Below, piece by piece: positions 1-64,000 of a stretch of 64,000 nucleotides of DNA. The translations under genes and the position numbers were made by a program. Every line of letters starts with the position of its first letter. Position 1 is the stretch's first letter. Origin of the DNA: an uncultured Candidatus Micrarchaeota archaeon (GTDB lineage Archaea > Micrarchaeota > Micrarchaeia > Micrarchaeales > Micrarchaeaceae); assembly GCA_963741095.1 (NCBI GenBank), contig CAVUGN010000002.1, positions 1-64,000 of the forward strand, given 5' to 3'. The notes beneath the pieces were generated by a model. That model made no database searches. It was not told where the DNA came from and was given only the letters and a program-made list of their open reading frames with translations.

Positions 1-280
1 TGGTCACCACTCCAGGCGATATCAGATTGAATGATAGCGCGTAGTATGATACCGCAATCGAGACCAACCCCAACATGACGAGCGCCAGACGCCCGTTACT
101 GGAGCTATCAAAGTATTTTTTGTATGAAAATGCAAAGATTGAAGCTGAAAGCAGCGCCAGAAAGAACACAAGCAGCATGGCAATCGCGGAGAAGTACTGC
201 TGCTCCGTGAACGAGAGATATGCTATGCCCAGGTCGAGTATGGCAAGCGTGAACGCGATCTGCGTTTTCTCCATGTTCAT
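1..280 (-). CDS. Membrane protein, partial (runs off the window start)
   Basis: Not in the ORF track. Minus-strand ATG at 280 opens MNMEKTQIAFTLAILDLGIAYLSFTEQQYFSAIAMLLVFFLALLSASIFAF..., which has hydrophobic segments and no stop before position 1. Confidence 0.6.
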   Translation of the reverse strand, partial: MNMEKTQIAFTLAILDLGIAYLSFTEQQYFSAIAMLLVFFLALLSASIFAFSYKKYFDSSSNGRLALVMLGLVSIAVSYYALSFNLISPGVVT

Positions 281-344
281 CTTTGGGGTGTTGTTAATTA
301 ATACCTAGGAATCTTCCCATGATTCTGTTTTCTTGAAAAGGTTC

Positions 345-920
345 TCAGCAGCAGATGGTTGTCGATGACGTTGTCACCGTGGTTGACACCGCCTGTGTCG
401 TGGATTTCACGATAAGGGTTCCTACGAGAGTGTGCGTGAAGCTCGTCGCGGGATTGGTGTAGTTGAGTATTATGTACCCGCTGTAGACGTTGCCTATCTT
501 CCTGTTCGCCACGGTTGCATTGTCGAAGCACTGTGTTATTATGGTGCTGTTGCCGCCGAGTATGATGTTGACCGGCGGCAGGACATGCTGCATGATGTTG
601 TTGCTCAGTATCGAATTGGTGTTGCAGCCTATCGCAGTTATGCTCACCAGCGGCTGAGCCGACTGCCTCAAGGTTATGAGAAGATTGCCGTTGTACGCGA
701 GCACCGCGCTGCAGCTGAACTGCCCAGGAAGGCTGCATATGGTTGGAGCATAGCTGGACCCGTTGAACACTCCGAGAGTAAAGAGGATGCTCATTGCGAT
801 TGCAATCAGGAGTATCGTCCATCCGTACGTCATCAGGTACTCCATCGCGCTTTGCGCTTTTGCGGGCCCTGCGCCGGACATTGGGATAGTGTCAATTAGA
901 CCGCTTTGTGATGCCCGCAT
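345..920 (-). CDS. Class III signal peptide (type IV pilin-like) protein
   Basis: KA|QSAMEYLMTYGWTILLIAI motif (Q+1, E+5, hydrophobic helix); Cys pairs; S/T-rich tail ending ICC. Confidence 0.85.
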   Translation of the reverse strand: MRASQSGLIDTIPMSGAGPAKAQSAMEYLMTYGWTILLIAIAMSILFTLGVFNGSSYAPTICSLPGQFSCSAVLAYNGNLLITLRQSAQPLVSITAIGCNTNSILSNNIMQHVLPPVNIILGGNSTIITQCFDNATVANRKIGNVYSGYIILNYTNPATSFTHTLVGTLIVKSTTQAVSTTVTTSSTTICC

Positions 921-924
921 CCGA

Positions 925-954
925 TCGGGTTCATATCGCTTGGAAGGTTTTTAA
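925..954 (-). promoter_or_regulatory. 30-bp promoter-region duplicate (copy 1), TATA-like TTAAAAA
   Basis: tcgggttcatatcgcttggaaggtttttaa is identical to 2461-2490; both lie at the 5' end of paralogous pilin genes. Confidence 0.7.
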
Positions 955-991
955 GCGCTACGGATTTTAAGCTACAATGTTGGAGGTAAGA

Positions 992-2470
992 CTACCCTAA
1001 TGAACCGAAGCTGGTACTGGGCATCACGCCATTAGGAGGATAGTAGCGGGTGCGAAGCCATTGGAAGGTTATGGAAGTTGAGGTGCTGAATGCATATATT
1101 CCAATTGAGGGGTAAAGTGTTCCTGGAAGGGTGTACACGCTTTGGGTGCCTGCGCTTGCAACATAATTCTTGTACCACACCTGTGACGAAGACGACAGCC
1201 ACGCACCGCCGTCCACTCCGGTTGACACCTGCAGGTTGGGATTCATGGGGTTTGCCATGCCGCCAGACATGGATCCATATGCAACGCTTCCGCCCCAATA
1301 ATTGAAGTCGTACCCGCTGCTGCTGCCGACGTTCCCGATCTGCAGCGCGATTCCAGCGGCAACTCCAGATACGGCAGTTATATCGGTATCGTATACGAAA
1401 GTTGGAGAGCCTGGGATTCCGTTGGTAAGAATCAGCCCGCCGTAAGTTGCAGATGGGTTGGTTGAGATGGTTATTCCATTGTTTTGCGCGATCGTTGTGC
1501 CAGACAGCGGTACCTGCGTGTATTGCGAGTTTATGTTTACCCCAGCGAAGTTGTCGTAGAAGTTGAAAACGTTTGCGCCGCTGTCATACTGCGCATAGGT
1601 GCCTGAGAGCTGCGGCGCCTCCCCTGTCGGACCGCGGCTGGACATGACGTTTGACGGCATGAAGGTCATGTATATTACCACGTTGCTGTTTCCGGGTATT
1701 GGATTTGGCAACTTCACCCAGTACAGGGTGTTTGTCGAACTGCTGAGCGCGTTGCTCTCGATCCACGACTGCAGGATTGTTCCGGTGCCGGCGGCTCCCG
1801 TTGAGAACTCGACGTTCTGCAGCCCGCCCATCTCGTAGCTTTGGTAGGCCAGGCTGTTGACGGGGATCATCTGCTGGAATGAACCGGGTGTAGGGGATGA
1901 CTGGCTGTTCTGGAGCGTGACTGGCACGTAGTGGCTCGTTATCGGAGATGTTGCCTTTAGTATCATCGTGCCGATGGCGGTGTGCGAGAAATGCGAGGAT
2001 GGAGTGGTGTAGTTGATCGAGAGGTATCCGTTGTATATGCTTCCAGTTTTTCTGGCCGCGACCGTGCCGTTGTCGTAGCATTGCGTGAGCAGCGTCACGT
2101 TGGCGCCGGTTGTCAGGCTGACTGGCGCACTGAGCGATCTCATGCTGCTGCCCATCATCGAATTGGTGCTGCAGCCTATGGCCGTTATGTTTATCGTGGG
2201 AGCAAGCGACTGGCCGATGTTGACGATGATGTTGCCGTTGTTCTCGAAGGTGGCGCTTATGCAGCTTAACTGCCCGGGCAGGCTGCAGAATGTGGCGACG
2301 TTGGTCGCAGGGGTGAACGCCCCGAGGAAGTAGAGCAATCCCAGTACAATAGCCGTGATGAGTATGGTCCAGCTGTAGGTCATGAGGTATTCGATGGCGC
2401 TCTGGGACTTCCCGGAGTTTGAGGCCGTGACCTTTGCGGCTTTTGACTTGTTCATCTGACTCGGGTTCAT
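992..2470 (-). CDS. Class III signal peptide pilin-like protein with C-terminal DUF2341-type domain
   Basis: KS|QSAIEYLMTYSW; N-terminal domain paralogous to 345-920; SWIES...YWVKLP...IYM...GEAPQLS..YAQYDSGANVFNFYDNF typical of DUF2341. True start may be the ATG at 2455. Confidence 0.8.
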   Translation of the reverse strand: MNPSQMNKSKAAKVTASNSGKSQSAIEYLMTYSWTILITAIVLGLLYFLGAFTPATNVATFCSLPGQLSCISATFENNGNIIVNIGQSLAPTINITAIGCSTNSMMGSSMRSLSAPVSLTTGANVTLLTQCYDNGTVAARKTGSIYNGYLSINYTTPSSHFSHTAIGTMILKATSPITSHYVPVTLQNSQSSPTPGSFQQMIPVNSLAYQSYEMGGLQNVEFSTGAAGTGTILQSWIESNALSSSTNTLYWVKLPNPIPGNSNVVIYMTFMPSNVMSSRGPTGEAPQLSGTYAQYDSGANVFNFYDNFAGVNINSQYTQVPLSGTTIAQNNGITISTNPSATYGGLILTNGIPGSPTFVYDTDITAVSGVAAGIALQIGNVGSSSGYDFNYWGGSVAYGSMSGGMANPMNPNLQVSTGVDGGAWLSSSSQVWYKNYVASAGTQSVYTLPGTLYPSIGIYAFSTSTSITFQWLRTRYYPPNGVMPSTSFGSLG

Positions 2471-2490
2471 ATCGCTTGGAAGGTTTTTAA
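2461..2490 (-). promoter_or_regulatory. 30-bp promoter-region duplicate (copy 2)
   Basis: Identical to 925-954. Confidence 0.7.
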
Positions 2491-2547
2491 ATTCTTGTTT
2501 CGATTATGCCGACGGCTGCGGTCGTTAAAAATTTTGCGCGGGCGGGA

Positions 2548-3117
2548 CTAGGCCTGGGTTACCTCGAGCTTCCTTACCTCGATCTTGTTCAGCGGCGCTA
2601 TGTGGTTGAGCCTCGAAGCGAGGTCGGACTGGAACTTGCCCTCCAGTATGGCCGCCACTATCGCGCTGGCGTTGTTCTCGAGGAAGTAGCCCTTCGCTAT
2701 CTCGGTGGCCTCCTTCCTTATGCCGACTATCTTCCTTGCGGTGGCCCTTTGGCGCGTCACTATGAGAAGCTTGACAACCATCTTCACGTCGTCCTTGGTC
2801 TGCACCTTCTGCACCAGCGTTGCGACGCTCCTGTACTTCCTGACCAATGAGCGTATGTAGCTGTAGAGCTGCTCCATCGAAACCAGCTTGGTGTTCGCGG
2901 TCGTGCCGTTTATTCCGATTATCTTGAACTTCACGTTCGTGTAGGCGTGCGAGGGATTGTGCGTGAGCGCATCCAGGCTCACGACGATGCTCCTGCCCAT
3001 CGCAGCCTCGTCGTCGTTCGCCGGCATCTCGCCTATCATCGCCGTGTTGAACTCGCTCGGAGCGTAGACCGAGAACCACTTTTTCATCTTCCAGGTTTCC
3101 TTCTTTTGAAGTGCCAT
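2548..3117 (-). CDS. rps3ae: 30S ribosomal protein S3Ae (eS1)
   Basis: WKMKKWFSVYAPSEF, SYIRSLVR, IAPLNKIEVRKLEV motifs; follows rps15. Confidence 0.93.
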   Translation of the reverse strand: MALQKKETWKMKKWFSVYAPSEFNTAMIGEMPANDDEAAMGRSIVVSLDALTHNPSHAYTNVKFKIIGINGTTANTKLVSMEQLYSYIRSLVRKYRSVATLVQKVQTKDDVKMVVKLLIVTRQRATARKIVGIRKEATEIAKGYFLENNASAIVAAILEGKFQSDLASRLNHIAPLNKIEVRKLEVTQA

Positions 3118-3121
3118 TCAA

Positions 3122-3586
3122 TCAACTCGTTCCCTTTATCAATAGTTCCGCGGTCTTGGGGTCGTACCTCCAGTTCCTCGGCAGCGCTCCTGTTCTTATG
3201 TAGTACTTTGTCAATCGCCATATCTTTGATTCCGTTCTCTGCAGCCTTGCCTTGTTGCTCATGTCCTGCTTGTTCTTCGCAAGGTGCTTGTTTATGCTCA
3301 CAGACTTCTTCATCAGATCGAGAAGATCGCTCGGTATTGCGGTCGCGACTCCCTTCTCCTTGAGCACCTTCAGCATCGACCTTCCCAGCAGATGCTTGGC
3401 GTACGGTACCTTGTGATCCTTCTTCAGCAGCTCGCCTATCGCGGCCGGGCTCTTGCCCTGCTTCGCATAGCCGACCATCAAAGTCTCGACCTGCTCCTTG
3501 CTTATTCCTTCGGGCAGCTTCGCCTCCGCTATCGGCGGCTTCCTCGACCTTGACTTGCCGTGCTTCTTCGAATGCATCCTAGCCAT
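3122..3586 (-). CDS. rps15: 30S ribosomal protein S15 (uS15/S13e)
   Basis: MARMHSKKHGKSRS...IPSDLLDL...ESKIWRLTKYY...LPRNWRYDP. Confidence 0.95.
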   Translation of the reverse strand: MARMHSKKHGKSRSRKPPIAEAKLPEGISKEQVETLMVGYAKQGKSPAAIGELLKKDHKVPYAKHLLGRSMLKVLKEKGVATAIPSDLLDLMKKSVSINKHLAKNKQDMSNKARLQRTESKIWRLTKYYIRTGALPRNWRYDPKTAELLIKGTS

Positions 3587-3872
3587 TAGTATCATCTAAA
3601 TTTCGTTGAACAACCATCTCGACAGAGTATCGCTGGCCTTTGCTTACCTTGACGCTTGAGGATTTGCAAATCTGCCCAATGTCCGACTTTGCCGCTTCTG
3701 TTGCGTATAGTATTCTTCTGGAACATTTATATTAATTGATGTTATTGGCTTGTTGAGGGCAGGCCCGCCCCCGGACTTCCGCTCCCTCGCTTCCGGTATT
3801 GCGTTGCTGGTAAATGTGCCTTCAGCCCGTGGTCTGCGTCGACTGGCCCGCTGCGCCGCTTCGTCTGCGCGC

Positions 3873-4157
3873 TCAGGCGGGAGCGACTATCTCGCCGATC
3901 GCGAACCTTGCCTTCACGTCGGTGATCCTCACCTTCATCTGGTCGCCCTCCTTGGCTCCCTTGATGAAGACGACGAACCCGTCTATCCTCGCTATCCCGT
4001 CGCCCTTCGATGCGACGTTCTCTATCTTGACGTCAACCTCGTCGCCGACCTTCACTGGCTTCAGCAGGAAGTAATTGGACTTCATCTCCATTCCCCCTTC
4101 CCTCCTTTCGCGTCTTGATGGTCCGTACGTTCCGCTTTGTCCTTCTTCGTTTTCCAT
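3873..4157 (-). CDS. Single TRAM domain RNA-binding protein
   Basis: KPVKVGDEVDVKIENVASKGDGIARIDGFVVFIKGAKEGD. Confidence 0.9.
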   Translation of the reverse strand: MENEEGQSGTYGPSRRERREGGMEMKSNYFLLKPVKVGDEVDVKIENVASKGDGIARIDGFVVFIKGAKEGDQMKVRITDVKARFAIGEIVAPA

Positions 4158-4289
4158 TTCATCCGTCCCATACGTAAAAATCAGGCTTTGACGCCCTTCT
4201 TACGTACTTATATTGATTTTAATTATTTGGTTATAAAAACCTTTCCTGCGGGCATTCTCTGACGTCAATTCTTGATCGGGCTAATCTGC

Positions 4290-4661
4290 TCAGTTGGGGG
4301 TTTCGTGCTTCTCCGCGTTGGTGAGGTCTATGCCTAGCTTCGCGATTTTGTAGCCGACGCTGGCGAAAACCCCCAGCAGCAGCACCGAAAGGACGTACCC
4401 GAAATAGGTGTTGAGCGGGAAGGCTTTGATCATGCTGTCGGCTATGCTCTGGCCCAGCTGGTTCAGTGCGGCCCTGTCGAGCGTGCCGTTGGTTGCGGCT
4501 ATGGATACGCTTGTGTTCGTGTTTGCCGGCAGGACCAGGGTGCCTCCGACGAAGCCCCGGTAAAGCACGTACGCCTCGTAGAAGGTGAAGAGCAGCAGAA
4601 TTATGCCCGTGAAGATGAAGATGACACCGAGAGTTTCCTTGTGATTCATGCCGGCACCCAA
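4290..4661 (-). CDS. Hypothetical two-TM membrane protein
   Basis: Two hydrophobic helices; operonic spacing. Confidence 0.7.
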   Translation of the reverse strand: MGAGMNHKETLGVIFIFTGIILLLFTFYEAYVLYRGFVGGTLVLPANTNTSVSIAATNGTLDRAALNQLGQSIADSMIKAFPLNTYFGYVLSVLLLGVFASVGYKIAKLGIDLTNAEKHETPN

Positions 4662-4679
4662 AAATAGATGGGATGCCCG

Positions 4680-5483
4680 TTATATAATCGTTTCGGGGCT
4701 CTTCTGAGTGCCGCCGGGCAGCGTGATCGGGTACATCGCAGCAGGAGCGTCTGAATTGAGGAGGTTGCCGTTCAGCCTGAGCCAGCGCCTGCGCTCCCGG
4801 TAGTCGGGCATCGCCCCCAGCAGCGTCGCGTAGAAGGCCTTTGAATGGTTCCTGTGCTTCGTGTGGGCGAGCTCGTGGGCTATGACCGCGTCGAGTATGG
4901 GCACTGGCGCGAAGAGGAGCCTAAAGTCGAGGTTGATGTTGTTGTCCCTCGAGCAGCTGCCCCAGTTGCTCAGGTTGTCCTTCAATCTCACTCGCCCCAG
5001 TTCCGAATTGAAGTGCGCGGCGTTTATGCCCCTCACCCGCTCTTCGACCTCCGGCAGGACAGCGGCCGTTATGATTCTTCTCGCCAGGCTGGAAACGTGA
5101 TCGCGCGCCTTCTCCTCTTCGGCAAAAGGCGGCATGAATATCCTTATGGACTGGCCCTGCAGTTTTGCCGTGGAGCGCCTGCGCGCCTTCTCCTCCGCTG
5201 CAACGATATGGAACTGGCTGCCCAGCACCGCCACCGTCTGATCGTTCTTGAAGACGATGTCGGCCTTGCGGAAGGGCACTCCGTGGTTGCGGGCTATCCT
5301 TTTTACCATCCTTTCCTTTAGGTCGGCGAAGATCCGCTCCGCGCGCCTGCCGCGGACGAAGATGGGCAGCGTTATTATTATGTCGTTGCCGCGGAGCCTT
5401 GCGACCGCCCTGCGCGACAGCGTCGTGCCTTTTATTACCTGGTAGGCATGGCCCTCTATCTCTACGGTATCGTCTGCTCCCAT
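4680..5483 (-). CDS. YgjP/DUF45 (M48-like) zinc metallohydrolase
   Basis: NWGSCS...INLDFRL...VIAHELAHTKHRNHSKAFY. Confidence 0.9.
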   Translation of the reverse strand: MGADDTVEIEGHAYQVIKGTTLSRRAVARLRGNDIIITLPIFVRGRRAERIFADLKERMVKRIARNHGVPFRKADIVFKNDQTVAVLGSQFHIVAAEEKARRRSTAKLQGQSIRIFMPPFAEEEKARDHVSSLARRIITAAVLPEVEERVRGINAAHFNSELGRVRLKDNLSNWGSCSRDNNINLDFRLLFAPVPILDAVIAHELAHTKHRNHSKAFYATLLGAMPDYRERRRWLRLNGNLLNSDAPAAMYPITLPGGTQKSPETII

Positions 5484-5514
5484 GAGGATGGCCTTGTGGA
5501 TTAAACGTGATCGG

Positions 5515-6168
5515 CTAGAGCGCGGCCTTCAGGCTCTCTATGCCGTCGAACAGGTAGTCCGGCTTGATGCTTTTCAGTTTGTGGTGGCTGTCGAAGCCGT
5601 CCGCCACGGCGCAGGAAGTCACCTTGGCGAGCTTCGCCGTGATTATGTCATCGACCATGTCGCCGATGTAGATGGCGGAGCCGGGCTTCGCCTTGAAGAA
5701 GTGGAGTATCGCCTTGATGCCCGTCGGGTTCGGCTTCATCGCCTTTATGTCGTTCGCGCTCACGATGACGTCGAAATAGTCGGCTATCTTCAGGTAGGAG
5801 AGCTCGCTGAGCAAACGGTAGCTGCGCGCGTTCGACAGGACAGCGATGTGCTTGCCTTCGCGCCGAAGGGTCCTCAGCAGCTCCAAAGAGTCGTTGTGGA
5901 GCCTGGGCTTGCTCAACACCAGCAGCGTCTCGGCAAGTACTGATAACAGCCGGTTACGGTAAGTTTCTCCGGTCTGGATCTTGTGCTTCAGGTTGTACTC
6001 CATGTGCTTGAAGTCCTTTACCGAGCTGTCCTTGTTCCATATGCCCAACGCCCTTTTCACTGTCTCGTTGAGTTTTGTTATTATGCGCAGGTTGTTCAGC
6101 GTTCCGTCCCAGTCGAATATGAAAACGTCGAACTTGTCCAATAGGTGCTGGGTTTGGTCGTTGCGCAT
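5515..6168 (-). CDS. HAD superfamily hydrolase
   Basis: FDWDGTL, LSN, KPNP and YIGDMVDDI motifs I-IV. Confidence 0.9.
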   Translation of the reverse strand: MRNDQTQHLLDKFDVFIFDWDGTLNNLRIITKLNETVKRALGIWNKDSSVKDFKHMEYNLKHKIQTGETYRNRLLSVLAETLLVLSKPRLHNDSLELLRTLRREGKHIAVLSNARSYRLLSELSYLKIADYFDVIVSANDIKAMKPNPTGIKAILHFFKAKPGSAIYIGDMVDDIITAKLAKVTSCAVADGFDSHHKLKSIKPDYLFDGIESLKAAL

Positions 6169-6171
6169 GCT

Positions 6172-9054
6172 CTACCCCCAGATTATGTCTATCGCTGGCT
6201 TGTCCGGCAGCGACCTTGATGCCCTCGCGGATTTTGAGGCGCTCTCCGGCTCTATCGTGACTTCCGCGTCGAACTTCTTGCTCAGGTAATCCCTCGAGTC
6301 CATGAAGCCCCTCAGCGAGTTCGCGCTCGTCAGTTTCCCTATGGGCATCAGGGTCTGCATCTTCTTCGCGAACTGCGAGAGGAATTTCGACAGCACCTCG
6401 CGGTTTATCGGGCCGAACTGCTGGTCTGACATCACCGAAGAGATGCTCTTGCTGGTCGCGAGCTCGTCGTACGCTCCCGCCTTCCAGTCGTCCGCGATTA
6501 TGATCCTTATCTCCTTGACCTTCTTGCCCCTGTTCTGGTCTATCTTCGACGTCAGTTCTATGCCCTGGCTCAGGTCGATTATCGTACCGTTTATCACGGA
6601 CTCTATCAGCTCCTCCTCCTTGTTTATCATGTCCTCGTTCAGCGCGGGCCATTTCTCAGAGGCGACAAGGGTGTTCCTGCCTAACCGGTGCCAGAACTCC
6701 TCGGCTATGTGCGGCATCACCGGCGCTATCATGAGCGTTATCGCCTCGAGGAACTCGCGGAGCACTATCGCGTTGTTGCCGCCCCTGTCGAGGTAGGTCT
6801 TGATCTCCGAAATCGAATCGTAGAATATGCTTGTGTAAGCGGCTTTTATGCAGAGCTTGTCCATGTCAGCGGTGGCCTGCTTTATCTTGGAGTTCAGCCT
6901 TGAATAGAGCCAGTAGTCTATGTGCCTCAGCTCGTTGCTCGACATTCCCCGCAGTGCGGTTATGGTGTTGTAGAGCATCTCGTTCCTGGACGTGACGCTG
7001 CCTATGCCGGCCACGCTGAACTCCGCTTCCGTATCCAGTTCGGTGCCGGCTATTTCTATGTAGCGCATCGGGTCTGCGCCGTACTTTTCGATGCCGTCCA
7101 CGAGCGGTATGATGTTGCCGAGGCTCTTGCTCATCTTCTGGCCCTCGTAGTTCACGAAGCCGTTTATGACGAACTGCTTCGGCCAGTACTCCTTCTCGAA
7201 GAATGCGACGTGGTTGAAGAAGTACATCGGGTAGTGGTTCGGCACCAGGTCCGGGCCGGAGTTGTTGGACGTGTTCCTGTACCAGTATTTGAATGAGTCC
7301 CTGCACTTCTGGACGAGCATGCTGTCCATCCCCGTTGCGATGGAGACGGATTCCGCACTGCCCTTCCCGAGCAGGACGTAATCGAAGAACGCCGGCTTCA
7401 GCGCTTCTGGCTGCACCTGCGCCGAACGCAGCAGTTGGACGAAGGTGAAGAAGCACATGTACATGGTCGAATCCGACAGGGATTCTATTATGTGCTTCGG
7501 GTTGAACGGGAATTTCGTGCCCAATCCCTGCTCCCGCTCGGTTGCCCTGAGGTCTATCCAGTCTATTATCTTGCTGAAGGTCAGCCGGTACTTCTCGGGA
7601 TATATGGTCAGGTACTTGAAAGCTTCCTTCACCCGGTCCTTCCACGCCTTGTCCCCGTAATTTATGAACCACTGGTTCTCAACGACCTTTACCACGGCCC
7701 GGTAGCCGCACCGGCAGAAGACTGGCTCCTCGTTGCCGAGTACGTATATTTTCATCGCCGAACCGCTCTTTATCAGGTCCTGCTTTATCCGTTCTCTTGC
7801 CTCGGGCTCGAGCATGCCCTTGTAGCTGCCGACTATCATCCTGCCCCAGTGCGATTCCTCGCGGTATATCTGCTTCGTCGCCCTTTCTATCTCGGCGTCG
7901 TGGGCGGTTATGCTTATGTTGAGCAGTTTCAGGTAGGCCAGTGCCGGGATCTCTTTCTCCAGCGAGTCGCGGCTCTGCTTCTGCACTTCGGTCATGCTGC
8001 GGCCTATGCCAACGCCGTTGGCCTGGTCTATCTCTATGAGCTTCCTGTACTCCATCTTCGGCATCGTGTAGCCCTCGGCCTTCAGCCGCTCAAGCGCGAC
8101 GTAATCGAACGGTGCGTGCGAGGGCACGCTCATGACCACCCCCGTTCCGACCTCGCCCTGCACGAAATAGCCTGGAAGCACGGGCACGGATTCACCGTTT
8201 ATCGGGTTTATCGCCTTCTTCTTGAGAAGCTCCATGGGGTCTATGTTGCTGAGGATTTGCATGTCGAACTGGTACTTCAGGATTTCTGCCGCGTCTTTCG
8301 AGATGTAATGGTTTCTGCTGTTGAACCTTGCAACCACGTACTCTATCTTCGTGTTGATGAATATGTTGGTGACCCCGTACAGCGTCTCAGGCCTGTATGT
8401 GGCACAGGAGAAGAACGCATCCCCGTCTTCTTCCTCGAAATCGACCGCGGTGACCTCCTCTATCTCCGGCTGCGCATCATGCTTTGTGTCGTGCTGGCCC
8501 ACTACGCCCTTGTCGTTCGGGCACCAGCCCACCGGATGGCTGCCCTGCGTCAGGAAGCCCTTCTCCTTGAGGCGCAGGAACTGCCACTCGACCATCTTGC
8601 TGTAGATCGGCTCAGTTGAGACGAAGGTACGCCGCCAGTCTATGCCGTATCCGGCGAGGTTCATGCCGCTCTTCATCTCGGGTATGAAGTAATTGACTAT
8701 CGCAACAGGGTCGGTCATCTTCCTTATCTCCTCTTCCGGCACGTGGAACATTTTCAGCTCGTTTATCAGTTCCACGTCGTTGTTCGCTATCCTCTTCGCG
8801 AAGGCGAGCACCGGAGTGCCGGTGGCGTGGAATGCCATGGGGAAGAGGACGTTGATGCCGCGCATCCGCTTGTACCTGGCGTAGGCGTCGGCGGTCCCGA
8901 AGGTTCTCAGGTGGCCGATGTGCTGCGGCGAATTGACGTACGGCTCGGCGCCCACTATGAGAAAGCTCTCTTTGTCGTTGGGTTCCACCTCGAATATTCT
9001 GGCGTCTGCCCAGGCCTTCTGCCAGCGCGGCTCCAGCTCCTTGTAATCTATCAT
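6172..9054 (-). CDS. leuS: Leucine--tRNA ligase, archaeal type
   Basis: PYVNSPQHIGH (HIGH), ATYRPETLYG, GTGVVMSVPSHAPFDY (editing domain), IESLSDST, KMSKS. Confidence 0.96.
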   Translation of the reverse strand: MIDYKELEPRWQKAWADARIFEVEPNDKESFLIVGAEPYVNSPQHIGHLRTFGTADAYARYKRMRGINVLFPMAFHATGTPVLAFAKRIANNDVELINELKMFHVPEEEIRKMTDPVAIVNYFIPEMKSGMNLAGYGIDWRRTFVSTEPIYSKMVEWQFLRLKEKGFLTQGSHPVGWCPNDKGVVGQHDTKHDAQPEIEEVTAVDFEEEDGDAFFSCATYRPETLYGVTNIFINTKIEYVVARFNSRNHYISKDAAEILKYQFDMQILSNIDPMELLKKKAINPINGESVPVLPGYFVQGEVGTGVVMSVPSHAPFDYVALERLKAEGYTMPKMEYRKLIEIDQANGVGIGRSMTEVQKQSRDSLEKEIPALAYLKLLNISITAHDAEIERATKQIYREESHWGRMIVGSYKGMLEPEARERIKQDLIKSGSAMKIYVLGNEEPVFCRCGYRAVVKVVENQWFINYGDKAWKDRVKEAFKYLTIYPEKYRLTFSKIIDWIDLRATEREQGLGTKFPFNPKHIIESLSDSTMYMCFFTFVQLLRSAQVQPEALKPAFFDYVLLGKGSAESVSIATGMDSMLVQKCRDSFKYWYRNTSNNSGPDLVPNHYPMYFFNHVAFFEKEYWPKQFVINGFVNYEGQKMSKSLGNIIPLVDGIEKYGADPMRYIEIAGTELDTEAEFSVAGIGSVTSRNEMLYNTITALRGMSSNELRHIDYWLYSRLNSKIKQATADMDKLCIKAAYTSIFYDSISEIKTYLDRGGNNAIVLREFLEAITLMIAPVMPHIAEEFWHRLGRNTLVASEKWPALNEDMINKEEELIESVINGTIIDLSQGIELTSKIDQNRGKKVKEIRIIIADDWKAGAYDELATSKSISSVMSDQQFGPINREVLSKFLSQFAKKMQTLMPIGKLTSANSLRGFMDSRDYLSKKFDAEVTIEPESASKSARASRSLPDKPAIDIIWG

Positions 9055-9170
9055 TAATTCATCTTCGAATAGGGGGATAAATGCTGGAATGAATGGGATT
9101 CATACGCATTTAAGGTATTCTAGTTGAGTTCTTTTATATTTATCGTGCCAAGCTACTTTCGGTGTTTGGA

Positions 9171-9788
9171 ATGGGCAATTCAGAAGGCAAGTATCCGATA
9201 AGGCCGCTGCTGATTGGTTATGACAAGGTCAAGACCGTCATGGACGAGGAGACGTACAAGTGGCACCATGACACGCACTATGCGGGCTACGTGAACAAGA
9301 GGAACGAGGTCGAAACTGAGCTCTCGAAGGCGGACAGGAGCAAGGCCAACGCGAACTACAGTGTTTTCAGGGCGCTGAAGCTGGAAGAGACGTGGAACGG
9401 CAACGGCATGCTGCTGCACGAGATGTACTGGGACACGATGGGCGGCGACGGTAAGTACGATGCTGGCATGGGGATAATTAAGAAGATCGTGGAGGACTTC
9501 GGTTCGTTCCAGGCATGGAAGGACGACATGGCAGCCACGGCAAAGTCAGGAAGGGGCTGGGCGGTGCTGTGTGTCGACGTCTGCTCCGATGGCAAGCTGA
9601 GGAATTTCCTCTTCGACTCGCACAACCAGGGCGGCATCGTGGGATCGGTGCCGATCCTTGTGATTGATGTGTTCGAGCACGCCTACTACCACAAGTTCGG
9701 CCCCGACAGGGGGGCATACCTGAACGCCTTCTTCGACAACATAGACTGGAAGAAGGTCGAGGGCAGGTTCGGGAAGCAAAAAGCATGA
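9171..9788 (+). CDS. sod: Fe/Mn superoxide dismutase
   Basis: HHDTHYAGYV, LHEMYW and DVFEHAYY ligand motifs. Confidence 0.93.
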   Translation: MGNSEGKYPIRPLLIGYDKVKTVMDEETYKWHHDTHYAGYVNKRNEVETELSKADRSKANANYSVFRALKLEETWNGNGMLLHEMYWDTMGGDGKYDAGMGIIKKIVEDFGSFQAWKDDMAATAKSGRGWAVLCVDVCSDGKLRNFLFDSHNQGGIVGSVPILVIDVFEHAYYHKFGPDRGAYLNAFFDNIDWKKVEGRFGKQKA

Positions 9789-9843
9789 ACGGCGTCCCAG
9801 AGCCTACCGCAGTATTATATATTTTATCTTCGCTTCTTAGCTT

Positions 9844-10728
9844 ATGCAATTGTTGATGTTCAGGATAGCCAGCGCCCTCGTCATTGCCTTCATCTACATG
9901 CTTTTTGATGTGTTCAACAAGAGGAACGTGCCAGGCTCCTTCGTTTACTTCACCCTTGGCTACGGATTCGTGTTGACGCTGTTCTACTTCGACATTAATA
10001 CGGTGGTCGTGAGCAGCGCGATAGCGCTGGTCGTACTCGGCATCGGCTATCTGGTGTACAAGGCCGGACAGCTGGGTGCAGCGGACGTGGTGGAGCTGGC
10101 TGCGCTGTCGTTGATACTACCCATGCAGTCAACGCCCCTCATCCTTAGCGGCGTCACGCAGCTGGGGCTGCCGTTCATTCTGTCGGTCATGGTCGCTGCG
10201 GGCATAGTCGCCATGATCATAGTGCCGGTGTACTACCTGCCGAAGGCGAGGAGGCTTTTCCACAAGCCGCTCACCGCCCTGATAGACAAGAGGGGAGCCT
10301 TCAAGGCGATTGTGATAATCGTTCCGTATCTCGCTCTGGCGCTCTTCCTCGCGGAGATGACGAACATAAGCGCGGTCAGCATTGCCGTGATACTCCTCAT
10401 GATGGTGGGCTCTTCGCTGCTCATGCTGTTCGAGAAGCCGATCACTGATTCGATGGTGGAGTTCGTCACTGTCGACAACTGCGATGAGGGTGACATAATA
10501 GCTTTCAACCTCATGAGCAAGTCCGAGATAAGTTCGATAAGAAAGAGGGTCAAGATCTTCGACAGGCTCCTCACAAAGGATCTTATAACGGATATGAAGG
10601 AGAAGAACGTGAAGGACAAGATGCCGGTCTACAAGAACGCGCTGCCCTTCGCGGTGCCGATATTTCTTGGTGTGGTCCTGTCAATCCTGTTCGGCGACAT
10701 AATATTCTTCATACTGCCAATTCTGTAA
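9844..10728 (+). CDS. A24 family prepilin peptidase (EppA/FlaK-like)
   Basis: Multi-TM; first catalytic Asp in LFDVFNKRNV; LGAAD motif; C-terminal LPFAVPIFLG; convergent with the giant pilin gene. Confidence 0.8.
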   Translation: MQLLMFRIASALVIAFIYMLFDVFNKRNVPGSFVYFTLGYGFVLTLFYFDINTVVVSSAIALVVLGIGYLVYKAGQLGAADVVELAALSLILPMQSTPLILSGVTQLGLPFILSVMVAAGIVAMIIVPVYYLPKARRLFHKPLTALIDKRGAFKAIVIIVPYLALALFLAEMTNISAVSIAVILLMMVGSSLLMLFEKPITDSMVEFVTVDNCDEGDIIAFNLMSKSEISSIRKRVKIFDRLLTKDLITDMKEKNVKDKMPVYKNALPFAVPIFLGVVLSILFGDIIFFILPIL

Positions 10729-10852
10729 TCTGCGGTATTGCTTTGGCTTTGCCAAAAATTAAGAATCGTTGTGGGGATGGGTTTCTGTGCACATTCTATT
10801 TATTCGAAATTCGGCCCGTAATTTCCGCGTTTGCCACAAGCAGCTTTCCTTT

Positions 10853-13800
10853 CTAGCAACAGCTGCCACTGCAGCAGCCATAGCCGCAGGAGCAACCGCA
10901 ACCGTTGCAGCTTGGGCATGTGCAGACGTAGACGGTGGTGGACGAAGATGAGGAAGAAGACGACGAGGATGAGGTAGTTGTAGATGAGACCGTTGCTATG
11001 GTGCTGGTGGTGTATGAGCCGCAGTCGGTCTGCTGATAGTCGACAGAGCCTCCGCCAAAAGAGCCGGTGCCGCACGTGTAGTATGTGCAGGTGGGGCAGC
11101 CGGATGGGCAGGACGGGTTCGGAGGTCCGTTGCAGTACCAGCCGTAGCATTGGTCGTAGAGGTCAATACCGTGGCAGTACACCCATGCTACGGAGGTGGT
11201 CGAGCTTGTTGAAGATGAGGTGCTGGATGTGCTTGAGCTGCTGGTCGTCGCGGACACCGTGTCGCCGGCAGAGCATGAGGTGTGTACGACAAGCGAATCC
11301 GTGGCTTTGTACCAGTAGGTTGTCGTTGAGCATGGGGCTCGGCGTGTAGGTCGATGCGGTTTGCCCGCCGACCACAGTCGCGCATGAGGTTGAGCCGGTG
11401 TACCAGGCGTAGGTCGGGAATGAGCCCGAGCCGCCGGACGGGTGCGCGGTCAGCGTCTCTCCGGAGCAGGCGGGTATCGTGGGCGATGCCGGGGTTATCG
11501 CACCGGCAGTCGGATCGGAGTTTACAGTTATGGATAGACCCGATGAGCAAGCGGATGTGGCACCAAGTGAGTCTGTGACGGTGTAGTAGTACGTTGTCGT
11601 GGATGCTGGAGTCGCGGTTGCCGGAGAGGTTGCAGCGAGTCCTGCGGAGGTGCTGCAGCCTGCGTTGGTGTACCACGCGTACGAGGAGTATGAACCTGAG
11701 CCGCCTGAGGGGTGCGCCGTGAGCGTTGTGGATTGGCCGTTGTCGATTGTTGTGACCGAAGCTGTCGGAGCGCTGCCTGTTGGCGCGGTGTTGACTACCA
11801 CTGTCGCGCCCGTAGCGGCGTATGCTGATCCGCCCTCGCCGTCAGAGACCTTGACGCAGTAATATGAAGTCCCTGCGCTGCCCGTCGATGGAGTGTAGGT
11901 GCTCGAGGATCCTATCGAGGTTCCTGTTGCAGGGCATGAGGTTGAAGTGTATGAGTACCACAGGTATGTCAATGATGGGTTGCTGCCTCCCGAGGTTATT
12001 GTGATGCTGAGCGCGGTTGCCCCCTGACCCTGGTCCTTTGTCTGAGTGGTAGGCGAAATCGTAATTCCCGAGAGCGTCGGGTATACGGTTATGACGAGGC
12101 CCGCAGAGCAAGCGGATGTGGCACCAAGTGAGTCTGTGACGGTGTAGTAGTACGTTGTCGTGGCTGCCGGGCTTGGCGCGTAAGTTGCGGTTGTCACTCC
12201 CGTGGAGGTCTGGCAGGCTGATGCACCGGTGTACCAGAGGTATGAGGAGTATGAACCTGAGCCGCCTGAGGGGTGCGAGGTCAGCGTTGTGGACTGGCCG
12301 TTGTCGATCGGGTTGGATGATGCGGTTGGAGCGCCCGCGGTGGGTGCACTGTTGACTATGACTGTTGCGCCCGTAGCGGAATATGCCGATCCACCCTCTC
12401 CGTCAGAGACCTTGACGCAGTAATATGAAGTCCCTGCGCTGCCCGTCGATGGAGTGTAGGTGCTCGAGGATCCTATCGAGGTTCCTGTTGCAGGGCATGA
12501 GGTTGAAGTGTATGAGTACCACAGGTATGTCAATGATGGGTTGCTGCCTCCCGAGGTTATTGTGATGCTGAGCGCGGTTGCCCCCTGACCCTGGTCCTTT
12601 GTCTGAGTGGTAGGCGAAATCGTAATTCCCGAGAGCGTCGGGTATACGGTTATGACGAGGCCCGCAGAGCAAGCGGATGTGGCACCAAGTGAGTCTGTGA
12701 CGGTGTAGTAGTACGTTGTCGTGGCTGCCGGGCTTGGCGCGTAAGTTGCGGTTGTCACTCCCGTGGAGGTCTGGCAGGCTGATGCACCGGTGTACCAGAG
12801 GTATGAGGAGTATGAACCTGAGCCGCCTGAGGGGTGCGAGGTCAGCGTTGTGGACTGGCCGTTGTCGATCGGGTTGGATGATGCGGTTGGAGCGCCCGCG
12901 GTGGGTGCACTGTTGACTATGACTGTTGCGCCCGTAGCGGAATATGCCGATCCACCCTCTCCGTCAGAGACCTTGACGCAGTAATATGAAGTCCCTGCGC
13001 TGCCCGTCGATGGAGTGTAGGTGCTCGAGGATCCTATCGAGGTTCCTGTTGCAGGGCATGAGGTTGAAGTGTATGAGTACCACAGGTATGTCAATGAGGG
13101 GTTGGAGCCGCCTGACGAGACTGAGATGCTGAGCGCGGTTGCCCCCTGACCCTGGTCCTTTGTCTGAGTGGTAGGCGAAATCGTAATTCCCGAGAGCGTC
13201 GGGTATACGGTTATTGTCAGGCCCGATGAGCAGGCGGATGTCACGCCTAGAGAGTCTGTGACGGTGTAGTAGTACGTTGTCGTGGCTGCCGGGCTTGCGG
13301 TCGCTGGTGAAGTTGCGGCGAGTCCTGCAGAGGTGCTGCAGCCTGCATTGGTGTACCATGCGTATGATGAATACGTGCCGGATCCGCCTGAAGGGTGCGC
13401 CGTGAGCGTTGTGGACTGGCCGTTGTCGATCGTTGCGGTGGATGCAGTCGGTGCGCTCGCCCCTAGCACGCTGTTGATTATTACAGTAGCGCCTGTAGCG
13501 GCGTATGCCGATCCGCCCTCGCCGTCAGAGACCTTGACGCAGTAATAGTAGGTTCCCGCAGTGCTGGTCGAAGGCGAGTAGGTGCTTGAGGATCCTATCG
13601 AGCCCCCTGTTGCTGGGCAGGATGTCGAAGTGTAACTGTACCACAGGTACGACAAGGACGGGTTGCTGCCTCCCGAGGTTATTGTGATGCTAAGCGAAGT
13701 TGCAGCCTGGTTCGGGTCATGCGTCTGCGAAGCTGGCGAGATTGAGATGCCTGAGAGCGTCGGGTAGACGGTCACGGTGTCGCCGGCGGAGCAGGCCGAT

Positions 13801-16800
13801 GTGCTTAAAGCAGAGTCTGTGACGGTGTAGTAGTATGTGGTTGTGGAGCTCGGGCTGGCCGAAGGCGATGCGCCCGAAAGGCCTGCCGAAGTCGTGCATC
13901 CCACGTTGGTGTACCAGGAGTATGAGGTGTAGGTGCCGGTGCCTCCAGACGGGTTGGCGTTGAGCGTTACGCTCTGGCCGTTGTCTATCGAAGGCGAGGC
14001 CGGGGTTATCGGACCTGCGAACAACGCGCCGTTGACGTTGACGGTGTTGGCCGCGCTGCAGATAGCGCGAGGGGTCGTGGCGGAATCGACAACGTTATAA
14101 GAGTATGTTGTTGTGGAGCTTGGGTTGACGAGCGTCGAGGCGCCTGAAGCGAATGACGAGCCTGCGCAGGCTGCCTGCGAGAAGTAGTTTAGTGTGTATC
14201 CCGAGCCCACCGTGCCTCCGGACGGGTTTCCTGTGAGTCTTGAATATTGGCCGTTGTCGATCACTGTGTTGGACTCCGTGAGCGTGCCTGCAACCAGTGC
14301 AGGGTTGACCGTTATGGATGTGCCCGCAGAGCAGACAGAGCTCTTGGTGGTTGCGGAATCGACAACGTTGTAGCTGTAGGTCGTGCTGGAACTCGGCGTG
14401 GCCGAGTATGCGGTTCCCTGCGCCAGATAGTTCGCTGATGGGCAGCTTGCGGCGCTGAACCAGTTTATCGTGTATGAGGGCGTGCCTCCCGAAGCAGCGG
14501 ATGTAAGCGTTGTGGATTGGCCGTTGTCCATGATCGTGTTGGTCGCGGTTATCGCGCCTGCGACGAGCACGGGATCGACTGTTGCGGTGTCAACTGCAGA
14601 GCAGATTGATGCAGGCGAATAGGCCTGGTCTGTGACCTTGTACGAGTATCCGGTTGTTGATGAAGGACTTGGGGAGTAGGTCGAGGTTGTAACGCCCGTA
14701 GAGGTCTGGCAGGCTGTCCCGGTGTACCACAGATAAGTGAGAGTTCCGGAGCCGCCCGATGGGTTAGATGCGAGTGTTATTGACTGGGTGTTGTCGAGCG
14801 TAGGTGATGACGGAGTTATCGCGCCCGCTGCAAGCGTCGGGTTGACAGTAACCGTGTCGACAGCGGAGCAGATGGAAGCAGGTGAATAGGCCTGGTCTGT
14901 GACCTTGTATGAGTATCCGGTTGTTGAACTTGGACTGGCGCCGAGGGTTGATGAAGTCGCACTGGTGATCGAACTTGCACAGGCGGTGCCGGTGTACCAT
15001 TGATAACTCAGGGTGCCGGAGCCGCCCGAGGCGGCGGATGTGAGCGTGATCGACTGGCCCTTGTCGATGGTTGGCGCTGCAGGAGTCACTGCGCCCACGG
15101 TCAGAGTCGGGTTGACCGTGACGGTGTCAACTGCAGAGCAGATTGATGCAGGCGAATAGGCCTGGTCTGTGACCTTGTACGAGTATCCGGTTGTTGATGA
15201 AGGACTTGGGGAGTAGGTCGAGGTTGTAACGCCCGTAGAGGTCTGGCAGGCTGTCCCGGTGTACCACAGATAGGTGATAGTTCCTGTGCCGCCCGTCGGA
15301 TTTGCCGTGAGCGTTATTGACTGGGTGTTGTCGATGGTCGGCGCTGCAGGAGTCACTGCACCAGCAGTCAGAGTCGGGTTGACGGTTACGGTGTCAACTG
15401 CAGAGCAGACGAAGTATGATTCTGCGTCTGTGACCTTGTACGAGTATCCGGTTGTTGATGAAGGACTTGGAGAGTAGGTCGAGGTTGTAACGCCCGTAGA
15501 GGTCTGGCAGGCTGTCCCGGTGTACCACAGATAGGTGTATGACGGGGTGCCGCCCGTCGGGTTTGCCGTGAGCGTTATTGACTGGGTGTTGTCGATGGTC
15601 GGCGCTGCAGGGGTTACAGGGTTGGCGCCCAGGGCGGGGTTGACGGTCACGGTGTCGCCGGCGGAGCAGGCAGATGCCGGAGAGTAGGCCTGGTCTGTGA
15701 CCTTGTAGTAGTATGTTATAGTTGAAGGAGGGGATGGGGTGTAGGTGGATGTCGAAACGCCTAGTGGGCTTGCGCAGCCTGCACCGGTGTACCATTGATA
15801 ACTGAGAGTTCCGGAGCCGCCCGTCGGGTTTGCTGTGAGCGTGATGCCTTGGCCGTTGTCGATCTGTGGGGATGCGGGAGTCACTGCACCAGCAGTCAGA
15901 GTCGGGTTGACGGTCACGGTGTCAACTGCAGAGCAGATTGATGCAGGCGAATAGGCCTGGTCTGTGACCTTGTATGAGTATCCGGTTGTTGATGAAGGAC
16001 TTGGGGAGTAGGTCGAGGTTGTAACGCCCGTAGAGGTCTGGCAGGCTGTCCCGGTGTACCACAGATAAGTGAGAGTTCCGGAGCCGCCCGATGGGTTTGC
16101 CGTGAGCGTTATTGACTGGGTGTTGTCGATGGTTGGCGCTGCAGGAGTCACTGCGCCCACGGTCAGAGTCGGGTTGACCGTGACGGTGTCAACTGCAGAG
16201 CAGATTGATGCAGGCGAATAGGCCTGGTCTGTGACCTTGTACGAGTATCCGGTTGTTGATGAAGGACTTGGGGAGTAGGTCGAGGTTGTAACGCCCGTAG
16301 AGGTCTGGCAGGCTGTCCCGGTGTACCACAGATAGGTGATAGTTCCTGTGCCGCCCGTCGGATTTGCCGTGAGCGTTATTGACTGGGTGTTGTCTATCGA
16401 CGGAGCTGAGGGCGTTATTGGATTGGCAAGCAGTGTCGGGTTGACGGTCACGGTGTCAACCGCAGAGCAGACAGATTCCGGTGAGTATGCCGAATCCGTC
16501 AATTTGTATGAGTATCCCGTTGTGGAGGACGGACTGGCGCCGTATGTGGATCCGGTTGCTCCGCCGATCAATGTTTGACAGGCGGTGCCGGTGTACCACT
16601 GGTATGCATAGGAGCCTGAGCCGAGTGTGGGGTGTGCCGTGAGCGTGACCGACTGGCCGTTGTCGATGGTTGGCGCTGCAGGGGTTATCGCACTTGCGAG
16701 CGGTGGAGAGTTGACTGCCACAGTGTCTCCGGCAGAGCAGGAAGAGGTTGTTGAGACGGAATCGGTGACCGTATAGTAGTATGTAGTAGTGACGGTCGGG

Positions 16801-18389
16801 TTAACGCTTGGGTTTGCTCCTGACACGCCGCTTGCTGAAGTCGTGCAACCGGCATTGGAGTACCAGGCGTATGAGGTGTAGGTGCCCGAGCCCCCGGATG
16901 GGTTGGTGTTGAGCGTGACTGACTGGCCGAGGTCTATCGACGGGTTTGAAGGGCTTAACTGGCCTGCGAAGAGCACTGGGTTGACTGTTATGGTGTCGCC
17001 CGCAGAGCAGGCGGTGTTCGGGTTGGTTGCTGAGTCCGTTACCTGGTAGTAGTATGTTGTTGTAGATGAAGGCTGGGCTACGTACGAGCTCGAGATTGCG
17101 CCGCCAATCGGGCTTGTGCAGCCTGCGCCAGTGTACCAGGTGTATGAATAAGATGGTGTGCCCCCAGAGGGGTTTGCGTTGAGCGTCACCTGTTGGCCGT
17201 TGTTTATGAACGGCGATGACGGAGTTATGGCGCCGGCCGAGAGGGCGCCGTTGACTGTTACAGTGTCGCCCGCAGAGCAGATCGACGAGGGCGATGAATC
17301 TGTCACCATCACAGAGTACGTTGTAGTGGAGGAAGGCGTGGTCAGATAGCCCGAACCTGTTTGGCCTATTATGGAAGAGGCGCATGAGGCGCCGGTGTAC
17401 CACTGGTAGGTGTATGTTGGAATTCCGCCGTTGACGATGGCGGTGAGCGCGATTGCTTGGCCGAGGTCTATTGTGGGCGATGATGGGGTGACGCTGGGCG
17501 CCGACATCGCAATTATGGTTGACGTTGGAACCGTCGGCACCGTGGTTGAGGTCGAGGTCGAGACTTGGACGGTGATGAATTGCACTGTGACGCTGTTGCT
17601 AAGCCCAGCATAGGTTGCGGTTATTACCGCGCTTCCCACGCTGGTGCCCCAGATGTAACTGAGCGCGACGCCGCTGGAGTTTGTGTCGGTAAGGGATGGT
17701 GTTATGGTGTACGCCTGGTTGTTGACGGTGAAGTTGACCGTTGCGCCGGAGATCTGGTAGCCGTTAAGCCTTACTGTGGCGTAGAGCGGGTCTTTCCCGT
17801 TGCTTGCACGCTGTGTTGAATTCGCTACGGTTATGGTTATTGAAGGTGTGGTGGATATCTGGGTCTCCGTATGCCCGGTGAATGTCCCATGGTAGGTTTC
17901 CTTGGGGCCGCCGACGCAGTTGCTCGTGTAGATGTAGTTGCCCAGAAGGCCGCAGTATGTAGCATTGAGGTACATGTCTCCGGAGAGGAGCACGCCGAGG
18001 TTCGTGTTGACCGGCACATTGGCGGTGCAGATGACGCTGCCGCCAGGAAGAATGAATTGCGGCGAGCAGGAGAACGTTGTGGTGTTGGTCATGTTCAGCC
18101 CGACGTAGAGCTTGGGATTTCCTATGGCGTAGGCCTGGGAATTGGTGAGTGCAACTGTGAGGAAGGTGTTGTGCGTCATCGTGTTCGACTGCAGGATTAT
18201 GTCCCTGCAGTAGAAGCCGTTTACGAACGTGCATGTTGAAGGAAGCGCCGATGGGGTCTGTATGTAAAGGTAGAACAGCGCTGTGACGACCGCAATTATT
18301 AGTATCGCCCAGGCGTAGGATGTCAGGTATTCCAGGGCAGTCTGGGAACGTCTGTGCTTTGCGGATACTCTATGCTTCGACTTTGCCAA
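10853..18389 (-). CDS. Giant class III signal peptide surface protein: pilin N-domain, Big_1-like domain, ~23 Ig-like repeats, Cys-rich tail; 1-nt frameshift near 11335
   Basis: RRS|QTALEYL; ~88-95 aa repeats (IDNGQS.TLTA.P.GG...Y.WY...C...Y.Y.VTDS...CS). ORFs 11163-18389 and 10853-11257 join into ~2511 aa if one G of GGGG at 11334-11337 is removed. Confidence 0.85.
11800..13290. repeat. 561-bp near-identical tandem repeat (~2.6 copies) inside the giant gene
   Basis: Identical shadow ORFs recur at 561-nt offsets (11842/12403/12964; 12155/12716). Boundaries are approximate. Confidence 0.9.
14570..16470. repeat. ~264-bp near-identical intragenic repeats (88-aa Ig-like units)
   Basis: Recurrent gaggtctggcaggctgtcccggtgtaccacagata blocks near 14701, 15239, 15499, 16033 and 16300. 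Boundaries are approximate. Confidence 0.85.
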
Positions 18390-18589
18390 TCGATTACCCT
18401 GATATCTAGTATAACAACAGATAAGATTTAATAAGTTGCCTTGAACTTTTGATTTTGTATTGGTGCAGAAATGCCGCGGATTCGTAGCGACAGGTCCGGT
18501 TTTGAATTCCGCATCGTAACATCGATCGGGATTGCTTTGTTTGTCGGAACTCTTTTAAATGTTTATTGTGATGGGATAAATTGGATTGC

Positions 18590-19168
18590 ATGGCAGAAAA
18601 AACACCTTGGGCTAATTCAAACAAGATCATACTGGGTCTGGGCATAATAGTCGTTCTGGCGGTCATAATAATCGTCGGCTTCTATGGCATGGGCAAACCA
18701 TCCGTTACCACAACTATAGCCACAACCGCGGCCAGCACGGTGGCTTCCACGACTTCGATGATGACGACATCGAGCTCCACCACAAGCGTTCCTACCGGCC
18801 CGGCAGTCCCTCATGAGATCATACTCGGTTACCATCAATCCAGCATAACCGTTCCAGCAGGGTCTGAGAAGACAATCAATTTCACAATACCTGCCGGCGC
18901 GATACAGGGCAGCCTCAATGGTACTTACACCGCTACTAGCGGCATCGAAGCGGCGACGCTCACGGCTGCGGAGTACACTGCCGCAGTGGCAAGCAGCTGG
19001 GCGGCGCTCGCTTCCGAACCGGACTATTATGGAAGCGGAACGACCGCGACCATAGCGACCCCGTTGTCCCCAGGAAACTATTCGCTGGTGTTCTACAACC
19101 CAGGTTCGTCTGCGGATAACGTGACCTACTCCCAGACGATACTTCTGAGCTATTACACGTACGGTTAG
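18590..19168 (+). CDS. N-terminally anchored surface protein with S/T-rich stalk and beta-sandwich domain
   Basis: TM helix, TTTIATTAAST linker, PGNYSLVFYNP; divergent from the giant pilin gene. Confidence 0.7.
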   Translation: MAEKTPWANSNKIILGLGIIVVLAVIIIVGFYGMGKPSVTTTIATTAASTVASTTSMMTTSSSTTSVPTGPAVPHEIILGYHQSSITVPAGSEKTINFTIPAGAIQGSLNGTYTATSGIEAATLTAAEYTAAVASSWAALASEPDYYGSGTTATIATPLSPGNYSLVFYNPGSSADNVTYSQTILLSYYTYG

Positions 19169-19247
19169 GAAAATCATTTCTTTTTTTTATGTTGGTTAGC
19201 GGAAGCGCATTTTCGGACTGCGTGGATTATTCTCTTGCGTTGAGGGC

Positions 19248-20552
19248 TCAGCAGCCACACCAGTTGATGCCGCAGGGGGCGGAGTACCAGCATCCGCAGC
19301 TGGACGGGCAGTTGCCCCCGCAGCAATCGTTGCCGCAGCCGCCGCAGCTGGGAGCCGTGGACGTGCTCGATGTCGATGTGGTTGTGGTGGAGGAGGTGGT
19401 TGTGATCCCGCAGTGGGGCGAGAAGTAGTCAATCGCGCAGTTTGACATGGTTCCGGAAGAACAGGTACAGTAGTTGAATTGGCCAGTGCCGCACACCGGG
19501 GCAGCGCCGCTGCAGAACCAGCTCCAGCACTGTTCGTAGCTGTCCCTGCCATTGCACCCCAGGACTGTCACGACCGTTGAGGTGGAGGTGCTGGTGGTCG
19601 ATGTGGTAGTAACAGAACTGGTGGTTGTGGAGATGCTTGACGTGGTTGTGGTCGAAGCGGTGCTTGTGCTCGATGAGGTGGTTGAGAGGGATGTCTTTAC
19701 GGTTGGTGCGGTCGTCGTGGACGATGAGGTCAGCGGGGCAGCCACGAACCGGACCGTGACGCTGTTGCTAAGCCCCGCATAGGTTGCGGTGACTTGCACG
19801 CTGCCGACGGTGATGCCCTGCAGGTAGCTCAGCGCCACGCCAGTGGAGTTGGTGTTGATTGCGGTGGGTGAGATGGAGTACGCGGCGGAGTTGGCCGAGA
19901 AGCTGACTGTCGCGCCGCTTGCGGGGTATCCGTTCAGCCTGACGGCCGCTTTCAGTGGATCCCTTCCGTTGCTCGCGTACTGCGTCAGATTCACGGCGTT
20001 GATGGTTATGGTGGAGGTGATCGATAGCTGGGTCTGGGTGCGCCCGGCGAAGGTGCCGTGGTAGGTCTCTCTGGGGGCGTTTATGCAATTCCCGGTGTAG
20101 AGGTAGTTTGCGAGCAACCCGCAGTCCGTAGCGTTTACGTAGATGTCGCCGGATAGGATAGTGCCGATGTTGGTGTTCACCGGAACATTGGCCGTGCAGA
20201 TTATGCTGCCGCCGGGCAGCGCGTTTGAGGGCGTGCAGGCGAAGGTCGTGCTGTTCGTCGTGTTCATGCTGACGTACAGTTTGGGATTGTTTATCAGGTA
20301 TGCCTGCGTGTTGGTCAGCGCGACCGTGAGCAGCGTGTTGTGCGTCATCGTGTTCGACTGCAGGATTATGTCCTTGCAGTAGAAGCCGTTTATGAATGTG
20401 CAGGTCGACGGTGGGTAGGGCACGGTCCTTATGTACAGGTAGATCGCCGAAGATGCGACTATGATCAGGACTATCGATGCGATGTACACCGAAACGTATT
20501 CCATCGAGGATTGGGAGCGTGGTGATTTGGGCGAAGCGCTTTTCCGGTTCAA
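19248..20552 (-). CDS. Class III signal peptide pilin-like protein, short paralog of the giant protein, with Cys-rich tail
   Basis: RS|QSSMEYV; CTFINGFYCKDIILQSNTMTHNT nearly identical to the giant protein; TTG start preceded by GGGTAAT, as in the giant gene. Confidence 0.82.
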   Translation of the reverse strand: MNRKSASPKSPRSQSSMEYVSVYIASIVLIIVASSAIYLYIRTVPYPPSTCTFINGFYCKDIILQSNTMTHNTLLTVALTNTQAYLINNPKLYVSMNTTNSTTFACTPSNALPGGSIICTANVPVNTNIGTILSGDIYVNATDCGLLANYLYTGNCINAPRETYHGTFAGRTQTQLSITSTITINAVNLTQYASNGRDPLKAAVRLNGYPASGATVSFSANSAAYSISPTAINTNSTGVALSYLQGITVGSVQVTATYAGLSNSVTVRFVAAPLTSSSTTTAPTVKTSLSTTSSSTSTASTTTTSSISTTTSSVTTTSTTSTSTSTVVTVLGCNGRDSYEQCWSWFCSGAAPVCGTGQFNYCTCSSGTMSNCAIDYFSPHCGITTTSSTTTTSTSSTSTAPSCGGCGNDCCGGNCPSSCGCWYSAPCGINWCGC

Positions 20553-20659
20553 TTCATTACCCCGCGTATATTGTGTGGTATATGTGAGGACCAAATTTAA
20601 TAATCTGCTTTTGCCCGTGGAACCCTATGCAACAATTGGCGGGGTGGATTGAGGGCCCC

Positions 20660-21160
20660 TCATTTCTGTAGGAATTTCAACAGCTCAGCGGCCGATTTGA
20701 CATCGCCTTTGATGCCAAGCGCCTCTGCGGTCTGGACCAGTTTCTCTTCCGTGACCGAAACCCCGTTGACGAGGAGGTAGTAGTAGATGTAGACGTACCC
20801 CAAATGGCTCTTCAGCTTCATTGACAGTATTATGTCTACGAGTTTCTGGTTGGGGATTATGTCAAGGCTGCTTATCACGGCTGTGAGGTTCTTCCTGTCT
20901 ATCTCCTTGCTCGCGAAACTGAGCAAGGCAGCGGCGTAAAGGTAGCGCGCTATCCCATCGTCCAGATGTGCGACAAATTCTTTGTTCTCCAGGTGCTGGC
21001 CCAGGGCGAGCATGAGTATCTGCAGGCATGACGAAAATATTGCGGTGACCACCGCTTTTAGGGTGTCGGACATCTGCACCGCGGCCCTCGACTTTTCGCA
21101 CTCCAGCTCGCTGCGGCTCAATTGAGGCTCTTTTTTGCCGGATGGTTGTTTGCCCGCCAC
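20660..21160 (-). CDS. Hypothetical protein with two tandem aP1/L12 N-terminal-like domains
   Basis: RYLYAAALLSFASKEIDRKNLTAVI and GYVYIYYYLLVNGVSVTEEKL both resemble the aP1 start (MEYVYAALLLH..GKEINEENL..VL). Confidence 0.6.
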   Translation of the reverse strand: MAGKQPSGKKEPQLSRSELECEKSRAAVQMSDTLKAVVTAIFSSCLQILMLALGQHLENKEFVAHLDDGIARYLYAAALLSFASKEIDRKNLTAVISSLDIIPNQKLVDIILSMKLKSHLGYVYIYYYLLVNGVSVTEEKLVQTAEALGIKGDVKSAAELLKFLQK

Positions 21161-21281
21161 ATCATCGCCCGTTCGTGTGCAGTGCCCTCGCTGTGCAATT
21201 TTATAAGCTTTTCGTTGCGGATGATTTGCTTTTCGCGTGGCGCATGCTTTAAATCATGAAAGGTGGAAGCATAATTACAAT

Positions 21282-21404
21282 GCCAGGGTGGCAGAATCTG
21301 GTAATGCGCCGGTCTTGAATTTTAGGGTTCAAGAGCTGATTAGTGATGCGAACAGGCCAACCGGTTTCCGCAAGGAATTTTGGGTTCAAATCCCAACCCT
21401 GGCG
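21282..21404 (+). tRNA. tRNA-Ser(UGA) with 39-nt canonical intron (21320-21358)
   Basis: GCCAGGG/CCCTGGC acceptor stem, CCGGT/ACCGG anticodon stem, TGA at 21316-21318, long variable arm, G discriminator, BHB (CTTG pairs with CAGG). Confidence 0.93.
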
Positions 21405-21488
21405 ATCCATAGTTTTGCCCGACGACAAGCCAAACTCCAAAAGCAACTTTGTCGTAGAAGGTTCAGAGCCCTACGTTTATTAGGGCAT

Positions 21489-22028
21489 TTAGTGATCTGC
21501 ATATTTAGACGGGATACAAACCTTCAAGATTTCTGATACTACCGCGTTGGGTTTCTTGTTTGCATCTATGGCGATAGCTCCCTTTTCTAAAATATGCTTT
21601 TCCCACCAATTTTTCCAATTTAGCACCCACCTCTGAACCGCTGTGGTCTGCCCAAATCCATCTCCTTTTCGATTGCTAAGCCGATTGCGCAGAATTCTAG
21701 GGCTTATCTTCAACAGCAAGATTTTATCGAATAACGGAAGCAGTTCATCTAGATTTCCCGCAGTTCCGCAGTAGAATACAATGCCTTTATTATTTCTTTT
21801 AATTAAATTTTGTAGTTTTCTTTTGTTGCATATCCACTCGTATTTTTTGACTGCTTTAAGATTACCGGTATTTATTTTTGCTGCCTTCCCTGTTCTTTTA
21901 TTGACCATGCTAAAAAGGCCTTCAATATCTTCGATAGAATGTGCTTTATAGCCAAGTTTAACTAGTTCTTTACATACTGTTGACTTACCAGAACCAGTAA
22001 TGCCCGTAATCAAGATTGATTTATGCAT
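21489..22028 (-). CDS. P-loop nucleotide/shikimate kinase-like (AAA_18-type) protein, cassette 1
   Basis: ILITGITGSGKST Walker A; RLSNR lid; IDANK. Confidence 0.8.
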   Translation of the reverse strand: MHKSILITGITGSGKSTVCKELVKLGYKAHSIEDIEGLFSMVNKRTGKAAKINTGNLKAVKKYEWICNKRKLQNLIKRNNKGIVFYCGTAGNLDELLPLFDKILLLKISPRILRNRLSNRKGDGFGQTTAVQRWVLNWKNWWEKHILEKGAIAIDANKKPNAVVSEILKVCIPSKYADH

Positions 22029-22103
22029 GTTTAATCTGTTAGAAGGGTATGTTTAAATCTTTAAATGCCATAGCTAATTATTATGCCAAACATCGAGAGG
22101 GAT

Positions 22104-22168
22104 TGTATGTCGTTGTATATGCGTTGTGAACTGACATGAAACTAGCCCGCCCAACCCTGGCGATCCAT
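22104..22168 (+). repeat. att-like site A1: conserved arm plus 19 bp identical to the tRNA-Ser 3' end and flank
   Basis: cccaaccctggcgatccat at 22150-22168 equals 21392-21410; 26 bp identical to site A2, with further upstream similarity. Confidence 0.88.
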
Positions 22169-22197
22169 TTTAGTTTCAAAGAAAGAGACCTGAAAAC

Positions 22198-22584
22198 ATG
22201 AAAGAAAACAAACTTGCAATTGAGATAAATTGTTCTGCTGAAGTGTTATTTGATATTACGACATATCCTGGCAAAGCCCCTTTATGGATAGACGCAATCA
22301 TTCGTGAAGAAACCAACGAATTCCCGATAAAGTTAGGTACAACGTACAAGGAACTTAACAGGTCAGGCAAGTGGTCAGAATACACTGTCGTCAAATTTCG
22401 TAGAAATAGGATATTTGAATTAGCGCAGAAGGATAGCTCTTATCATGTGCGTTACACATACGAACCTATTTCGGAGAAGAAAACAAGACTTGTATACTTA
22501 GAATGGGTTGATGCTGGCGAACTCGAATACCCGTTTTTACCAGTAGTCTTGAAGAAGCTCAAGAAAGTCATCGAGAGATTATAG
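22198..22584 (+). CDS. SRPBCC/START-fold-like protein, cassette 2
   Basis: IEINCSAEVLFD...P..APLW...YTYEPISEKKTRL...LKKLKKVIE pattern. Confidence 0.7.
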   Translation: MKENKLAIEINCSAEVLFDITTYPGKAPLWIDAIIREETNEFPIKLGTTYKELNRSGKWSEYTVVKFRRNRIFELAQKDSSYHVRYTYEPISEKKTRLVYLEWVDAGELEYPFLPVVLKKLKKVIERL

Positions 22585-22628
22585 TAACGGGCATGTGCCA
22601 GAGATGCGATGCAGCGTAAATTCTGCTT

Positions 22629-22689
22629 TTTATACCATTGTATACGTATTGTGCAATGATATAAAACTAGCCCGCCCAACCCTGGCGAT
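22629..22689 (+). repeat. att-like site A2
   Basis: aaactagcccgcccaaccctggcgat (22664-22689) equals 22139-22164; TTGTATA..TTGTG..TGA.AT arm shared. Confidence 0.88.
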
Positions 22690-22699
22690 TGATGGGTCT

Positions 22700-23326
22700 A
22701 TGAAGGATGAGCAAGCTGTAAAACTGGTGGAAACGGGCTATGACAAAATCTACAGGGGGTACTAGGAAAAAAGAAAGGGCAGCACTAAGGAGGTAAATGA
22801 TCTTGTTGCACGGCTGCCCAAAAAGGCGAAGGTCCTTGATGTGGGCTGCGGAGGGGGCTACATATCCAGGCTCTTGGTGAAAAAGGGTTTTAGAGTTATT
22901 GGAGTCGACATATCAGGGAATGTGGTAAAACTTGCCCGGAAGAACGTACCGGGAGCAAAGTTCTACAAGATGGACATGAGGAAATTGAAATTTGGGGCGG
23001 GATCCTTTGATGGCATAACGTCTTTTTATGCAATAATACACGTTCCAAGAAAATACCACCTGCTGGTGCTCAAGGAATTTAGCACGCTCCTGAAGCCCGG
23101 TGGGTTTCTGCTATTAACCATGAGTGGAACGGCGTTCGGGTAGGATATCGAGAAGGATTGGCTCAAGCTCGGTGCTGATATGTATTGGAGTCAGTTCGGG
23201 CTGGAGAAGAACCTGTTGCTCTTGAAAAAGGCGGGCTTTGACATACTTTGGCATAGGTTTGTCGGTCCGAAGAATGACAGGCATCCTGCAATATTGGCGC
23301 AGATGGTAAGGGGGCATGGCGAGTGA
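22700..23326 (+). pseudogene. Class I SAM-dependent methyltransferase interrupted by two in-frame TAG codons, cassette 3
   Basis: ATG 22700 MKDEQAVKLVETGYDKI..; TAG 22763; KVLDVGCGGG, GVDIS, LLKPGG; TAG 23141; then DWLKLGADMYWSQF..KAGFDI to TGA 23324, all in one frame. Confidence 0.85.
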
Positions 23327-23341
23327 AGGGAGGAATATACT

Positions 23342-23381
23342 TTAGATGCTTAACTCGCAGTCGATGTTCAACCCTGGCGAA
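23342..23381 (+). repeat. att-like site B1
   Basis: ttagatgcttaactcgcagtcgatgttcaaccctggcgaa; 12 bp match to the tRNA end; arm shared with B2. Confidence 0.8.
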
Positions 23382-23389
23382 GGATAATC

Positions 23390-24655
23390 TCATTCAAGCA
23401 GGATATTCTGCTTCAACAGCAACTTGAAAGCAGGAACTATATTGATGGTCTTGCCTTGCGATCTTTGTACAGTGTCTTGATGCGCTGACACGATGTATCC
23501 TTTCCTGGACTTGAACTTGCGCATGAAGGCATTCAAGCCGGTGGTGTCTATGCCACCGTATTTGATCTCTATGGGTATTGGACCCTTTTCAAGCACGATA
23601 TCGACTTCATTGTGGTGTTCGTCACGCCAGAAGTATTTTGCGTCGAGCTGGTTGACGACCATCCATTCGAAGACTTTTGATTGGTACAGTGCGTCGTCTT
23701 TGAAGGCAAGTTCCGTCGATATGATGGTGGGATAATATTTCCTGAGCGACCTTTCTGATTTCCTTATGTTCCGGGAATAATTGTACATTTTCCGCACTAT
23801 GAACGCGTCTTCCAGATACCCTAAATACTTCGAAACGGAGTAACGGGATATCCCCAGTTCTTTCGCTAGCTTCGCATAATCTATGACTTGCCCGGGAGCA
23901 TCCATTAGGATCCTTAGGATCGCGCCAAGAGCATCGGTGTTTCTGATTCCGAACATCTCGGGTATGTCCTTATAGAGCACCTTATCGCTTATGCCTTCTG
24001 TTATGTATTTCTTGATGTATGCTGGATTGATCTTCCCGACTAATTCGGGAAAGCCCTGTGTACGCATAAATTCCGGCATCGCGCGCTCAAGTTCATGCTC
24101 GTAGATGCCGATGGGCTCGGCCTTTTGCCCCTTGAAATCTACGAATTCCTTGAAAGTTAATGGAGTTATTTTAAATTCGAGCAGCCTTCCAGAGAGCGTC
24201 TCTTTCGACTTCTTTCTTATGAAAAGTGATTCCGAACCCGATATGAGTATCTTCACGTTTCTTGAATAGACATCGTATATCCATTTCAGCTTTCCTTCCC
24301 ATCCTTCGAGCTTCTGTATCTCGTCGAGTACCAGAAGGTGTTTTCCTTGGCTGATACTCTTCCCCGTAATAAGTTCATACTCCCGGATTATGTCTCGGAT
24401 ATCTGCAGTTATCAGTTCGTCAAAAGAAAAGAACACGATGTTCAGGGGGTCGGTGCCCGACTTTATGCTGTCATCAATTATCTTCAGCAATAGTGTTGTC
24501 TTTCCGACCCTCCTAAGACCAGTGAATGCGAGTATCTGCTTTTCCGGCATAAACTCCTTTATCCGCCCGTATATTTGCCTTTCTTTGTAGTCTAGCTCGA
24601 AGTGGCCGTTCCACCACGTATTTGCCTCTCTGAGGACATCTGAAATCTGCGCCAT
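23390..24655 (-). CDS. COG1373-type ATPase (AAA_14 + DUF4143), cassette 4
   Basis: GLRRVGKTT, LDEIQ, ISGSES, LSGR, GFPE; C-terminal EVDIV..PIEIK. Confidence 0.9.
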   Translation of the reverse strand: MAQISDVLREANTWWNGHFELDYKERQIYGRIKEFMPEKQILAFTGLRRVGKTTLLLKIIDDSIKSGTDPLNIVFFSFDELITADIRDIIREYELITGKSISQGKHLLVLDEIQKLEGWEGKLKWIYDVYSRNVKILISGSESLFIRKKSKETLSGRLLEFKITPLTFKEFVDFKGQKAEPIGIYEHELERAMPEFMRTQGFPELVGKINPAYIKKYITEGISDKVLYKDIPEMFGIRNTDALGAILRILMDAPGQVIDYAKLAKELGISRYSVSKYLGYLEDAFIVRKMYNYSRNIRKSERSLRKYYPTIISTELAFKDDALYQSKVFEWMVVNQLDAKYFWRDEHHNEVDIVLEKGPIPIEIKYGGIDTTGLNAFMRKFKSRKGYIVSAHQDTVQRSQGKTINIVPAFKLLLKQNILLE

Positions 24656-24782
24656 TCGTAATCAACATGGATTGCAATCTATGATTAATATGATAAACAA
24701 AGATATAAATACCTTCTATCGATTCTGCACACTGATTTTGGTATTACAGCGGAGTTAGGCGTTAGTGGGGATTTGAGTGAGG

Positions 24783-24823
24783 TTAGAGTTTTAACTCGCG
24801 GATCGATGTTCAACCCTAGTGAA
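24783..24823 (+). repeat. att-like site B2 (degenerate)
   Basis: ttagagttttaactcgcggatcgatgttcaaccctagtgaa; core 10/12 identical to the tRNA end. Confidence 0.72.
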
Positions 24824-24834
24824 TTTTTGTTTGA

Positions 24835-26598
24835 TCATGAGCGGAAAGATGCTATGGCTTTGTCTATGCCGCTTATCGGGAAGACGCGTATTCTATCTTT
24901 TGTTGCGCTTGCCCGATAGAATTCATAGTGTGCATCATTCACCAGTACGATTATTTCGTCGTAATCCTTGAGCCTTGCCTCAAACATTACGATGGTTTCG
25001 TTGATATTTTTTCTGCCTGTCTCGTACTCGATTGCTATCTTTTTGCTGTTCGCATACGCAACGATGTCTGGACCGTTCGAGTTGTCGATTATGGCGTTGT
25101 TTATCCCCATCCTGTCCAATTCCTCTTTTATCTTTATCACATACACTTCGTGCTCTGCACTCGCGGGCCCGTTGCGTGCCATAAGCCATTGCTCCTTCGC
25201 GCCATACCAGTCAATCGTTATGAGGTCTATGCCCATTGCGGACAACGAAGTTTCGTCGGCAGGCCCGAATTCTTCTATGAATTTTTCTAATTTTATTGGA
25301 CTTTTGGAGAAAGCGATGGCTCTTTCGATGTTGTATCGGGTGTTTGGGACTGCGCGAATCTGTTTTGCTCTGGAGAATGCGCTAGGAGTTTTCAGCAGGA
25401 TCGGCTCCTTGAACCTGCCGCTTATCAGCATCGCTTCGCTCACTCCCAGTTTATGCAGCCTGCTCTTTACGGACAATGCTTTTTCGGGCATGCCGCCTGA
25501 GAGTATGTTTGATATGTAGTTTACGTCTCCCGGCTCCCTTGGGTAGAATGCGATGAATGTTGATGCATTCGCTATTATCTGCTTGTTCAGGTCGCTCGCG
25601 GTGTGCGTGGCGAGTATCACTCCGACTCCGTATTTCCTACCTTCGCCGATGAGCTGGCTTACCATGTAACTTCCAGACCCCGTGCTGCTTATCAGGAAGT
25701 CGGCTTCGTCTATCATTATGTACATGCCTATGCCCCTCTCCTTCTCATTGCCTTTCATGTCCTGGTATAGCCTGCGGAGCAGTTCATGAAGGTATATCAG
25801 CCTCATTCCTTCGCCTTTCATGGAGCTTAGTGAGAACGAGTTTACCCCATGCTTGAGGTCGCTTATGCTGACAAATCCCTTAGTGAATGATGCACTGTCC
25901 AGTTGTGATATCCTACCCCTCAGATGCAGCAGCGTGTTCCTCTCTCCAGGAGTCCTTGCGTTGTTCACGAACACTCCCAGTTCGCCCATAAGATCCTTTA
26001 TCGTGGGCGTTCTTGCAAGAGTTGCGGCATCCTTGCTTCTTGCGCCTGCCTTGCGGTACATGTACCACATGCACTGGCTGAGCTTCATCGCCTGCACGTA
26101 GCCCAAGGAATAGACGGATTTCAACAGGTTTGTCAGCTCCGATATGCGCGACGATACTGTTGTGCCGCCAAGGTCGAAGATGTTTATTCCCGAGCATGAG
26201 GAGTCGTGCACATTTCCGCTCAGTTCCCTTACCGCATTCTCATGCTCGTCGTGTGCATCGAAGATTATGATCGGTATCCCGTTCTTGCCTATGTCGCTCA
26301 GCATCGACCTCAGGAGCGTGCTCTTGCCGAAGCCGCTCATGCCCACGATTATGATGTGTGGATTTGGCTCTTTTGAGGGAAACAGAAATATTGGTTTCTT
26401 CTGCTTCCTCCAGAAGAACACGTCTTCGCAGTTCATGCTGCCGCTCTTTCCGTTGAATCTGTAGCTCATCGACTTGCCTCGGGACAGAACCGCTGTGGAA
26501 AAACCGAGGTTAATCCTGAGCTCATTGCTGTTTTTGGCCTTCGTGAAAATGCTTTTCAGCCTGCCAAAAAGATTTTTTAGTTTGTCCAAGATATGCAT
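24835..26598 (-). CDS. HerA/VirB4-like (DUF87) ATPase with C-terminal PD-(D/E)XK-like domain
   Basis: NPHIIIVGMSGFGKST, IFDAHDEH, IMIDEAD, EGRKYGVGVILATH; C-terminal EH...GPDIVA...IAIEYETG. Confidence 0.85.
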   Translation of the reverse strand: MHILDKLKNLFGRLKSIFTKAKNSNELRINLGFSTAVLSRGKSMSYRFNGKSGSMNCEDVFFWRKQKKPIFLFPSKEPNPHIIIVGMSGFGKSTLLRSMLSDIGKNGIPIIIFDAHDEHENAVRELSGNVHDSSCSGINIFDLGGTTVSSRISELTNLLKSVYSLGYVQAMKLSQCMWYMYRKAGARSKDAATLARTPTIKDLMGELGVFVNNARTPGERNTLLHLRGRISQLDSASFTKGFVSISDLKHGVNSFSLSSMKGEGMRLIYLHELLRRLYQDMKGNEKERGIGMYIMIDEADFLISSTGSGSYMVSQLIGEGRKYGVGVILATHTASDLNKQIIANASTFIAFYPREPGDVNYISNILSGGMPEKALSVKSRLHKLGVSEAMLISGRFKEPILLKTPSAFSRAKQIRAVPNTRYNIERAIAFSKSPIKLEKFIEEFGPADETSLSAMGIDLITIDWYGAKEQWLMARNGPASAEHEVYVIKIKEELDRMGINNAIIDNSNGPDIVAYANSKKIAIEYETGRKNINETIVMFEARLKDYDEIIVLVNDAHYEFYRASATKDRIRVFPISGIDKAIASFRS

Positions 26599-26662
26599 CT
26601 TACCACCATTGAAGGAGACGTTGAAAGAAAAACAGAAAATAAAAAATAAAAAAGAAAAAAAC

Positions 26663-26971
26663 TCAGGTTACTTTGGCCTCTCCTTTGCACGTTTCGGTCA
26701 CCTCCATCCCTTTCCGCGAGACCTTCACGTGCATCTCGTACTCCACGTCCTTGTGGAGCACGTCGAAGAAGTACTCGCAAAGCTTCTCCAGCCGGAGCAC
26801 CGCATCAACGTGCGATGCAATGGAATCGTTGAGCTTCATGTCGCTCAGTCTGCGATCCATCTCGGCCTCCTCGCTGAGCACACCGTCCGGCGTGCCGTAC
26901 ATCCTCGCCATTTCGCCTATCCGGTACTCCAATGCTTTTCCTAGCTCGCGCTCGCGCCTATTTGTCTTCAT
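26663..26971 (-). CDS. Hypothetical protein (102 aa)
   Basis: ATG-started ORF with host-like codon usage; no recognised motif. Confidence 0.6.
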   Translation of the reverse strand: MKTNRRERELGKALEYRIGEMARMYGTPDGVLSEEAEMDRRLSDMKLNDSIASHVDAVLRLEKLCEYFFDVLHKDVEYEMHVKVSRKGMEVTETCKGEAKVT

Positions 26972-26975
26972 TCTC

Positions 26976-27262
26976 TAACCCAGGAAGCCGCTTGCCTACG
27001 CTACGCTCAGGCACAACCCAAAGGAACAGACCCGTCTACGACACAGTATGCCTTACGTTCACCTACTTGTATGGCGCAGGTATGCGCAACTTTCCTCTAT
27101 TGTTGTTGGCGCAAAGGCTCTTATACTTTACTCCTCAAATGTGACTGATTTACTGAATAGTGGTGTTTAGTAAAAGGTGTTAAATAGCTTATTGTTCATA
27201 ATTCTACCGCCGAGATTGTCTTGGCTAACCCAAGGAACAGGCCTGCGCTACGGCGCAGGCAC
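26976..27262. repeat. Cluster of degenerate ~37-bp AACCCA(A)GGAA + stem-loop elements
   Basis: Copies at 26976, 27015 and 27226, partial at 27061; perfect hairpin GCCTGCGC-TACG-GCGCAGGC at 27241-27260. Confidence 0.6.
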
Positions 27263-27327
27263 TTATGGTTGCGAAAGATATAAGTTCATTAAAGGAGAAT
27301 CTTATAGTGGGTTAGATAGGGGGATGC

Positions 27328-27462
27328 ATGAAGAGAGATTCTGGGAAACTTAGTAAAGAGACATTGCGTGACATAAAGCAGTCGCTGATTGAAATAAAAA
27401 AAGGTAAAGTCCACACTTTGGAAGAGATAGAAAAGGAATTGGGATTGAAGAAAAAGAGATGA
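27328..27462 (+). CDS. Small RelB-like antitoxin-type protein (44 aa)
   Basis: Below the ORF-track cutoff; MKRDSGKLSKETLRDIKQSLIEIKKGKVHTLEEIEKELGLKKKR. Confidence 0.6.
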   Translation: MKRDSGKLSKETLRDIKQSLIEIKKGKVHTLEEIEKELGLKKKR

Positions 27463-27492
27463 AGTTCTGATTTTGAAATTGATAAGCAAAAG

Positions 27493-27608
27493 TGCCAAAC
27501 AGCAATATGATTTCCCGCCCGAAGGTAGTACACACATATCGTAAGCAGGCTTAGCTTCCGGGTTCGGAATGAGACCGGGCGTTTCCCTGCTCCTGTTGCC
27601 GTTTGACA
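27493..27608 (-). rRNA. rrf: 5S rRNA (stand-alone)
   Basis: Minus strand GGAAACGCCCGGTCTCATTCCGAACCCGGAAGCTAAGCC; terminal helix TGTCAAACGGC/GCTGTTTGGCA; 116 nt. Confidence 0.93.
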
Positions 27609-27710
27609 GGTATCGTTAGGGAAGCAAAATTTATATGGCTTTTCATTCGTCCGGCTTTACAGGAAGAAAGGCTTTTTGGGGCTATTTCCCTCTTGTGTTG
27701 GTTGCCTCTT

Positions 27711-27851
27711 TCAGCTTCTTCCGGCCTTGCATGACGCGCATATGCCGGTCTTCTTGTCGCGGTGGTCCTCGCACGTGGGCCTGCCGCAGAGCTTGCAGGT
27801 GCTTGTCGTGATCCTCCCGCAGAGGTGGCAGAACCTTGGTCTTTCGTTCAT
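27711..27851 (-). CDS. Small zinc-finger protein (46 aa)
   Basis: Below the ORF-track cutoff; MNERPRFCHLCGRITTSTCKLCGRPTCEDHRDKKTGICASCKAGRS, 9 nt downstream of the primase gene. Confidence 0.75.
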   Translation of the reverse strand: MNERPRFCHLCGRITTSTCKLCGRPTCEDHRDKKTGICASCKAGRS

Positions 27852-27860
27852 TGCATCACT

Positions 27861-28814
27861 TTATTTGAGCACGTTTATGTCGAGCGCGCCGCCCAGCAGC
27901 TCCTTCGCCCTGTCCAATGAAAGGACTTTGAGGCCGCGCTTCTTCGCGTAGTCGCACTGGTATCTGATGTAACGCTCGTTGACCCTTGTTGCGGGGTCAA
28001 GCAGCTTGCAGCGCTCTATGTACTCCAAGATGATCTTCGTCGCCTGGTCTACGCTCATGCCCTTCGTGTTGACCAGATAGGGCGCCAATATGAGATTGAC
28101 CGTGCGGTGTCTTATGTCGGCTATCGGCGTTGCTAGGAGCTTCTCCACCCAGGTGTCGTTCCTCCCGAACCTCGCCGGACCGGCGTATGTCTTGATCGTG
28201 GGCTTGAAGGTCTTGGAGAAGTCCATTATCTCCTTCGGCAGCAGCTTCGCGTCTATGGGCAGGCCCTTGGTCAGCTCGCTCTTCATCGCAGCTTCGAAAA
28301 GTTTGAGCGCGTCGGTCTTGTTGAGCAGCACCGAACCCGCGTGCAGGCTCTGGTTCACCAGCTCTATGCCCTTCGCCTTGGACGAATACCTGAGAAAATC
28401 GCTGAAGCCCACTTTTAGCGATGACCAGACAGCCATGTCGCTCGTGGCCTCGCCTTCGATCGTGATGCTCAGCTCCTTCGTTATGCGTTCGAGCTCACTG
28501 ATGTCCGATTCGGAGAGCGCCTGGGCCGATCTCTTCGCCTCTGCGGTTGAGTACCTGTTTATCAGTTCCGCGTCTTTCAATGCGCTGAGTATCATCCTGG
28601 AATAGGCATAGGTTATCAGGTAATCTGCTTTCATGTCGGTCATGCCGGTGCTTCGGTATTCCAGTTCCCCGCCTGTCGCGGCGGTTATGTGGCTCCTGCT
28701 GGCGGCAAGGTACTTCGGGTCTATCCTTGTTATTTGCAATTCATCGATCACCGTCTTCGCCTCGTTTGAGAAGGGGTACTTGTAGGCGAAGTCGATGTCG
28801 GCACTTCCACGCAT
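27861..28814 (-). CDS. DNA primase non-catalytic subunit: PriL-like N-domain with PriX-like C-domain
   Basis: KYPFSNEAK..YSRMIL..AEAKR..LVNQSLHAGSV (PriL N-domain); WVEKLL.TPI.D.RHR...LILAPYLVN.KG...YAKKRGLK (PriX-like). Confidence 0.78.
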   Translation of the reverse strand: MRGSADIDFAYKYPFSNEAKTVIDELQITRIDPKYLAASRSHITAATGGELEYRSTGMTDMKADYLITYAYSRMILSALKDAELINRYSTAEAKRSAQALSESDISELERITKELSITIEGEATSDMAVWSSLKVGFSDFLRYSSKAKGIELVNQSLHAGSVLLNKTDALKLFEAAMKSELTKGLPIDAKLLPKEIMDFSKTFKPTIKTYAGPARFGRNDTWVEKLLATPIADIRHRTVNLILAPYLVNTKGMSVDQATKIILEYIERCKLLDPATRVNERYIRYQCDYAKKRGLKVLSLDRAKELLGGALDINVLK

Positions 28815-28872
28815 GTTATAATAAACGCACTGAAGGAATTAATATCTGCTTGAACCAATCTTACTGCTGTTT

Positions 28873-28945
28873 GGGGCTGTACGCTAACCTGGTAGACTAC
28901 CGGCCTCGGGCGTCGGCAATCCGAGTCCAAATCTCGGCAGCCCCA
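28873..28945 (+). tRNA. tRNA-Pro(CGG)
   Basis: GGGGCTG/CAGCCCC acceptor stem, CCGGC-CT-CGG-GC-GTCGG anticodon arm, T arm CCGAG-TCCAAAT-CTCGG; weak D stem. Confidence 0.85.
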
Positions 28946-28965
28946 TCCTGTTTCATGTGCTGCGC

Positions 28966-29838
28966 ATGGTGATTGATCCACTGGTCGTTCTGAGCCTGGT
29001 CTTCGGCCTGGCGACGATGGTAGCTTATGGCATCCAGAGCTACATGGCCTCGGTGCTGACAAAGAAGGACAACGCGATAAGGATAATATTCTGGTATTAC
29101 CTCTTCAGCAGCATTCTTCTTGCGGTCATTGCTCTCCTGTTCTTCAGTCTGCCGCAGCTTTCTTTGTTTGATGACCTTGCGTTCGTTGTGCTGTCGGTCA
29201 TAAGCGTGACCGCCTTCCTCGCTTTTTACAAAGGCGTCCATGTCGGCAAGGTCTCCGTTATAGCGCCGATATCCAATTCCTGGTCTGCGATAGCGGTCCT
29301 GGTCGGCATCCTCTTCCTGAAAGAGTCGATAACTCCCTTCCTCGGAATAGGGATCGCCTTGACCATACTTGGGACGATATTGACCTCGTTGAGGCTGAAG
29401 GATCTTGAGGAGTTGAATTTCAAGGGGCTTGTGCCCGGAGCGAAGTACGCCTTCGCCACCATGCTGGGCTGGGGCACGCTCTACACCTCGATAGGCATAC
29501 TATCCAAGCAGCTGGGATGGTTCTGGCCGATAATGATAATAACGGTCGGCAGCACCATTGTCGTGTTCATTTTCTCGCTCTTCGGCAAGGTGAAGATGTC
29601 TTATCCTGCCAAGCTGACGGGCCTCATGCCCCTGTACGTCATAGTCGGGACTGCAGGTTTCCTGTTCTACAGCCTTGGCACCAACATGGGTTATGTGTCC
29701 GTGGTCGGCCCGTTGGCCGCTGCGGCGCCTTTCATCACCATCGTCCTTGCACGGGTGCTGACAAAGGAGAGGCTGGACCCGCACCAGATCGTCGGTATAG
29801 CATGCATATTGTTGGGAATCATAATTCTTGCGCTATGA
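28966..29838 (+). CDS. EamA/DMT family transporter
   Basis: About 10 TM; two repeats (GKVSVIAPI..LFLKE and VSVVGPL..LTKERL). Confidence 0.9.
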   Translation: MVIDPLVVLSLVFGLATMVAYGIQSYMASVLTKKDNAIRIIFWYYLFSSILLAVIALLFFSLPQLSLFDDLAFVVLSVISVTAFLAFYKGVHVGKVSVIAPISNSWSAIAVLVGILFLKESITPFLGIGIALTILGTILTSLRLKDLEELNFKGLVPGAKYAFATMLGWGTLYTSIGILSKQLGWFWPIMIITVGSTIVVFIFSLFGKVKMSYPAKLTGLMPLYVIVGTAGFLFYSLGTNMGYVSVVGPLAAAAPFITIVLARVLTKERLDPHQIVGIACILLGIIILAL

Positions 29839-29907
29839 TGACAGAACCGGAAAATGCGCCACGGAAGGCATAAGTATTAGGACAATTTCATAGGACTTGG
29901 TTGTTTT

Positions 29908-31050
29908 ATGGAGGTAGGGAAAAACACGTCATTCAATAACACGGACGCTAATGCTTTGATGCGCAGGGAGCCCTACGACCCGATGAAACCTTTCAACGAG
30001 CAGGTGAAGACGCTCATCGCTTCCACCCATCGCGGTGGCTGGCCGATGGTGGTAAATCCTTTAGGCAAACGCTTTGTCGTGGCCAGGGATCCGGAGTACT
30101 GGAAGAATTATACCGAGATGTCCTGCGCAGACGGGATGGGAACGAAAGGCCTGCTGCACTGGCTGATGAGGACCGAGCAGTACGGCGTGCGCGACGCCTT
30201 CGCAATGGTTGTCGACGATCTTATTGAAAGCGGGCACATTCCGACGTACCTGTTGGATCACATACAGATGCAGGAGGAGGACAGGGGCCGGATACTCAAG
30301 ATAGTCAGAGAGCTTACCGATCTTGCGATAGGCAACCCCTGGCAGACCGAAGCTGGAAGAAGGCGCCCGATGATAATTCTCGGCGGAGAGACCGCGATAA
30401 CCAACACGTTACAGGGTTTTGAGCTCGGCATAGTTGGAACGGGCTTCGCGAAGAGGGGACGCGAGATACGCGCAAGCATAAAGGAGGGCGATCTTATAGT
30501 AGGGATTTGGAGCAATGGGATCCATTCGAACGGGTTGAGCTTTTTGAGGCAGGTGTTCAACGAAAAGGTTCACATGGCCTTGGAAGACAGGCTTCCTTGG
30601 GGCAGGACGCTGGGCGATGAATTGACCGCCCCCACATTCATCTATCTGCCCGCGATAAAGGAGCTCATTGGGCGCATGGATGCCGAAGCCGGATTGGCAA
30701 ACAGGGCGATACACGGCATGGTCCACATAACCGGTGGCGGGCTCGGAAAATTGAGGGAACTGCTTCCCGTATCGAAGGACCTTGACATAAACGTCAATGA
30801 GGACCACACTCTGCCGGTGCGGAGCCTCTTCGAGTATGTGAAAAACGAATTTAACATACCTTCAGAGAGCATGTACAAGCGCTTCAACAACGGAATAGGG
30901 TACGTGGTAGCAATGGATCCTAGGTATGTGCATGATGCCATCAGGACCATAGAGAACCGCTTCAGGGCGGATGTGATAGGCAAGGTGGTCAAAGGCAGCG
31001 GCAAAATCCACATAGAATCGGCGTACGAGAAAAAGACCGTTGAATACTAA
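29908..31050 (+). CDS. purM: AIR synthase (PurM)-family protein
   Basis: ADGMGTK, AMVVDDL, GGETA, SNGIHSNG, HITGGG, FNNGIG. Confidence 0.8.
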   Translation: MEVGKNTSFNNTDANALMRREPYDPMKPFNEQVKTLIASTHRGGWPMVVNPLGKRFVVARDPEYWKNYTEMSCADGMGTKGLLHWLMRTEQYGVRDAFAMVVDDLIESGHIPTYLLDHIQMQEEDRGRILKIVRELTDLAIGNPWQTEAGRRRPMIILGGETAITNTLQGFELGIVGTGFAKRGREIRASIKEGDLIVGIWSNGIHSNGLSFLRQVFNEKVHMALEDRLPWGRTLGDELTAPTFIYLPAIKELIGRMDAEAGLANRAIHGMVHITGGGLGKLRELLPVSKDLDINVNEDHTLPVRSLFEYVKNEFNIPSESMYKRFNNGIGYVVAMDPRYVHDAIRTIENRFRADVIGKVVKGSGKIHIESAYEKKTVEY

Positions 31051-31133
31051 ATGCCGGCTTATGTCGGATTGCTCTGCGCCGACATACGTTTTTATTACTT
31101 TACTGCGAAATAGACTATACTTATCGTGGGTAT

Positions 31134-31877
31134 ATGTTCGAGCTAAAAATAGACGATGCAAAGTACTGGAAGAGCAGCGTGGATTCAATAGTCAGTCTTA
31201 TAGATGAGGGCACTTTCAGCATAACAAAAGAGGGGATATCGCTCAAGGCGATGGACCCGTCAGGAATAAGCATGATCTCTTTCTTCATGCCGAACAAGGC
31301 ATTCTCGAAGTATGAGGTGGACAAGCCGGCCACCGTTGGCTTGAACATCGCGAACCTCAGCAAGATACTCGCGAGCTCGAGGGCGAGCGAGCAGCTGGTC
31401 ATGAAGGACCACGACAACAAGTTCGCGATGGAGTTCGTCGGCCAGAACAGCAGACGAAGGTACAAGCTGCCCATGATCGAGATAAAGAAGGATGCCGACA
31501 AGGAGCCGAAGATCGAATTCGATTCTACCGTAGAGGTCAAGTCCGATTCGCTCAAGGAGATACTCAAGGACGCTAGCCTGCTGTCCACTTACATAGGATT
31601 CAAGGCGGACAAGGAGTCGTTTGTCGTTATGGCGAAGGGCGATGCCGGAGAGCTCGAGGAGGAGCACATGAACAACGCTGATGTCATAAAGAAGATGACC
31701 GTGACGAAGAGCTCGTCCGCGACCTTCAACCTCGACTACATGGAGAGGATGATCAGCGCCTGCCCGTCCAACTCGAACATAATGCTTTCGCTCAAGAGCA
31801 AGGAGCCGGTCAAGATTGACTACAAGATAGGCGAGGCGTCTGTTGCATACTTTTTGGCTCCGTACATGGAGAGTTGA
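31134..31877 (+). CDS. pcn: DNA polymerase sliding clamp PCNA
   Basis: LIDEGTF..GISLKAMDPS...YFLAPY. Confidence 0.95.
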   Translation: MFELKIDDAKYWKSSVDSIVSLIDEGTFSITKEGISLKAMDPSGISMISFFMPNKAFSKYEVDKPATVGLNIANLSKILASSRASEQLVMKDHDNKFAMEFVGQNSRRRYKLPMIEIKKDADKEPKIEFDSTVEVKSDSLKEILKDASLLSTYIGFKADKESFVVMAKGDAGELEEEHMNNADVIKKMTVTKSSSATFNLDYMERMISACPSNSNIMLSLKSKEPVKIDYKIGEASVAYFLAPYMES

Positions 31878-31888
31878 TTGGTGCGTAG

Positions 31889-32410
31889 ATGAAGCTGTTG
31901 ATCTTCATAACCCCGCATGAGTTCCGTGACGAGTCGCTGTCAACGGTTAGGCTTTTCCTGGACAAGTGGAACATAGGGTACACGATAAGCAGCTACAGCA
32001 ACAAGGACTGCGTCGGAAGCCACGGCCAGGTCTGCAAGGTGGACATGAACACCGGCAAGGCGAAGGTCGAGGATTATGACGGGATCATACTCATAGACGG
32101 CAAGGGCATCGACGCCTACAAGATCTACGACTTCCGCCCGTTGCTCGATCTGCTTACGAAGTTCAACGATGGCAAGAAGGCGATCATCGCGATCGAGAAT
32201 GCCCTGAAAATACCGGCAAGGGCGAACATAATCAAGGGCAGGAAGATAGCAATGCCCGACGACGAGGAATCGAAGAGGCTCGTCCAATTGTTCCACGGCC
32301 TGGCGTCCGAGGAGAAGATGGAGATCTCGGGCAACATCATATCGGTGCGCGACCACACGGACCTGGAAAGCTCCATGCAGAAGATAGTGGACCGGCTAGG
32401 TGTGTCCTAA
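31889..32410 (+). CDS. DJ-1/PfpI family protein (nucleophile Cys apparently absent)
   Basis: FRDE, DYDGIILIDGKG; IIAIEN where IAAIC is usual. Confidence 0.75.
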   Translation: MKLLIFITPHEFRDESLSTVRLFLDKWNIGYTISSYSNKDCVGSHGQVCKVDMNTGKAKVEDYDGIILIDGKGIDAYKIYDFRPLLDLLTKFNDGKKAIIAIENALKIPARANIIKGRKIAMPDDEESKRLVQLFHGLASEEKMEISGNIISVRDHTDLESSMQKIVDRLGVS

Positions 32411-32414
32411 TTCT

Positions 32415-32747
32415 ATGGAGCGCGGAAGGCTTATCAGGGAGATAGCCGCTGAGCGGATACGGATACTCTACGACCTTGCCGTAGCCAGGGCCGGAAAGGA
32501 CGTCGCGCTTTCGACCGAGTATGTGAAGACGCTGAGAAGGATGAGCGCACACTACAAGGTCGGCATTCCCGAAGATATCAAGGACAGGATATGCAAGAGG
32601 TGCAACCTTGTCCTGATACCGGGACTGACGGCCGGAGTCAGGCTCGCCAGCAGCAAAGGCTATGTTGTCTACTCTTGCAACAGGTGCAGGGGGGAGAACC
32701 ATATATTCTACAAGCCCGTACGGGCCGCACGGATTGCGCGCAACTGA
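32415..32747 (+). CDS. rnp4: Ribonuclease P protein component 4 (Rpp21)
   Basis: IAAERIRIL...ICKRC...LIPG...CNRC. Confidence 0.9.
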   Translation: MERGRLIREIAAERIRILYDLAVARAGKDVALSTEYVKTLRRMSAHYKVGIPEDIKDRICKRCNLVLIPGLTAGVRLASSKGYVVYSCNRCRGENHIFYKPVRAARIARN

Positions 32748-32807
32748 GAAAAGTTAATAGCATTGCTCTTGAATACCTAAATCAGGCGCAGTCGTGAGAG
32801 TGTCGAT

Positions 32808-34796
32808 ATGAAATTGAACCTGTTCGCTCTTGTCGTGCTTTTGCTGTTGTCGTGCCAGTTTTCGGCGTTTTCCCACGCCAGCAGCAACGTAGTGACCGCA
32901 AACGTCATCGTGATCTGCCCGTTCTCCCTGACTGCCAATGTCCTGCCGGCCTATGCGATCGGCAACACGATAAACCTGAATTACACCCTGTTCACGCAGG
33001 CCCAATGCAGCATACCCACCCTGCAGGGCAGCTTTGCATTGGAGTACAGCGGCAACAACGTGCAGGTGCTGTACGATTCGCTGACTTCGACGGCCACGCA
33101 GACGCCGCTGCTGTACAACATTCCACCGATAAATTCGATGACCCTGGCGCGCGACAGCTACAAGGCCGTGTTCGATTTCTCTGCCTACGGCACCAGCAAC
33201 CAGAGCGTGCAGAGCTTCGTCCTGGTCAGCCAGTCCAACATCATAATAACGAACTTCACGGTCAGCCCAAGCTCAGTCAGTGTCGGCTCCCCGCTGACCT
33301 TCACGGTCAACGTCCTGAACGACGGAGAGCTCGCATCAGGGCCGATAGGCATGAACATAATCATAACCGGGCCGCAGAGCTTCACGGTGACCGAGTCGGC
33401 TAGCCCTCTCTCGCCGGGCCAGAGCGAGATCCTGACGTTCGTGCTGAGCAACGTTACCGGAGCTGCGGGAGACTACTCTGCGAGCACGTACGCGACGTTC
33501 ATCTACAACAACGCCGCCATAGAGTCCAATCTGTTGAACGCTGCATACACGGTTACGCAGCAGCCCGCGCCGTCACAGGGCGCGCCACCCTCGCCGACAT
33601 CGGTCATCACGGTCATACCGAAACTCCAGTTCACGCAGGTGCCCTTCTACTCCTCGCTCGCGCTGGGCTCGATAGAAGTAACATCGCTGGGACTTCAGGA
33701 CCTGGCGAATGGGAACATAACCGTCAGTCTCGGAGTGCCGCTGGCGTTCGACAACATATTCGACGTCTCGGCTCACAGCATTTACCTTGTTCCCAGCGAG
33801 AGCGTGTTTGTGCAGCTGGTCTTCGATTCCAGCCACGTGAGCGCGCCCGGCACGTACGTGGTGCCCTTGAACGTGAGCGTGAGCGCGGCGAACAGCGTGA
33901 CGGTGGGCACCACCCAGTACCTGACTTACATAGTGTCGAAGAATTCCAGCAGCGTGAGCATGTACAGCCAGATACAGACCGCGCGCAGCAATGCGACAGT
34001 GACCACCTCGATCATCGGCGCAAGGAACCACAGCCTGACGAACGCCACGCTGGTCACCATGCTGCCGCTCTCCGTGGTCAGCAACGCCTCGCAGATAAAG
34101 ACTTATGGATTGCCGGCGACGATAACCTTCGGTACCGGCGGCCCCCAGATAAACTGGCTGGTTCCATACCTGCCGCCGGGCAAGGGCATAACGCTTTCGT
34201 ACACCATAAACAACGCGCAGAACGTCGGGCTGCTCTCCGCGGTGCAGACTCTTCTGGTCGTGCAGTCACAGCCCACGCCCACCAGCATACTGAAGGTCGT
34301 CAGCATACAGACGCCGACATTCTACGCAAACACGCTGAACAAGGTATCCGTTGGGGTGCTGTACACCGGGACAACCATGCAGGGCGTGAGGTTCACCCTT
34401 ACGACTCCCGGCACTGCGACAGTGCTCAATCCGATTCAATTGGTGAATGCAAGCCCGAACCAGCTGCTGCAAGAGACCTTCAACATCAGAACGGAGAATG
34501 CGACCGGCACTTTGCTGCTGAATCTTGGCATAGAAGCACAGAACGCGAGCATCAACTACACGCTGCCGGTGATCGTAATGCAGAAATTCACCCCGACGAC
34601 GAGCACGATACCGCAGGTGACCACGACCCCGATAAACGTTGCGAAGTACGTGCCGTGGGCTGTTGGGGCCGCAGTCGTGGTCGCGGCCGCATACCTGGTC
34701 CGCGGCATAAGAAGAAGGCCGAGATACCAGCCTGGAAGAGCAAAGGAATTAATAAGGATTAGAGAGCAAATAAAGCGCAGCGATGAGCATGCCTAA
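32808..34796 (+). CDS. Secreted multi-Ig (CARDB-like) protein with C-terminal TM anchor and N-terminal donor-strand-like segment
   Basis: Signal peptide; mature start SSNVVTANVIVIC; TM followed by basic tail. Confidence 0.75.
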   Translation: MKLNLFALVVLLLLSCQFSAFSHASSNVVTANVIVICPFSLTANVLPAYAIGNTINLNYTLFTQAQCSIPTLQGSFALEYSGNNVQVLYDSLTSTATQTPLLYNIPPINSMTLARDSYKAVFDFSAYGTSNQSVQSFVLVSQSNIIITNFTVSPSSVSVGSPLTFTVNVLNDGELASGPIGMNIIITGPQSFTVTESASPLSPGQSEILTFVLSNVTGAAGDYSASTYATFIYNNAAIESNLLNAAYTVTQQPAPSQGAPPSPTSVITVIPKLQFTQVPFYSSLALGSIEVTSLGLQDLANGNITVSLGVPLAFDNIFDVSAHSIYLVPSESVFVQLVFDSSHVSAPGTYVVPLNVSVSAANSVTVGTTQYLTYIVSKNSSSVSMYSQIQTARSNATVTTSIIGARNHSLTNATLVTMLPLSVVSNASQIKTYGLPATITFGTGGPQINWLVPYLPPGKGITLSYTINNAQNVGLLSAVQTLLVVQSQPTPTSILKVVSIQTPTFYANTLNKVSVGVLYTGTTMQGVRFTLTTPGTATVLNPIQLVNASPNQLLQETFNIRTENATGTLLLNLGIEAQNASINYTLPVIVMQKFTPTTSTIPQVTTTPINVAKYVPWAVGAAVVVAAAYLVRGIRRRPRYQPGRAKELIRIREQIKRSDEHA

Positions 34797-35595
34797 GCCT
34801 TACAGCATAATAGTTTCATCGCAGAAGGGTGGAGTCGGCAAGACGACCATCTCGGTCAACCTTTCAACAGCGTTGGGGCAGAGTGGGTACAAGGTATTGT
34901 TGGTTGATGCTGATTATTCCAATCCGTGCGTCGGCTTCCATCTCGGCCTCGAGAACGCGAATGCCGGCCTGAGGGCAGTTGTCACCGGCAGGGCGAAACT
35001 CGAGAATGTGGTTGTCCTGCACAACCCCACAGGACTGCACGTGCTCACCGGGGAGATAACCGCGAAACCGTTCCATCCCAGCGCGTCCCAGCAGAAATAT
35101 CTCCGCGAGAGCCTGGAAAAAAGCGGTTATGATTTCGTGATAATAGACATGCCGCCTGGCGCGGAGGATCTTGAGGAGGTAGAGGCCTTTTGCTGCGAGA
35201 ACAGCCGACAGGTCATAATCGTCCTGACTCCGGAGATGTCCGCATGCTCGAGCGCGATAAGGCTTGCGCAGATCTACGAGAAGCAGCACATACTCCACAA
35301 CATGGTCGCCAACAGGGTCAAGAACAAGGCCTACGAGTTGAGCGTCAGTGAGATAGAGGACGCGGTGGGAGAAGGATTGATGGGTGTCTTGCCGGAAGAC
35401 GAGAACGTCCCGATAAGCATAGCGCAGCACATACCTGTTCTGCTGTTGAAGAACCGGTCCGGCTTTTCCGGAGCGATAAAGAGCCTTGCCAGAAGGGCAT
35501 CGAACCGCGTAGGCTACGAACCGGGCGAGGAAAGGTACGTGCCGCATAGGGGCGGAGGCTTCTTCGCGTGGCTGATGCGGCTGTTCGGCAGATAA
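34783..35595 (+). CDS. MinD/ParA family ATPase with membrane-targeting C-terminal helix
   Basis: QKGGVGKTT deviant Walker A, VDAD, DFVIIDMPPG, GFFAWLMRLFG. Confidence 0.9.
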   Translation: MSMPKPYSIIVSSQKGGVGKTTISVNLSTALGQSGYKVLLVDADYSNPCVGFHLGLENANAGLRAVVTGRAKLENVVVLHNPTGLHVLTGEITAKPFHPSASQQKYLRESLEKSGYDFVIIDMPPGAEDLEEVEAFCCENSRQVIIVLTPEMSACSSAIRLAQIYEKQHILHNMVANRVKNKAYELSVSEIEDAVGEGLMGVLPEDENVPISIAQHIPVLLLKNRSGFSGAIKSLARRASNRVGYEPGEERYVPHRGGGFFAWLMRLFGR

Positions 35596-35659
35596 ACCAC
35601 AGCCGGACAATCTGCGCAAATTATTTAATGCTGAAGTGGGATAAGGTAGCGACCCGATT

Positions 35660-38600
35660 ATGGAGAGGAAGGCGACCCTGCTCTGTGCGCTGCTGGCAGC
35701 AGTACTGCTTAGCATAGGCATTTCCGCGCAGGGGAACGTCACCTCGTCGCTCAACACGACGTCGGCTGCGACTTCCGTAAATCTTACGATGAGCAACGAT
35801 CCGGTGGCTTACGGGGAGACCCAGGTGCTCACCGCCGCGCTGCTGGGCGGCGCCGGTCCGTTCATCTACAATTTCCTCGTCTACAACGCGTCGGGAGTGC
35901 TCGAGGCCAGCGTGCTGACGCCCTACATATCGCCCTCGAATTATTCCTTCCCCGTCCTGCAGCAGGCCGCGTGGGGCTTCGGGGTGTTCACCGCCAACGT
36001 CGTGGCCATAGACAGCGCTTATCCCGGCATTCCCGTTGCCAATTCCATACTCTATGTGGTGCAGTCCACCACGACGACATCGACAGCCTCTTCCACCTCT
36101 TCCTCCGCATCAACTTCCACATCCACTTCTTCGACGGTGTCGTTGGCGACATTGCCCGGCAACGCGATGAACGCGACGAATTCCATATCGCCGACAATGC
36201 CGCACAACGTGATTTCGGTGGGGACAGGCGCGAAAGCCACGCTTGCATATCAGAATGGCGGAAACAAGGGTATGGTGATGATTCAGGGCAACGCGATAAG
36301 GCTGGCCGCAAGCAGGTCGGTGCTGAGAGAGGTTGATGTGGGGCTGGCAGCAACAAATCTCACAGTTAACGTCAGCATAACCAACCAGTCGCAGGTTCCG
36401 GTTAGCTTCGCCCAGCCAGCAGCTTCGGTGTACCAGTTCGTGCAGATAAACGGCAGCATAGCCAATAGCGTTAGTACCGACATAGACCAGTACATCACCA
36501 GCGTGACCTACAACTTTACCGTCCCTTCCGCTTGGATTGGCAGCATGGGGACTAACGCCGCGAGCATATTGCTCTTCAAGTACTCGCCTTCTTTGCAGAC
36601 CTGGAATCCGCTTACAACGACTCTGATAGGTTCGAATCAAACGTCTTATTTCTATTCCGCAACATCAAACTCATTCTCGGCTTATGTTGTTGGCTTTGTG
36701 ACAGGCAGCGGTTCGGCGACGGCAAACACCGTGTCAAACACAATAGTCACTGGAGGATACGCCTATGCGACTTATTTCTGGGGCGGAGCGATATCGACAG
36801 TGGGTAGAAATTCGATCGGTGCCACAGCTACCACATCGAGTTGGACCGTTGACGGCAACTATCTTGTCAGAAGCACGACTGCCTCAGCCACGTCGAACTT
36901 CAACACGGTTGTGATAGGGCACAATTCGCTAAACTCGGCAGCATTCACGACGAATTTCATAAAATCCGCAAACGGCAACGTCGTGAATGCGATAATAGCG
37001 GGCATAGGGGCGAACGTGATATTTGCGAATGGCAAAGCGTATTCGTCTAACGGCGTGGGCACAGCTGCTACAGTCCTTACTTTCAACGCTGCGGCCAACA
37101 GTTTTATTGTGCTTGTTTATGCTTCTGCCGGAACAGTCATGAGCGCTTTTTCAACAAATGCGCCCGGAAGTTCTCTCGCGGTAAATGTCGTAAGTGCGTC
37201 CGGTTCCGTAGACCAAGTTGCAATACAAACCGTCAATTCGCTGACTTCTGCGGTCGGTAGCTTTAATGCTGTGATAAGCACGGCCACTTCAGCATCAAAG
37301 AGCATGGTAGCGTATGTCTTCCCACCCTACGCGGTGAACCTTGTCGATAATCCGGCAACCGGAAGCATAATGACCAGCAACATGGTCGGCGGACCCAACA
37401 CTTATGCGAGCGGCCAGACGATAAACGTGATAGGCACGCAGAGCATAAACGCCATAGTGCCGACAGGCTACCGCTTCGCCAGCTGGACCGTAAGCAGCTC
37501 GGCCAACCTCATAGTCACGAGCACAAGCACGCAAAACACCTTCCTCACCGTGGAGGGCAACGGCATTCTCACGGCCAACTTCGCGCCTCCGACCGTAGCG
37601 ATAACTTCAGGACCGACCAACGCGATAGCTGATGTGGGGCAGTATGAATATTTCACTGCCACCGTAACGAACGGCAATGGACAGCCATACACCTACAACT
37701 GGATAGCTAGTAACGCGGTGTCAGGTGCGCTGATAGGCGGAGCAAACATGCTCTTCACGAGCTGCACCCTCGCGACCAACGCCCTTGGCTGGATAGTCGG
37801 CGCGAACGAGCCGACCAACTCGCCGGTAGCATGGAACGTGATAGTGACGGATACCTTGGTGACGTACAATTCTGTTGATTCCGGAGGCTACGGCGCCAAC
37901 ACGGCACTTGCTGCAGGCCTTCTCACGGAATCGAACACGGTGATAGACAACACCCAGTATTCGCTGCTCACTGCCAACCCTTCCGGAGGCAGCATGGGCG
38001 CGGGCTCTTCGTACAACTGGTTTGCCAACACTGTTGGAAACCCCAATTGCAACAGCGCGAACGTCGTGGGAGGCCAGACCTTAAAAACTTATCTGGCGAA
38101 CCCCAGTTCGACCACCTACTACTCGTACAACGTCATCGACTCGGCCAGCACGAAGACCACCGTGTGCAATCTGGCGGGGAACAGCATAACCGTCCAGTCG
38201 ACGCCCTCGGTGTCGACCCCGGTGCCTTCGAATGTCCTATTGGACTCGGGGCAGATGGTTGTCTACAACACGATACTCACAAGCCCGAGCGGCGGCTCGT
38301 CGTTCACGGTCAACCTCGTCAACATGGGTTCGGCGGGCTTGGCAAGCTCGCTTACGGGCCAGAGCGCAGGAACATTGGTCTTCGTGGCAAACACGCCGGC
38401 AGTGGGGACAGACACCTTCGAGGTGGTCGCAGCCGACGGCAGCACGACAAGCCCGTTCGTTTTCACCTCTGGCGTAAACACGATTGTGGTCAACACGGCG
38501 ATGAACCCGCAGCTGAGCAGCACGCCTGCATTGCCGGCAACTTTGAACACCGGCCAGACAATAACCTTCAACGCGCAGGTGGGCCCTCTGGCAATGGGAG

Positions 38601-41137
38601 GTTCGAGCCCTTTTGTCGTCAATGGAGTTGGCGCATGGACTTTCACAAACAACCAGCCGTTGCCGAGCGTGGATGCCCAAGGCGAAGTCGTGTACGGGAA
38701 CATCATCTACACCATAGGAGGTACGATAGGCGTCTCGTATTACAGTAATGCGGTCTACTATGCGCCGGTATCGGGCACAGGTGCTGGCGGTTGGACCGCG
38801 ACCAAGAATTACCCGATAAACGTGTTATTTCAAGGCGGGAGTTGCGTTGCATTTAACCAAAACATATATTGTGTGGGCGGCGAAGACAATTTGGGGCATA
38901 TTTTTAATGCGGTTTATTACGCCCCGATACTTGCCAGCAATGCGCTGGGGTCTTGGACCGCGACCACGAATTATCCGCTTAACGGATTGGAAGTGGATTG
39001 CTTGCTATCCAGTAGCAACATCTACTGCGTAGGTGGCTTAGGCACGTCCCCAAAATACAATGCAGTATACTACGCGCCCATACTCGCAAGCAATGCGCTG
39101 GGGTCTTGGACTGGGGTAACCAACTATCCCGTGAATACAATGGACGCGAGCTGCAATTTGTATGGCAATAACATCTATTGTGTAGGTGGCTTCGCTGCCC
39201 TCAGAACCAACTCAGTATACTACGCGCCCGTACTTTCCAGCAACGCGCTGGGGTCTTGGACCGCGACCACGAATTATCCCATAAATACGGTTACCCCATG
39301 CGTTCAGTATAGCAACTCGATTTTCTGTACGGGTGGCAGCACGACGGGCCCCAACACGAATGCAGTATACTATGCGCCCATACTTTCCAGCAACGCGCTG
39401 GGGTCTTGGACCGCGACCACGAATTATCCGGTGAATGTAGCGAATGAAGGCTGCGTCGGCTATAGCAACGACATTCTCTGCGTTGGCGGGACTACGGGTA
39501 CCGGGAGCACTTACACTAATTCCGTTTACTATGCGCCCATAACGGGCGCTGGTGGTGCCGGGGCAAGCGTAGGCGCTTGGACGCTTGCAGGGACCACGAC
39601 GATATCTGTTTCCAATTTCCCCACATGTGTGCTGTCAAACAGCATAATCTATTGTTTGGGCGGCGAGCAGCTTGTGGGAGGGGTTACATATAACAGCGTA
39701 TACTACGCGCCCATACTCGCAAGCAACGCTCTTGGCACGTGGAACCAGGCGGCGACAAATTACCCGTTCTCGCTTGGTTATATTAGCTGCTCCACATACA
39801 ACAGCGTGATTTACTGCGTGGGTGGATTGACCATTGGCCTTCATGGAGTCAACAGCGTCGAATACGGCCTGGCGCAGAGCACAGGGGTGAGCACGTGGAC
39901 GCCAGGCGGCAACTATCCGTTCTCCTTGTACTCGACGTCATGTGTCACGGATAGCAATATGATCTATTGCATTGGTGGCAGCGGTAGTACAAGTGGGCCC
40001 ACTTATAACAGCGCTTATTATGCCCCGATATATGCTAACACTGCAATAGGTAACTGGGTAAGTATGACGTCTTATCCCGTGAATGCCAACCCCGATTGCA
40101 TGGCGTACAACAACGACATCTATTGCATAAGTGGGCCAAATAACAACATTTACTACGCGCCCATACTTGCCAACGCTGCAATAGGCACATGGTCGTCAGG
40201 CACGGCAAATTATCCGTTGGTTTCGGCGGGCGGCTGCGTTGCATACAGCAACGACATCTTTTGTACGAGCGGAAGCAGCGATGGGCTATATGATGGTGGT
40301 TCAAACTCCATTTATTACGCCCCTATCTCTAGCACCGGAGTTGGCGCCTGGACGTATCTAGTAACACCCCTCTTCCCGATGAATACGTTCGAGCAATACT
40401 GCGCCACATTCGGCAATGCGATATACTGTGGGGGTGGAGTGACACAAGGTGGCACCCAATTCTGGCCCCAGTTCTACTGGGCGTATTTGACCGGCACTAC
40501 GGTCTCGAGCGGCAGTAGCAGCACGATTTTCGGCACGCCGCCGTACAGCTATTATTATTATGTTGCAAACGCCATCAACAACTTCGTCATGCAGATCGGG
40601 TCCGACGTCAGCGACTTCGCGACGTCCAACACCTTCGCCTGGACGATACCCTCGAACATGGGCGGCAACGTCCTTGTCGCGAACGTCGTCATCACGGACA
40701 GCGCGACCACGCAGGCCACCGCGAACTCCATCTTCAGCAACGTATTAACTATACCGGGTGCCGGCAGCGCGTGCCTGACAAATTCCGCTCCGAGCATGAT
40801 AAATTTCGGCAGCATCAACCCGACAAACAGCGTTAACACCCAGAACCAGATCATTGATACCAACTCCGGGAGCGTTGCAGCATACATGTATGTGTTCGGC
40901 GGCAACTGGATTGTGACAAGCTCGCAGCTGAACGGCTTCGGCATAAGCAACACCACCTGGGCCACGGGCAGCGGCGTGTCTTATGCATCTGCAACAAAGC
41001 TGAGCACAAGCCCGTACAACACCTTGCAATTGGTACCTGCAGGAGGCAGCAACTCGGTGTGGTTCGGCCTCAATATACCGCCTGCTACGACGGCAACGAC
41101 ATTCAACCAGATCATAACGATAGAGAATTCGTGTTGA
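35660..41137 (+). CDS. Giant secreted adhesin: PGF-pre-PGF-like domain, Ig repeats, 12 Kelch-like repeats, C-terminal pilin-like domain
   Basis: Signal peptide; VYQFVQI..NFTVP.AW..WNPL.T..SFSAY; 12x IYCVGG..N.VYYAPI..GSWT.T.NYP; ends FGLNIP...IITIENSC; no TM anchor. Confidence 0.8.
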   Translation: MERKATLLCALLAAVLLSIGISAQGNVTSSLNTTSAATSVNLTMSNDPVAYGETQVLTAALLGGAGPFIYNFLVYNASGVLEASVLTPYISPSNYSFPVLQQAAWGFGVFTANVVAIDSAYPGIPVANSILYVVQSTTTTSTASSTSSSASTSTSTSSTVSLATLPGNAMNATNSISPTMPHNVISVGTGAKATLAYQNGGNKGMVMIQGNAIRLAASRSVLREVDVGLAATNLTVNVSITNQSQVPVSFAQPAASVYQFVQINGSIANSVSTDIDQYITSVTYNFTVPSAWIGSMGTNAASILLFKYSPSLQTWNPLTTTLIGSNQTSYFYSATSNSFSAYVVGFVTGSGSATANTVSNTIVTGGYAYATYFWGGAISTVGRNSIGATATTSSWTVDGNYLVRSTTASATSNFNTVVIGHNSLNSAAFTTNFIKSANGNVVNAIIAGIGANVIFANGKAYSSNGVGTAATVLTFNAAANSFIVLVYASAGTVMSAFSTNAPGSSLAVNVVSASGSVDQVAIQTVNSLTSAVGSFNAVISTATSASKSMVAYVFPPYAVNLVDNPATGSIMTSNMVGGPNTYASGQTINVIGTQSINAIVPTGYRFASWTVSSSANLIVTSTSTQNTFLTVEGNGILTANFAPPTVAITSGPTNAIADVGQYEYFTATVTNGNGQPYTYNWIASNAVSGALIGGANMLFTSCTLATNALGWIVGANEPTNSPVAWNVIVTDTLVTYNSVDSGGYGANTALAAGLLTESNTVIDNTQYSLLTANPSGGSMGAGSSYNWFANTVGNPNCNSANVVGGQTLKTYLANPSSTTYYSYNVIDSASTKTTVCNLAGNSITVQSTPSVSTPVPSNVLLDSGQMVVYNTILTSPSGGSSFTVNLVNMGSAGLASSLTGQSAGTLVFVANTPAVGTDTFEVVAADGSTTSPFVFTSGVNTIVVNTAMNPQLSSTPALPATLNTGQTITFNAQVGPLAMGGSSPFVVNGVGAWTFTNNQPLPSVDAQGEVVYGNIIYTIGGTIGVSYYSNAVYYAPVSGTGAGGWTATKNYPINVLFQGGSCVAFNQNIYCVGGEDNLGHIFNAVYYAPILASNALGSWTATTNYPLNGLEVDCLLSSSNIYCVGGLGTSPKYNAVYYAPILASNALGSWTGVTNYPVNTMDASCNLYGNNIYCVGGFAALRTNSVYYAPVLSSNALGSWTATTNYPINTVTPCVQYSNSIFCTGGSTTGPNTNAVYYAPILSSNALGSWTATTNYPVNVANEGCVGYSNDILCVGGTTGTGSTYTNSVYYAPITGAGGAGASVGAWTLAGTTTISVSNFPTCVLSNSIIYCLGGEQLVGGVTYNSVYYAPILASNALGTWNQAATNYPFSLGYISCSTYNSVIYCVGGLTIGLHGVNSVEYGLAQSTGVSTWTPGGNYPFSLYSTSCVTDSNMIYCIGGSGSTSGPTYNSAYYAPIYANTAIGNWVSMTSYPVNANPDCMAYNNDIYCISGPNNNIYYAPILANAAIGTWSSGTANYPLVSAGGCVAYSNDIFCTSGSSDGLYDGGSNSIYYAPISSTGVGAWTYLVTPLFPMNTFEQYCATFGNAIYCGGGVTQGGTQFWPQFYWAYLTGTTVSSGSSSTIFGTPPYSYYYYVANAINNFVMQIGSDVSDFATSNTFAWTIPSNMGGNVLVANVVITDSATTQATANSIFSNVLTIPGAGSACLTNSAPSMINFGSINPTNSVNTQNQIIDTNSGSVAAYMYVFGGNWIVTSSQLNGFGISNTTWATGSGVSYASATKLSTSPYNTLQLVPAGGSNSVWFGLNIPPATTATTFNQIITIENSC

Positions 41138-41225
41138 GTGGGTATCGTGGATGAGCAAACAATTGGTGAAAATTCCGCTATTAAACAAACAGAAGGGTTT
41201 TTAATTATTAGTTATGAAACCGTAA

Positions 41226-42215
41226 ATGGCGATCAGGATGGAAGAAATGCACAGTAGACCGATTTATGCAATACTTTTAATAGGGGTATTAGCGGCAGCC
41301 ATGGGGATATTCCTGGCTGTTCAGGCTATGCCGTTGGCGATGGCCGGAACGACGACAAATACGGTGACGGCCAACGTGAACGTGCAGGGCATCTGCTGGA
41401 CTGCGGCGCTGCCGAATCCGGCAACATTCGGCAATGTGAACCCCAGCACCGCTTCGGTTACGAACCTGCAGGTCACCGATAACGACGTTGGCGGCAACAT
41501 GGCGGCATTTCTTTGGATAAATGCAAACGGCAACATAAACAGCGGCAACTGGCAATGGGGAACCAACACGATACTCGTCGGCAACACGGTCTACAACGCG
41601 ATCAGCCAGGGCGCATACCTCGGCAACACGCTGACAACCACGCCCACGAACACGAACATCGCCCTGGCTGCACCAACGCTTGGGGCGCCGACAAACTCTG
41701 TCTTCATATACTTCGGACTGAACATACCTGGCGGCACTCCGGGGGGATTGTACACACAGGCATTGGTCTTCAACAACATATGCACCACGACAAACGCGAA
41801 CACCCTGAGCCTGACTGCGAACGTGCAGCAAGTATGCTACACTACGACGACTCCGAACGCGATAACGTTTGGCAACATGTACCCTGGTACTACGTACCCC
41901 GCAAACGTTGTCGTTACGGATAACGATGTCGGCGGGAATGTAGGAGCGGCGATGTACGTCGAGGGTCAGAATCCAAATTGGGTGTTCGGTTCAAACAACA
42001 TAGCGGTCTCGAATACAGTGTACAACGCGATCAGCCAGAGCACGTACCTTGGCAACGCGCTGACCACCTCGTTCGTGAATACGAACATTGCCATAGCCGC
42101 ACCCACACAGGCTACCCCGTACGCAACGGCCAATGTGTACTTCGGAATGGCTGTGCCAGGGGGCACTGTTGCGGGTCTGTACACAGAGAACATAATCATC
42201 GAGAATTCGTGTTGA
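41226..42215 (+). CDS. Secreted protein of two tandem Csu/SCPU-like pilin domains
   Basis: 2x TANV...C......TFGN...YFG..(I/V)PGGT..GLYT....C; ends IIIENSC. Confidence 0.72.
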   Translation: MAIRMEEMHSRPIYAILLIGVLAAAMGIFLAVQAMPLAMAGTTTNTVTANVNVQGICWTAALPNPATFGNVNPSTASVTNLQVTDNDVGGNMAAFLWINANGNINSGNWQWGTNTILVGNTVYNAISQGAYLGNTLTTTPTNTNIALAAPTLGAPTNSVFIYFGLNIPGGTPGGLYTQALVFNNICTTTNANTLSLTANVQQVCYTTTTPNAITFGNMYPGTTYPANVVVTDNDVGGNVGAAMYVEGQNPNWVFGSNNIAVSNTVYNAISQSTYLGNALTTSFVNTNIAIAAPTQATPYATANVYFGMAVPGGTVAGLYTENIIIENSC

Positions 42216-42224
42216 AGTGCTAAC

Positions 42225-42989
42225 ATGAAAAATCTATTACCTGCGCTGTTGGGCAGCCTTTTATTGATTTTGGTATTGTTTGGGGCGTCTTATGCCCAGA
42301 TTGGAGAGGTCGCAGGACCGTTGAATTTCAACGTTAGCATTGGGACCAGACAGTCGCTGGGCTTGACAATAGTGAATGGAGGCAGTACCGGTTCCATCTC
42401 GTACATGTCGACGCCGACCATAACCACCGTGATACCTAATTCTACAACTCCGCAAGTGACCGTAACACCGATGAATGGGACCATACCGCCGCGCTCGATG
42501 GTCCATCTGAATGTGACAGTGTACATGCCAGGCGGCAAGAACAGGGCAGGAATGGTGTGGAACGGGTACATATCCACAGTCGAATTGACAGACAACTCTG
42601 TTACCAGCGGAGCGAACATACAGGCAGGGGCGCTCAAGATAATGACGATAACTGCTGCGCCACCCAAATTCCAGGAGATATACATACTAATCGCAGCGCT
42701 TGCCGTCACCTGCGTGGGCGTAGGAGCCTATCAGGTAGTGAAGAGGCAACGCGCCAAGAAGGTTGCTAAGAGGGCCAGGACGAAGGCTGCGGTGAAGGTA
42801 AAGAAGGCCGCGACTGTTGCATCGGCAAAGGTGAAGAAGGCCGAAGGGAAGGCAGCGGTGAAGGTAAAGAAGTCCGCGGCCACCGCATCGGCAAAGGTGA
42901 AGAAGGCCGAAGGGAAGGCAGCGGTGAAGGTAAAGAAGTCCGCAAGAACCGGAAGGGCAACAAGAGGAGGGAGGCGGGCCAGAAGGTAA
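42225..42989 (+). CDS. Membrane-anchored PapD/MSP-like Ig protein with Lys/Ala-rich cytoplasmic tail
   Basis: Signal peptide; LTIVN..VTVTPMNGTIPP..LNVTV; TM; AAVKVKK repeats. Confidence 0.65.
   Translation: MKNLLPALLGSLLLILVLFGASYAQIGEVAGPLNFNVSIGTRQSLGLTIVNGGSTGSISYMSTPTITTVIPNSTTPQVTVTPMNGTIPPRSMVHLNVTVYMPGGKNRAGMVWNGYISTVELTDNSVTSGANIQAGALKIMTITAAPPKFQEIYILIAALAVTCVGVGAYQVVKRQRAKKVAKRARTKAAVKVKKAATVASAKVKKAEGKAAVKVKKSAATASAKVKKAEGKAAVKVKKSARTGRATRGGRRARR
42789..42943 (+). repeat. 66-bp tandem repeat (~2.3 copies) encoding the basic tail
   Basis: gcggtgaaggtaaagaag at 42789, 42855 and 42921. Confidence 0.9.
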
Positions 42990-43097
42990 CCGCATCCTCT
43001 CTTACCCCAAGGGCTATTCCTAAAGACAGCCTTGCTGAGTAGACGCAGGAAGGTTTAGAGCTATAAATAAAGCCTATGAAGATTATCTGGTGAGGTC

Positions 43098-43712
43098 ATG
43101 AGAAAAATAATCGTACAAAATATGGTATCATTGGATGGCTTCATAGCAGGACCTAATGGGGAATTTGACTGGCCTCTTGCGGACCAGGAATTTGAGCAAT
43201 ATGCATTGGAAAGACTAAACACTTATGATACCTTTCTACTCGGACGTGTGACTTACCAGATGTTTGCAAGCTACTGGCCTACTGCAATCACTAACACCAG
43301 CGGGACTTTGAGCAAAGAAGGGGTAAAATTCACCGTGCCAAAAGAAGTATCTGACATACACACGGAAGTTGCAAATAAAATGAATTCTTTGCAGAAGATT
43401 GTTTTCTCAAAGACACTCAAAAATGCCGACTGGAACAATTCTAAATTATTTGTTCAGGTAGTGCCCGAGGAGATAATGAAATTGAAACAACAGAATGGCA
43501 AGGATATGGTCATGCTTGGTAGTGCAGACCTTATATCAACATTTACGAAGTTGGATCTAATAGACGAATATCATCTTTTCGTAAATCCCGTTGTTTTAGG
43601 CGACGGAAAGCCTATGTTCAAAGACCTGAATGAAAGGCTTAAACTGAAGCTCACAAAAACAAAGACGTTTAAGTCTGGACTGGTTGGACTTTATTACCAG
43701 CCAGTAAAGTAA
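43098..43712 (+). CDS. Dihydrofolate reductase/RibD C-terminal family protein
   Basis: MVSLDGFIAGP, LLGRVTY, KIVFSKTL, LIDEYHLFVNPVVLGDGKP; AT-rich. Confidence 0.9.
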   Translation: MRKIIVQNMVSLDGFIAGPNGEFDWPLADQEFEQYALERLNTYDTFLLGRVTYQMFASYWPTAITNTSGTLSKEGVKFTVPKEVSDIHTEVANKMNSLQKIVFSKTLKNADWNNSKLFVQVVPEEIMKLKQQNGKDMVMLGSADLISTFTKLDLIDEYHLFVNPVVLGDGKPMFKDLNERLKLKLTKTKTFKSGLVGLYYQPVK

Positions 43713-43839
43713 CCCCTTTTGGAAAAGGCATGTACGCCCCACCCCGTCAACCGGCAGTAAACTCGAGATCGCGAGAATATCCCGCGAAAATGGAGAAGGG
43801 GTGCAAAAATCTGTTTGGTATATAACCCCTGATGCGGTA

Positions 43840-43946
43840 TGGGCCCGGTGAGATTTGAACTCACGACCTACGGCTTTCCTGGTGGGACCTTCACTGAAAG
43901 CCCCACGTATAAGACCGTCGCTCTAACCAGGCTGAGCTACGAGCCC
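43840..43946 (-). tRNA. tRNA-Ile(UAU) with 32-nt canonical intron (43876-43907)
   Basis: GGGCTCG/CGGGCCC acceptor stem, ACGGT-CT-TAT-A / A-GCCGT anticodon arm, intron hairpin GTGGGG/TCCCAC. Confidence 0.9.
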
Positions 43947-43998
43947 ACAACTTTAATGGTAATGATAATCTAATCAAGGTATTTAATCCGTTGGCTGA

Positions 43999-46900
43999 TC
44001 AGGGCATGGTGTAGTTGTTGTGCACCCATGAAGGCTTTGGCGGCACCGGAGGCAGCCCGCCGGTGTAGTTGTTCAGCGCGAATATCCTCACCGCATAGGT
44101 CCCGTTGACTAGGTTGACCCCGGTGGCGTTCGTGACCGGGTAGACCTGTGTGAAGCCCGGCAGGTTGCCGAGCATGAAGCCCTTGTAGTAGTTCGAAGTG
44201 TAGAAGCCTGATGGCGCGTTATTCACTATGCCGGTGGCGTCGGGCAGGTATATCATGAGGAACTCGACAAAAGGCGTGCCGCTGACGTTCACCACGCCGA
44301 GATAGTATGAGGATTGGATGACCGCATTCATCTTCACGCCGTTGGAGCTGTAGACCCCGAGAACGCCGCTCTTGTTCGGGTTCGGGCTGACGCAGACCGT
44401 GTTGTTGGAGAGCGAGCTGCCGATGACCAGATAGGCCTTGGCGTAGATGCTGTTGCTGGTTGAGATGGAGCAGTAGTTGTTTATGCTCTGCTGCGTCTCG
44501 TTGGGCACGAACACAGATAGGGGTATTAGCGCGTACTGCGGGTCGTTGTCGAGCTCGCACTGCGAGGTGCCGAGCACGTAGGGAACCCCCTGCTGTGCTC
44601 CCTGGGCCATCGCGTAGGCCTCTGAGGTCGCATTGACGTTTATGCAGGCCAGGAAGTCGAGTGCCTGCCATTTCGATATGAGGTCCTCGTCCATCAGCAC
44701 GTACTTCGTTTGATTGGAATTCATGAAGTGTGCAAGGCTTTGTGGGGTGTAGTTGTACTTCTGTCCCAGCACGAGGTTCGCCGCGGCCGCGTAGTCTTCT
44801 GCCGCTACTGCGTTGTCGCCGCGGAGGAAGGCGTTGGCGTTGCCGAACCAGTTGATCCAGTCGCCATAGTCCCACCAGGACAGCACTCTCGGGGCGTTGG
44901 TGTTTATGTTGGTCTTTATCCATGCCATGGTGTTGAGCCAGTATTTCGGCACCGTGTTGCAGAATATGCTCTCTCCCAGGACGTTGTTGTTGTTTGTGAG
45001 CGTGGTGCAGGCGGTCGTTGGCGTGGTGCTGAAGACGAAGAGCGCCCTGAATGAGGACAGCATCGATGCGCTCTCACCATAGAAGAACATGCGCTGCGCT
45101 AATCCGATGAACGAGAGTATCAGCAGCAGTATCATCAATCCGAGGAACAGGTAGTAGACCGTGCTCGGCTTCTTCTGCGAATAGTTGCGCAGCGCGAGGT
45201 ACGCGAGCAGTATTGACGCGACGATCGCGCCGAACATGAAGAAGACCCCGACCATCAGGACGAGGTTGGCTAGCGTGCTGTGCTCGGCGTAGAAGCTGCT
45301 GCTTATGTGGCCCGCCTCGTCGTACGCAGACCTTACCTTCAGCTTGAAGTTGTCCTGCGCGAGGTACATGACCTCACCGAGGACGATGCAGAACATTATT
45401 ATGTAGGCGACGCCGAGGTGCGGGAGGTACTTGACTTCAGAGAAGCCCGCGAAGAGCAGTGGCAGGGCTATCGCCATGTAGAGTATGCCCGTCCTGTTCC
45501 GCCTGTAGATTATGCTGATTGCCAGCAGGATGATCGACGCTGCAGAGATGATCCATACCAGGAGCGGGACGCCGAAGATGTTCGCGCCTATCGCGCCGAA
45601 GCCCTGGGCGCCGAAATTATAAAGCAAACCGGTCGGGATGTATTCCTGCACCGTCATGAAGAGAGGTTTTGAGGGCGTTGTGAACCTTGCGCTCAGGTTA
45701 AGGTAGGACTTGATCGGCCCGCCCAAAGGCGTCAGCAGCAGCACGGCCAGCGCGACTACGATTATGGCGAATATGACCAGCGCTCTCGATGCGGCTTTGG
45801 AGTACTTGCTCGCGGTGCCGATGAACTCGGATATCTTGGGCGCAAGCATGTTCGACAGGTATTCCGCGACCACGACAAACAAAAGGCTGAAGAGCGGGAA
45901 GGCGACTATCACGGGTATGTCCAGCAGGTTGGGTATCCTGTTGGCGAGCGTGGAGCTGTAGGGGTTGTAGACCGCGTAGAAAATTATTATGATCGCCAGC
46001 ACCCAAGCATTCATTGTGTAGAAATCCTTCAGGTTCTCCTTCCTTGTTATGCCGATTATGCCCTGAAGTACTATGTAAGCGGCAAGTATGCCGGTGGTGA
46101 CCGTGTAGTAGTGTGCGCCGAGGAAGTTCGAGGCGAAGGCGATGCCCGCAAGGATCGCAAGTCGCTTGTCCTTCGGATTCCTGACCGCAAGCAGGTAGCT
46201 TGCGAGGAAGAAAAACAAGGCGAATATGCCCCACGGTTCGAGGAGCTGCTCCCCGGCGATGAATGTTGTGTACAATACGGGCATCATCATGGCTAGCGCT
46301 GCGCCGATGAGCCCTATCTTCTCGTCATATTCGTGGTACAGCAGCTGGAAGACCACGAAAACAAGCAAGGCAGCAGTTATTGGAGGATAGAAGCTGCCGA
46401 CGTAGCTCATAAGGTTGGTGTTGAATGTCGCGTAGTGCGGCCCCAGCACATTCGCCAGGTCGTACCAGTAAGCTTCGAGGTAAGGTATCAGAGGTTCCAC
46501 CCTGAGCACCGTGCCAGCTGCCACGCCGGGCCATGCCGAGGGCGAGAGCAGGACCTGATAGCCGTAGGTGATCACTGATTCCGTGTTGAGCATGTCGAAG
46601 TATGGGTCGAACTCGAAGAATTTCGGCGCCACGCTGATGTTGAACATCCTTGTAGCGAAGCTGAGAATCATTATTATCAGAAGCACGGTCCAGACGGCCC
46701 ACATCTTGTCGCTTTTCTTCGACTCCTTTGCGGGTGTGGTTACGGGTTGTATGTCCTTGAGCAGCAGCTGCTCTTCGCGCATGTGCTCCTCGAGAAGCCT
46801 GTTCTGGTCTTCGGTGTGCAGCGCGGAGATCTTGTCCTTCTCCTCTTTGGTGAGCCCCGATGCGAGGCGCATTTCTTCTTGCTGCTTCGAATGCAATGCC

Positions 46901-47322
46901 TTTTCCTCGTCTATGTGCCTACTGACTATCGCCTCTCCCTTCGGCATCATCGAGAGTATCTGCCTGGCGTCCTCGACGACGGTCTCGTTTCTCGATGGAT
47001 TTGCCTTGGGCTTGCCGGCGATGAGGGCCTTGAAGTCCTTGAAAACGCCTTCGGTGTAGCACAGCACCAGCCCCACCAGCGTCAGGAAGAGCACGTTGAC
47101 TGCGAAAAGCGTCAGAGAGAAGCTGAAGAAGTGTATGTAGTCCATCAGGTAGGATTCCAGCCAGGTGAGGGTAGCTGGTCCGATCAGGCCGAAGATAACG
47201 CCTATGACCGTTATCTCGAAAGCGTGCAGCTCTGTTTTTCTTAGAAGCGCGAAGGAGAGCAGCACTCCAGGAACTAGTATGGATAGGAACGCCACCAGTA
47301 TCGTTGCATCTATCCCGAACAT
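43999..47322 (-). CDS. aglB: Oligosaccharyltransferase AglB (STT3) with N-terminal TM and coiled-coil extension
   Basis: FEFDPYF, TVQEY, SWWDYGDWI, DLISK. Confidence 0.9.
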   Translation of the reverse strand: MFGIDATILVAFLSILVPGVLLSFALLRKTELHAFEITVIGVIFGLIGPATLTWLESYLMDYIHFFSFSLTLFAVNVLFLTLVGLVLCYTEGVFKDFKALIAGKPKANPSRNETVVEDARQILSMMPKGEAIVSRHIDEEKALHSKQQEEMRLASGLTKEEKDKISALHTEDQNRLLEEHMREEQLLLKDIQPVTTPAKESKKSDKMWAVWTVLLIIMILSFATRMFNISVAPKFFEFDPYFDMLNTESVITYGYQVLLSPSAWPGVAAGTVLRVEPLIPYLEAYWYDLANVLGPHYATFNTNLMSYVGSFYPPITAALLVFVVFQLLYHEYDEKIGLIGAALAMMMPVLYTTFIAGEQLLEPWGIFALFFFLASYLLAVRNPKDKRLAILAGIAFASNFLGAHYYTVTTGILAAYIVLQGIIGITRKENLKDFYTMNAWVLAIIIIFYAVYNPYSSTLANRIPNLLDIPVIVAFPLFSLLFVVVAEYLSNMLAPKISEFIGTASKYSKAASRALVIFAIIVVALAVLLLTPLGGPIKSYLNLSARFTTPSKPLFMTVQEYIPTGLLYNFGAQGFGAIGANIFGVPLLVWIISAASIILLAISIIYRRNRTGILYMAIALPLLFAGFSEVKYLPHLGVAYIIMFCIVLGEVMYLAQDNFKLKVRSAYDEAGHISSSFYAEHSTLANLVLMVGVFFMFGAIVASILLAYLALRNYSQKKPSTVYYLFLGLMILLLILSFIGLAQRMFFYGESASMLSSFRALFVFSTTPTTACTTLTNNNNVLGESIFCNTVPKYWLNTMAWIKTNINTNAPRVLSWWDYGDWINWFGNANAFLRGDNAVAAEDYAAAANLVLGQKYNYTPQSLAHFMNSNQTKYVLMDEDLISKWQALDFLACINVNATSEAYAMAQGAQQGVPYVLGTSQCELDNDPQYALIPLSVFVPNETQQSINNYCSISTSNSIYAKAYLVIGSSLSNNTVCVSPNPNKSGVLGVYSSNGVKMNAVIQSSYYLGVVNVSGTPFVEFLMIYLPDATGIVNNAPSGFYTSNYYKGFMLGNLPGFTQVYPVTNATGVNLVNGTYAVRIFALNNYTGGLPPVPPKPSWVHNNYTMP

Positions 47323-47365
47323 GAAACCAAGTTGTAATAGAAGGTATTTAACTGTTGGGAAATGT

Positions 47366-47989
47366 TTAGCTGTTGCGTATCGATTTCGGCATCTCTATGG
47401 GCTTTATTATCCTGTCCTGGAAAACTGTTCCCGGCGGCACCAGCCTGACCTTTACGCCTATCGCGCCATACTTCGGGTAAGCGACGGCGGTGGCCTCCCT
47501 GACCAGCCTCGATATGTCACCGGCCTTGGGTATGTAGCCTATGCTCTTCCTTATCGACTTCGCCCTTGCACCTTTCGCCGCGAGCTTGCCGCTTGCAACT
47601 ATTTCAGCACCAAGCGCGCCGTTCTGTATTATCTCCCTGAGCGTCGACTGTATGACCTTCCTCGCGTTTATTCCGCGCTCCAGCCTCTCCGTTATGCCCT
47701 TTGCGACCAGAAGCGGCTCGAGCATTCGGTTCTGAACCTCCATGACGTTGATCTGCGGGTTGTCTATGCCGAATCTCTTCCGGATCGTGTCAGTAACAGT
47801 ATCAATGGTCTTTCCCGCCCTGCCGATGACCCTGCCCGGATTCAGAACAAATACGGTTATCCTTGTAAGCATCGGCGTCTTCTGTATCTCCACCCTTGAG
47901 AAGCCCGCACGCGAAAGCTCCTTGCTGAGGTACCTGGATATGTTCATCTTGATTATTGCGTCGTTTATGAATTTTTTCTCAGTGGCCAA
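47366..47989 (-). CDS. rps3: 30S ribosomal protein S3
   Basis: PGRVIGRAGK KH domain; GALGAEIVASGKL. Confidence 0.95.
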   Translation of the reverse strand: MATEKKFINDAIIKMNISRYLSKELSRAGFSRVEIQKTPMLTRITVFVLNPGRVIGRAGKTIDTVTDTIRKRFGIDNPQINVMEVQNRMLEPLLVAKGITERLERGINARKVIQSTLREIIQNGALGAEIVASGKLAAKGARAKSIRKSIGYIPKAGDISRLVREATAVAYPKYGAIGVKVRLVPPGTVFQDRIIKPIEMPKSIRNS

Positions 47990-47997
47990 TCCAACAC

Positions 47998-48690
47998 CTA
48001 ATTCTTTGCCGCCTCTGCCTTCGCGGTCTCCGTCTTCTTCTCCGCCTGCTTCTCTGCTACCGGCTTCTCAGCCTTCTTTTCCGTTTTGACTGCGGGTTTC
48101 GCCGCTGCTTTCGGAGCCTGCTTTACCGTCGGCTTCTTCGCGTTGTTCTTGCTCTCGATCATGCTGAAGAGCTTGACTATCTTGGTCGATTCCTTGCCCA
48201 GCTTGCCCTCGTACTTGCTGCTCAGGCCGATCTCGACCTTCGAGAACTCGAGATTGCTCTTTCGCATTGAAGTGTAACCGTATCCACCGACTGTGACTGC
48301 CCTCGCTCCCTTCGGCGGCGACCTCGGCGCCGTTAGCGTCTTGTTTGCGCAGGCGTGCACGACATGCATGAGCTCAGGTTCGTAGCCCTTGTTCTTCGCG
48401 TTGGCGTACGCGTTGGCGAGGACCTTCCTTACTATCGCGGCGCACTTCTTCGGGTACCTTCCGGTCTTCCCGCCAAGCTCGTGCCTCGAACCCATGTACC
48501 TGTTCCACCTGTTGTACTTTATCGGCTTTTCGCCGCTTGCGGTCTCGTCCAATATTTTCATCGCTGCCGGGACGCTCCGGTACCTTATGGCGTCGCACAC
48601 GGCGCAGAGATCCTTGAAGCTGGCGTTCAGGTCGTTCGCTGTCGCGAAGACGACGTCAGTTCTGTCGAGATTGAATGAGTATGCCATCAT
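47998..48690 (-). CDS. rpl22: 50S ribosomal protein L22 with K/A/E-rich C-terminal tail
   Basis: ASFKDL..VCDAIR, GRYPKK, NAYANA; start overlaps the rps19 stop (ATGA). Confidence 0.93.
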   Translation of the reverse strand: MMAYSFNLDRTDVVFATANDLNASFKDLCAVCDAIRYRSVPAAMKILDETASGEKPIKYNRWNRYMGSRHELGGKTGRYPKKCAAIVRKVLANAYANAKNKGYEPELMHVVHACANKTLTAPRSPPKGARAVTVGGYGYTSMRKSNLEFSKVEIGLSSKYEGKLGKESTKIVKLFSMIESKNNAKKPTVKQAPKAAAKPAVKTEKKAEKPVAEKQAEKKTETAKAEAAKN

Positions 48691-49082
48691 TTCACCGCAA
48701 GGAACTTGCTGCCTCTCGTGGCCCTTATACCCGGAGCAGAGTGCCTGACCGGCTTTGTGCTGTATGAATATTCTCCCAGCCTGTGGCCGAGCATGTTTGC
48801 GGTTATCAGCACCGGCATGAACTCCTTGCCGTTGTGCACCGCGAACTTCAGGCCGATCCACGACGGTATTATCATCGCTTCCCTGACCTGCGTCCTTATG
48901 GGCTTGTCTATGCCCTTCGTCTTGTACTTCTCGACCTTTGCAAGCAGCTTCTTGTAGTCAATGCCGTTCCTCTTCATGCTCCTCCTTTGCCTTGACTTGA
49001 CCATCTTGAGGTAATCGGCAGTGGTCACTGTGTTCAGCTCCGTTGCCGTCTTCCCCCTATAAGCTACTCTTTCGATTGCCAT
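48687..49082 (-). CDS. rps19: 30S ribosomal protein S19
   Basis: VHNGKEF..MLGHRLGEY..HSAPGIRATR. Confidence 0.95.
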   Translation of the reverse strand: MAIERVAYRGKTATELNTVTTADYLKMVKSRQRRSMKRNGIDYKKLLAKVEKYKTKGIDKPIRTQVREAMIIPSWIGLKFAVHNGKEFMPVLITANMLGHRLGEYSYSTKPVRHSAPGIRATRGSKFLAVK

Positions 49083-49086
49083 TTGA

Positions 49087-49797
49087 TTACCTCTTCTTCC
49101 TTCCTACGCGGCTTGCAGCGATGTGGCCGACCTTCCTTCCTGGAGGCGCGTTCCTCGAGATCATGCTGCTCCTTCCCTTGTGGTGGCCCTTTCCGCCGAA
49201 CGGATGGTCAACCGCATTTGTGTGGACGCCTCTTATCGTAGGCCATGTCCTATTGAGCGGGCGCATTATGTAATGGTTCTTTCCTGCCTTCATCAGCGGC
49301 GCTTCAGACATTCCGCCGCCTGCAATAACGCCCAGTTGGGCCCTGCATTCATTGTCCAGTACGACGTTTGACTTTGATGGCATGACTATTGTCGTGTTGG
49401 CTCCCAGGTGCGCCGACACATAGGCGACGCTGCCCGCGGCCCTCACGAACTTGCCCCCGTCTCCCGGAGTTGATTCGACGTTGAATATCGGCATTCCCTC
49501 AGGAACGTCCATTATCTTCACGACGTTGCCCAAGGAGAACTTCGCTTTGTCGCAGATCGTTATCTTGTCGCCTATTCTTATGCCTTCGGGCGCTAGCAGA
49601 TAACCCTTTGAGAAATTATCGTAAAGCACCTCTATGAGCGGCGCGGTGTGGCCGGTGTGGTTTATTATCCCGACGACCTCGCAGGTCGTACCGGCGGCCC
49701 TGCCGGAATAGTTGATGCTGAGGTCGAAGGTGTTGGGTTTCTTCGTGTAGACGTTCGAACCCTTTCCTCTCCTCTGTTGTCTTAGCTTCTTTCCCAT
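49087..49797 (-). CDS. rpl2: 50S ribosomal protein L2
   Basis: QRRGKGS, PGDGGKFVRAAG, NAVDHPFGG, PPGRKVGHIAA. Confidence 0.96.
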   Translation of the reverse strand: MGKKLRQQRRGKGSNVYTKKPNTFDLSINYSGRAAGTTCEVVGIINHTGHTAPLIEVLYDNFSKGYLLAPEGIRIGDKITICDKAKFSLGNVVKIMDVPEGMPIFNVESTPGDGGKFVRAAGSVAYVSAHLGANTTIVMPSKSNVVLDNECRAQLGVIAGGGMSEAPLMKAGKNHYIMRPLNRTWPTIRGVHTNAVDHPFGGKGHHKGRSSMISRNAPPGRKVGHIAASRVGRKKR

Positions 49798-49799
49798 TT

Positions 49800-50057
49800 T
49801 TACACCAACTTCAGCTTTATCGCCACGTCGCTTGCCTTGTACCCCTTCGCCAACTTTATGTACGCCTTCTTGTAGTTCGTCGGCATGTTCGAGGTGCGCA
49901 CGCCTGCGACCTTCACGCTGAACAGCTTCTCGAACTCCGCGGCTATCTGGGTCTTGGTTGCCCTGTAGTCGACGACGTAGGTTATGACGTTGCTTTTGTC
50001 AATCACACTGACCGATTTTTCGGTTGCCAGCGGGTATTTTAACGTCGTCATGATCAT
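49800..50057 (-). CDS. rpl23: 50S ribosomal protein L23
   Basis: YPLATEKS..ATKTQI..KKAYIKL. Confidence 0.94.
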   Translation of the reverse strand: MIMTTLKYPLATEKSVSVIDKSNVITYVVDYRATKTQIAAEFEKLFSVKVAGVRTSNMPTNYKKAYIKLAKGYKASDVAIKLKLV

Positions 50058-50845
50058 TGCACCTTGATGTTCTCTATCGCCCTGTTGAGGTTGTTGACCG
50101 CGCTCTCGCTCCATACAGTCATTCTTCCTGGAATGCCGCCCGGAGCGAGCAGGTTGACTGTCAGTTTTGAGACCTCGCAGACATCGACTCCGTGTATGTT
50201 CCTTGCCGCCTTCATAACGCTCGCCTCCTTTCCTACGACAAGAAGCAGTTTCCTTGAATAGATCCTCATCCTTGTTGATCTTCGCACCCCCTTTCTGATG
50301 TGCGGCTTCCTGTTCTCGTCCATGTAGTCCGACAGGCTGATGCTCTTCAGCACGGCCATCACCTCCTTGGACTTCTTGAGCGACTCTATCTCGTCAGAGA
50401 CGACTATCGGCAGGTGGATGTTTGATTGTGACATCTTTGTGCTCTTTATTGCAGTTGCGGAAACCGCGCTTGCAATCGCCAGCTGGTATTCCTTGTTGTT
50501 TATCTTCTCCGTCAGTATCTTTTCGACGATGTGTGGGTGCGCCCTCCTTCCCTTTGTTGAAGATGGAATTCTCTTGACCTTGCCCTGCACCCCGCCTCCC
50601 AGCTTCTCTCTTGGCCTTATCGCAATTCCCATGTGCCTGCCCGTTCTGTAGGATCCCATGGCGCCGAAGTAGGCGGCGCTGGTCTGCATACCCGCCAGCC
50701 TCATGTGGCCCTGGGGCTGCAGTTTGTAGGAATTTTCGGCGAGCACAGCCCTCTGTATGAGCTCCGGCCGCACTCCTTTGGAGAATGCGCTCGGCAGCTC
50801 TATCGAGTGCTTGATCTTGCCTTCGAGCGTTAGAACGTTTGCCAT
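50054..50845 (-). CDS. rpl4: 50S ribosomal protein L4
   Basis: RPELIQRAV, AGMQTSA, GRRAHP, LLAPGGIPGR. Confidence 0.95.
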   Translation of the reverse strand: MANVLTLEGKIKHSIELPSAFSKGVRPELIQRAVLAENSYKLQPQGHMRLAGMQTSAAYFGAMGSYRTGRHMGIAIRPREKLGGGVQGKVKRIPSSTKGRRAHPHIVEKILTEKINNKEYQLAIASAVSATAIKSTKMSQSNIHLPIVVSDEIESLKKSKEVMAVLKSISLSDYMDENRKPHIRKGVRRSTRMRIYSRKLLLVVGKEASVMKAARNIHGVDVCEVSKLTVNLLAPGGIPGRMTVWSESAVNNLNRAIENIKVQ

Positions 50846-50849
50846 TGAT

Positions 50850-51812
50850 TCACTTCGCTATGTAGCTTACCTTCGATTCCTTGATGCCCCTTGCGTTCCT
50901 GTTCCTTATCGATTTCCTTATGCGCACCAGCCTCTTCGCCGGACCCGGCACAGAGCCGTTGAGCATCACGTAGTCGTTCCTTATCTTCCCGTAGTTCTGG
51001 AATCCTTCCGGAGGGGTTATTGTCGCGTCCCCCCTTGAACCTATTTTAAGTATTCTTTTGTTGTGCTCTGTTCGGTAGTTGAATCCGAGCTGTCCTGCTT
51101 GAGGTATTGTGTACAGAACCTTCGGCACTCCGAACGGACCCAGTGATCCGACGTGCCTCGTCTTTCCGGTTGCCTTGTGGTATTGCACGGCAATGCCGAA
51201 CCTCTTGACCGGGCCCTGCCATCCCTTTCCTTTGGATATGGATGTAACATCGACAAATTCGCCGCTCTTGAAAACATCAGCCGCCTTGAGCTCCTTTCCG
51301 AGCATTCCTGCGACGAAATCGAACTTCTCTTCGATGGTCTTGCCGCCGACGTGCGATTCGAACCTCGAGGTGTGGTGCTGCTCTGCGCCCATTCCCTTCG
51401 GGAACGCGGCCACAAGGGCGACCACATCGGTGAACTCGGCAATCTTTGATTTTATGAGCGCCACTTTTGTCTCGTCGTTCTTCACGACCTTCATGTGGAG
51501 CTTCTTCGCCGAGGCGCTGTTTATGACCTCGAGCGTCGACACTTGATAATGGGTGTTGGGATCCTTTGAGTACAGGCGCATGCCGTAGACCTCCATGGTT
51601 GGGATTTCCAGGAGCGTGCAGGGCCTGCTCACCTCTGCGCCCTTCGATGCGGCGCCGGTGTCGTCGGTGACCATCGCGTGGGTCATCCCGACCTTGAATG
51701 CGATTATGCTTGAGAGCGTGGGCTCCTTGATGTAGGACGGCGAAGTGCGCAGCCTGGGAAGCCGTGTCTGGGCGCGTCTGTGATGCCAATATTGCATTGA
51801 GCCTTTGTGCAT
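50850..51812 (-). CDS. rpl3: 50S ribosomal protein L3
   Basis: FKVGMTH, KGKGWQGPVKRFG, AGQLGFNYRTEHNKRI, GSVPGPAKR. Confidence 0.96.
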   Translation of the reverse strand: MHKGSMQYWHHRRAQTRLPRLRTSPSYIKEPTLSSIIAFKVGMTHAMVTDDTGAASKGAEVSRPCTLLEIPTMEVYGMRLYSKDPNTHYQVSTLEVINSASAKKLHMKVVKNDETKVALIKSKIAEFTDVVALVAAFPKGMGAEQHHTSRFESHVGGKTIEEKFDFVAGMLGKELKAADVFKSGEFVDVTSISKGKGWQGPVKRFGIAVQYHKATGKTRHVGSLGPFGVPKVLYTIPQAGQLGFNYRTEHNKRILKIGSRGDATITPPEGFQNYGKIRNDYVMLNGSVPGPAKRLVRIRKSIRNRNARGIKESKVSYIAK

Positions 51813-51944
51813 GATGTACACTGTGGTCGATTGTGCTAAGTCGGAGAGCACAAAAAGCAGAAAGAATCTGCCTGTCCTTTTATGTTGTTTTACTCTATGT
51901 TTTTATATACCTTTACCTTTTGCGGAAGTGGCGACCTTCCCTGC

Positions 51945-52235
51945 TTATCTGCCATGTTTTCCTCTGCTGCTGTTCTTCAGCTTCAGGTTGTCTATTGAAT
52001 CCAGCACGCGGATCTCGCGCATCATGGAATTTATTGAGGCGTGCAGCGCGGCGAGGTCATCCGCCCTTATCGTGATTTTCAGGCCGGTGCGCGTTTCTGT
52101 TATTGCGGTGCTGCTCCTTACCGTTGTCTTTTCGCTCTGCGATGAAAGCAGCTTCCTGTAATCGATCCCGGATTTTTTGGAGAGGGTTATCTCGGCGCGG
52201 CCTTCGTGCTTTGTCGAGGCGATTTTTGACATCAT
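51945..52235 (-). CDS. pcc1: KEOPS complex subunit Pcc1
   Basis: ITIRADDLAALHASINSMMR. Confidence 0.82.
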   Translation of the reverse strand: MMSKIASTKHEGRAEITLSKKSGIDYRKLLSSQSEKTTVRSSTAITETRTGLKITIRADDLAALHASINSMMREIRVLDSIDNLKLKNSSRGKHGR

Positions 52236-52810
52236 ATCCTTCTTCGGCCCCTTATGTTCTCTCTGACGCTCGGCCTTGCCTTGACGGTGCCGAAGCTCTT
52301 TATCGCTATTCCCCTGTGCTTCTTGCCCACGGACGTGAGCCCGCGGAACGCACGTGCGCGCTGGGCTATGATGTTGTGGTACATCTTGTCCGATTTTATG
52401 GCCGGCACTGCGCGGTCAAGCATTATGACCTCGTAGAACTTCCTTGAGCCGGCGGATCCGACGAAGTATGAGTTGAGGACCTCGCAGTTGATGAACTTCC
52501 TTGCCGCCCTTTCCTCTGCTATGGCCTGCACGGACTTTGCCCTGGCGAAGAACCTTCCGCTCTTTGACGGCTTCCTCCCTCCCCAGTTTCTTTCCCTCTT
52601 CTTCTTTCCGCCCTTCACCTGCACCCTTATGATTATGACTCCCTCCTTCGCCTTGTAGCCGAGCTCCCTGGCCCTCGCTATGTTTGTCGGCCCGTCGACC
52701 TTCGACACTGGCGGCTGCGTGGTCCATTCCACCAGCCTCTGCTTGTAGGCGTCCGGCCGTATCTTGTATTCGTTGACGAAGCTGCTCTTCATTGATTTGT
52801 ACATGCTCAT
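52232..52810 (-). CDS. rpl15e: 50S ribosomal protein L15e
   Basis: ARELGYKAKEG, IAEERAARK..EVLNSY, RAFRGLTS. Confidence 0.95.
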   Translation of the reverse strand: MSMYKSMKSSFVNEYKIRPDAYKQRLVEWTTQPPVSKVDGPTNIARARELGYKAKEGVIIIRVQVKGGKKKRERNWGGRKPSKSGRFFARAKSVQAIAEERAARKFINCEVLNSYFVGSAGSRKFYEVIMLDRAVPAIKSDKMYHNIIAQRARAFRGLTSVGKKHRGIAIKSFGTVKARPSVRENIRGRRRI

Positions 52811-52942
52811 ATCATCACGACTGACAATAAGAAGTGATATATTTATGGGGGCAACATTTATAATTGTAGTTAGTATAATGGTCTTGCTGGTAGGGCAGGA
52901 TCGTCGTTTTGGAAGCAGGCGCCTTGCTGGCGATGTGAGAAA

Positions 52943-53644
52943 ATGAAAACCGCTGTTATAATAGCTGGTGGCAAGAGTCTGCGGCTGCTGCCGCTAACTT
53001 CCGACAAGCCGAAGACCCTGGTAGAGGTGATGCGCAAGCCGATCCTCTATTGGATAATGAAGTGGTTGAAGAAGTACGGCGTCGAGCACGTGGTCATGGC
53101 GGTCGCTTACAAGAGGGAGGAGATAGTCAAGTACATGGATAGCAACGGCAACTTCGGCCTGAAGGTCGATTTCAGCGAGGACCCGGGCATTGGGACCTCC
53201 GAGGCGTTCAAGCTTGCGATTCAGAAGTACGTGACCGACGAGGATTTCATAGCCATGAACTCCGACGAGCTCACGAACATGGACCTTTCGAAGATGGTGG
53301 ACAAGCACCTGAAGCACAAACCGCTCGTGACGATGGCGCTCGCGCCGCTGTACTGCAGGGTCAGCGTCGTGAAGGTCGACGGCGGGGACAGGATAGTCGG
53401 ATTCGAGTACGGCAAGAAGTTGCCCTCGGTGCCGGTCAGCATAGGCATCTATGTGTTCAACAGGAAGATCCTGGACCACATATCCGGGACCGGCTCGTTC
53501 GAGCAGACGGTGTTCCACAAGCTCGCGCACGACGGCGGGCTGCTGGCGCACATGCTCACCGACGAGGAGGAGTGGTTCACCATCAACACCGTCAAGGACG
53601 TTGAGGAAGCGGGTGCCGAACTGAAGAAATGGGGCCTCAACTAG
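52943..53644 (+). CDS. Sugar-phosphate nucleotidyltransferase family protein
   Basis: AVIIAGGKSLRLLPLTSDKPK, MNSD, GIYVF. Confidence 0.9.
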   Translation: MKTAVIIAGGKSLRLLPLTSDKPKTLVEVMRKPILYWIMKWLKKYGVEHVVMAVAYKREEIVKYMDSNGNFGLKVDFSEDPGIGTSEAFKLAIQKYVTDEDFIAMNSDELTNMDLSKMVDKHLKHKPLVTMALAPLYCRVSVVKVDGGDRIVGFEYGKKLPSVPVSIGIYVFNRKILDHISGTGSFEQTVFHKLAHDGGLLAHMLTDEEEWFTINTVKDVEEAGAELKKWGLN

Positions 53645-53781
53645 GGGCCCATCGGCTTTTTCTCGGCTTATTCTGCAGAAAGGGGGCGTTTTGACGAAGG
53701 CCATAGCAAGGTATAAATATTTGCGAAGCCATAATTATACATAGACGGAGATTCCTGAAGGTATCACGACAAGGCACTTCT

Positions 53782-54495
53782 ATGTCAAAGAGAAAAATAG
53801 CTAAACGCATCGCTGCACGCAAGAGCGCGAGCAAGAAGGTGAAGGCGGTGAGGGGCAAAACGCCGAAGAAAGCGGTGCATCGCATCGAAACGCCGCACAG
53901 GGCGATCAAGGCGGTAGCCAAGGCTGTGGAGGTCGTAAAGCCGGAGAAGAGGAAGGGAAAGGTCAACATCAACATACCCGCTCAGGCCGACGCCAAGAAG
54001 GCGATAGACGACCTTCTGATCAACGAGAAGGCGGTCGACTACCTCAAGAGGAATGTCAGCAAGAGGGCTGTTGAGGTCATAAACATACTTGATGCGCCGG
54101 AGACCGACGAGGGCATTGCCGAGACCCTGGGCATGAAGATCAACGCCATAAGGAGGATACTCAACATAATGCATGGCTACGGCATAACGAACTATTACGT
54201 TTCGAAGAACGTGAACGGCTGGCTCTCGTTCTCGTGGTACATAAACGCCAACAAGGTGCCCGCCTTCCTGGATTACATAGGCAGCATGGACAGCGGGAAG
54301 GTGGTCGCCGACGAGAACTGCAACGACTATTTCGTCTGCAAGGACTGCTACACGAACGACAAGTTCATCTACACTTTCGATGCAGCCTTCGAAGCTGGCT
54401 TCAAGTGCAACTGCGGCAACAACCTTGACCGGGTCGATAAGGAAAGGGTCGAGGAGCTTCTGGCCGAGAAAAACGAGAGCGTGGAGAGCCGTTGA
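53782..54495 (+). CDS. tfe: Transcription factor E (TFE/TFIIE alpha) with basic N-terminal extension
   Basis: TDEGIAETLGMKINAIRRIL..GW..FSW winged helix; YFVC..C..FDAAFEAGFKC.CG Zn ribbon. Confidence 0.88.
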   Translation: MSKRKIAKRIAARKSASKKVKAVRGKTPKKAVHRIETPHRAIKAVAKAVEVVKPEKRKGKVNINIPAQADAKKAIDDLLINEKAVDYLKRNVSKRAVEVINILDAPETDEGIAETLGMKINAIRRILNIMHGYGITNYYVSKNVNGWLSFSWYINANKVPAFLDYIGSMDSGKVVADENCNDYFVCKDCYTNDKFIYTFDAAFEAGFKCNCGNNLDRVDKERVEELLAEKNESVESR

Positions 54496-54583
54496 TCGTT
54501 TGCGGCCTTGTTCTGCTTGGACAAGAGGATTAAGCACAAATACCTTTCTAGTGTAATATATCGTGTTCTTTCTGCAGTTTCGG

Positions 54584-54658
54584 AGCGAGGTAGGGTAGCC
54601 TGGAGTGCCCGCCGGGCTCATAACCCGGAGATCGACGGTTCAAATCCGTTCCTCGCTA
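54584..54658 (+). tRNA. Initiator tRNA-Met(CAU)
   Basis: A1-U72 pair, three consecutive G-C pairs in the anticodon stem, CT-CAT-AA loop. Confidence 0.93.
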
Positions 54659-54802
54659 TTATGCTTACATACCACAGTGCACTTCCGCTATTCAAAAAAA
54701 GAAACAAAAAACGCCTGTGTGTTAGTTATTTGTTGTCTTTTTTATATGTTATATATATAAGAAGCGAGACGAATAGTGGAACTGTGGGGTGGCGGTGCTC
54801 TT

Positions 54803-55297
54803 ATGACAACGACAATAACGTATGATTATCTCTGGGAGACCTTCCAGAAGGAGAAGGCGACAAACCAGCTTCTTCCCATATCAAGAACTTTCTACACTGA
54901 CGCTTTGTTCTACATAAACGGATTGTCCGGGAAAGGGGAATCGGAATCGGCCACGAAGGCCAACTCGATCAGCATACTCAACAACCTCTTCGAAAAGCGC
55001 AGGCAGAAGATACTAATCTACATAGCCTATGGCAAGCCGCTCCCGCAGCCGATCAGCAACATGGAGCAGGAGCTGTGCAACAAGGTGCTTGACATACTAA
55101 AAGTTAATAAACTGGACGGCACTAATATTAAATCAACAGACAAGGTATCGCTAAGGTCACTGAAGGACATGCAAGAGGTCATACTGCCTTCCGGCAACAA
55201 AGCTGGCCCCTTCAAGAAAGACCAGGTAATGGAGCTCAGCAACCAAGAAAGCGACATAGCTTTTCTGCTCGGCAACGAAATATGCGAACGTCTGTAA
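54803..55297 (+). CDS. GINS complex subunit (Gins51/15-like)
   Basis: EK..NQL..I..FY, LFEKRRQKI, GPFKKDQV..IAFLL; position upstream of rpl44e. Confidence 0.78.
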   Translation: MTTTITYDYLWETFQKEKATNQLLPISRTFYTDALFYINGLSGKGESESATKANSISILNNLFEKRRQKILIYIAYGKPLPQPISNMEQELCNKVLDILKVNKLDGTNIKSTDKVSLRSLKDMQEVILPSGNKAGPFKKDQVMELSNQESDIAFLLGNEICERL

Positions 55298-55306
55298 CGT
55301 GTTTGA

Positions 55307-55591
55307 ATGGAGATAGCGAAAGAGATAACGACATACTGCCCGAAGTGCAACAAGCACACGGTGCACACTGTGAAAATGCCCTCGAAGGGGCCGCAAAGAA
55401 GCATGAGCAAGGCAACGCGAAGGCACAACAGGGCCATCAAGGGTTACGTCGGTAGCGTAGAGCCGCAGATACACACCAAGAAGCTTGGCAAGCGCCAGGT
55501 CGTTCTTCTGACCTGCAAGGAGTGCAAGTTCGTCGTTAACAGGACGTTCGGCCACAGGTCAAGGAAGAAGATTGAGATAGTGCAGGGTTGA
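55307..55591 (+). CDS. rpl44e: 50S ribosomal protein L44e
   Basis: TYCPKCNKHTVHTV...LTCKEC. Confidence 0.93.
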   Translation: MEIAKEITTYCPKCNKHTVHTVKMPSKGPQRSMSKATRRHNRAIKGYVGSVEPQIHTKKLGKRQVVLLTCKECKFVVNRTFGHRSRKKIEIVQG

Positions 55592-55593
55592 TT

Positions 55594-56385
55594 ATGATAA
55601 AGACGATGCCCCGTGTCGGCGAATTGGTAATCGCGAACATCAGCAAGGTGATGCGGTTCGGGGCGTACTGCCGTCTTCCTGAATACAACAACCTCGAGGT
55701 CTTCCTGCCGATAAGGGAGGTCTCATCAGGCTGGATAAAGAACATCCGCGAATTCATACACGAAGGCCAGACAGTCGTCTGCGAAGTCTCGTTCTACGAC
55801 AAGGAAAAGAACACCGTCGACATATCGCTAAAGAGGGTCACTCCGAAGAAGGCGAAGGAGAGGATAAGATCGTACAACCTCGAGAAGAGGCTGGCTGCAC
55901 TCTTCCTGCAGGCCGCGAAGAAGGCGGGCGAGCAGGCCAACAAGGACGCACTCATACAGACCGCTCTCGCGGAATTCACCACATACACCAATCTGGTGGA
56001 AAATGCGAAGAACAACACCGAAGAGATAAAGAAATCGCTGTTGCCGAAGAAGCTGAAGTCCGCGATAGTCGAGGTCCTCGAGGCGAACATCCGCGAGAAG
56101 AAGTTCATCGTCTCATACATCATATCCTTGTCGACGTACAACACCCTCTCGGGGGCGACGGAGCTCAAGAGCATACTCACGGGGATGAAGGACATCGGCA
56201 TAGACGTGAAGTATATCAGCGCGCCGAAGTACCGCCTGACTGCCGAGGGCACCGACTACGTCGATGCGGAGAAGAAGATATCACAGGCGGAAGCGATCGT
56301 CAAGGAGAAACTGAAGAAAGGCGTCTTCAGCATCGAGAAGGAAAAACTGAAGCAGGCCAAAGAGAACATAATGGAGAATCTATAG
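55594..56385 (+). CDS. eif2a: Translation initiation factor 2 alpha subunit
   Basis: S1 domain GELVIA..EVSSGWIKNIR..DISLKRV; YISAPKYRL. Confidence 0.93.
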   Translation: MIKTMPRVGELVIANISKVMRFGAYCRLPEYNNLEVFLPIREVSSGWIKNIREFIHEGQTVVCEVSFYDKEKNTVDISLKRVTPKKAKERIRSYNLEKRLAALFLQAAKKAGEQANKDALIQTALAEFTTYTNLVENAKNNTEEIKKSLLPKKLKSAIVEVLEANIREKKFIVSYIISLSTYNTLSGATELKSILTGMKDIGIDVKYISAPKYRLTAEGTDYVDAEKKISQAEAIVKEKLKKGVFSIEKEKLKQAKENIMENL

Positions 56386-56395
56386 GGCGATCTTC

Positions 56396-57190
56396 ATGGA
56401 CACGATAATAAAGCGCAACAAGACCATAATACCGAAGAACCCGATACTTGTCGTCGGCCTTCCTGGCATAGGCAACGTCGGCAAGCTGGTCGCAGAGCAC
56501 CTGAAGAGGGAGTTCAAGGCGGTCAGGTTCGCCACGCTCTACTCGGAACACTTTCCACATCAAGTAGTGATGCTCAAGAACGGCGGCATAAGGCTCGTCA
56601 GCAACCGGTTCTATCTGATAAAGTCGAAGAAGGCGAACGGCAACGACATAGTCTTACTGACGGGCGACGTCCAGGCGGTGAGCCCAGAAGGCCAGTACGC
56701 AGTCAACTCGAAGATAGTCGACTTCTTCAAGAATGATCTCAAGGGCAAATTCATATACACGATAGGCGGCTACAGCATCGGCGAGGCCAACGGCATCGTA
56801 AAAGCGCCAAGAGTCTTCGGCAATGTGACAAGAAAGGAGATAATGAAGCAATTCGAGGGCACCGGCGTGGTCTTCAAGGAGTCAAGGGGGCTCATCTGGG
56901 GCTCTGCAGGATTGATAATGGCATTCGCAAAGATGAACAAGATTGACGGGATTTGCTTAATGGGCGAGACGAGCTTCCTGGACATGGACGCCAGCGCGGC
57001 AAAGGCAGTGATACTAACCCTTTCTAAGAAGCTGCAGCTCGACGTCGACACCACGAACCTCGACAAGATAATAGCCAAGACCGCCAAGGCGATCAGAGAG
57101 ATCGAGAAGCAGCAAGGAATAGCCCAGCTCGGGCAGTTGCAGCCCACTCTCGATGAGAAGCCAGGCGAGCGGCCGTCATACATAAGATAG
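56396..57190 (+). CDS. PAC2 family proteasome assembly chaperone (COG2047)
   Basis: GLPGIGNVGKL, LTGDVQ, YTIGGY, GICLMGET, C-terminal SYIR. Confidence 0.9.
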   Translation: MDTIIKRNKTIIPKNPILVVGLPGIGNVGKLVAEHLKREFKAVRFATLYSEHFPHQVVMLKNGGIRLVSNRFYLIKSKKANGNDIVLLTGDVQAVSPEGQYAVNSKIVDFFKNDLKGKFIYTIGGYSIGEANGIVKAPRVFGNVTRKEIMKQFEGTGVVFKESRGLIWGSAGLIMAFAKMNKIDGICLMGETSFLDMDASAAKAVILTLSKKLQLDVDTTNLDKIIAKTAKAIREIEKQQGIAQLGQLQPTLDEKPGERPSYIR

Positions 57191-57224
57191 TCCTAAATTC
57201 TTATCAGCACAGATTATTCTCTGT

Positions 57225-57313
57225 GCGGGCGTAGTCTAGCCTGGTAGGACGCAATTTCGAACAAGCGCAGGCTTCCCAAGCTTGTGACCCGGGTTCAAAT
57301 CCCGGCGCCCGCA
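57225..57313 (+). tRNA. tRNA-Gly(CCC) with 16-nt non-canonical intron (best fit 29/30, 57255-57270)
   Basis: GCGGGCG/CGCCCGC acceptor stem; removing the intron gives CAAGC-TT-CCC-AA-GCTTG; relaxed BHB. Confidence 0.88.
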
Positions 57314-57316
57314 TAC

Positions 57317-58156
57317 TTATACTGTATACTTCAGCCTACGCAGTTCTTTCTCAAGGTCAGAGATGTGGTAAAACCTCTCTCTCAGCGCAGCCTCTGTCTT
57401 GAACGCTTCAGCAGCATTTGAAAGCATCAGCATACTGGTATTCTGTAAGCTGATCTTGTTGGCTACGCTTCCCCCAGAAATGTAATTGTTTATTGGAACA
57501 AGAGTTCTATTTCCGACTTTCAATGCGGGGTTAGTGCCATTTATCCTATCAATATCCTCTTGCGAATTAAGGTCTGGGTTCGCATAAGTCATGAACTTGA
57601 AAAGTCTCGGGATTTCCTGCCCTGCGAATACGCGCATTTCCGACTGCATTCCATACTCCCTTCTCAAAATGTCTGTGGTCCTTCTGGCAAGCGCAACCAC
57701 TCCCTCCTGAAAGGTCACTATTGCACTGAATTCCTTGATGCCTGCCGCCATGTTGGCCTCCTGGTGCATCACTACCAACTGGCGCACGAGCGTTATCCCT
57801 ACGCTTCCCTTGGAATGCTCCTTGTCTGCAACCACACAGTACAATTCCGACATGCCATAGACGTCCTTGCCCAATCCAAGATCCTTCTTCAATTCCGGGC
57901 CAAGCCTTGGCGTGCATGCCACGAAAGCCACGGCCTCCCCATTGTCCTTGGCGACGATTATCGCATCGCCGCGCATCAAATCTTTGTAGATCTGGCTGAC
58001 TGTAGTGGGCAGCAGTATCTCCAGATTGTCTGGATGGAATATGAGCCTCTGGTTCACCGATGTTGCCAAACCCATCCTGTCATCAGTGCCCAATCCTGTC
58101 TTGTTTGTGACTGCTATTAATCCTGCAATCGTTGCCATACTATCAAAACCACTCAC
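57317..58156 (-). CDS. Hypothetical protein, possibly GNAT-like
   Basis: IIVAKDNGEAVAFV...ELYCVVADKEH...VGITLV weakly resembles GNAT motif A. Confidence 0.5.
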   Translation of the reverse strand: MSGFDSMATIAGLIAVTNKTGLGTDDRMGLATSVNQRLIFHPDNLEILLPTTVSQIYKDLMRGDAIIVAKDNGEAVAFVACTPRLGPELKKDLGLGKDVYGMSELYCVVADKEHSKGSVGITLVRQLVVMHQEANMAAGIKEFSAIVTFQEGVVALARRTTDILRREYGMQSEMRVFAGQEIPRLFKFMTYANPDLNSQEDIDRINGTNPALKVGNRTLVPINNYISGGSVANKISLQNTSMLMLSNAAEAFKTEAALRERFYHISDLEKELRRLKYTV

Positions 58157-58240
58157 TTTATCATAATACTTAAACGTATCGAGATGGCTTTTTTAAGTTT
58201 GTCCCAAACAGGGCAACGCAAGACGACGTATTCCCTAAAA

Positions 58241-59320
58241 ATGCATAAATATCTCCTCAACCATAACGATATTGTGGAGAAGAAGGGGGAAACAATACTC
58301 TGGAATCGCCTTGGCGACGGCAAGGTTTTGTGCTTTGCCTGCGCCAGGCGGTGCCAGATACCTGAAGGGTCGCACGGTTTCTGCATCGTAAGGCAGAACA
58401 AGGGCGGCGAGCTTCACCTTGCAAACTACGGCAAGCTGGAAGCGATGCAGATAGATCCAATAGAGAAAAAGCCGTTCAACCATTTCATGCCAGGCAGCGA
58501 GGTGTTCAGCATAGGCACCACATCATGCAATCTTGCATGCCTGTTCTGCCAGAACCCCGAGATGTCGAAGGAGCATGCCGGAAGAGGGGCGGTGGTATCA
58601 CCGAAACAGATCATAGAACTTGCCCTAGAAAGCGGCACGCAGGGCATCGCGTACACCTACAACGAACCTACAATATTCATCGAATACGCTCTAGAAGTTG
58701 CAAAGCTGGCCCACAAGAAGGGGCTGTACAACGTCTTCGTGACGAACGGATACATGACAAAAGAGGCGGTGCAGGCGATGAAAGGCCTCATAGACGCGGT
58801 TGTCGTCGACTTCAAGGGCAGCGGCGAGCGCGAGTTCGTTGGCAGATTCTCTGCGATACCATCAAGCGACCCGATTAAGGAAGCACTTATAGAGATGAAA
58901 AAGAGCGGGATGCACATCGAGATAACGGATCTGATAATACCAACAGTGGGAGATTCTTTGGCGGCGTGCAGCGAATTGACAAAATGGGTTTATGACAATC
59001 TAGGTCCAGACACACCAATACAGTTCACCAGATTCCATCCTGACTACAAGATGCTCGATCATCCTGAGACCTCATTCGACTCGCTAAAGGAGCATTATGA
59101 CGTCGCAAAAAAGAGCGGGCTCAATTATGTGTACATCGGTAACGTGCCGAACAACCCCTTTGATAACACCTATTGCCCCAAATGCGGCAAATTGGTAATA
59201 GAACGATACGGGCTCTACACTACTGGTTGGGCGCTAGACAAAAACAACCGGTGTCTGTCCTGCAAGACGACCATTCCTATCATAGGCAAGCCTCACGGAA
59301 ACGTGGGCAACCAAAGATAA
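58241..59320 (+). CDS. amrS: AmmeMemoRadiSam-type radical SAM enzyme
   Basis: DPIEKKPFNHF, CNLACLFCQN, IAYTYNEP, RFHPDY, YVYIGNV, TYCPKCG. Confidence 0.88.
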   Translation: MHKYLLNHNDIVEKKGETILWNRLGDGKVLCFACARRCQIPEGSHGFCIVRQNKGGELHLANYGKLEAMQIDPIEKKPFNHFMPGSEVFSIGTTSCNLACLFCQNPEMSKEHAGRGAVVSPKQIIELALESGTQGIAYTYNEPTIFIEYALEVAKLAHKKGLYNVFVTNGYMTKEAVQAMKGLIDAVVVDFKGSGEREFVGRFSAIPSSDPIKEALIEMKKSGMHIEITDLIIPTVGDSLAACSELTKWVYDNLGPDTPIQFTRFHPDYKMLDHPETSFDSLKEHYDVAKKSGLNYVYIGNVPNNPFDNTYCPKCGKLVIERYGLYTTGWALDKNNRCLSCKTTIPIIGKPHGNVGNQR

Positions 59321-59371
59321 CGGTAGTGTATTAAACTTTTCAGCGCATCTTGATACTACACGGGTGTCATA

Positions 59372-60697
59372 ATGAACAAAAAAGTAATTGTAATCGGGGC
59401 AGCGGGTCGCGACTTTCACGACTTCAACGTGCTATTCCGCAACAACAAAGATTATGATGTTGTTGCCTTCACCGCAAACCAGATTCCTTACATAAGCGAT
59501 AGAATGTACCCCAAAGAGCTTGCTGGCAAACTCTATCCCAAAGGGATAAAAATATATGATGAATCGGAGCTGCCAAAATTGATAAAGAAGTTTGACGTCG
59601 ACATCTGTGTACAAGCATACAGCGATCTTCCAGATGTGGAAGTGATGCACAAGGCAAGCATAGTAAACTCCAATGGCGCGGACTTCTGGCTTGTCTCTCC
59701 AGAGCACACTTACCTAAAATCAACAAAACCCATTATCGCAGTCTGTGCGGTAAGGACCGGCTGTGGTAAGAGCCAGACTTCAAGATACGTAGCCAATCTG
59801 ATACGCAAAGCAGGGCTCAGAGTCGTTGCAATAAGACATCCAATGCCCTATGGAGTGTTAAAGAATGAGCGAGTAGAGCGATTCGCTACCCTGAAAGACC
59901 TCGACAAATACAAGACTACTATCGAAGAGCGTGAGGACTACGAACCACACATACTGAACAAGACTGTCGTGTTTGCCGGAGTTGATTACGTCGACATACT
60001 ACACGCAGCGGAGAAAGAGGCGGACATAATAATATGGGATGGTGGGAACAACGATGCATCGTTCATAAAACCAGATATGCTGATAACAGTCGCAGATCCG
60101 CTCAGATCCGGCGATGAACTCACATACTATCCTGGAGAAACTGTTGCAAGGATGGCTGACGTGCTGCTGATCAACAAAATAAATTCAGCCACAAAAACTG
60201 AGATAAAAACAGTGGTCGAAGACCTCCGTTCAATAAACAAAAAAGCAAAAATCATGTATGCAAACTCAACAGTTACACCAGACAACCCGCGGATAATCAA
60301 AGGCAAAAAGGTGCTTGTCATAGAGGACGGGCCTTCGATAACACACGGAGGCATGCGAATTGGTGCTGGCAGCGTCGCAGCGAAGGAATACGGGGCAGGA
60401 GAGATAATATCCGCGAAGAAGTATGCAGTCGGTGCTATAAAAGAGGCATTTGAGAAGTACCCCAAACTTAACAAAGAGCTTCCGGCCATCGGCTACAGTC
60501 CAAAAGAAATAAGGGATCTTCAAGAAACAGTGAACCGGGCAGAATGCGATGTCGTTGTGTCCGCAACGCCCACAAACCTTAGGCACGTGATAAACATCAA
60601 CAAGCCGATTGTGCAGGTCTCCTACGAATTGAAGCCCGTAGGGGGCGATTTTGACAAGAAAATATTGAAATTTATCCGCGCAGCCAAGAAGGCATAA
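59372..60697 (+). CDS. COG2403 GTPase / cyclic 2,3-diphosphoglycerate synthase-like protein
   Basis: GAAGRDFHDFN, AVRTGCGKSQ, RHPMPYG, TIEEREDYEPH, WDGGNND. Confidence 0.88.
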   Translation: MNKKVIVIGAAGRDFHDFNVLFRNNKDYDVVAFTANQIPYISDRMYPKELAGKLYPKGIKIYDESELPKLIKKFDVDICVQAYSDLPDVEVMHKASIVNSNGADFWLVSPEHTYLKSTKPIIAVCAVRTGCGKSQTSRYVANLIRKAGLRVVAIRHPMPYGVLKNERVERFATLKDLDKYKTTIEEREDYEPHILNKTVVFAGVDYVDILHAAEKEADIIIWDGGNNDASFIKPDMLITVADPLRSGDELTYYPGETVARMADVLLINKINSATKTEIKTVVEDLRSINKKAKIMYANSTVTPDNPRIIKGKKVLVIEDGPSITHGGMRIGAGSVAAKEYGAGEIISAKKYAVGAIKEAFEKYPKLNKELPAIGYSPKEIRDLQETVNRAECDVVVSATPTNLRHVININKPIVQVSYELKPVGGDFDKKILKFIRAAKKA

Positions 60698-60765
60698 ACA
60701 CACATTTGCGGAACTAAGCATAAATGCTTAAATATCTAGTAAGGGGCTATTTATAACGTGGTAGA

Positions 60766-61845
60766 ATGGCAACTAAAACGCAGAATTTCCAATTAAGTAT
60801 CGGGGAAGTGAAGGTAACCAAAGACGAAAGAATGCAGCCTGGCGTCCGATTCGACATGCCAGATTTCAAATTAGGGGACAAAAAATATAATTTAGAAGTT
60901 GTAGGTGCCGATCGTATAAACGAAAAAGTCAAAGAGTGGCAAAAAAACCAAAAGTTCATGAATCTATACGCAAGCGCATATCTTTTTTCACCAGCATGGA
61001 ACCCATATATCAAAGAACAGTTAGCGGAAGAGCGCATAGTACGTAAACAGATCGAAGCGGAAAACAAAAAGGCAGTAGAAGAACATCATCCATTAAAACC
61101 AATACCGGAGAGCGAAGTTTTAAAACTTGTAAAATTATTTAAACAAGATCCCGATAAGGGCGTCGAAACACTCTTGGACCGAATAAACAACTACAAACGC
61201 CCATCCTCGTGGAGTGCTGGTGACGACGAAGTAATGACCTGGGTTATTGAACAATTAGATAAATATATACAAAGCAGAACATCCGGTGCGTTCCGAGAAC
61301 CAGAAGGTTATTACCCTGATGCGGCCATCTTTTATCAAGGATTAGTCAGACAAGGAAAAGGAATTATGGTGGCCATAAAAGATAAAGAAACCAATGAACT
61401 AACGGCAATGACCTTTCTGATTACTGGGAAAACGTGTATGAAGAACTCAACACCAACATCCAAAGAAGTCTTCAAACAAAAAATGGAAAACATGCATGCC
61501 GATCCAAACAAAACAGTATACGTTGCCGAGATGTTTATAGATCCAGAGCTCCGCAGCACTCCACGTAGTGGAAACATGATCAAACTGATGCTTAGGCAAA
61601 GCCAGCAATGGGCAGATGCGTATGCATTCACCCACATATTAAGCTGGACTCCTGGCGAAGAAGGTGACAAAACCAACCCCGTCATCAACATGGAAAACTT
61701 CTTCGGTCTCAAAAATCTCGGAGCGGAAGAACATGGCATCGACGTAAAAATGATAAAAGGAAGAATACGCTTTGCCCCCGGCCCAGATAACGCGCTATGG
61801 CGTGGCGTAGCACTAGACGATACCGTCAACACCGATCGACTCTAA
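60766..61845 (+). CDS. Hypothetical protein with GNAT-like C-terminal region
   Basis: VYVAEMFIDPELR motif; A-rich composition. Confidence 0.55.
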   Translation: MATKTQNFQLSIGEVKVTKDERMQPGVRFDMPDFKLGDKKYNLEVVGADRINEKVKEWQKNQKFMNLYASAYLFSPAWNPYIKEQLAEERIVRKQIEAENKKAVEEHHPLKPIPESEVLKLVKLFKQDPDKGVETLLDRINNYKRPSSWSAGDDEVMTWVIEQLDKYIQSRTSGAFREPEGYYPDAAIFYQGLVRQGKGIMVAIKDKETNELTAMTFLITGKTCMKNSTPTSKEVFKQKMENMHADPNKTVYVAEMFIDPELRSTPRSGNMIKLMLRQSQQWADAYAFTHILSWTPGEEGDKTNPVINMENFFGLKNLGAEEHGIDVKMIKGRIRFAPGPDNALWRGVALDDTVNTDRL

Positions 61846-61885
61846 TAAAAGTAATATCAATAAATCCAAAGTAATAATCGATGTA

Positions 61886-62584
61886 ATGGATGCCACGAAA
61901 GCCGGAACGCAAAGTGTAGCGGACATAGCGTCGCGATTGATGAGGCCGGACACCGAACTGCCTGTCAGTTCCGCGTTCTTCATGGGTATAAAGACCGCGA
62001 TTGCAGACGCTAAGCTGGCGCCGAAACGGGTCGCAGAGGACAAATATAGCATAAATGTGTACCGTACACCCGTACCGATCGACAAAGTGATTGCCTTCGG
62101 ATCGCAGAACATATCTCCTGCCCATCAGGGCGGCATTCGGTGGGCCGTGGATTTCTATGTCCCGGAAGGAACTTTGATACGCGCACCATGTCCTGGCTGG
62201 ATATTGGAAATCGTGCAAAAATTCGACGGGCATGGCACAACAATCGATTATTGGGCAAAGGGCAACGGCATATTCATCATGGGTAGCAAAGGCGAATACC
62301 TCTGGCTAGAACACCTGCAGCACAAGTTCGCCAAGGATCTGAAGTTGCATGTGGGGCAGAAGATGGGCTCTGACGAATTGGTAGGCATAAGCGGCAACAC
62401 TGGCATCACCGAAAAGCCGCACGTTCACATGGAAGTGCTTGAGTACGTGGGTAGCCGTTTCCTTTTCTACGAACGGCTCGGCTACCAGAATTACCTGACG
62501 AAGAAGATACGCTTCGACACCAAGGACATCCCCTTCGACCTCTATGTGAAGGAGAAGGAACTCCTTCTGCAGAAGCAGCCGTAA
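61886..62584 (+). CDS. M23 family metallopeptidase, no signal peptide
   Basis: AH......AVDF.VPEGT.IRAP..G, GNGIFI, EHL, SGNTG....PHVHME. Confidence 0.85.
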   Translation: MDATKAGTQSVADIASRLMRPDTELPVSSAFFMGIKTAIADAKLAPKRVAEDKYSINVYRTPVPIDKVIAFGSQNISPAHQGGIRWAVDFYVPEGTLIRAPCPGWILEIVQKFDGHGTTIDYWAKGNGIFIMGSKGEYLWLEHLQHKFAKDLKLHVGQKMGSDELVGISGNTGITEKPHVHMEVLEYVGSRFLFYERLGYQNYLTKKIRFDTKDIPFDLYVKEKELLLQKQP

Positions 62585-62635
62585 ACAGAACACCAGAAAG
62601 TTTTATAAGCGGTGGCGACACTTATTAAACAACAT

Positions 62636-62743
62636 GGATTCGTAGCTCAGTTAGGTCAGAGCGGCTGGCTCTTAACCAGTAGGTCGGGGGTCCAAATTGT
62701 CTTTTGAGTAACCTCAACAGGCATGAAAATCCCCCCGAATCCG
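62636..62743 (+). tRNA. tRNA-Lys(CUU) with 33-nt T-loop intron (59/60, 62697-62729)
   Basis: GGATTCG/CGAATCC acceptor stem, GCTGG-CT-CTT-AA-CCAGT anticodon arm; hairpin intron TGTCTTTTGAG/CTCAACAGGCA in a BHB-like context. Confidence 0.9.
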
Positions 62744-62818
62744 CATGCTTACGTCATTAATCAAACCTGCACGAGAGCTTTATATATCTATAGCGCGTCA
62801 GTCAATCCTTGTGATAAG

Positions 62819-63526
62819 GTGGCCACCGTATATGTCGACAAATCCGCGCTCGGTGCGCTAGTCAACGAACTATCCAGTCCAGCAAAGGCAATAGCCGAAT
62901 CCATAATCCACAACCACGGTATGGCGAATTGGCTTCACAGAGACCTGAATCCCGAAGTCAGGGCAATAGCCGTGCAGTGCGAGAAAAACATGCTATTTGA
63001 AGATGCAGGAAAAATATACGAGCGCCTGCGCGATCCGGAGAACGCCATAATTGCGTATTCACGGGGAAATCTTTACCTTCGTGCAGCGAATCTCAGCATA
63101 ACAATCGGCAAAACCGAAGCCGCAAAAGCGTTTGCCAAGAAGCTCGAGCAGGAGAATACCAGCGAAGCGCTGGATGTCTACAAGACCCTTGGCGACGTAG
63201 CTGGCATCAGAAGGACAACCGAGGCAATAGAGACAAAACAACCATACGCCGCGGGACTAGGGTACATAGCCATTGGCGATAAAGAGGGCGCAAGCCGGTG
63301 CGCCGACGCTCTGGAAGTCATGGTGCAGCAACTTCCTGATAAGAAAGAAGACTTGAAGTCTAAGGTTGCCTATCTCCGCACGCACGCCGGCGAACACGAA
63401 GCCGCAGCAGCGATTTACCGTGAAAAAGGTGTGGAGGATATGGCAAACTCCCTCCTGCGGCAAAGCACGCAAACGACCCCGTATTCTCCAGGCATAAAAA
63501 TCCGGGGCGAAGACACTCTCTATTAA
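62819..63526 (+). CDS. TPR/helical-repeat hypothetical protein
   Basis: Repeated A..(I/V)Y..LG(D/E)...A units; start moved to GTG 62819 to avoid overlapping the tRNA. Confidence 0.6.
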   Translation: MATVYVDKSALGALVNELSSPAKAIAESIIHNHGMANWLHRDLNPEVRAIAVQCEKNMLFEDAGKIYERLRDPENAIIAYSRGNLYLRAANLSITIGKTEAAKAFAKKLEQENTSEALDVYKTLGDVAGIRRTTEAIETKQPYAAGLGYIAIGDKEGASRCADALEVMVQQLPDKKEDLKSKVAYLRTHAGEHEAAAAIYREKGVEDMANSLLRQSTQTTPYSPGIKIRGEDTLY

Positions 63527-64000
63527 GGCTGCATCCAGTCTATCTCGTAATACTCGTAATCGCTGCCCTCCAATTCTATCATTCTGACCTTGTAATAGGT
63601 CACAGCGGTCTCCCTGTCTGCTATTGCAATTATCAGTTCTAGCTTCTGCTCCTTCGCCTCGTTTATTATCGCGGACAGCTCGCTGCCTCCAATGTACTCC
63701 TCTTCGCCCAAGGAAAGCATGCCGTATCTCGGCCTGTTCTCGCTCGGCGTCTCTATCCCTGCTCCTTTTCTGTGGTAAAGCACGAAGTCTATCGCGAGCC
63801 CCTTCCTCCTGCTCTTGCCTGGTATCGCGAGTATGAAGGTCTTCCTGACGGAGTGCGCGACCCTTATGGCCCTTGCCCACTCCGAAATAAGCAGCTTCGC
63901 GTCCCTCGGAAAGACGTGTATGACATGCTTCGAGTGAATCCATGAATTGTCGTCGTCGGCCTTGACCGGCTTCGCGCCCGGGAAGTAAACCCTGAAGTGC
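63523..64000 (-). CDS. endA: tRNA-intron endonuclease, C-terminal part, ARMAN-type three-unit architecture (partial)
   Basis: HFRVYFPG...WIHSKHVIHV...RAIRVAHSVRKTFILA followed by a further DFVLY...AIADRETAVTYY...DWMQP unit. Confidence 0.88.
   Translation of the reverse strand, partial: HFRVYFPGAKPVKADDDNSWIHSKHVIHVFPRDAKLLISEWARAIRVAHSVRKTFILAIPGKSRRKGLAIDFVLYHRKGAGIETPSENRPRYGMLSLGEEEYIGGSELSAIINEAKEQKLELIIAIADRETAVTYYKVRMIELEGSDYEYYEIDWMQP

What the first reader, a model, noticed from the sequence alone, without database searches (positions are those of the whole stretch)
21282..24823. Integron-like, polarised array of single-gene cassettes anchored on the tRNA-Ser 3' end, without an integrase
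Seen: the tRNA 3' end recurs four times downstream, with the match decaying with distance (19, 15, 12 and 10/12 bp). The repeats define units of about 758, 525, 692 and 1442 bp, each holding exactly one gene in either orientation: kinase-like, SRPBCC, methyltransferase, COG1373 ATPase. Each copy is preceded by a conserved non-tRNA arm of one of two types (22104-22149 ~ 22629-22674; 23342-23368 ~ 24783-24810), although the cargo genes are unrelated. No recombinase gene lies in the window. Known: tyrosine integrases duplicate tRNA 3' ends, and tandem islands at tRNAs exist but are usually multi-kb and integrase-bearing. Inference: minimal circular cassettes (gene + attP) inserted serially at the tRNA by trans-acting recombinases, newest nearest the tRNA, forming a gene-acquisition record in a DPANN archaeon.
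Basis: partly seen in the sequence, partly recalled or inferred. Interest (0 to 1): 0.88.

Follow-up and report, generated by a model that had tools for sequence, protein, structure and literature searches.

The report
Integrase-less mini-element array at tRNA-Ser
Four very small pieces of foreign DNA, each carrying one gene and ending in a copy of the last bases of a serine tRNA gene, sit one after another behind that tRNA in a tiny-genome archaeon; this looks like repeated site-specific insertion, a known way to gain genes, in an unusually miniature form.

Summary
An intron-bearing tRNA-Ser(UGA) at 21282-21404 is followed by three exact copies and one degenerate copy of its 3' end. The exact 12-mer occurs four times in the 1.08-Mb genome, all here and all on one strand. 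The copies bound four units of 758, 525, 692 and 1442 bp. Each holds one gene and has 38-48% GC, against 51-60% in the flanks. Each copy is preceded by one of two arm types (0 of 1000 shuffles reach either within-type score).

The junction sequences fit serial integration at the tRNA-proximal att site exactly. No recombinase lies in the window. The genome's only tyrosine integrase sits in a separate 4.2-kb tRNA-integrated element. That element's tRNA-proximal arm shares a motif with unit 1.

My best reading is an accretion array of non-autonomous, CIME-like derivatives of the tRNA-targeting integrase elements common in this archaeal family. Whether the units arrived as single-gene circles (the integron-like reading) or shrank in place is unresolved. 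The arms were found in no other genome, viral or metagenome contig. Read-level evidence could not be obtained. I rate it a new variant of a known kind, of moderate interest.

The parts
21282..21404 (+). tRNA-Ser(UGA) gene with an intron of about 40 nt. It anchors the array (attL side).
   Evidence: Rfam tRNA 47.5 bits. ARAGORN with introns calls tRNA-Ser(tga) at 21281-21405.
21392..21410 (+). Reference att core at the tRNA 3' end, CCCAACCCTGGCGA plus TCCAT. The TCCAT belongs to the left end of unit 1.
   Evidence: family D2. The exact 12-mer is counted.
21406..22149 (.). Unit E1 (arm family A), 744 bp, GC 38.3%. Its left end holds CGACGACAAGCC at 21420-21431.
   Evidence: GC; the motif occurs 3 times in the genome, each 10-14 nt after a tRNA 3' end.
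21489..22028 (-). E1 cargo: a 179-aa P-loop kinase-like protein.
   Evidence: Pfam AAA_18 at 39.7 bits. NCBIfam 'putative kinase' at 32.9 bits, below its cut-off. Patchy in the order: 22 of 247 other genomes, at most 33% identity.
22103..22149 (+). Arm A, copy 1. It has TTGTAT/TTGTAT/TTGTG at 10-11-nt spacing and an imperfect inverted repeat, then AAACTAGCCCG.
   Evidence: D1; 0 of 1000 shuffles reach the score. The spacing was read by eye.
22150..22168 (+). att core copy 1, identical over 19 nt to the tRNA end.
   Evidence: D2.
22164..22674 (.). Unit E2 (arm family A), 511 bp, GC 38.6%.
22198..22584 (+). E2 cargo: a 128-aa SRPBCC protein.
   Evidence: Pfam Polyketide_cyc2 at 28.3 bits. Best homologue 62% identical, 8 proteins in all. 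Relatives occur in DPANN, CPR and other lineages, often just 3' of a tRNA.
22628..22674 (+). Arm A, copy 2. It contains a 13-bp imperfect palindrome.
   Evidence: D1. (minus-strand fold, z -2.5)..
22675..22689 (+). att core copy 2, a 15-nt match.
   Evidence: D2.
22689..23368 (.). Unit E3 (arm family B), 680 bp, GC 47.6%.
22700..23326 (+). E3 cargo: a class I SAM methyltransferase pseudogene. The in-frame TAG codons are codons 22 and 148 of this reading frame (22763-22765 and 23141-23143).
   Evidence: Pfam Methyltransf_25 at 77 bits. In the alignment, homologues have Q/S/N/D/H at the first TAG and mostly G at the second.
23342..23368 (+). Arm B, copy 1.
   Evidence: D3 and D17; 0 of 1000 shuffles.
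23369..23380 (+). att core copy 3, a 12-nt exact match.
23381..24810 (.). Unit E4 (arm family B), 1430 bp, GC 44.4%.
23390..24655 (-). E4 cargo: a 421-aa AAA_14+DUF4143 ATPase. It matches the PADLOC candidate defence gene PDC-S01.
   Evidence: Pfam. PADLOC PDC-S01 at 217.8 bits. 3707 homologues, best 65% identity, from archaea and bacteria.
24783..24810 (+). Arm B, copy 2.
   Evidence: D3 and D17..
24811..24822 (+). att core copy 4, degenerate (CAACCCTAGTGA, 10/12). It is the distal end of the array, 12 nt from the HerA-like stop codon.
24835..26598 (-). Flanking core gene: a HerA/FtsK-like ATPase. It is not part of the array. In 13 of 17 relatives it lies on the other side of the tRNA.
   Evidence: Pfam DUF87. 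Synteny.

Best explanation
The locus is a tRNA-anchored accretion array. Small foreign DNA elements were inserted one after another by site-specific, tyrosine-integrase-type recombination between an element att site and the 3' end of tRNA-Ser(UGA). Each insertion restored the tRNA and pushed the earlier att copy, with the earlier element, downstream.

The present units are non-autonomous: none has a recombinase. They are best seen as CIME-like derivatives of the tRNA-targeting integrase elements that are common in this archaeal family. Two came from a 38%-GC lineage with arm A and two from a 44-48%-GC lineage with arm B.

Shown:
- the repeat structure;
- the two arm families;
- the foreign composition;
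- the absence of a recombinase;
- the junction logic.

Inferred:
- that a tyrosine integrase did it;
- that the integrase genes were lost by deletion, in place or before arrival;
- that the distal units are older. E3 is a pseudogene and the last core carries 2 substitutions.

I lean towards deletion derivatives rather than purpose-built cassettes.
For: 1. The 12-mer core occurs four times in 1.08 Mb, all at this locus and all on one strand.

2. Junction logic. J1 is arm A(E1) + core + E2's left end. J2 is arm A(E2) + core + E3's left end. J3 is arm B(E3) + core + E4's left end. J4 is arm B(E4) + mutated core + the chromosome. This is what insertion at the tRNA-proximal site predicts.

3. The arms are similar within a type (0 of 1000 shuffles) and not across types. 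They stand upstream of cargo genes in E1 and E4 and downstream in E2 and E3. They therefore belong to the site, not to gene expression.

4. GC is 38.3, 38.6, 47.6 and 44.4% in the units, against 49-53% in the neighbouring genes and 52.5% for the contig.

5. tRNA-targeting integrases are common in the family: 66 of 128 other genomes have a PF00589 hit. In 23 of the 30 best loci a tRNA gene lies beside the integrase.

6. The same genome has a classic element: tRNA + integrase + cargo + an exact 36-nt repeat 4232 nt downstream. It also has a 160-nt derivative at another tRNA that keeps only that element's two ends. So loss of the interior, integrase included, happens in this genome.

7. E1's left end carries CGACGACAAGCC 14 nt after the core. 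The only other copies in the genome (CGACGACAAAGCC) lie 10 nt after the tRNA ends of the integrase element and of its 160-nt derivative. A related TTTACGACGACAAAA stands 6 nt after a tRNA-Val beside an integrase in another genus.

8. The cargo is typical island cargo: a candidate defence ATPase, patchy accessory genes and a decaying methyltransferase.

9. The kind is described in the literature. CIMEs and tandem accretion: passages of PMC5704250. Tandem integration and integrase loss in archaea: passages of PMC8371274. Successive integrations separated by partial tRNAs: passages of bioRxiv 10.1101/2020.12.28.424599.
Against: - No integrase fragment or any other pseudogene debris lies inside the units. 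Non-coding DNA per unit is only about 30-210 nt. Four separate clean deletions, each leaving one whole gene, would be surprising.
- No element carrying arm A or arm B with an integrase was found: 0 in viral contigs; 0 in metagenome and genome contigs for arm A; 0 true hits in 247 other genomes of the order for either arm.
- The motif shared by E1 and the integrase element is short. The local alignment is reached by 36 of 1000 shuffles, and the 9-mer core of the motif occurs 31 times in the genome.
- The right-hand (P') ends of units of one family are not significantly alike.
- The only integrase in the genome targets a different tRNA with a different 36-nt core.
- The locus is rearranged relative to relatives, so no empty site is available for comparison.
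- Contiguity of this metagenome-derived contig could not be checked with reads.
Confidence: 0.6

Rival explanations
1. True minimal cassettes. Each unit entered as a 0.5-1.4-kb circle made of one gene plus a one-sided att module of about 60-80 bp (arm + core). A recombinase encoded elsewhere captured it: a helper plasmid or virus, or an integrase element since lost. The tRNA would then act as an integron-like acquisition platform.
For: - The units are extremely compact: one intact-length gene each and about 30-210 nt of non-coding DNA.
- Two units of each arm family carry unrelated cargo.
- The conserved module is one-sided, arm + core at the 3' boundary of each unit, as attC is in integron cassettes.
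- E2's gene starts 34 nt after the core, behind an AT-rich TTTTAGTTT box that is part of the site (read by eye).
- Homologues of E2 in other DPANN and CPR contigs lie immediately 3' of co-oriented tRNAs of several identities. 15 tRNAs fall within +-500 bp in 71 kb, against 41 in the other 626 kb (binomial p = 3.7e-4; 79 deduplicated loci, not fully independent).
- Another single-gene, integrase-less, low-GC unit of 1077 bp lies between a tRNA-Ala and a 13-nt copy of its end in the same genome.
Against:
- Neither arm was found elsewhere, with or without an integrase.
- No convincing attR was found behind the tRNA-adjacent E2 homologues: matches were at most 10 nt, at control level.
- The 160-nt empty derivative shows that in-place deletion gives similar products.
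- E1 homologues in the order are not tRNA-linked: 1 of 9 loci has any tRNA nearby.
Confidence: 0.25
2. Two insertions, not four. Pre-formed composites (E1+E2 and E3+E4), each made by accretion in a donor, excised by their outer sites and integrated as blocks.
For: The arm type and the GC are shared within each pair. Transfer of whole composites is described for CIME-ICE tandems (PMC5704250 passages).
Against: Nothing distinguishes this from four single events. Arm A copies are only 82% alike, so the two A units are not recent copies of one element.
Confidence: 0.1
3. A classical integron, with an IntI integrase and attC hairpin sites.
For: Single-gene units are bounded by repeats. The complement of the arm-core junction happens to contain GTTGGGC / GTTGAAC, which fits the attC R' consensus GTTRRRY as I recall it. 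Most of this comes from the tRNA sequence itself.
Against: - There is no integron integrase. The only tyrosine recombinase is on another contig and scores 25.8 bits against the 265-bit cut-off of NCBIfam integrase_gron.
- No hairpin is common to the four junctions on either strand: z from +0.9 to -2.5.
- The genes lie in both orientations.
- The repeat is the tRNA 3' end.
Confidence: 0.01
4. An artefact or a non-recombinational origin: a chimeric metagenome assembly at a conserved tRNA, or tRNA-primed retro-insertion.
For: - The genome is a metagenome-type assembly in 11 contigs.
- The tRNA-HerA order differs from 13 of 17 relatives.
- The neighbour expected from relatives is cut by the start of contig C8.
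Against: - Repeats of 12-26 nt are too short to mislead an assembler.
- Four ordered, co-oriented copies with paired arms are not produced by chimerism.
- The repeated sequence continues with the genomic A after the discriminator base, not with CCA. It therefore copies the gene and not the mature tRNA, which argues against reverse transcription from a tRNA primer.
Confidence: 0.04

Closest known systems
CIMEs (cis-mobilizable elements) and tandem accretion at the 3' end of tRNA genes, described for streptococcal ICE/IME families
   Same: The elements keep attL and attR but have no integration genes. They stand in tandem at one tRNA 3' end, separated by att copies. New arrivals integrate into an att site of the resident (PMC5704250 passages).
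   Different: Those are bacterial, usually several kb long, with visible decayed genes and a known parent ICE. Here the host is a small-genome archaeon, the units are 0.5-1.4 kb with one gene each, there is no debris and no parent element was found.
Tycheposon-type tRNA islands of Prochlorococcus
   Same: [quoted passage not shown] Degenerated remnants and extra partial tRNAs are present (bioRxiv 10.1101/2020.12.28.424599 passages).
   Different: Tycheposons carry integrase and replication modules and about 10 kb of cargo. No such hallmark genes are present here.
Archaeal integrated elements in tandem and 'gene capture'
   Same: Tyrosine-recombinase elements re-use one site and form arrays (PMC6563490 passages). 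Some archaeal integrated elements lack an integrase, presumably through loss after integration (PMC8371274 passages).
   Different: The smallest cryptic integrated element listed in the Thaumarchaeota survey is 2.6 kb and has an integrase. The SSV-type signature, a split int gene flanking the element, is absent. She et al. 2001, 'Gene capture in archaeal chromosomes', was seen only as a reference entry; its content is recalled.
Integron gene cassettes
   Same: A functional analogy only: single-gene units, each with a recombination site at one end, stacked at one chromosomal site.
   Different: There is no IntI, attI or Pc and no attC hairpin. The orientations are mixed. The site is a tRNA 3' end.
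IMEX elements (integrase-less elements that use host Xer at dif). This comparison is recalled; it was not looked up.
   Same: Integrase-less elements inserted serially at one site by a recombinase encoded elsewhere, giving arrays separated by site copies.
   Different: The target here is a tRNA end, not dif. No XerA equivalog was detected in this genome: the best tyrosine recombinase scores 49.3 bits against a 220-bit cut-off.

Membership tests
tRNA-integrated site-specific element (attL/attR) | Direct repeats identical to the tRNA 3' end bound each element, in the same orientation as the tRNA. | tested here: met
   four exact copies plus one degenerate copy, all on +. None occurs elsewhere in the genome.
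tRNA-integrated site-specific element (attL/attR) | The element encodes its own integrase. | tested here: not met
   PF00589 hits only C9; PF16795 and PF00239 give nothing in the genome (94% complete).
tRNA-integrated site-specific element (attL/attR) | Foreign composition and absence from relatives (an empty site). | tested here: inconclusive
   The GC drop is clear. 0 of 17 relatives have repeats. However, those relatives are other genera, the locus is rearranged, and the congener's tRNA-Ser locus is not assembled.
tRNA-integrated site-specific element (attL/attR) | Excision to a circle and a restored empty site. | not testable with these tools
CIME (cis-mobilizable element) | [quoted passage not shown] | tested here: met
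   (att copies with arms). (no recombinase).
CIME (cis-mobilizable element) | Derived by decay from an autonomous integrative element. | tested here: inconclusive
   E1's left arm shares a motif with the genome's integrase element, but the match is short. No parent element was found.
CIME (cis-mobilizable element) | Mobilised together with, or by, a functional element that uses the same att site. | not testable with these tools
   This needs reads or an experiment.
Integron | An IntI integrase gene with attI and a promoter next to the array. | tested here: not met
Integron | attC sites: imperfect inverted repeats that fold as single-strand hairpins at each cassette boundary. | tested here: not met
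   8 folds with z from +0.9 to -2.5. No structure is shared by the A and B junctions.
SSV-type (class I) archaeal integrase element | attP lies inside the int gene, so int(N) and int(C) fragments flank the integrated element. | tested here: not met
   (no PF16795). No spare coding space flanks the cores.
IMEX (Xer-dependent) | Integration at dif by a host Xer recombinase. | tested here: not met
   The target is a tRNA end. No XerA equivalog reaches its cut-off.
Tycheposon | Hallmark integration and replication modules (tyrosine recombinase, primase/helicase). | tested here: not met
   the cargo genes are a kinase-like protein, an SRPBCC protein, a methyltransferase and an AAA_14 ATPase only.

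The most novel reading that the evidence does not exclude
The tRNA-Ser 3' end serves as an integron-like capture platform in a DPANN archaeon. Circles of one gene plus a one-sided att module of about 60-80 bp (arm + 12-14-nt tRNA core) are inserted and shuffled by an integrase supplied in trans. The same principle would explain the other integrase-less single-gene unit in this genome (tRNA-Ala), and the frequent placement of the SRPBCC gene directly 3' of tRNAs in DPANN and CPR genomes. It would be a general, minimal gene-exchange currency for ultra-small symbionts.
Probability: 0.2. Interest if true: 0.8.

Novelty: new variant of a known kind. Interest (0 to 1): 0.45.

Why it matters
DPANN archaea have tiny genomes, and it is poorly understood how they gain accessory genes. 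This locus shows at base-pair resolution that a tRNA 3' end has taken up at least four foreign genes in 3.4 kb, including a candidate defence gene, in units far smaller than the integrated elements described for archaea. If the units move as such, they would be the smallest site-specific gene vehicles outside integrons, and they would make gene flow between episymbionts testable. If they are deletion products, the locus is still a clean example of how integrated elements are pared down to the useful gene.

Tried and rejected
Arm searches.
- Arm A 23-mer in viral contigs: 0.
- Degenerate arm A 22-mer in metagenome contigs: 0. In genome contigs: 0.
- Arm A 21-mer with up to 2 mismatches in 248 genomes of the order: one hit outside G000 (G135). 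It lies in coding sequence with no tRNA nearby and was judged chance, with about 0.2 expected by my estimate.
- Arm B 20-mer in the same 248 genomes: only G000.

Cargo in viral contigs. No close relatives of E1, E2 or E4. E3 was not tried.

attR behind tRNA-adjacent E2 homologues. Longest exact matches were at most 10 nt, at control level. Local alignments in 11 loci gave only 8-nt matches in two related tRNA-Trp loci (13/300 and 9/300 shuffles). I treat these as a lead, not a finding.

TAG recoding of the methyltransferase: rejected. Homologues have different residues at the two sites.

Split-tRNA or 3'-half reading: rejected. The 5' acceptor strand GCCAGGG occurs only at the tRNA itself between 20001 and 27000.

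tRNA-primed retro-insertion: rejected. The repeat copies the genomic base after the discriminator, not CCA.

Promoter/terminator scan: at shuffle level for promoters, and nothing tied to the arms.

PHROGs: only generic kinase and methyltransferase hits.

Sequencing runs. Four soil-metagenome runs of one study hold 38-74% of the sampled words of 21000-25200, and four others hold 5-14%. None was laid, so this is evidence of nothing.

Relatives' loci. 0 of 41 tRNAs in 447 kb have a second copy of their terminal 12-mer. The integrase loci in that set reach only about 1.5 kb to each side, so this says little.

Supplementary files of papers were not consulted. Those of the tycheposon and Thaumarchaeota papers may list small or integrase-less elements that I could not see.

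Full report
WHAT IS THERE

The window is the first 64 kb of contig C2 of a 1,078,454-bp genome in 11 contigs, 94% complete. At 21282-21404 (+) lies a tRNA gene with an intron of about 40 nt. Rfam scores it at 47.5 bits. ARAGORN with introns allowed reads it as tRNA-Ser(UGA); the default run misses it.

Its last bases recur downstream on the same strand. CAACCCTGGCGA is exact at 21394, 22152, 22677 and 23369, and a 10/12 copy lies at 24811. In the whole genome the exact 12-mer occurs four times, all here, with none on the other strand and none for the reversed control.

The copies are 758, 525, 692 and 1442 nt apart. Each interval holds one gene:
- E1: a 179-aa kinase-like P-loop protein (-).
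- E2: a 128-aa SRPBCC protein (+).
- E3: a SAM methyltransferase with two in-frame TAG codons (+).
- E4: a 421-aa AAA_14+DUF4143 ATPase (-).

Non-coding DNA per unit is only about 30-210 nt.

THE ARMS

Copies 1 and 2 are preceded by arm A: 22103-22164 matches 22628-22689 at 82% over 62 nt, with the last 26 nt identical. Copies 3 and 4 are preceded by arm B: 23342-23380 matches 24783-24822 with one indel.

With the core left out, no shuffle in 1000 reaches the A-A or the B-B score. A-B scores are at background. The sequences to the right of the cores are not significantly alike.

The arms stand upstream of the cargo gene in E1 and E4 and downstream of it in E2 and E3. They are therefore parts of a site, not expression signals.

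Arm A contains TTGTAT-like words at 10-11-nt spacing and an imperfect palindrome. The palindrome is 13 bp in copy 2. In copy 1 it is kept partly through paired changes. This was read by eye, with only two sequences.

JUNCTION LOGIC

Suppose each new element (arm - core - left end) recombines with the tRNA-proximal core. Every downstream core should then be preceded by the arm of the unit on its left and followed by the left end of the older unit on its right. That is what is seen.

This also explains the 'decaying' match lengths. The 19-nt match exists because E1 and E2 both begin with TCCAT. The 15-nt match exists because arm A supplies CCC and E3 begins with T. Arm B shares only the 12-mer. 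Real decay is limited to the last core (two substitutions) and to E3, which is a pseudogene: homologues have Q/S/N/D/H at the first TAG and mostly G at the second, so this is not recoding.

FOREIGN ORIGIN

GC is 38.3% (E1), 38.6% (E2), 47.6% (E3) and 44.4% (E4). The neighbouring genes are at 49-53% and the contig at 52.5%. Arm family and GC go together, which points to two source pools.

Cargo distribution:
- E1 has only distant homologues (at most 33% identity) in 22 of 247 other genomes of the order, and none in the congener.
- E2 belongs to a small family whose best match is 62% identical. It is spread over DPANN archaea, CPR bacteria and others.
- E4 has thousands of homologues at 65% identity or less across archaea and bacteria. 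It matches the PADLOC candidate defence gene PDC-S01 at 218 bits.

RELATIVES

In 17 tRNA-Ser(UGA) loci from other genera of the family and order, none has a convincing second copy of the tRNA end within about 10 kb. One 1-mismatch 12-mer in L025 looks like chance.

In 13 of the 17 the HerA-like gene lies immediately upstream of the tRNA and divergent from it. In this genome it lies downstream of the array. Its usual 3' neighbour is found cut off at the start of contig C8. The locus is therefore rearranged, no empty site can be shown, and I cannot explain the rearrangement.

The only congener, G001, does not have the tRNA-Ser locus assembled.

THE RECOMBINASE QUESTION

The window has no recombinase. 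The genome has one tyrosine recombinase. It sits in a textbook integrated element on C9: tRNA, integrase immediately after it, cargo, and an exact 36-nt copy of the tRNA end 4232 nt downstream.

Such elements are common in the family. 66 of 128 other genomes have a PF00589 hit, and a tRNA lies beside the integrase in 23 of the 30 best loci.

Two links to the array exist:
- A 160-nt unit behind a tRNA-Lys on C1 consists of just the two ends of the C9-type element. Interiors do get deleted here.
- E1's left end carries CGACGACAAGCC 14 nt after the core. The only other copies of this motif in the genome (CGACGACAAAGCC) lie 10 nt after the tRNA ends on C9 and C1. A similar word follows a tRNA-Val beside an integrase in another genus.

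The second link is short. 36 of 1000 shuffles reach its alignment score, and the 9-mer alone occurs 31 times. I treat it as suggestive.

Scanning all 34 tRNAs of the genome, six have a downstream exact copy of their terminal 12-mer within 15 kb, and never an upstream one. Besides the array and the C9 and C1 cases, these include a 1077-bp unit of 47.5% GC with one 282-aa gene behind a tRNA-Ala. The other two (tRNA-Arg, tRNA-Phe) are weaker. Integrase-less att-flanked units are thus a habit of this genome.

A LEAD FROM THE CARGO

In 79 deduplicated loci holding E2 homologues, tRNA genes are 3.2 times denser within 500 nt of the gene than elsewhere in the same loci (15 against 41; binomial p = 3.7e-4; the loci are not fully independent). 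In 11 loci the gene follows a co-oriented tRNA directly. The tRNAs differ: Glu, Gln, Trp, Ser, Pro, Arg.

I found no convincing attR behind those genes. Two contigs (L122, L164) show many partial tRNA-Ser copies around the gene.

VERDICT

The structure is best explained by repeated site-specific integration at the tRNA-Ser 3' end, giving an accretion array of units that are non-autonomous today. This kind is known:
- CIMEs and accretion in streptococci (PMC5704250 passages).
- Successive integrations separated by partial tRNAs in Prochlorococcus islands (bioRxiv 10.1101/2020.12.28.424599 passages).
- Tandem integration and integrase loss in archaea (PMC8371274 and PMC6563490 passages).

What is unusual is the size and cleanliness of the units. 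The smallest cryptic integrated element in the Thaumarchaeota survey is 2.6 kb and has an integrase. The two paired arm families are also unusual.

Whether the units travelled as single-gene circles remains open. It is not an integron, an SSV-type element or an IMEX by their defining features.

Noticed in passing
G000 contig C9:84427-88733 (L035 2428-6734): A 4.2-kb integrated element: tRNA, a tyrosine integrase directly after it, and an exact 36-nt repeat of the tRNA end. It carries a diversity-generating-retroelement-like module. This comprises an Rfam RT-16 RNA match (74.4 bits), an 81-nt repeat pair 505 nt apart (78% identity, the second copy richer in A), and a reverse transcriptase split into two overlapping ORFs (RVT_1 positions 7-67 and 78-205).
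   Followed up: partly
G000 contig C1, about 106500-106760 (tRNA-Lys on the - strand): A 160-nt unit between the tRNA-Lys end and a 16-nt copy of it. It consists only of the left and right ends of the C9-type element: an empty, miniature derivative.
   Followed up: partly
G000 contig C5:34062-35224 (L183 1063-2225): tRNA-Ala(GGC) followed by a 1077-bp unit that ends in a 13-nt copy of the tRNA end. The unit has 47.5% GC against 54% in the flanks. It holds one 282-aa gene of unknown function and no recombinase, so it is a second single-gene, integrase-less unit in this genome.
   Followed up: partly
window 21282-26598, versus L018-L034: In 13 of 17 relatives the HerA-like gene lies just upstream of tRNA-Ser and divergent from it. 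Here it lies downstream of the array, convergent with the tRNA. Its usual 3' neighbour, a membrane protein of about 600 aa, is cut off at the start of contig C8. I have no explanation for this rearrangement.
   Followed up: partly
L122 9300-13300 and L164 1-1500 (metagenome contigs holding E2 homologues): Dense clusters of partial tRNA-Ser copies surround small genes: the SRPBCC gene, an aminotransferase-like gene and a 181-aa P-loop protein. In L164 a 53-nt unit ending in the tRNA 3' end is repeated in tandem after two tRNA genes.
   Followed up: partly
window 27061-27132: A 72-nt intergenic stretch between the 102-aa gene and the 5S rRNA gene is 89% identical in another genus (G014) and partly matched in G012. 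It has no Rfam match and no notable fold (z about -0.5).
   Followed up: partly
window 57224-57314 and 43839-43947: ARAGORN reads a tRNA with a four-base anticodon (cgaa) at 57224-57314; Rfam scores it as tRNA at 49.1 bits. With introns allowed, ARAGORN calls a second tRNA-Ser(tga) at 43839-43947 (-); Rfam scores that at 58.7 bits. Both are probably intron-bearing tRNAs that have been misread.
   Followed up: no
window 22103-22149 and 22628-22674: Arm A holds an imperfect palindrome. Two of its stem positions differ between the copies on both sides (A-T against G-C). It also has three TTGTRT-like words about one helical turn apart. These are possibly protein-binding sites. Only two sequences exist and the pattern was read by eye.
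   Followed up: partly
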